Program-made: the position numbers and the translations under genes | Virus record (IMG/VR): IMGVR_UViG_3300012682_000229 | Coordinates: 1-24,202 of that record | DNA: 24,202 nt | Direction: 5' to 3' (one strand) | Source: a virus | Taxonomy: Duplodnaviria > Caudoviricetes | Notes under the pieces: model-generated | Told to the model about the DNA's origin: nothing | Seen by the model: only the letters and a program-made list of their open reading frames with translations | Database searches by the model: none | Shown here: piece by piece, positions 1 through 24,202 of the stretch | Layout of the letters: the number at the start of each line of letters is the position of its first letter | Numbering within the stretch: position 1 is the stretch's first letter

Positions 1-99
1 CCAGCGGTGACTGGCAGCCGGGGCGGCAACGCGGCGCTGGCATCCCTGCTGACCCAACTTGCCGCGCAAGGCATCATCGTCGATTCGACGACGGCGTAA
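1..99 (+). CDS. 3' end of an upstream gene, probably a tail/structural protein
   Basis: Frame 1 reads PAVTGSRGGNAALASLLTQLAAQGIIVDSTTA* with TAA at 97-99. It resembles a C-terminal motif recalled from phage tail proteins and lies just before the lysis region. Confidence 0.55.
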   Translation, partial: PAVTGSRGGNAALASLLTQLAAQGIIVDSTTA

Positions 100-169
100 G
101 CGCCAGAGAGGACAGGATGGTGAACGATGTGTATGATTCCGCAGACATGGTTACCGGCGGTAATGACCT

Positions 170-460
170 ATGACGCCGCAGACTATCCAGCTTATCGTCT
201 CGGGTGGGGCGTCTACCGTCTTGCTCTGGGTGGTGTGGCAATTCCTGAATGGGAACATCTACAGCAAGGTGGCGCACGAGGCGATTGTTGGCCCGATCAA
301 GGAATTGAACATCAGCTTGCGTCAGGAACTCAGGGAGCAAACGTCCGCATCGTCACAGGCCGTCATCGCCCAGCAAGAAGCCACCCGGCAACAGATGGCC
401 GAGTTGACGAAGACAAACGCGGATTTGGTGGCCGCAATCGCGGGCAAGGATCGGCTATGA
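170..460 (+). CDS. Small membrane protein (one TM helix plus coiled coil), holin-like/lysis-associated
   Basis: N-terminal hydrophobic stretch (IQLIVSGGASTVLLWVVWQFL) then a Q/E/L-rich helix. The stop overlaps the next ATG (ATGA at 457-460). Confidence 0.65.
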   Translation: MTPQTIQLIVSGGASTVLLWVVWQFLNGNIYSKVAHEAIVGPIKELNISLRQELREQTSASSQAVIAQQEATRQQMAELTKTNADLVAAIAGKDRL

Positions 461-720
461 GCCTGCTCAGCATGATCCGCAGTCGATTCCATGCTGACTC
501 ACACGATGACAGCGTGGTTGCGTCACGCGCCGCGATCGACGCGTCGAAGCAGGCCCGGAACCGCATGAACGAGCAGGTAAGGCAGGTCCAGCATGACGCC
601 TTCCAGACATCCGTTGACCAGCAGCGCATTCGGTCCAACATCCTTGACCAGGTGATCGTTCGCAAGACCGGGCCGGATTTCCTGGCTGATGCGCTGACCA
701 ATAAGGAGGGTGGGCCGTGA
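457..720 (+). CDS. Hypothetical helical protein (87 aa)
   Basis: ATG at 457 overlaps the previous stop, in the frame of ORF 127..720. Its own stop overlaps the next GTG. Confidence 0.65.
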   Translation: MSLLSMIRSRFHADSHDDSVVASRAAIDASKQARNRMNEQVRQVQHDAFQTSVDQQRIRSNILDQVIVRKTGPDFLADALTNKEGGP

Positions 721-1565
721 ACGCCGAATACGTAACAATCGGCATCACGGTCATCGCGGTGCTCGCCTTGATCGTGCTGGGTGCGCTCTTCCTGCTGTTG
801 TCGTTAGCCGGGCGCGTGCTGACCCAGGACGACGATCGCTCTCCGATGGGGAACGCGCTCGGGCACGTAACCGGATCAGCGGGCATCCTCTTGCTGTCCT
901 TCGATGGGGTCCTTGGTTTGCGGCTCTACGTCGGCCCGGCTTCGCCACTGGACCCCGAATGGTTGAACGTGACATTGCGCGTCATCCTCGCGGTGTCGGC
1001 TGTGTGGTGCCTGACCGCAGCGCTATTCGTCTTGCCGAGGTTGGTGGTGCGGCTCCTGAAGCACCCAGCGGACATGTACGAGATCAACCAGGCGGCGATC
1101 TTCGGCACCCTCGCCCAGGCAATGCCGATCATCGTGAGCGACCACGAGGGCACGATCCAGCACACCACCGCCGAGTTCGACGCCCTGGTGGGCGCGGTGC
1201 CCGGTGACCTGATCGGCAAGCCACTCGAAACGATCATGCCAGAGCGGTACGTTGCCGGACACGACCACGGGATGCAGCGGTACATCGAAACCCGTGAGCC
1301 ACACATCATCGGCACGGTGGTGGTCATCGACATGTTGCGACGGGATGGCGTGGAGATTCCGGTGTACCTCGCACTGAACACGACGGACGTGGACGGCAAG
1401 CCCTGGTTCGTGGCAAGCATTTGGCCCAAGCCGGAGGTGAAGCTGGAAACCCTGGTCGCGACGTTCAGTGACGGCGTATCCGAGACGATTACAAAGACGG
1501 CCAGCGATGTGGCGGAAGTCAAGAGAGATGTCAAAGAAGTACAACGTCAGATCGGTAAGGAGTAA
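717..1565 (+). CDS. Membrane-anchored PAS-domain protein (about 3 TM helices, FixL-like PAS, short coiled coil), no output domain
   Basis: RBS AAGGAGG before the GTG; three hydrophobic segments; PAS signature PIIVSDHEGTI...LIGKPLETIMPERYVAGHDHGMQRYIETREPHIIG...RRDGVEIPVYLAL...WFVASIW. Confidence 0.85.
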   Translation: MNAEYVTIGITVIAVLALIVLGALFLLLSLAGRVLTQDDDRSPMGNALGHVTGSAGILLLSFDGVLGLRLYVGPASPLDPEWLNVTLRVILAVSAVWCLTAALFVLPRLVVRLLKHPADMYEINQAAIFGTLAQAMPIIVSDHEGTIQHTTAEFDALVGAVPGDLIGKPLETIMPERYVAGHDHGMQRYIETREPHIIGTVVVIDMLRRDGVEIPVYLALNTTDVDGKPWFVASIWPKPEVKLETLVATFSDGVSETITKTASDVAEVKRDVKEVQRQIGKE

Positions 1566-1568
1566 CGC

Positions 1569-1928
1569 ATGAAAGCTTCAGATTGGCCACTCTACCGGTA
1601 TAAAGCCGCCGTGCAACGTGTAGTAGATGGCGACACTATCTATGCCGAGATTTCGCTTGGGTGCCGCGTCTTCATGGTGCGAAGCATCAGGATCATCGAG
1701 TACAACGCTCCCGAACTGTTCAGCGGTGATGAGCGCGGCGCCGGTAGCCTGGCGCGGGATGCCCTGGCCGACCTCCTGCCGATCGGCAGCCGGGTCTACA
1801 TCGAGACGAAGCTCGACCGGACCAGCTTCGACCGGCTCTTAGGAATCGTGTTCGTCGAGGGCAGCGACGGCAATCTGTTCAAGGTCAGCGAGTCGATGAT
1901 CGCCGGCGGGTTTGGAGAGGCCGGCTGA
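1569..1928 (+). CDS. Thermonuclease (staphylococcal nuclease/SNase-like)
   Basis: Motifs RVVDGDTI, IRIIEYNAPE and SFDRLLG; RBS AAGGAG; no signal peptide. Confidence 0.85.
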   Translation: MKASDWPLYRYKAAVQRVVDGDTIYAEISLGCRVFMVRSIRIIEYNAPELFSGDERGAGSLARDALADLLPIGSRVYIETKLDRTSFDRLLGIVFVEGSDGNLFKVSESMIAGGFGEAG

Positions 1929-1987
1929 TGGACAACGGGGAGCGCGTGGGCAGGGCGGGTCACATCATCACGACAGGAGCACCACTG

Positions 1988-2209
1988 ATGCCAAAGCCAG
2001 CAAATCCAGGAAGCCAGGGCCAAGCCGCCCGCAACAAGCCGAACCGGGGTCAAGACGAAAAGACCCATACGTTCGTGAACGCGGCCAGCGGGGAAACCCG
2101 CGAAGCCACGATGCGCGAATTCCGTGACACCCTTCGCGCCCAGGGATTCACCAAGCCGGAAGACGCTGCCGACGTCGCACCCACGCCCACGCCCGAAACC
2201 CCGGCCTAA
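1988..2209 (+). CDS. Hypothetical small protein
   Basis: RBS AGGAG upstream of ATG 1988. An alternative start at 1928 overlaps the previous stop. Confidence 0.6.
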   Translation: MPKPANPGSQGQAARNKPNRGQDEKTHTFVNAASGETREATMREFRDTLRAQGFTKPEDAADVAPTPTPETPA

Positions 2210-2252
2210 TCCGTATCGGGCCTGCCCTGCCCACGCGCTCACTGGAGGACTT

Positions 2253-2981
2253 ATGGACAACGGACTCGGACGACGCCCTCTCCCTGACGGCGATACAAAG
2301 CACCTGGAGCGATTCCCGATCCGGGGCGCGGTCCCGGACATCGTACGAACGGTGGAGCGCACCCTGGCCCTGCCGTACACCTACCGCGCGAAATACGACC
2401 AGGGTTCGGAGGGCGCGTGCGTCGGCTTCGCGTCTAGCTGGATGATGAGTGTTTTGAACCGGCGCTTCTACGACGCCCCATTCTTGTACCGCGAGGCCCG
2501 GAAGATCGACGAATGGCCAGGCGAGTCATATGACGGGACCAGCGTCCGGGCGGGGATGGAGGTGCTACGGACCGTAGGCCACAAGTTCCTCCACAACCAC
2601 GCGCACGAGCACGCGCCGTTGATCGAGGACGGCATCCACGAGTACCGTTGGGCGACGCGGGGGGATGAAGTGCGAAGCTGCATCGCCGCCGGCGTACCGG
2701 TCGTGTTGGGCGTCGACTGGTTGAGCAGCTTCGACACGCCGAAGAAAAAGAGCGACGGATCGCACTGGATTGGCGAGGGTGAGCTAGGGACGGTCCGGGG
2801 CGGCCACGCGATATGCGCATTCGGGGCCTCAGACCGTCGCCAGGCGGTGCGTCTGGTGAACTCATGGGGCAAGACATACCCACTGGTTTACCTTCCTTAC
2901 ACGACGCTCCAGCGGCTCCTGGACGGCATCCAATATCAAGGAGAAGCAGCAATTATCACCGACCGGATAGCGGGGAGGTAA
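2253..2981 (+). CDS. Papain-like cysteine peptidase (family C1)
   Basis: YDQGSEGACVGFA (oxyanion Gln and catalytic Cys), GGHAI (His), LVNSWG (Asn); RBS GGAGG before ATG 2253. Confidence 0.9.
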   Translation: MDNGLGRRPLPDGDTKHLERFPIRGAVPDIVRTVERTLALPYTYRAKYDQGSEGACVGFASSWMMSVLNRRFYDAPFLYREARKIDEWPGESYDGTSVRAGMEVLRTVGHKFLHNHAHEHAPLIEDGIHEYRWATRGDEVRSCIAAGVPVVLGVDWLSSFDTPKKKSDGSHWIGEGELGTVRGGHAICAFGASDRRQAVRLVNSWGKTYPLVYLPYTTLQRLLDGIQYQGEAAIITDRIAGR

Positions 2982-2990
2982 CGCATGGCG

Positions 2991-3569
2991 TTACGTGATG
3001 TTCTTCCAGGTGCGCCCTTTGGCGGCAGCATCCGTGGCACCTCGACGCAATCCAAGCCTACGTGCTATGTCGGCAAGCCTGACGCCATCCGCGTACAGCG
3101 CCCGAATCGTCCGCACAAGGTCAGGCGTGAGGACGGCGAGCGCGCCTCGTTGCGTGTTGACGGCACGTGTCACTGGCTCCAGGTGGTCAGGGTTCACACA
3201 GGAACGGACACGGCAGAGATGATCCAATTCGAGGTCATCAGGAACCGGGCCGCGTCGCTCCACCCAAAAGCGGATGTGCGCCCGCCCACTCTTGCCATTG
3301 CCGAGACTGATGATGCCGTACCCGTGGCGCACGTTGATGGACCGCTGCCAGACCCAGCACGGCGTAATGTACCCACGATCCTCTTCAACGTAGAGCAACG
3401 GAGACAATCGTAACTGGTGCCCTTGCGCCGCATAGCGTTTGTGGTGACCGAGATAATCGCCACGTTTAGAGTCCGTACGCGGATGGATACCAACGGGTTC
3501 GAGACAGCCGCACATGCATAGCCCGGATGGGTTTGGGTCAGGGAATGGTGGAGTACACTTCGAGGGCAT
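2991..3569 (-). CDS. HNH (homing-type) endonuclease with C-terminal HTH
   Basis: N-terminal LCMCGC, then CWVWQ..GYG, ELDHLCRVRSCVNPDHLEPVT..N, and HTH-like LADIARRLGL. Start placed at MPSK (3569) because of the RBS GAAAGGA. Confidence 0.9.
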   Translation of the reverse strand: MPSKCTPPFPDPNPSGLCMCGCLEPVGIHPRTDSKRGDYLGHHKRYAAQGHQLRLSPLLYVEEDRGYITPCWVWQRSINVRHGYGIISLGNGKSGRAHIRFWVERRGPVPDDLELDHLCRVRSCVNPDHLEPVTRAVNTQRGALAVLTPDLVRTIRALYADGVRLADIARRLGLRRGATDAAAKGRTWKNIT

Positions 3570-3635
3570 CGGGCGGTCCTTTCGCTTGGATGACATGCCC
3601 TCGGTGTCCAACCACGCGAGGGCTTCATTCCCCTC

Positions 3636-3644
3636 ATTATAGCA
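3636..3644 (-). promoter_or_regulatory. Extended -10 promoter for the HNH gene
   Basis: Minus strand reads TGCTATAAT (TGn plus consensus TATAAT) about 67 nt upstream of the HNH start. Confidence 0.7.
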
Positions 3645-3661
3645 GGGAATAGGGTGTTGAG

Positions 3662-5278
3662 ATGGCGTTATTCAACGCGGAGTCAACGCAGTATCGCAAA
3701 ATTGGAGACCTGACTCTCGCGCTCTACCGGAGCGAAATGAAACGTAAGGGGAGTCCGATGCTTCCCAATGCGCAGTTCGTTTGGGAAAGTGCGCGACCTC
3801 ATTCCGGACTATGCCTTGCTCAGATGATGCTCGAAAATCAACTGGCATCAACCGGCACGGTGATCCTGGCCGGCGACTACAACCAGCTTGGCCTGCGTCC
3901 GTGGATCGGTGACCCAACGGCGACGCACTACGTGACGGTGATCGACTACCAGACGCGGGCGAGCGTGGGCCAGACCATGTACGTGCCGCCTGAGGCGACC
4001 GGCGTGATCCGGCACCCGAGCGGCGGCGGCTACGGCTACTTCCTGCGGTTCGGGAACTACCCTGCCTGCGTCCGGGAGTGGAAGCGCCGGATCATCGACG
4101 ATCCGGGTTACAAGAACGGTGTGTACAATAATGCCATAACGCTGGAGCAGATGTGCGAAATCTACGCACCCAGCGGGGACGTTCACCCAGACACAGGCGT
4201 GGACAACGCGGAAATCGGATACGCCGGCAGGGTACGGACGTTCCTGCGGCAGTGGGCAGCGGCGGGCGGCGGCGAAACCGGCCCCTCCGAGACGGGAGCA
4301 CAAACAGGTATGCCAAAACCACCGATCCTGCTCGTGGCAGGACACCGCAGCACCGGCGACCCCGGCAATCCCGTGGAGCGGGGACTGACCGACGACCTCG
4401 CGCTGGCCTACGACCGCGTGTTCAAGGCGGCGGGCTACACCACCGCATACTTCCAGCGGGACGTGGACCGGGACAGTAATGCCACGATGACGAACGGCGA
4501 CCTGGCGACCGTCGCCGTCGGCTGCCGGAACTGGCTGGGCGCGCGCCAGGAAGCATTGAGCATCATGCTCGATCTCCACTACAACGGCTCGACCAGCCCG
4601 GTTCACACAATCGTACCGGACGTCACCGGCCTGAGCAGCGGCTTCTCCGGAGGCGCGCCTGCCGACGATACGGCGGCGGTCAACGTACTGGACAAACAAC
4701 TCGCCGAGCAGATCAGCCGCAAGATCGTCGCGGCCAACTCGGGCATGACCTTGTGGAACGGACGGTTCGGGCACATCGGCGTGATGAGCGAGCGGGATAC
4801 CGGCGTCGCCCTGAGCGGCGGCTACCGGCTCGGGATGTTCGGGGCGACGGCGCCCCATCGCAAGAAGGCGATACGTCTCGTCGTGGAGCACGGCGGGACG
4901 AACGACGCGTCGCGAACTGACTTCTTCAACAAGTGCGCTCGGGCCGCGCTGGAGGCGGTCCAGCAGGTGATTCCGAATCAGGGCACGGAGGAGCCGCCGA
5001 TCATAGAGCCGGAGCCACAGGGCACGGTGACGCTGCCGGCGGGCTTCAACCTGGCGACGGTGAAGCGGCTGTTCGGAAAGGTTGGCGTGTACAAGTTCGA
5101 CCCCAACGGCCCGGTCTCCGACTTGTGGCGCCTGAACCTGTTGGCGACCGGGCGCGCGCCGGAACTCACGCACGTCTGGACCGACGGTACGGCGAAGTTC
5201 TTCCAGTTTGCCGACGGAATGATTTTGTATCAGTTGACCCCGAGCGACGCAGTTGCGAAGCTTGGTCCCACCCCGTAG
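3662..5278 (+). CDS. Modular endolysin: N-terminal glucosaminidase(GH73)/lysozyme-like domain, Amidase_3 domain, C-terminal putative binding domain
   Basis: N-terminus LAQMMLE, YNQLGL, FLRF, YAP; amidase Zn/catalytic motifs LVAGH, VERGL, LDLHYN, LVVEHG; G/P/E-rich linkers between domains; near the holin. Confidence 0.85.
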   Translation: MALFNAESTQYRKIGDLTLALYRSEMKRKGSPMLPNAQFVWESARPHSGLCLAQMMLENQLASTGTVILAGDYNQLGLRPWIGDPTATHYVTVIDYQTRASVGQTMYVPPEATGVIRHPSGGGYGYFLRFGNYPACVREWKRRIIDDPGYKNGVYNNAITLEQMCEIYAPSGDVHPDTGVDNAEIGYAGRVRTFLRQWAAAGGGETGPSETGAQTGMPKPPILLVAGHRSTGDPGNPVERGLTDDLALAYDRVFKAAGYTTAYFQRDVDRDSNATMTNGDLATVAVGCRNWLGARQEALSIMLDLHYNGSTSPVHTIVPDVTGLSSGFSGGAPADDTAAVNVLDKQLAEQISRKIVAANSGMTLWNGRFGHIGVMSERDTGVALSGGYRLGMFGATAPHRKKAIRLVVEHGGTNDASRTDFFNKCARAALEAVQQVIPNQGTEEPPIIEPEPQGTVTLPAGFNLATVKRLFGKVGVYKFDPNGPVSDLWRLNLLATGRAPELTHVWTDGTAKFFQFADGMILYQLTPSDAVAKLGPTP

Positions 5279-5325
5279 CACTTGACAACGGCGAGCCGGC
5301 GCGCCCGGCACATGGAGCACGGAAC

Positions 5326-5769
5326 GTGAACAAGAACACCCTTCGCGACCTTATCGCCAGTATCATCGCGATCGCGATTATGGTCGCGCTGGCGGTTGGC
5401 ATCACCAGCCAGCCCCAACCAGCGGCCAGCGCACAGCAGGCGTTCGCAACACCGGTCGTTTCGGAACCGGTGTGCGATGAAGAGTGCGAACTGATCAACG
5501 AGTTGATTCTGATCCTGGAAGGCATCCTTGCCGGAGTGGAGGCGCCGGAGGTCGTGGACCTTACTGACGCCACGACGGGCGCGGACACGGAAGATACCGA
5601 GACCGGGGAAGTGTTCGACCTGATCACCGTCCTGCCGGATACTGGCACGGGGACGACGGCACAGAACGTTGTGTCAAGCGACACGAGCACCGAGGATGCA
5701 GCCATCATCGCAGACCTGATCGCCGAACTTACCGCGATCCTGGTCAACGCCCTGGACGGCATCGAGTAG
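5326..5769 (+). CDS. Acidic exported/membrane-anchored protein with an LPDTG motif
   Basis: GTG 5326; N-terminal signal/TM segment (LIASIIAIAIMVALAVGI), D/E/T-rich body, VLPDTGTG. Confidence 0.7.
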   Translation: MNKNTLRDLIASIIAIAIMVALAVGITSQPQPAASAQQAFATPVVSEPVCDEECELINELILILEGILAGVEAPEVVDLTDATTGADTEDTETGEVFDLITVLPDTGTGTTAQNVVSSDTSTEDAAIIADLIAELTAILVNALDGIE

Positions 5770-5815
5770 CCACACGCGGGCCAGCCGGCCCCGACGGCAC
5801 GATAGGAGAGACCAC

Positions 5816-5881
5816 ATGATTTTCAGCTCCGGACTCCTCGTCCTCATCATTGTCCTGGTCATTATTTGGCTTATCTTCTAG
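5816..5881 (+). CDS. 21-aa single-pass membrane microprotein MIFSSGLLVLIIVLVIIWLIF
   Basis: Strong RBS AGGAGA just upstream; entirely hydrophobic; fills the gap before the holin; below the ORF-track size cutoff. Confidence 0.65.
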   Translation: MIFSSGLLVLIIVLVIIWLIF

Positions 5882-5901
5882 TCCCACGAAAGGACACCCG
5901 T

Positions 5902-6225
5902 ATGGACAACAACACTGCGAACCAGATCACCATTCCGGCATCGACGACGGGGGTAGTCGTGCAGACGATCGCCCGCGCGGCGGTCAAGACCCTCATCCAG
6001 GCGTTCGTTGCTGGCCTGGCCCTGACGTTTTCACCGTGGTTGCTCGACCTATCGACGAACCTGGCCGGCGGTGGAGACGTGACGCTGGACGACATGAACG
6101 CGGGCGGCAAGATCATCGCCTCGGCCGCGGTCGGCGCCGTGGCGTCGGTCATCTCGCTGGCAACCAACTTCTTCGGCAAGACCCTGCCATCGGGCGAGAC
6201 CGTTACCGCGCAAACTACACCGTAG
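5902..6225 (+). CDS. Holin, r1t-like
   Basis: RAAVKTLIQAF resembles the r1t-holin ERAxKTxxQ motif; two hydrophobic helices; RBS GAAAGGA; downstream of the endolysin. Confidence 0.65.
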   Translation: MDNNTANQITIPASTTGVVVQTIARAAVKTLIQAFVAGLALTFSPWLLDLSTNLAGGGDVTLDDMNAGGKIIASAAVGAVASVISLATNFFGKTLPSGETVTAQTTP

Positions 6226-6395
6226 GACGTCACCCCGAACACTTGACATACAGCTATCGGCATGAGAGCATGGCATCGTGGCGGGATGGAGCGGTTAGGA
6301 CCACCATCATCACCACGACGCCACGTCAGCGCAGGCGGGGCGGCCCACACTGAGGGAAGGCGAGAGGATCGAGGGCACGTGAAGAACGGCTAGAG

Positions 6396-6424
6396 CGCCC
6401 GGCGGGAACCATCCCGGCCGGGCG
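6396..6424. terminator. GC-rich stem-loop at the end of the lysis region (possible terminator)
   Basis: CGCCCGGC-GGGA-acca-TCCC-g-GCCGGGCG followed by ATTCT; only a weak U-tract. Confidence 0.45.
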
Positions 6425-6465
6425 ATTCTGTGCCCACCGAACGTAAGAATACGTATGATAAACAC

Positions 6466-6494
6466 TTGACAACGGGATACAGGTAGGGTATAGT
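6466..6494 (+). promoter_or_regulatory. Sigma70-type promoter, repeat copy 1
   Basis: TTGACA-17 bp-TATAGT; spacer begins ACGGGATA. Confidence 0.85.
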
Positions 6495-6532
6495 TCTATC
6501 AACGGGTTGAGGCAGGGGCCACAACCGGAACG

Positions 6533-6551
6533 ACGAAGGGCAAACACCATG
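6533..6551 (+). repeat. Start-associated leader ACGAAGGGCAA(A/G)CAC(C/G)ATG
   Basis: Near-identical copies at 6533-6551, 6967-6985, 7247-7265 and 16883-16901. Confidence 0.85.
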
Positions 6552-6932
6552 AGCACGTGGAGCAAGGCGACGGCGGAGCTGGCGATTCGGGTCCAGGACG
6601 GGATGGCGTGGGCCAAGTACGACTACGCCGCCAGCCGCGTCGCGCAGGGAGCCGATACGGGCACGTGCGCGACGACCGCTGATCAACTGGCAGCGTGGGA
6701 TACCGAGGCGCTGATCCAGGTTCCGGCGATGATCACCGGACACGAGGCTGAGGTTTCCAAGCGGTCCGCCGCCGCCGCCGGAATCACCGCCCGGTTCAGC
6801 GGCACCTGCGCCAAGAGCGGCGCCCGCTACGGCAAAGGCGCCCGGATCGAGTCCACGATGTACGGCTGGGCATTGGTCGGCGCCGAGTTGGACATCAACT
6901 ACAACATGAGCCGTGAGGATTCGCCGCTCTAA
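6549..6932 (+). CDS. Hypothetical early protein
   Basis: First ATG after the promoter and conserved leader; C-terminal ARFSGTC..SG...KG..I motif. Confidence 0.75.
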   Translation: MSTWSKATAELAIRVQDGMAWAKYDYAASRVAQGADTGTCATTADQLAAWDTEALIQVPAMITGHEAEVSKRSAAAAGITARFSGTCAKSGARYGKGARIESTMYGWALVGAELDINYNMSREDSPL

Positions 6933-6982
6933 CCACCAGCCGGGCGGGAGCGATTCCGCCCACACCACGAAGGGCAAGCACC

Positions 6983-7207
6983 ATGAACTACCGCACGATT
7001 CGGACGATCCACGTTGACGGCGCCTACTGGAACGGATACTTCGAAGGGGGCGAATGGCTGGATCGGGATTATGCAGTGACGGACGTATCGGCACGAGCCA
7101 ACGTCCACCCGTGCGTCGTGCAGGATGGCGTTGAGTACACGGTGGAGACCTGCATCACAGACACCGGGCAGCGCGTTCGCGAGACAATCCAGATCGTTGA
7201 CCGCTAG
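6983..7207 (+). CDS. Hypothetical early protein
   Basis: Preceded by a hairpin and the conserved leader. Confidence 0.75.
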   Translation: MNYRTIRTIHVDGAYWNGYFEGGEWLDRDYAVTDVSARANVHPCVVQDGVEYTVETCITDTGQRVRETIQIVDR

Positions 7208-7262
7208 TCCACCTAACCGGGCGGGGAATTATCTTTCCCCGCCACCACGAAGGGCAAACACG

Positions 7263-7517
7263 ATGGCGTACGAGACGATGAGCATCGCGGAGTTACGAGC
7301 GATCCGGGCGCGGTTGGAGCGGGCACTACGGAACCGGCGCCTGAGCCAGCGCAATTTCATGCGGGTGGTTGGCTACTACGTCACGGCGGGTGTGGCGCTG
7401 GACACGGCGCTCCACGGGCCGCGAGGCGAGAGACGGAAGGGAGCGGCATGGCAGACTCATGGACAGGCGACGCGGGCAGCACGGACATCAACATCGGCGA
7501 GTACCTCGGACGGGTGA
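7263..7517 (+). CDS. Hypothetical basic protein
   Basis: Preceded by a hairpin and the conserved leader; the 3' end overlaps the next gene by 70 nt. Confidence 0.65.
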   Translation: MAYETMSIAELRAIRARLERALRNRRLSQRNFMRVVGYYVTAGVALDTALHGPRGERRKGAAWQTHGQATRAARTSTSASTSDG

Positions 7518-7738
7518 GGAAGCTTCATGCGGACCAGGGGACGTTCTACGCCCAGCAGATCGTATCCGCCGAAGACCTGGCCGCCATGTACCGGACGGCA
7601 ACCGTTCTGGTGGCGCTTGTGACGCTTACGAGCGACGGCATCACGGAAGGCTTGAAGGAAGAGACCTTGACGATGGCAGAGGGCCTTCTGTGGCAGTACG
7701 GCCAACTGAGCGATCCCGAGAGGAATTGGACCGAATGA
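7448..7738 (+). CDS. Hypothetical protein
   Basis: RBS GGAAGGGAG; the stop overlaps the next ATG (ATGA). Confidence 0.7.
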   Translation: MADSWTGDAGSTDINIGEYLGRVRKLHADQGTFYAQQIVSAEDLAAMYRTATVLVALVTLTSDGITEGLKEETLTMAEGLLWQYGQLSDPERNWTE

Positions 7739-8430
7739 GTGATCCCACACCGGAGACGACGATGAGCACGGCCCCGACCGGCCCGAGGGACATTACCGAA
7801 GCGATGGTCGAGGCAGGAGCAGAAGCACTTGGCTGGAATCCCCTTATTTGGAGCGCCGCCAAGACTCACGCGCGCGCCGTCATCAAGGCCGCTCTCGTCG
7901 CCACGTCCGAGCCGGATGGGTTGGCGGAAAGGGTTGATTATCTGTGGAAAGTTGGACAGGAAGATGGCTATGCCATTGGCCATGCCTGGATGGCGATTGA
8001 AGACATAAAGAAATCCATCACCGCCCACGACGCCGCGCTGGCGGAGATGCGGACTGAGTTTCAAGTCGAATTGCGTGGCGAAGTTGCCCGACTAGAACGA
8101 ATCCTTCCCGCCGTGACGGAGGATGCGGAAACGTGCTATCGCTGCCACGGAAAGGGGCGGTCAATGCTGGGCGATACCTGTCCGCGATGCCATGGCCAGG
8201 GGGTTGAGCCCGAGGCGGCTCCCAAGACGGCACTTGACGCACTGTACCGGGACGCCCAGTCGTGGGCACGACACTTCGCGCCCTGTGTCGAGGATGACAA
8301 CAACTGGTATCGGGGAGAGTCGAGCATTGACGGCAAGGATGCCGCTGAGATTGGAGAACTCTTTGCCGAAACCGTCCGCCTGATTCCCCTACTCAAAGCC
8401 GCCATCGCCAACACAACGGAGGATGAGTGA
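7735..8430 (+). CDS. Hypothetical protein with coiled coil and DnaJ-type zinc-finger repeats
   Basis: CYRCHGKG and CPRCHGQG (two CxxCxGxG); ATG 7735 is coupled to the previous stop. Confidence 0.75.
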   Translation: MSDPTPETTMSTAPTGPRDITEAMVEAGAEALGWNPLIWSAAKTHARAVIKAALVATSEPDGLAERVDYLWKVGQEDGYAIGHAWMAIEDIKKSITAHDAALAEMRTEFQVELRGEVARLERILPAVTEDAETCYRCHGKGRSMLGDTCPRCHGQGVEPEAAPKTALDALYRDAQSWARHFAPCVEDDNNWYRGESSIDGKDAAEIGELFAETVRLIPLLKAAIANTTEDE

Positions 8431-8729
8431 TGCTGTTCCCTTTGCAGTACCGCCTCAATGGCGACCCCGTGGATGCTGACGTGTACGCCGCCGCACTCGG
8501 GGTGCACGCTCACAGACTCCAGGACGAGAACGCCCGCCTCATCGCCGGCCTGGCAGCAGAGATGGATCGAGCAGCACGGCTCTCGCTCGAACTCATCCGG
8601 CTCGCCCACTGGATTGCCGATGAGTTCGGCGGACAGACGAACATAACCGACGCGGAAGCGGTGGCGTGGTCGTCACAGATCGACCCCGCCGACCTCGCCC
8701 ACGACACGACGGAAGGACAAAACCAATGA
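8427..8729 (+). CDS. Hypothetical protein
   Basis: RBS GGAGG; overlapping start/stop junctions at both ends. Confidence 0.7.
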   Translation: MMLFPLQYRLNGDPVDADVYAAALGVHAHRLQDENARLIAGLAAEMDRAARLSLELIRLAHWIADEFGGQTNITDAEAVAWSSQIDPADLAHDTTEGQNQ

Positions 8730-8875
8730 TCGACAGGCAGCGCATCAACGCTCTGGACGTTCTCTTGATGGTTGTGGCGATCATTGCGGTGAGCGCCATG
8801 CTTGTCGCATGGGACCTGAAAGGGAGAGTTGAAGAACTGGAACACTCTGTTGCCACGCTGGAGGCCACGCCATGA
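8726..8875 (+). CDS. Small membrane protein (TM plus short coiled coil)
   Basis: VLLMVVAIIAVSAMLVAW; ATGA coupling on both sides. Confidence 0.7.
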   Translation: MIDRQRINALDVLLMVVAIIAVSAMLVAWDLKGRVEELEHSVATLEATP

Positions 8876-9372
8876 CCGAGAACGAGTGGCCAACCAGCAC
8901 AAGAACGATGGTCAGTCCGAAGGAGCGCGAGCAGGATCAGGCGGCCCAGGCGTACACCGTCGACTTCGGGAGCGGCGTCGAGTACGACTCGGTGTTCGAC
9001 GTGCTGACCCTGAAGACGGGGGCGCACAGCGACCTCAGTATCCGGCCCGGGAAGCGGCTAGCGGACGTGATCGTGGCGGGCTTCGCGGCGATGGATGAGC
9101 GGGATGCCACTGAGGCGCGCTCAGTGGCTCCAGGAGCGGCGACATGCCCGTACTGCGGGAAAGCCATCCAGTGGGTACGCATCGGCGAGCGGTGGCACCC
9201 TACGGAGGCCAGAGCAAGCAAGCACGGCACGATCGTGATGGTTGCCGGCAAGGATGGTGCGGCCCGGATGCTGCTGCCGGGCGCCGAGCCGAGCGGGAAG
9301 ATGTACGAAAGCCACGTGGGCAAGTGCCCGGGTATGGCCGAGGGCGACAACCGCACGCTGGGACCAACCTGA
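8872..9372 (+). CDS. Hypothetical protein with a CxxC...HxxxC zinc-binding motif
   Basis: ATCPYCGKAIQW ... SHVGKCP. Confidence 0.7.
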   Translation: MTENEWPTSTRTMVSPKEREQDQAAQAYTVDFGSGVEYDSVFDVLTLKTGAHSDLSIRPGKRLADVIVAGFAAMDERDATEARSVAPGAATCPYCGKAIQWVRIGERWHPTEARASKHGTIVMVAGKDGAARMLLPGAEPSGKMYESHVGKCPGMAEGDNRTLGPT

Positions 9373-9581
9373 TGACCGATGTGTCCGAGACGAAGCTGCT
9401 ACGGGTCGCGGACGCCGCAAGGCAGGCCGGCGTACGGCCCGAAACCGTCTGGCGCTGGATACGCCAGGAACGGATACCGGCCAGCGCCGTCGTCCGCTTC
9501 GGGCCACGCACGGTGCGGCTGAACGCGGTCCGGTTCGCCGCCGTCCTGAAGGAACGCGAGACAGACCACTACACACCGTAA
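9372..9581 (+). CDS. Excisionase/MerR-like HTH DNA-binding protein
   Basis: LLRVADAARQAGVRPETVWRWIRQERIPA..VRFGPRTVRL; TGATG coupling. Confidence 0.85.
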   Translation: MTDVSETKLLRVADAARQAGVRPETVWRWIRQERIPASAVVRFGPRTVRLNAVRFAAVLKERETDHYTP

Positions 9582-9585
9582 ACAC

Positions 9586-9614
9586 TTGACAACTGGATAG
9601 AATACACGTATCAT
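9586..9614 (+). promoter_or_regulatory. Sigma70-type promoter, repeat copy 2
   Basis: TTGACA-17 bp-TATCAT; spacer begins ACTGGATA. Confidence 0.85.
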
Positions 9615-9664
9615 TGACGTACGGCGGGCGACACGGCAGCCCGTACCACAGGAAGGGCAACAGA

Positions 9665-10276
9665 ATGCCAGCATTCGATATCGAGATGTACGTTACCGTG
9701 CAGGATCGCCTTACGCGATTCTGGAGTGAGCATTCGGAAGGTGCGATTCGGACAACGCTTGAATCTCCTGTCGATGATTTCACCAAGTGCCGGTATAGAG
9801 CGGAGGCGTACAAGGATCGAAGTAGTGCGACGCCAGACGCAACCGGCTACGCATTCGAGTTCGCGGAACCAGGGGGCCGTGGGCCGAACGCGACCTCCCA
9901 CGAAGAGAATTGTGAAACTTCTGCGATCGGCCGTGCTCTCGCGAACATGGGGTACGCCACATCGCACGCGGATCGACCGAGCCGCGAAGAAATGCAAAAG
10001 GTGGCCCGCAGCAACGTAGCACGAGAGCCATCGAACCAGCCACGCCCTCAGCCGATACAGTCGAGCACCGGGAACATGGCCAGCGACCCGCAGATGGGCG
10101 CGATCTACGGCATCCAGAAGGGCATGAACTGGACCGATCAGCAGACCGGCGACCTCGCGCACAGCCTGTTCGGCGTCCGGGACACGGGCCGGAAAGGATC
10201 GCCCAACATCACGAAGGCGCAGGCGAGCCAACTGATCGAGGCGATGAACGCGGCCAAGGCTGCGGGAGGCCAGTAG
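9665..10276 (+). CDS. Putative single-strand annealing protein (Rad52/Sak-like superfamily)
   Basis: YVTVQDRLTRFW, ENCETSAIGRALANMGY and RPSREEMQKV match a widespread phage family. The annealase function is inferred. Confidence 0.55.
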   Translation: MPAFDIEMYVTVQDRLTRFWSEHSEGAIRTTLESPVDDFTKCRYRAEAYKDRSSATPDATGYAFEFAEPGGRGPNATSHEENCETSAIGRALANMGYATSHADRPSREEMQKVARSNVAREPSNQPRPQPIQSSTGNMASDPQMGAIYGIQKGMNWTDQQTGDLAHSLFGVRDTGRKGSPNITKAQASQLIEAMNAAKAAGGQ

Positions 10277-10771
10277 GTGGAGGACAGGAGGCAGGAACGG
10301 AGCAGCCGCCAGCGCAAACGGGCGCTGCGGCTCCAAGCGGCGGGCATGTGCGTGACGTGCGCGAAGCGGCCAGCAGACCGAGGAACGCAGGGCGGCATGA
10401 ACCAGTGCAATATCTGCCGGGTCCGTCAGGCGGAGCGTCGCACGGCGCTCTTGGCTTCGATCCGGAAGGAACGCAAGCACCCCCTGAAGTCCGAGGAACA
10501 GCAGCAGGCATCACGCGACGCCTCACGGGCACGCAAGCGCGCGTACCGGTTAGCCGGGGTATGCGGCCAGTGCGGCACACGTCCGGCCGTTGTCGGGCCG
10601 AAGGGTGGTTTGAGCTACTGTGCGCCGTGCCTGGAGCATCGCCGCAGGTTGGATCACGAACGCCATACGCGTCGCCAAGCCGCCCTCCAGAAGCAGCGGA
10701 AACGGGAGAAGCGGGCGCGTGAACGCAAGACCGCGCGTGAGGTCAGACGAGCGAAGGATCAGCAGCAATGA
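10277..10771 (+). CDS. Highly basic protein with two CxxC...CxxC zinc-finger repeats
   Basis: AGMCVTCAKRPA...CNIC and AGVCGQCGTRPA...CAPC; R/K-rich. Confidence 0.75.
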   Translation: MEDRRQERSSRQRKRALRLQAAGMCVTCAKRPADRGTQGGMNQCNICRVRQAERRTALLASIRKERKHPLKSEEQQQASRDASRARKRAYRLAGVCGQCGTRPAVVGPKGGLSYCAPCLEHRRRLDHERHTRRQAALQKQRKREKRARERKTAREVRRAKDQQQ

Positions 10772-11013
10772 GCCAGTACTTCGACTGCCCGGTGTGTGAT
10801 GCGTCGAAAAGTATCCGCGTGGACGTGAGCAACCAATGTGACGAGGACGATGTCTTCTCGTGCACGGTGACCATGAACCCGCCATCCTGCGGGTGTGACG
10901 TTTCCATTACCGACTGGAATCGCATTTGGCGGTCCGTCGATATGCACGAAAAGGTGCCGAAGGTTTATACGTACAAAGTTCCGTACACGCTAGAGGAAGG
11001 AACTCAACCGTGA
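10768..11013 (+). CDS. Small Cys-rich protein
   Basis: CPVC ... CGC; coupled overlaps at both ends. Confidence 0.65.
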   Translation: MSQYFDCPVCDASKSIRVDVSNQCDEDDVFSCTVTMNPPSCGCDVSITDWNRIWRSVDMHEKVPKVYTYKVPYTLEEGTQP

Positions 11014-11306
11014 GCACACGGGATGACGTGGCGATCAGCGGGGCCGACAAGATCGAGACGCGCGGCGACCTCTACCGCAGGATAGGGGTAGCAAGGCAGA
11101 ATCTCCAGGTGGTCCAGCAGACGGTCCACCGCATCTTCCACCACCACCTGCCCGGCCAGCACACCCCCGCGACTTGCCCGATGGAGAGTTGCGTCTGGAT
11201 GCGCGCGTATATAGACGCCTGGCCGGGCATTTACGAAATCATGGAGTTGGCCTCGGAAGAATCACAAGCGGCGAAAAGGGGGGCCAACCATGAGCACACA
11301 GGATGA
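11010..11306 (+). CDS. Hypothetical protein, paralog A of a tandem pair
   Basis: GTG 11010 with RBS GAGGAAGG; MSTRDDVAIS...VVQQTVHRIFHH...ATCPMESC. Confidence 0.75.
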   Translation: MSTRDDVAISGADKIETRGDLYRRIGVARQNLQVVQQTVHRIFHHHLPGQHTPATCPMESCVWMRAYIDAWPGIYEIMELASEESQAAKRGANHEHTG

Positions 11307-11625
11307 CGTGGCGATCAGCGCGGACGACATGGCGGAGACGCGCCGGGGCCTCGCCCGACGGATGGCCGTGGCAACCCGGAATATCCGGGTGGTCCAGCAG
11401 ACGGCCCACCGGCTCTACCACCACGAGAAGCACACGATGGCGACCTGCCCGATGGAGAGTTGCATACTGATGGGTATCGCGTTACGGGCGTTGCCGACCA
11501 GTGGCGAAATACTGGCACAGGCACAGGCGGAGTCAGCGGATGCACGGGCGGAGAAGATCGACGGGCGCCGCAGCCCCAAAACGCAAACGTCCACAGGCGT
11601 ACGGCGAACACCTGTGGACGTCTGA
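11290..11625 (+). CDS. Hypothetical protein, paralog B of a tandem pair
   Basis: MSTQDDVAIS...VVQQTAHRLYHH...ATCPMESC. Confidence 0.75.
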   Translation: MSTQDDVAISADDMAETRRGLARRMAVATRNIRVVQQTAHRLYHHEKHTMATCPMESCILMGIALRALPTSGEILAQAQAESADARAEKIDGRRSPKTQTSTGVRRTPVDV

Positions 11626-11769
11626 AACCCGGAACGAACGGCGAGGAACGACGCGCCGGCGCTCAACGGGGCGGCTCATCACCGCCACGTGATCGTACGC
11701 GAGACCACGAGCGCCGGGCAAACAGGACGGGACGGATTGACCCATGAAATACCAGACACGGAAAGCGCG

Positions 11770-12618
11770 ATGAGCGGCAAGTTTCGCCTGACCGACATGC
11801 TGGCAGAATCGGCCCCGCTCGAACTCGACATCGGCGAGGATATCAAGCACGTTGCGACCTACGGCGTGCGGTGGGATATCCAGCACGTCGTGGACTACGT
11901 CCGCGATATCATGCTCGATCTTGGCACGGACAGGATTGACATGCTGGAGACGGGACTCATCAGAGAGGGCATGCCGTCCATCCCGCCGTTCAGCGACATG
12001 GTGATGGAATTCGACATGCTTACGGCTGACCGGAAGAACACGCTCCGCAGCTTCATCGGTATCCATCAGTTGGCAGCAGAGTTCGTGCCCGAGCAGTATC
12101 GACCGGGATCGACGTTCGTCGCCTACCACTGCTACGACGCTCAACTCACGCGTCAGGGGATAACGCACGTATCCACGCCGGCATGCATCCAATGGGTGTT
12201 CAATCCCCAAGGAACGGTCAGCGCCCAGCGCGAGTTTCTCACTGAAGACATAAGTGGAGATGACGTGGCTGCGAACTTCGGTGTGGCAACGTTGGCGCTG
12301 ACGTTTAGCCACTGCCGGAACGTGGAGGTGGTCGACCGGCTGCCATCGCGCCAGGAACGGCGCGAGCTGGACCGGCAGGGCAAGCCGGTTCGGAAGTGGG
12401 GAGAGATTGTGATCGACCCGGCACGGACGCGCTTCCAGCCGCAGGACGCGACGGAGCGGTTGGCGGGCGATCACCCAGCCCGCATCCAGCACCTGTGCCG
12501 TGGGCACTTCGCCCAGTACAGCGCCGAGCGGCCGTTGTTCGGCAGGCACGTCGGGACCTTCTGGGTGCCGCCGCACGTGCGCGGGAGCGATGAGGTTGGC
12601 ACGAAGGGGAACGACTAA
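11770..12618 (+). CDS. Conserved phage hypothetical protein (C-terminal HxxRGH...WVxPHxRG motif)
   Basis: HLCRGHFAQY...FWVPPHVRG; the start may be GTG 11689. Confidence 0.7.
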   Translation: MSGKFRLTDMLAESAPLELDIGEDIKHVATYGVRWDIQHVVDYVRDIMLDLGTDRIDMLETGLIREGMPSIPPFSDMVMEFDMLTADRKNTLRSFIGIHQLAAEFVPEQYRPGSTFVAYHCYDAQLTRQGITHVSTPACIQWVFNPQGTVSAQREFLTEDISGDDVAANFGVATLALTFSHCRNVEVVDRLPSRQERRELDRQGKPVRKWGEIVIDPARTRFQPQDATERLAGDHPARIQHLCRGHFAQYSAERPLFGRHVGTFWVPPHVRGSDEVGTKGND

Positions 12619-12685
12619 GGGGTGAAGGCCAGGCGAGACAGCGGCGGCGGGAAACCGACACGATGATATTGGGAGGAACGCGATC

Positions 12686-13006
12686 ATGAGACACGCACTG
12701 AATGCGTCTCTGGAATATAGCGATTATTGGGCGAACGATGGCCCCTGCGATGTTTTAAGCTGCCCTGAATGTGGTGACAGGTTTACGCACCTGGAAGTGA
12801 CGGAGGTGTTTCAGCGGCCCGAAGATGGCGAAACCCAATCCGTGATGGTCGGCGCCGCGGTCGGGGTGATTCAGGGACCGTCGGATGTGAACCCATCGCC
12901 GCGCCGGGACGCGGTCATGTTGCACTTCAGGGGCGAATGCGGCCACACGTTCGCGGTGACGTTCATGCAACACAAGGGGGAAACATTCATCTGGACCGAC
13001 GAATAG
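12686..13006 (+). CDS. Zinc-ribbon-like hypothetical protein
   Basis: LSCPECG..FTH ... GECGH; RBS GGGAGG. Confidence 0.75.
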   Translation: MRHALNASLEYSDYWANDGPCDVLSCPECGDRFTHLEVTEVFQRPEDGETQSVMVGAAVGVIQGPSDVNPSPRRDAVMLHFRGECGHTFAVTFMQHKGETFIWTDE

Positions 13007-13098
13007 CGTATAGTAGAGTCAACCGAAATGACGGAACCCCGAGGCGCGCAAACGCTTCGAGGCTCCTGACGATCACCTTGACTGGAAAGGCAATCGCT

Positions 13099-13203
13099 AT
13101 GACTATATTGTACCCCACTCCCGTGCATCCGCACACGAACGATCCACCCCAAACAATCGAATACGCTTTCCTGGTCCAAACGGAACGGGAGGCAGGCGCA
13201 TGA
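13099..13203 (+). CDS. 34-aa leader ORF coupled to the replication initiator
   Basis: RBS GGAAAGG; the stop overlaps the initiator ATG (ATGA at 13200-13203). Confidence 0.45.
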   Translation: MTILYPTPVHPHTNDPPQTIEYAFLVQTEREAGA

Positions 13204-14051
13204 GCGTCAAGCTCCTCGAATTGATTGCCGACCTGACCGGGAAAGACCGAACAGTCACCTTCCCGAAAGCCTACGTGGAATGGCTCAAGGGCGACTATGT
13301 CGCAGCGGTCGTCCTGAACGAAGTGGTCTGGTGGACCCGGATCAGCTACGACAAGGGGCGCGAAGGTTGGTTCTACCGGAGTGAGGTCGAATGGCTGGAA
13401 GAGAAGGGCCTGAGCCGGAAGCAAGTCGTTCGTTCCGTGACCGCGATCAACGCCACTGCCGGGACGATACCGCTTATCGAGCGGATGACAAAACGCGCCA
13501 ACGGCAGTCCGACGATGCACTTCCGACTGAACGCCAGCGTGTTTGCGGACCTGGTTGAGGGCGAATGGAAACTGCCCAAAGGGCAAAAACCAACCTTCCC
13601 AAACGGCAGTTTCCATAGTGCCCAAACGGCAGAATCATTAACAGAGAGTACGACAGAGAAGACTACAGAGACTTTTGGCGCAAGCGCCACAACGCCAACG
13701 GCTACGCCAACGAGCAAGCGGGCAACTCAGGTAGCATCGGACTGGGCGCTAAACGAATCGCTCAGGGCGTGGTGTGCGGGCAAGGGCTATGGCGACCACG
13801 ACGTGGCGCGGGAGGCGGAGAAGTTCGTCAACCACTACACAGCCACAGGGGGCGTATTCAAGGACTGGTCAGCAGCCTTCAGGACGTGGATGGGGAAAGC
13901 CGAGAGTTACGGCCACATCAAACCCGCCAGACAGGCGATGAACCCAAGCGCGCGTGTGGACTCGATGGGTCGGCCGCTCCCCACGGCGGAAGAGCAGGCG
14001 GACCTTCACCGCCGCCACATCGAAGGGATCAGCGCACCATGGAAACCGTAG
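13200..14051 (+). CDS. Phage replication initiator/replisome organizer (N-terminal wHTH, internal iterons)
   Basis: AAVVLNEVVWW...GWFYRSEVEW..EKGLSRKQV wHTH; T-rich linker; C-terminal FVNHY...KDWSAAFRTW; lies immediately before the primase-helicase. Confidence 0.8.
   Translation: MSVKLLELIADLTGKDRTVTFPKAYVEWLKGDYVAAVVLNEVVWWTRISYDKGREGWFYRSEVEWLEEKGLSRKQVVRSVTAINATAGTIPLIERMTKRANGSPTMHFRLNASVFADLVEGEWKLPKGQKPTFPNGSFHSAQTAESLTESTTEKTTETFGASATTPTATPTSKRATQVASDWALNESLRAWCAGKGYGDHDVAREAEKFVNHYTATGGVFKDWSAAFRTWMGKAESYGHIKPARQAMNPSARVDSMGRPLPTAEEQADLHRRHIEGISAPWKP
13565..13632. repeat. Iteron array, putative replication origin
   Basis: CCCAAA(G/C)GGCA at 13575, 13598 and 13621 (23-bp period); perfect 12-bp inverted repeat ATGGAAACTGCC (13565-13576)/GGCAGTTTCCAT (13605-13616). 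Confidence 0.7.
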
Positions 14052-15757
14052 AGCGTGAGACATGGGGCGACCTCGGCATCCACGTCCGCGGCAACGCATC
14101 CAAGACCGTCTGCCCCAAGTGCAGCCAGACGTCCCGGCACAAGAACCGCACCGACCTGAGCCTCGACCTGCGCAAGGGCTTCTACAACTGCCACAACGAC
14201 GGCTGCGACTTCCGGGGGCGGCTCCGCGGCTGGAGCGATGCCGGCGACAACGACTGGCGCTTCAACGCCAAGCAGTACGTTCCGCCGCCGGTGCCGACCG
14301 AGCGCACCCTGGGTCCACGGGCACAGAAGTTCCTCCAGGACCGGTCGATCAATCCCACGATTGCCGCGACCCGCTACAAGCTCTGGTCGACCTACCGCGA
14401 CGGCAGGGAAGCCGGGATCGCCATCCCCTACCTGCGGGGCGATGAGATTGTCCACATCAAGTACCGGGCGATTGACGAGAAGAAGTTTTACTCCAGCGCG
14501 GACAGTGAGCCGATCTTCTACAACCTGAACGGGGCGGAGGGCGCCGAGACGGTCTACCTTTGCGAAGGCGAGTTCGAGGTACTGGCGCTGGCAACGGCGG
14601 GCATCCATACCGGGATGAGCGTTCCCAACGGGGCGCCCGGCGTGAACCAGGACGGAAGCGTGCAGGAGGCGGGCCGGAAGCTCGACTGCATGGCCTCCGG
14701 CGAGACGATCCTGAACAACGCCCGCAAGATCGTCCTGGCGATGGATGCCGATAGGCCCGGCCAGGTGCTGCGGGATGAGTTCGTGCGCCGGCTCGGCAAG
14801 ACCAGGACGCACATCATCGAGTGGCCGGATGGCTGCAAGGACGGCAACGACACGCTGAAGGAGTTCGGCGTCGACCTGTACCGGGAGATAGTCGAGGACG
14901 CGGCGCCCGTCCCGGTTGACGGCATCACCTACGCGATGGACGTCTTCGAGAGCGTCTGGGACGAGCGTCAGTCATCAACGCATCGGGGGCGGGAGGTGAA
15001 CCGCTGGCGGGACTTCAGCAGCCTGTTCCGAATGGGTGAAGGCCAGTTGACGATCGTTACTGGTATACCATCATCTGGGAAAAGTCACTGGATGCGGGCG
15101 TACATGATCAACCTCAGCGAAGTGCACGACTTCCGGGTGGCCATGTTCCCGCCCGAGGACGGGACGCCAACGACGTTCTTCTCCAAGCTGATGCGGATGA
15201 AGGTGCCGTTCTTCCACGAGATGCCCGAGGCGTACAAGGACGCAGCGTATGAGACGGCGGCATGGGTCCATGACCACATCGTGCATATCAACCCTAAGAC
15301 GCGGACCGTTCCGGAGATTATCGACCTGGCCAAGGTGCTGATCTTTCGCCACGGCATCAAGGCGTTAGTGGTCGACCCGTGGACCGAGGTTCGTTACCTC
15401 GATTGGTCAACCACCCCGGATCACATCCAGATCGCGAACGCGCTGTCGGACCTACAGGGGTTTGCCCAGGAGTACGGATTGGCGATCTTTATCGTGGCTC
15501 ACCCGACGAAGGAGAGTGGCAAGGATACTGGCCCGATCGGCATGTACGGCGTCCGGGGCACCGCGACCTGGGCAGATAAGGCCGACCGGTTCATCTCAAT
15601 CTACCGCGACACGGAGATTGAGAACAACACGACGGTGGAAATCCACGTCCTGAAGACCCGCGAGGAGGCGTTCGGCCGGAACGGGCAGATCAGCATGAGC
15701 ATGGACCCCACCACCAGGAACTATGTCGAGATCGAGCGGAGCGTCGTGTACAAGTGA
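14039..15757 (+). CDS. Bifunctional primase-helicase (T7 gp4/Twinkle type)
   Basis: Zn finger CPKC...CHNDGC; TOPRIM LCEGEFE, AMDAD, KDGND; SF4 helicase Walker A GIPSSGKS, Walker B LVVDPW, IVAHP. Confidence 0.93.
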   Translation: METVERETWGDLGIHVRGNASKTVCPKCSQTSRHKNRTDLSLDLRKGFYNCHNDGCDFRGRLRGWSDAGDNDWRFNAKQYVPPPVPTERTLGPRAQKFLQDRSINPTIAATRYKLWSTYRDGREAGIAIPYLRGDEIVHIKYRAIDEKKFYSSADSEPIFYNLNGAEGAETVYLCEGEFEVLALATAGIHTGMSVPNGAPGVNQDGSVQEAGRKLDCMASGETILNNARKIVLAMDADRPGQVLRDEFVRRLGKTRTHIIEWPDGCKDGNDTLKEFGVDLYREIVEDAAPVPVDGITYAMDVFESVWDERQSSTHRGREVNRWRDFSSLFRMGEGQLTIVTGIPSSGKSHWMRAYMINLSEVHDFRVAMFPPEDGTPTTFFSKLMRMKVPFFHEMPEAYKDAAYETAAWVHDHIVHINPKTRTVPEIIDLAKVLIFRHGIKALVVDPWTEVRYLDWSTTPDHIQIANALSDLQGFAQEYGLAIFIVAHPTKESGKDTGPIGMYGVRGTATWADKADRFISIYRDTEIENNTTVEIHVLKTREEAFGRNGQISMSMDPTTRNYVEIERSVVYK

Positions 15758-15770
15758 CCGGAGCAGGAGA

Positions 15771-16007
15771 ATGGTAAGGATGAGCCCCGTGCAAAAGGCG
15801 AACCAGATCAAAACTGTCCGGACCGTAGAGGCCCGGTTGAACAAAGGATGGGACTGGCTGAAGGCGAGTCCGGATCATGCCGAGTTCAGGCACCATGAGG
15901 ACCGATGGATCGACCTGTTGCATCAGTACGAAGATGCTGCCAACCCGGAGTACGACCGAGCCGTGCACGCGGCGTGGATCAAGGAACAGACCGGAAGGAC
16001 GCTATGA
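15771..16007 (+). CDS. Hypothetical protein
   Basis: RBS AGGAG; the stop overlaps the next ATG. Confidence 0.65.
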   Translation: MVRMSPVQKANQIKTVRTVEARLNKGWDWLKASPDHAEFRHHEDRWIDLLHQYEDAANPEYDRAVHAAWIKEQTGRTL

Positions 16008-16453
16008 ACCAGGAACTACGCGAGACCATAAGCGACCGCAATATCCCTTCGCTCAGCCTGCTGGTCGACCAGCTCACTATGCGAATCGAATGGGCGGAGA
16101 TGCTGGGATGTGACGATGAATGCGCCGCCCTGCGATCTGCCCGCGAAACGATTGTTGGCTACGCGCTCGGAATTCCACAAGCACGCGTATCCATGCCTGT
16201 GGAATTCCACGAGCGGCCAGGAGGCACGAGAGGGACCAGCACGATGACCGATGACACCTACACGACAGGCGAGCGCGTCTCCATCAACGCCGTGGCGTTC
16301 CAGCCCGACGAAACCGGCGTGGTCACGGACCCGGCGAACGGGAACCCCACCTTCACCGTCACAGTGCTGACGGATCGGGAAGACTGCCGCTACCCGTTCC
16401 GCCCGGACGAACTCAGCCGGGCGCCGCTCAGCAGTGCCGAGGGCGACGCATGA
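16004..16453 (+). CDS. Hypothetical protein, possibly two fused units (internal start at 16244)
   Basis: ATGA coupling at both ends; helical N-half and beta-rich C-half. Confidence 0.6.
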   Translation: MNQELRETISDRNIPSLSLLVDQLTMRIEWAEMLGCDDECAALRSARETIVGYALGIPQARVSMPVEFHERPGGTRGTSTMTDDTYTTGERVSINAVAFQPDETGVVTDPANGNPTFTVTVLTDREDCRYPFRPDELSRAPLSSAEGDA

Positions 16454-16830
16454 GCGATCCCGCCGGCTTCCCGCCGAACCTCGTCCGGGACAACGCCACG
16501 GAGCAGGCGTGGATGAACGCGGTTATCGAAATGGCGGAGTGGCTGGGCTACACCGTTCACCATGAAACGGATTCACGGAAGACGAACCCAGGCTACCCCG
16601 ACATCACCGCCGTTCATCCCGTCCACGGTTGTGTGTGGTTCGAGACGAAGCGCCAGACGCGGCCGGCGTCCTACACGGCCGAGCAGCGGCACTGGATCGC
16701 CACTCTGCAGGCCAGCGGGCAGGTCGCGGCGGTGATCCAGCCCAGCGACGGCGATTGGGTGGAAGCGGTGCTGCGGGGCGAGACCAGGGATATCCCGATC
16801 CATCGTCAAGAACACTTGACAACAGGATAG
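16450..16830 (+). CDS. VRR-NUC-like PD-(D/E)xK nuclease
   Basis: TEQAW...GYPDITAV...WFETK...TAEQRHW. Confidence 0.85.
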   Translation: MSDPAGFPPNLVRDNATEQAWMNAVIEMAEWLGYTVHHETDSRKTNPGYPDITAVHPVHGCVWFETKRQTRPASYTAEQRHWIATLQASGQVAAVIQPSDGDWVEAVLRGETRDIPIHRQEHLTTG

Positions 16831-16844
16831 GTAACACGTATACT
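16816..16844 (+). promoter_or_regulatory. Sigma70-type promoter, repeat copy 3
   Basis: TTGACA-17 bp-TATACT; spacer begins ACAGGATA. Confidence 0.85.
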
Positions 16845-16898
16845 TCAGGCATGAGGTTGAGGCAAGGGCCACCAACCAGCACACGAAGGGCAAGCACC

Positions 16899-17192
16899 AT
16901 GACCACCACCACCACTGTTCCCCAGTTCGTTTGCTCCATCTGCCACTGCACGATTATCGGCCAGCTTGGGTCCGTCTGCGACGACTGCGTGGATGAGATG
17001 GAGGACGAAACGCTGACCGTCGAGCAGTACGGAGCGGCGATCCGCGATCAGTTCCCGACCGCTACGAGCATCGCCTTCGAGGGCGCGGTCGAGCAGACCG
17101 GCGACGAAGACCTGATGACCTTTATGAGCTACGGCTTCCGGGTCAGCCTCACGAGCGGTCAGCAGTTCGACATTGTGATCACCGCGCGATAG
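16899..17192 (+). CDS. Hypothetical early protein with CxxC...CxxC
   Basis: Conserved leader then ATG 16899; CSIC...CDDC. Confidence 0.75.
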   Translation: MTTTTTVPQFVCSICHCTIIGQLGSVCDDCVDEMEDETLTVEQYGAAIRDQFPTATSIAFEGAVEQTGDEDLMTFMSYGFRVSLTSGQQFDIVITAR

Positions 17193-17201
17193 GCAACCAC
17201 G

Positions 17202-17230
17202 GGCGCCGGGCGGTTATCCCGCCCGGCGCC
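17202..17230. other. Perfect 12-bp intergenic stem-loop
   Basis: GGCGCCGGGCGG-ttatc-CCGCCCGGCGCC; no U-tract. Confidence 0.7.
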
Positions 17231-17251
17231 AACACGGAAGGAACGACACCC

Positions 17252-17698
17252 ATGACTGACGGAACAGCGCAGGCGAGCGTGATGGACCAGTACGAAGCGC
17301 TTCAGCAGATGCTCGACGACCTACGCGATCTGGGATTGCAGGTCACGCGAGACCATGAGACGCGGCTGACGGCGCTGGAGCGGGCAGCCACACCGGAGGC
17401 CAGCGAAGATCCGAAGCACCTCATCAGGCCCCGGTCGCTGAGCGATCTTGCCGTGGCGGCACCAGGCGCCTTGACGATGTCCGGCGCCTCCGTGACCGGC
17501 TCGTTCACACTCGGCAATGTGGACAACGAAGGCATCGAAGAACTCATCAACCCGTCGAACCCGTGGGAAGATGAGGCGGTGTGGGAAGCTGCGGTAAACG
17601 TCTACGCCGAAACGACGCCTGACGATAGTCGGGACTTCAAGGCGATCGTCAAGCTGGCGCTCGAAGCCGGGGCGACGCTGGAGAACTATCCCGGATGA
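17252..17698 (+). CDS. Hypothetical acidic protein with N-terminal coiled coil
   Basis: RBS GGAAGGA; DHETRLTALE heptad. Confidence 0.75.
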   Translation: MTDGTAQASVMDQYEALQQMLDDLRDLGLQVTRDHETRLTALERAATPEASEDPKHLIRPRSLSDLAVAAPGALTMSGASVTGSFTLGNVDNEGIEELINPSNPWEDEAVWEAAVNVYAETTPDDSRDFKAIVKLALEAGATLENYPG

Positions 17699-17711
17699 CT
17701 GACGAGAGCAC

Positions 17712-17740
17712 TTGACGACGGGATGAGATACGGGTATCCT
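17712..17740 (+). promoter_or_regulatory. Sigma70-type promoter, repeat copy 4 (more degenerate)
   Basis: TTGACG-17 bp-TATCCT; spacer begins ACGGGATG. Confidence 0.7.
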
Positions 17741-17778
17741 GCCGAGGCACGGAACGGAGGGAACGAACGGAGACCAGG

Positions 17779-18252
17779 ATGGTGACGATGACACGAGAAG
17801 AACAGCGCGCAACGGCCCAGCAGCTCTTCGAGCAGGGAGTAACGAAGGCGCAAATCGGGAGAATCCTAAAGGTGTCGCCGAGTGCGGTTGCGCGGTGGTT
17901 GCCGGCGGGATACCGGACCCCGGAAGATGCGACGCGGGCGGCGGTGATGCAGAAGATGCGTGATGAGGGCCAGACCTACGAAGCGATCGGCGCTGCCTAC
18001 GGCCTGACGAAGGCGCGGGTGGGTCAGATCATCGGCCCGAAGCGGCGCGTGGAGCGTGGGAAGACCAGGCACTTCAACCTGAGCGACGACCGCTGGCGGG
18101 CGCTGGAACAGACGGCCCACGGACTCGGCTTGACTTACGCCGACGGCAGCGAGGGTGGACGCGGGAACATCGTGTTGATGCTCGACGCGGTCGCGAAGGG
18201 CGAAATCGGCATTGCGTGGCAACCAGGTCACGGAGGAATGGGCGATGGGTGA
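17779..18252 (+). CDS. Tandem double-HTH DNA-binding protein
   Basis: GVTKAQIGRILKVSPSAVARWL and GQTYEAIGAAYGLTKARVGQII. Confidence 0.85.
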   Translation: MVTMTREEQRATAQQLFEQGVTKAQIGRILKVSPSAVARWLPAGYRTPEDATRAAVMQKMRDEGQTYEAIGAAYGLTKARVGQIIGPKRRVERGKTRHFNLSDDRWRALEQTAHGLGLTYADGSEGGRGNIVLMLDAVAKGEIGIAWQPGHGGMGDG

Positions 18253-18592
18253 CGCCCCGCGCAGCGTCCTTGTGGAGATTGAAGAACGCCTCCACGGCTA
18301 CTTCACCGGCGCTCCGGTCCCGGCCTGGGAGAACCCGAAGCACCGGATCGTGCGCGAGACCTGCGAGGTAGCGATTGCCCACGGCGTGACGGAGGACGAG
18401 CTGCGGGCGTGGGCGCTGCATCAGCAGGGCGAGCCGACGGTGGCGGTGTGCCGCGCGAACGCGCTCCGGGCACTCCAGACGCGATTGAAGATGCCGGGCG
18501 GTGTTGCGCGGTTCCGCAAGCGCCTGGCACGCGCCTCACCTGACAGCCTAGAATGGCCGACCACGCGACGAAGCCGACGAACAGGAGGGTAG
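18245..18592 (+). CDS. Hypothetical basic protein
   Basis: RBS GGAGG; overlaps the previous gene by 8 nt. Confidence 0.6.
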   Translation: MGDAPRSVLVEIEERLHGYFTGAPVPAWENPKHRIVRETCEVAIAHGVTEDELRAWALHQQGEPTVAVCRANALRALQTRLKMPGGVARFRKRLARASPDSLEWPTTRRSRRTGG

Positions 18593-18663
18593 CGCCATGT
18601 AACCGCACATCTGACCCGCACACGGGCACACAGCGAGCCGACAGCATACGAAGGGAACGCACA

Positions 18664-18816
18664 ATGTCAGCAGCACTACGCAGCACCACCGGCTTCTGCA
18701 TGAGCCGCGCCCGGATCGAGCGTGAGAAGGGCAACCTCCGCAGCACCTGCAAGTGGGTACGGATCGGCGGCTTCTTCAACACGGCGTCGATGCGGACCAG
18801 GCGCTACGGCCTGTAA
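18664..18816 (+). CDS. Small basic hypothetical protein
   Basis: Leader variant ACGAAGGGAACGCACAATG. Confidence 0.55.
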   Translation: MSAALRSTTGFCMSRARIEREKGNLRSTCKWVRIGGFFNTASMRTRRYGL

Positions 18817-18847
18817 CCGCGAACGCCACGCAAAGCAGGAGGTGGGA

Positions 18848-19078
18848 ATGACCGAAGCACCGCAAGAAATCGGTCCGACGACGGAATTCGAGGAGGTGAG
18901 TATGCACGAGATTCCCGAGGACGTGCTGGCCGCGCTCGTTGCCACGGGGCGCGAGTTTGCCGTGACCCGTAGCGTGACCTACAGTGTTGGGTACATGGAT
19001 GTCCCTGACGTTGATTACGACGAGCCAGGGATTGACATGGCCACTGGTCACCAGCCCCAACTTCGATACCGCGTCTAA
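18848..19078 (+). CDS. Small acidic hypothetical protein
   Basis: RBS AGGAGGTG before ATG 18848. Confidence 0.65.
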   Translation: MTEAPQEIGPTTEFEEVSMHEIPEDVLAALVATGREFAVTRSVTYSVGYMDVPDVDYDEPGIDMATGHQPQLRYRV

Positions 19079-19108
19079 AGAGCAACCAACCACGAAAGGC
19101 AACTACCC

Positions 19109-19306
19109 ATGACCGACGAAACACCGCAGGCGCCCGCTGAGAGCCTTGGCGATGACTACGTCCCGTTGACTCCGCCCGCCGCGCCGGAACGTCAGCAGCA
19201 ACCTGACCCGGCGCCAGAACCAGCCGGTGCCGACCCGGCCCGTGAACCTGTGAGCGATACGCGGGCAACGAAGGTCGGCGGCGCCAGGGACCAGCGGCCC
19301 GCCTAG
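19109..19306 (+). CDS. Small Pro-rich, probably disordered protein
   Basis: Leader variant CACGAAAGGCAACTACCCATG. Confidence 0.6.
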   Translation: MTDETPQAPAESLGDDYVPLTPPAAPERQQQPDPAPEPAGADPAREPVSDTRATKVGGARDQRPA

Positions 19307-19410
19307 CCAGACGACAACAACCGAGCGAACCATGAAACTTCCCCTGTCCGGCAGAAGTGCTAGGATAGGGGGAGTGTCGTTAGTGGCGGATTAGTGGCGG
19401 AGTAGCGGCA

Positions 19411-20058
19411 ATGAGCGAAGCTTGGCAGAGCCGGATCGTGCGACGGGAGCACGCTGACCCCACGGCGCTGAAAGCCTCGCCCGGGAACTGGCGGGAGCAC
19501 GGCGTCGCGCAGATGGACGCGGCGGAAGCGGTGCTCGATGCCAGCGGGTGGGTCCGGGACGTTCTGGTCAACGCGCGGACGGGGCACATCGTGGACGGGC
19601 ATCTTCGCGTCTCCATCGCCATCCGGCGCCGCGAGCCGACCGTCCCGGTGACGTACATCGACCTGAGCGAGGCGGAGGAAGCGTTGGCCCTGAGTACCTT
19701 CGATCCGATTGCCGACCTGGCGTTGGCCGACGGCGGGAAGCTAGCCGCGTTGCGCGGAAAGATGCTCCAGGGCAACGCGATCCTGGATGCGCTGCTCCAG
19801 CGGGCGATGGGCGGCGCCGGAGCCGCGGATGACCTGCCGACGGGAACGCTTCCGTTCCGGGCGAATGCGTTGGAGACGTACGCGACCGGCGACCAGCGGC
19901 AAATCTACGTCCCGCTCACGGTGGACGAGTACCCAGCGGTGAGCCAGGCGATCGAGCGGATCAAGGCACAGCACGACTACCCGCGAAACACGGACGCGCT
20001 GATCTGGCTGTTGCGTGAGGACGCCACGGCGCACGCCGGCCAGTCGATAGGGACATAG
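19411..20058 (+). CDS. ParB/Srx-like N-terminal domain protein, paralog 1
   Basis: PGNWREH, GWVRDVLVN, IVDGHLRV, VPVTYIDL. Confidence 0.85.
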   Translation: MSEAWQSRIVRREHADPTALKASPGNWREHGVAQMDAAEAVLDASGWVRDVLVNARTGHIVDGHLRVSIAIRRREPTVPVTYIDLSEAEEALALSTFDPIADLALADGGKLAALRGKMLQGNAILDALLQRAMGGAGAADDLPTGTLPFRANALETYATGDQRQIYVPLTVDEYPAVSQAIERIKAQHDYPRNTDALIWLLREDATAHAGQSIGT

Positions 20059-20062
20059 AACC

Positions 20063-20785
20063 ATGACGGAGACGAGCACCTGGACTGACAGGATCACACG
20101 GACGGCCGACGTTGACCCGCGGACGCTGCACGCGAATCCCAGAAATTGGCGGCTTCATCCAACGGCGCAAAAGGCGGTCATGACGGACGTACTGGACGAA
20201 CTCGGTTGGCTCCAGGGCGTGCTCGTCAACGAGCGGAGCGGCCTCGTCATCGACGGACACATGCGGCTGGACCTGGCGGTACGGCAGGGGCAGCCAACGA
20301 TCCCCGTCAGCTACGTCGACCTGAGCGATCAGGAAGAGGCGACGGTGCTGGCGACCCTGAACCCGCTGGGCACGCTGGCCGACGCCAACGAACTAAAGCG
20401 ACTGGCGTTGCGGGAGAAGATTGCCACGGACCGCGAGACCTTGCGGCGCCTGGCGGGATTCACCGCGCCGCCGGGGCGCGTCGACGACGACCCGGAAGCG
20501 GACGATGATATTACGGATCGGACCGACCTGCTTCACGATCACACGCGGCTGATAGCGGAAGAGGACGTGGATCGGGATGACCTGGCGGAGAAGGTCTACG
20601 AAGAGGACCCGGAGAACGCCTACGCGGCAATGACGATCAAGACCGTGAACTTCATCATGCAAGTACACGAGTACGCGCCACTAATCGACGCCCTCGAAGA
20701 CCTCTGCGATCGGGAAGGGCTGGAGACGAACGCCGACGCGGTGATCTGGCTCGTGCGGCACTACGGACCGGAGGATGACCAGTGA
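20063..20785 (+). CDS. ParB/Srx-like N-terminal domain protein, paralog 2
   Basis: NPRNWRLHP, GWLQGVLVN, VIDGHMRL, IPVSYVDL. Confidence 0.85.
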   Translation: MTETSTWTDRITRTADVDPRTLHANPRNWRLHPTAQKAVMTDVLDELGWLQGVLVNERSGLVIDGHMRLDLAVRQGQPTIPVSYVDLSDQEEATVLATLNPLGTLADANELKRLALREKIATDRETLRRLAGFTAPPGRVDDDPEADDDITDRTDLLHDHTRLIAEEDVDRDDLAEKVYEEDPENAYAAMTIKTVNFIMQVHEYAPLIDALEDLCDREGLETNADAVIWLVRHYGPEDDQ

Positions 20786-21627
20786 CCGACCACACGCCAG
20801 TCGAACGGAAGATGCCGCGGCGCACGCTCGACCTGAAGGAGTACAAGAGCCGGCAGCCCGCGGAGGACGACTACACCGAACTGGTGACCGATTCGACGCT
20901 GATCTACAACGACGAAACCGGCGACCTCGAAATTGTGTACCTGATCTTGCAGGACGACACGACGGCGATCGAAACCGCGTTGCAGAGCGTCACATTCACG
21001 AAGAGCGTGCGCACCAGCGGCCTCATCACCACGAGTCGAGTCGTTGGCAACCAGCCGCGGAACCTGCCCCAACGCGACAATTGCAGTGCGGCGGAACTGG
21101 CGACGGAGAACCCGTCAGCGCACCGGGTTGTCGCTGAATACGCCGAACGCATCAGCGGTATTTACCAGCAGTACAACCCGGACATGTACGATCGCCACCG
21201 CGCGACGACGGAGAAGGTGCTGCCGCAGTGGCGCATGGAGGGCGGCGTCTTCACGAGCGGAATCATCAACCGCAACAACCCGCTCAGCTACCACTTCGAC
21301 GCCGGCAACTTCAAGAATGTCTGGAGCAACATGCTCGTGCTGAAGCGGGATATCAGCGGCGGCTTCCTGAGCGTTCCGGAATACGACTGCGCTTTCGCCC
21401 TGCCAAACAACAGCCTGCTGATGTTCGACGGCCAGAGCCTGCTCCACGGCGTCACGCCAATCGGCCGGCACAGCGACGACGCCTACCGCTTCAGCGTTGT
21501 GTTCTACAGCCTAAAGAAGATGTGGCAATGTTTGCCGATCACCGAGGAAGTCGTGCGGTTGCGTCGGACCCGTACGGAGCGGGAGCGCAACCGGGCGCGC
21601 GGCATTGCAAAGGTGACCGAAGCGTGA
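20782..21627 (+). CDS. TET/JBP-like 2-oxoglutarate/Fe(II) dioxygenase
   Basis: FTSGIIN, H171-F-D173 (YHFDAGN), H222 (LLHGVTP), R236 (RFSVVFY). Confidence 0.88.
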   Translation: MTDHTPVERKMPRRTLDLKEYKSRQPAEDDYTELVTDSTLIYNDETGDLEIVYLILQDDTTAIETALQSVTFTKSVRTSGLITTSRVVGNQPRNLPQRDNCSAAELATENPSAHRVVAEYAERISGIYQQYNPDMYDRHRATTEKVLPQWRMEGGVFTSGIINRNNPLSYHFDAGNFKNVWSNMLVLKRDISGGFLSVPEYDCAFALPNNSLLMFDGQSLLHGVTPIGRHSDDAYRFSVVFYSLKKMWQCLPITEEVVRLRRTRTERERNRARGIAKVTEA

Positions 21628-22511
21628 AGATTACCCAGGTGGAAGCAGACCTCGTGGTGTTCGCCCGATACCACGTCGCAACCGGCGATATCGACCCCGC
21701 CTACCCGGTGCTGCGAAACCTGATGGACCGATGGGCGTTGACCACGGAGGAACGACTGTGGCTCTTGACACTGCACCTTGCGTACTACCAGATCGGCAGC
21801 GCGATGACCGCGTTCGAGTGGACCGCGGGACGCCCGGCACGACGCTACCCAGATGCGATGCGCCGCCTGCCTTGCAATACGGAGCGCCGCGGATTGCGGG
21901 GCGGGAAGGTGGTGGACTACCTCGACGTCAGCGGGCAGATCACCGGCTACGGCACCCAGGAACGGTACTGGCTGGCGGGCCTTCCCGATGAGCCGGAACG
22001 AGCGTTCGATGTGGCCTGGGCGCGCGCCCAGGCCATCCCCTACAACGGACGCTGGGCTGCTTTCAAGTGGATCGACCTCCTGATGCACACGATGGACGCG
22101 CCGATCGTCATGCCGGATATGCGCCTGGAGCAATGCACGGGACCCCGGGAAGGGCTTGCGTGGCTGTACGGGATCGACGACGACGCTACGGACAGCCTGA
22201 CGATGGCCGGCGAAGATGTACGAGGACGGCTCGCCAGGAAGGGGCAAGCGCTCCCGTGGGATCAGGTGGAGACGGTCTTGTGTGACTGGAACAGTCTGCG
22301 GAAGGGGCGGTATTATGTTGGTAACGATATCGACAGCCAACTCCACGATCTTGAAACGGCAGGGGGTATACCCAATTGCTACGACGACGCGATGCATGCG
22401 CGACGGGAATCTTTCCCCGACGCTTACCTCGGCGAACGGCACGGCTGGACTGGCCCGGACCGGGAACGCAAGCGCGTGTACCGGGATACCGGCGTGGTGA
22501 TCTTGCGATGA
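21624..22511 (+). CDS. Amino acid:DNA transferase-like protein (aGPT-Pplase/ADDT family)
   Basis: GDIDPAY, TERRGLR, NGRWAAFKWIDL, GPREGL, VETVLCDWNSLRKGRYYVGNDID; GTG 21624 overlaps the dioxygenase stop. Confidence 0.82.
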   Translation: MKITQVEADLVVFARYHVATGDIDPAYPVLRNLMDRWALTTEERLWLLTLHLAYYQIGSAMTAFEWTAGRPARRYPDAMRRLPCNTERRGLRGGKVVDYLDVSGQITGYGTQERYWLAGLPDEPERAFDVAWARAQAIPYNGRWAAFKWIDLLMHTMDAPIVMPDMRLEQCTGPREGLAWLYGIDDDATDSLTMAGEDVRGRLARKGQALPWDQVETVLCDWNSLRKGRYYVGNDIDSQLHDLETAGGIPNCYDDAMHARRESFPDAYLGERHGWTGPDRERKRVYRDTGVVILR

Positions 22512-23413
22512 AGATCGTGGTGGTAGGAGGGGGATTCTGGGGAGCCGCGACGGCGCTAATCGCACGGAAGGCCGGCCATGAGGCGGTGCTGTTGGACGAC
22601 GGCAACCCGCACGGCGCCAGCCGGAACGCCGCCGGCATGGTCCACCCCGAGTGGTACAAGCGCGCAACCGGCGATATCTACCGGATACCAAACCACTGGA
22701 GCAAGGCACATATCACCGAGAGTATCGACTGGCTCGTGACGGAGTGGGGCGCGAGCGACGCCGGCGAACTATTCAGCAGTTATTACGCACCCGAACGATG
22801 GCGGCACAAGCCAGGCTTGCGGACCCTGCGCGACCCGATGCACATACTCCAGGCGGCCGAACCCGTACGGGCGCACGTCAGCCGTCTCGCCCGCGTCGCC
22901 CAGGGATGGGTGGCACAGACTACGACCGGCGACGTCTACGAGGCGACAGCCGTCATCCTTGCCACCGGCGCGTGGACCGATGACCTGCTCCGCGCCAGCG
23001 GCTACCCGGAACTCGGTGTGACGATCTTGCGCGGTCATGCGCTTGTCGTCGGTGGAACCTTCGCCACGGACATACCGATGACCCGCTACGTTGCTCCCTA
23101 TCGACATTACACACTGCGCCCGTGGCAGGAGCGCGGCCAATGGCGGCTCGGCGATACCGTTGAGCGCACGATCAGCGACGACCGTGCCGCCGCCACACTC
23201 GAAACCTTGCGCGCGTTCGGCGGCACGATGCTCCCCGACCTAGAAGAGCGCACGGTCCTGGACGGGTATCGCCCGATCTGGCCCAAGCGTGGGATGGGCA
23301 CAATACGAATCGACACGGGATTGATCGTGGCAACTGGCGGCCATCGAATCGGGCTGGGCGTCGCCGCCCTCGTCGCCCATGAAGCCCTCCAACGAACGGA
23401 AGAGAACGCATGA
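22508..23413 (+). CDS. FAD-dependent oxidoreductase (DAO/glycine oxidase-like)
   Basis: KIVVVGGGFWGAATA Rossmann motif, GASRNAAG, VILATGAW, GYRP, ATGGHRIG. Confidence 0.9.
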   Translation: MKIVVVGGGFWGAATALIARKAGHEAVLLDDGNPHGASRNAAGMVHPEWYKRATGDIYRIPNHWSKAHITESIDWLVTEWGASDAGELFSSYYAPERWRHKPGLRTLRDPMHILQAAEPVRAHVSRLARVAQGWVAQTTTGDVYEATAVILATGAWTDDLLRASGYPELGVTILRGHALVVGGTFATDIPMTRYVAPYRHYTLRPWQERGQWRLGDTVERTISDDRAAATLETLRAFGGTMLPDLEERTVLDGYRPIWPKRGMGTIRIDTGLIVATGGHRIGLGVAALVAHEALQRTEENA

Positions 23414-23946
23414 TACCCATGCTCTACATCATCGGCCCGTCTGGCAGTGGGAAGACCACCACGCTCACGCACCTCCTGGCCGGTATCCCTGCTACGGATA
23501 TACTCCAGCCCATCGCCCACACCGTCTATACCACCGGAGCGATCCAGCTCGGCAAGCGGCGTGGCACGTTCTCTGGCACCGACGCCCTGTCACTCGGCGT
23601 CCAACCGAAGGCCATCGACTTCTTGCGCACCATCAGGCCGACCGCGCTGATCGCCGAGGGTGATCGACTTGCCAACGATGCGTTCTTTCACGAGGCGATG
23701 CGCCAGGAATACGACTTGCACATCATCCTCTTGGACGTCGATAAACAAGAGAGCGCCCGACGCCGGGCACAACGCGAACACCCCATGAGCGCGAGCTTCG
23801 TCAAGGGCCGCGAGACGAAGGCCCACAACCTCGCCAACCTCTGGGACCATGCGACACGTATCATTGACGCGAGACAGGGTGTTGAGGACGTGGTTGCCGC
23901 CTTACGCGACGAACCAGCGATCCGTGCCGCACGCGGCGAACGGTAG
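23410..23946 (+). CDS. P-loop nucleotide kinase of the DNA-modification-associated type
   Basis: Walker A GPSGSGKTT, FSGTDALS, AEGDRL, RRAQR lid. Confidence 0.85.
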   Translation: MIPMLYIIGPSGSGKTTTLTHLLAGIPATDILQPIAHTVYTTGAIQLGKRRGTFSGTDALSLGVQPKAIDFLRTIRPTALIAEGDRLANDAFFHEAMRQEYDLHIILLDVDKQESARRRAQREHPMSASFVKGRETKAHNLANLWDHATRIIDARQGVEDVVAALRDEPAIRAARGER

Positions 23947-23987
23947 ACGCAAGCAACGTGTGAAACGCACGGGGATCAGGAACGTAT

Positions 23988-24202
23988 ATGACGAAGGTCC
24001 TTCCGGCACAATACGACGATAACGGGAAGCACATATGTGGGGCGAAAACGCAAGCGGGCGGACGGTGCCGGAGATTGCCCGTCAAGGGCAGGAACCGATG
24101 CAGTAAGCATTGGGGGAACCTGCAACGAGGCATCGCTCACCACCGGTATAAAACGGGTGAGCACAGCGCGCACATGCCGCCGTCGTACCGGGAGGACTAC
24201 GA
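23988..24202 (+). CDS. Partial HGGxSTG-like domain protein, probable terminase small subunit
   Basis: ATG 23988 reads MTKVLPAQYDDNGKHICGAKTQAGGRCRRLPVKGRNRCSKHWG...YKTGEHSAH and runs off the window. Confidence 0.6.
   Translation, partial: MTKVLPAQYDDNGKHICGAKTQAGGRCRRLPVKGRNRCSKHWGNLQRGIAHHRYKTGEHSAHMPPSYREDY

Follow-up and report, generated by a model that had tools for sequence, protein, structure and literature searches.

Described heme-PAS sensors and phage lysis regulators

Holin accumulation and membrane potential are usually taken to set the clock of phage lysis. The systems closest to the phage protein reported below come from two fields, the heme-PAS proteins of bacteria and the lysis regulators of phages. 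FixL of B. japonicum and S. meliloti (PDB 1DP6, 2VV6, and 1D06; R220A mutant, 1Y28) is an O2 sensor that joins a heme-binding PAS domain to a C-terminal histidine kinase. Its residue numbering and roles are taken here from PMC10765370, according to which Arg206 and His214 bind the propionates and Arg220 donates a hydrogen bond to bound O2. The PAS-A domain of DosP (EcDOS) has the distal residues Met95 and Arg97 and a phosphodiesterase output. In PMC4263535, Table 1 included, the EcDOS substitution R97I raises the Kd for O2 from 20-21 to 500 uM (about 25-fold weaker binding) and speeds autoxidation 30-fold, from 0.0053 to 0.16 per min, M95 mutants bind O2 more tightly, and a FixL with a Kd near 700 uM is reported to be still O2 responsive. 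FG214 (PDB 10JX) is described in its preprint (bioRxiv 10.64898/2026.03.15.711900) as a bis-His protein, with the distal His at +19 from the proximal one and an HTH effector N-terminal to the PAS domain, in which heme ligation controls the monomer-dimer state.

Among phages, VqmA(Phage) of vibriophage VP882 is a PAS receptor whose ligand state launches lysis via transcription; according to PMC8284805, the protein binds the autoinducer DPO and is a soluble PAS-HTH factor acting on the lysis-lysogeny switch, with no late membrane cassette. In mycobacteriophages, proteins with one transmembrane (TM) helix that are coupled by ATGA overlaps regulate lysis (PMC13056207; 10.64898/2026.08.27.747656). 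The pairs LysF1a/LysF1b and LysA2a/LysA2b of D29 consist, in the accessible descriptions, of a one-TM, N-out/C-in helical protein joined by a 4-bp overlap to its neighbor, with a two-TM partner that may lie elsewhere; those descriptions mention no sensor domain. Phage PAS proteins are already on record in databases: uncultured phages have small proteins labeled "PAS domain," and further examples come from Cellulophaga phages. Our literature search covered titles and the beginnings of abstracts, with most subscription papers outside its range, and returned no phage heme-PAS protein at lysis genes. The feature reported below is conserved and is apparently undescribed in the literature searched.

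A predicted membrane-bound PAS protein in a phage late cassette

The window analyzed here is a whole linear virus record of 24,202 bases, estimated by CheckV to be about 35% complete. It runs from the end of a tail-like gene, assigned by eye, through a late cassette (170-6225) and a set of replication genes to a DNA-modification cluster. Within the late cassette, the third gene is an open frame for 282 aa with a GTG start and an upstream AAGGAGG, and its product has the following parts.

717..1565, + strand: triplet gene 3, 282 aa, with three TM helices, a FixL-type PAS domain, and a helical tail
723..1061, + strand: predicted three-helix membrane bundle (helices 3-35, 43-72, and 81-115)
1122..1433, + strand: PAS core, residues 136-239, aligned to BjFixL 154-257
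1260..1262, + strand: His182, equivalent to His200, the proximal heme ligand of FixL
1320..1322, + strand: Val202, which stands where FixL has its distal Arg220
1470..1559, + strand: C-terminal helix, residues 252-281, a heptad-like repeat tail of 4-181 aa in relatives

An earlier note, made by reading the sequence, had described this product as an orphan sensor with about three TM helices, a single PAS domain, and a short coiled-coil tail; hydropathy, Pfam, and AlphaFold2 together bear out this architecture, with a tail that is predicted to be helical. Hydropathy peaks lie at residues 10-28, 55-73, and 89-107, the middle one being weak (1.5). AlphaFold2 folded residues 1-118 into a three-helix bundle (pLDDT 91.9, pTM 0.81) and, for the full chain, placed the PAS core between three N-terminal helices and one helix in the tail; an N-out/C-in topology can be inferred for the bundle, which matched no known family and gave no significant fold match. 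In Pfam the protein exceeded the cut-offs of PAS_4 (PF08448; E 2e-6, 28.5 bits versus 23.1) and PAS (PF00989; E 9e-5, 22.9 bits versus 22.6). Profile and fold together place it in the PAS superfamily. At an E value of 0.01 or below, Pfam found PAS families only and no catalytic or HTH family, in agreement with the note's statement that kinase, cyclase, and HTH domains are missing. The reading frame stops 43 aa past the PAS domain; HisKA and HATPase domains were missing from all 24 family members scanned, and neither an HTH nor an EAL domain was matched in the members scanned.

A FixL-like pocket lacking the distal arginine

A phmmer search of the PDB with the 282-aa protein returned seven matches, all FixL (best E, 3e-12), and the alignment is ungapped across the heme pocket, just as the earlier note had stated. 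The structural superposition that the note had proposed bore this out: VIA placed model residues 136-239 on BjFixL 154-257 with a Z of 18.0 and an rmsd of 1.4 A over 104 residues. Foldseek and VIA both ranked FixL first. FG214 followed closely in the fold comparison (Z 17.7; profile match to the phage PAS family, E 3e-11), the PAS-A domain of EcDOS/DosP has the same heme-PAS fold (Z 15-16), and the best PAS domain outside FixL, FG214, and DosP reached a Z of at most 14.3. When a profile of the phage family was compared with the PDB, all 14 sequence matches were heme-PAS domains (FixL, FG214, or DosP).

The offset between BjFixL and phage residues is 18, by which His182 corresponds to His200, Arg188/Tyr189 to Arg206/Tyr207, His196 to His214, and Val202 to Arg220; the numbering of FixL Tyr203 and Gly224 used below is also derived from this offset. 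The proximal His and the following Arg-Tyr pair are thus kept, with Val in place of the distal Arg, as had been noted from the sequence. Conservation was judged on a single-sequence search, which gave an unbiased set of 31 proteins with 30 close relatives at 39 to 93% identity. The positions of L173-M174-P175, H182, Y189, and G199 are kept in all 31 rows, and Val202 is likewise invariant in 31/31, query included. At the propionate-binding positions, R188 is present in 27/31 rows and H196 in 27/31, the remaining four having Arg at the latter. The distal hydrophobic triad Ile197/Leu218/Leu220 is retained. The distal side is apolar, and no Arg, His, or Met occupies the ligand positions known from FixL, FG214, or DosP.

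The phage protein therefore shares with FixL its fold (about 31% identity), the proximal His, the Arg206/Tyr207/His214 positions, and the distal triad. It differs from FixL in having Val for Arg220, Gly for Tyr203, and Met for Gly224, in being phage encoded and without a kinase domain, and in carrying its PAS domain C-terminal to a swappable three-TM module. With FG214 it shares an effector N-terminal to the PAS domain; where switches of the FG214 type have a distal His at +19 or a Met at +16 and an HTH, the phage protein has Val201 at +19 from the proximal His, Ile198 at +16 (Met in 10/31 rows), and a membrane bundle. Counted by the offset from the proximal His, Thr200 and Val202 stand where DosP has Met95 and Arg97. 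Because the defining features of these groups are missing, the product of 717-1565 is predicted to be a FixL/FG214-type heme-PAS protein in kind and yet is no member of FixL, FG214, or DosP. The heme-type assignment is supported by these comparisons, and the domain likely binds heme, as judged from its sequence and modeled fold.

The main warning against the heme reading is a change inside the pocket. Across the family, Gly185 replaces FixL Tyr203 and a bulky residue (Met, Leu, Ile, or Val at position 206) replaces Gly224, and the combined signature of His182, Gly185, Val/Ile202, and bulky 206 was found in 55/55 well-covered family rows and in 0/740 other domains. The pocket may thus have been rebuilt for another ligand. 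EcDOS has Leu at the position equivalent to 206 and still binds heme.

A family with a conserved pocket

A profile search that covered 1.84 billion representatives was assessed through the best 150 matches listed, and these widened the family to 58 small single-PAS proteins, near-duplicate cluster members being counted. His182 is present in 58/58 of these members among the matches listed, so that the conservation of the His in homologs, a check named in the earlier note, held in the unbiased and the wider set alike. Residue 202 is Val or Ile in 57/57 family rows, one row being without that column; judging from this alignment, Val202 is a fixed family trait and no quirk of this copy. The comparison set from the same profile and the matches listed comprised 830 PAS domains of 126 other proteins, and 823 of them bear the His, a conservation that is partly by construction since these rows were chosen by their likeness to the family; the construction does not affect the contrast at position 202, where 598/823 of the His-bearing domains have Arg. 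The same profile search returned many giant proteins (P0038-P0096; 1,700-5,500 aa) with 10 to 14 tandem His-bearing FixL-like PAS domains.

We built a midpoint-rooted tree over 110 columns, with FixL left out, in which 24 of the 55 family rows were set beside those 45 other domains that scored best. The family formed one clade (support, 100/99) on a long branch (0.69). Its sister clade (95/94) comprises 11 domains of multi-PAS proteins, all without the distal Arg, and five of the eight proteins scanned have a kinase or cyclase domain. This suggests that the distal Arg was probably lost before a phage acquired the domain. These Arg-less FixL-like sister PAS domains also have Gly185 (P0152, P0154, P0157, P0167, P0109, P0158, P0171, and P0181); the proteins are kinases, a cyclase, and PAS-only fragments and are apparently uncharacterized. 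The phage PAS domain is under purifying selection, with dN/dS values of 0.10-0.22 in 10 of 15 pairs, the other five being saturated. The GC3 of the PAS gene, 0.81, falls within the 0.76-0.86 of the other phage genes.

Three family members sit on contigs of Chloroflexota metagenome-assembled genomes. Such short contigs (2.8-7.2 kb) may be phage fragments caught in the binning; the host of the PAS-bearing phages is likely to belong to the Chloroflexota. Elsewhere, a GTDB search gave six distant PAS domains only, 50,697 annotated phage records held no family relative, and scans of IMG/VR confirmed none for the PAS family or for the first gene of the triplet described below.

Interchangeable membrane modules and an optional tail

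Three TM helices are predicted in 48 of the 55 members with a whole N-terminal part. Among these 55, the modules fall into nine sequence types with an HHalign probability below 6% between types, and in one pair of relatives (P0024 and P0011) the PAS domains are 94% identical and the tails 100% identical, with 21% identity between the TM parts. The tail is 4-181 aa long and measures 20 aa or less in 9/56 members. It cannot therefore be the essential output. What is constant in the family is a PAS domain with some three-TM module; the tail is optional. Several relatives (P0006, P0010-P0018, and P0022-P0026) have Asp/Arg-rich, seven-residue tail repeats in highly variable copy number, up to 181 aa.

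The membrane module showed little likeness to known proteins. Pfam holin profiles matched 0/24 members at an E value of 1 or below, PHROG holins matched 1/24, at an E of 0.64 only, and all Atlas matches for the TM part scored below 0.9. In structure comparisons with the TM model, the best viral model had an E of 0.22 and holin-labeled rows lay at 1.0-1.8. No PAS-less relative of the TM part was found among 549 candidates. Since the PAS domain is shared across unrelated TM modules, a generic output would fit the family, for example oligomerization, for which FG214 offers a precedent; free swapping could equally mean that the TM part is a passive anchor.

A conserved gene triplet next to candidate lysis genes

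The PAS gene follows two small genes on the same strand.

170..460, + strand: first gene of the triplet, 96 aa, in which an N-terminal TM helix (8-26) precedes a helical tail, like LysF1b in architecture only
457..720, + strand: triplet gene 2, 87 aa, no TM helix, N-terminus basic and amphipathic-looking by eye

Gene 2 overlaps gene 1 and the PAS gene by 4 bp each, and gene 1 had no family match at an E value below 0.01. A metagenome scan gave 21 loci, of which 15 with distant PAS domains were dropped and six family loci kept: the window's own contig and five phage-like fragments (63-93% identity). All six share one contig-name prefix and hence one assembly; the context covers 6 of the 58 members. 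The PAS gene was third in a triplet (one-TM helical, small soluble helical, three-TM PAS) at 6/6 loci, and all 12 junctions were 4-bp ATGA or GTGA overlaps. The first slot held a one-TM gene at all six loci, in two unrelated sequence types. Locus L003 combines the window's TM type with the other gene 1 type; gene 1 and the TM module thus need not match. At the same locus, triplet gene 2 (264-491) looks like a hybrid, its N-terminus resembling those of L004-L006 and its C-terminus the window's, which suggests from sequence comparison a crossover inside the gene.

The triplet might also be likened to an actinophage cassette that has PF23778 (Phage_holin_2) in third place. This found no support: PF23778 matched nothing anywhere in the window's genome, and there was no match over the cut-off in 33 + 5 viral records or 151 genomes. 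The triplet does recall the mycobacteriophage regulators, since the window has both of their architectures, a one-TM protein at 170-460 and a two-TM protein at 5899-6225; this likeness is architectural only and is drawn from the available descriptions of those systems, in which, unlike in the triplet, no sensor domain is described.

Upstream of the triplet lies a PHROG tail fiber match in L004 and, by eye, tail-like genes in L001, L002, and L005. Downstream in the window are the following features.

1569..1928, + strand: nuclease (PHROG 452 endonuclease, E 3e-16), next after the PAS gene in L001-L003
1988-2209, + strand: 73-aa ORF with no family match
2253..2981, + strand: papain-like peptidase (PHROG 16701, E 1e-23)
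2991-3611, - strand: HNH gene, inserted before the lysin candidate in the window
3662..5278, + strand: likely endolysin, 538 aa, glucosaminidase-like plus Amidase_3-like
5317-5769, + strand: 150-aa protein, encoded after the lysin candidate and before the holin-like gene
5899..6225, + strand: two-TM holin-like protein; L002 has one too, and PHROG 443 holin was matched only at E 0.035

A nuclease follows the PAS gene in all three loci that reach far enough, and peptidase, lysin, and two-TM holin-like genes come after the nuclease in both loci that reach that far. In L002, the lysin slot holds a PHROG endolysin/amidase (E 3e-9). The 3662-5278 product matched nothing in Pfam, PHROG, the PDB, or phage genomes; of its Atlas matches that have a family, the ten best all point to Amidase_3 or its clan, a lead with a score of 0.86, and His228, Glu239, His306, and Glu409 can be read by eye as a zinc-amidase set. 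From these Atlas leads (below 0.9), the motifs, and the L002 slot, it is likely an endolysin. The note's placement of the sensor in a lysis region is supported in so far as the gene keeps, at 6/6 loci, its place in a coupled triplet flanked by tail genes and genes of lysis type. A lysin is visible downstream in only 2/6 loci, and the window's own lysin candidate has leads but no library match.

Several minor observations concern this region. In both L001 and L002, the lysin is set apart from the triplet by the nuclease and the peptidase. The 73-aa ORF is missing at the same place in L002. The lysins of the window (3662-5278) and L002 (4798-5778) are unrelated and occupy the same slot, though the PAS genes are 93% identical. 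In the 150-aa protein, which matched no family, a hydrophobic helix at the N-terminus leads into a highly acidic body (26 D/E, 3 K/R). Gordonia phage Sixama has a distantly related peptidase inside its lysis cassette, with lysin A on one side and the holin on the other; the same does not hold for Streptomyces phage BillNye. Among 33 viral records with the peptidase, 0/33 carried the PAS family, in a search run with no positive control.

Possible functions of the PAS protein

Our preferred reading, which we hold tentatively and at somewhat under an even chance, is that the protein is an oligomerization switch, controlled by the state of its heme, on a lysis-regulatory membrane module that reads redox state, heme, or NO/CO. 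In a first step, His182 would quite probably hold a five-coordinate heme b under an apolar roof of Ile197, Val202, Ile204, Leu218, and Leu220. The input would then be the Fe(II)/Fe(III) state, heme loading, or NO/CO, and not stable O2 binding. The fixed Val/Ile at 202 argues for such inputs and makes FixL-style O2 sensing by the family unlikely, so that the note's gas/redox sensor would be favored in its redox, heme, or NO/CO form and disfavored in its FixL-like O2 form. The output would be PAS self-association relayed N-terminally to the attached three-TM module, with the heptad tail as an optional tuner. Since there is no enzyme, the tail is optional, and TM modules are freely exchanged, self-association, known from FG214, is favored as the output needing the least specific coupling; a heme-driven change of oligomer would cluster or release the three-helix module. 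A ligand switch of the FG214 or EcDOS kind is counted against by the missing His and Met at their distal-ligand positions. In a final step, which we rate slightly above even, the triplet would work with the separate two-TM holin-like protein and the lysin and help to time host lysis. Counted against the reading as a whole are the three-TM part without a holin match and the nuclease and peptidase genes that separate the triplet from the lysin.

It is rather doubtful, though possible, that these elements amount to chemically gated lysis, that is, an Arg-less heme switch on interchangeable lysis-cassette membrane modules in phages likely of Chloroflexota. Host redox or NO/CO would then set the moment of burst with no kinase, second messenger, or transcription. 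Were that so, a phage could monitor the physiology of its host directly at lysis, by way of a cofactor-bearing sensor attached to a membrane protein of the cassette. The family would also offer a natural Arg-less FixL pocket for asking what a heme-PAS domain senses without its O2-gripping residue, and a switch of about 110 residues that can be joined to membrane modules of unrelated sequence.

The PAS domain might instead be heme free, binding some other small hydrophobic ligand or serving as a mere dimerization module of a lysis-cassette membrane protein. The remodeled pocket, unique to the family among the domains compared, and the long family branch speak for this, and VqmA provides a precedent for a phage PAS domain in which a non-heme ligand drives dimerization, according to PMC8284805. 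We regard this as unlikely, for a heme-free domain need not keep the His, its surrounding helix, and Arg188 and His196 (or Arg), and the solved sequence matches, 14/14, are heme binders.

An unlikely reading, too, is a late-operon heme protein acting on the host or envelope, as a heme sink, a poison of host PAS kinases, or an agent of superinfection or lysis inhibition. A fixed host partner would be expected to keep the PAS domain far more conserved than the TM module, as is seen; the sister clade brings together PAS domains that belong to kinases and a cyclase (five of eight proteins scanned), and the TM part resembles no holin. Against it, both overlaps with phage-type small genes are kept at 6/6 loci, and a separate clade on a long branch does not look like a host domain copied recently. 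A search of 119 candidates for fused or host-like long forms came up empty, though this is a weak argument.

A true FixL-like O2 sensor that gates lysis by oxygen level is less probable still. FixL is the closest protein in fold and sequence and the distal triad is kept. There is also no distal Met to displace, so that affinity could exceed that of EcDOS R97I, the nearest measured analogue of the family's Val/Ile pocket, given the tighter binding of M95 mutants in PMC4263535. Yet the hydrogen bond donor to O2, Arg220, is missing in every family row with the column, and the analogous EcDOS mutants bind O2 weakly and autoxidize at least 30-fold faster. The tighter binding of the M95 mutants and the responsiveness of a low-affinity FixL mean that O2 is disfavored only. 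Finally, the gene might be a hitch-hiker with no function, born of the chance fusion of a host PAS fragment to a membrane gene of the cassette. This would fit the seemingly limited spread, with no relative in the annotated phage records or IMG/VR scans, but is highly improbable and largely refuted by the selection data, as well as by the 58 intact or contig-cut members in one clade among the matches listed, the retention of the PAS domain through at least nine TM-module types, and a GC3 like that of other phage genes.

Other features of the genome

The search made against Rfam gave no match, and a promoter-like site at 109-137 was not above chance (2 found, 1.4 expected). A near-consensus sigma-70-type promoter (6466-6494, + strand; 11/12 matches) lies just before the early-type genes that start at 6507. 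Two further regions of the window are as follows.

14048-15757: primase-helicase, among the replication genes
19411-23946, + strand: likely DNA hypermodification cluster

The cluster includes two ParB-like genes, a Tet/JBP oxygenase (E 5e-18), an ADDT amino acid:DNA transferase (1e-16), an FAD oxidoreductase (DAO), and P-loop kinase 3 (9e-22). An O2-dependent enzyme and a heme-type sensor are thus both encoded in one genome.
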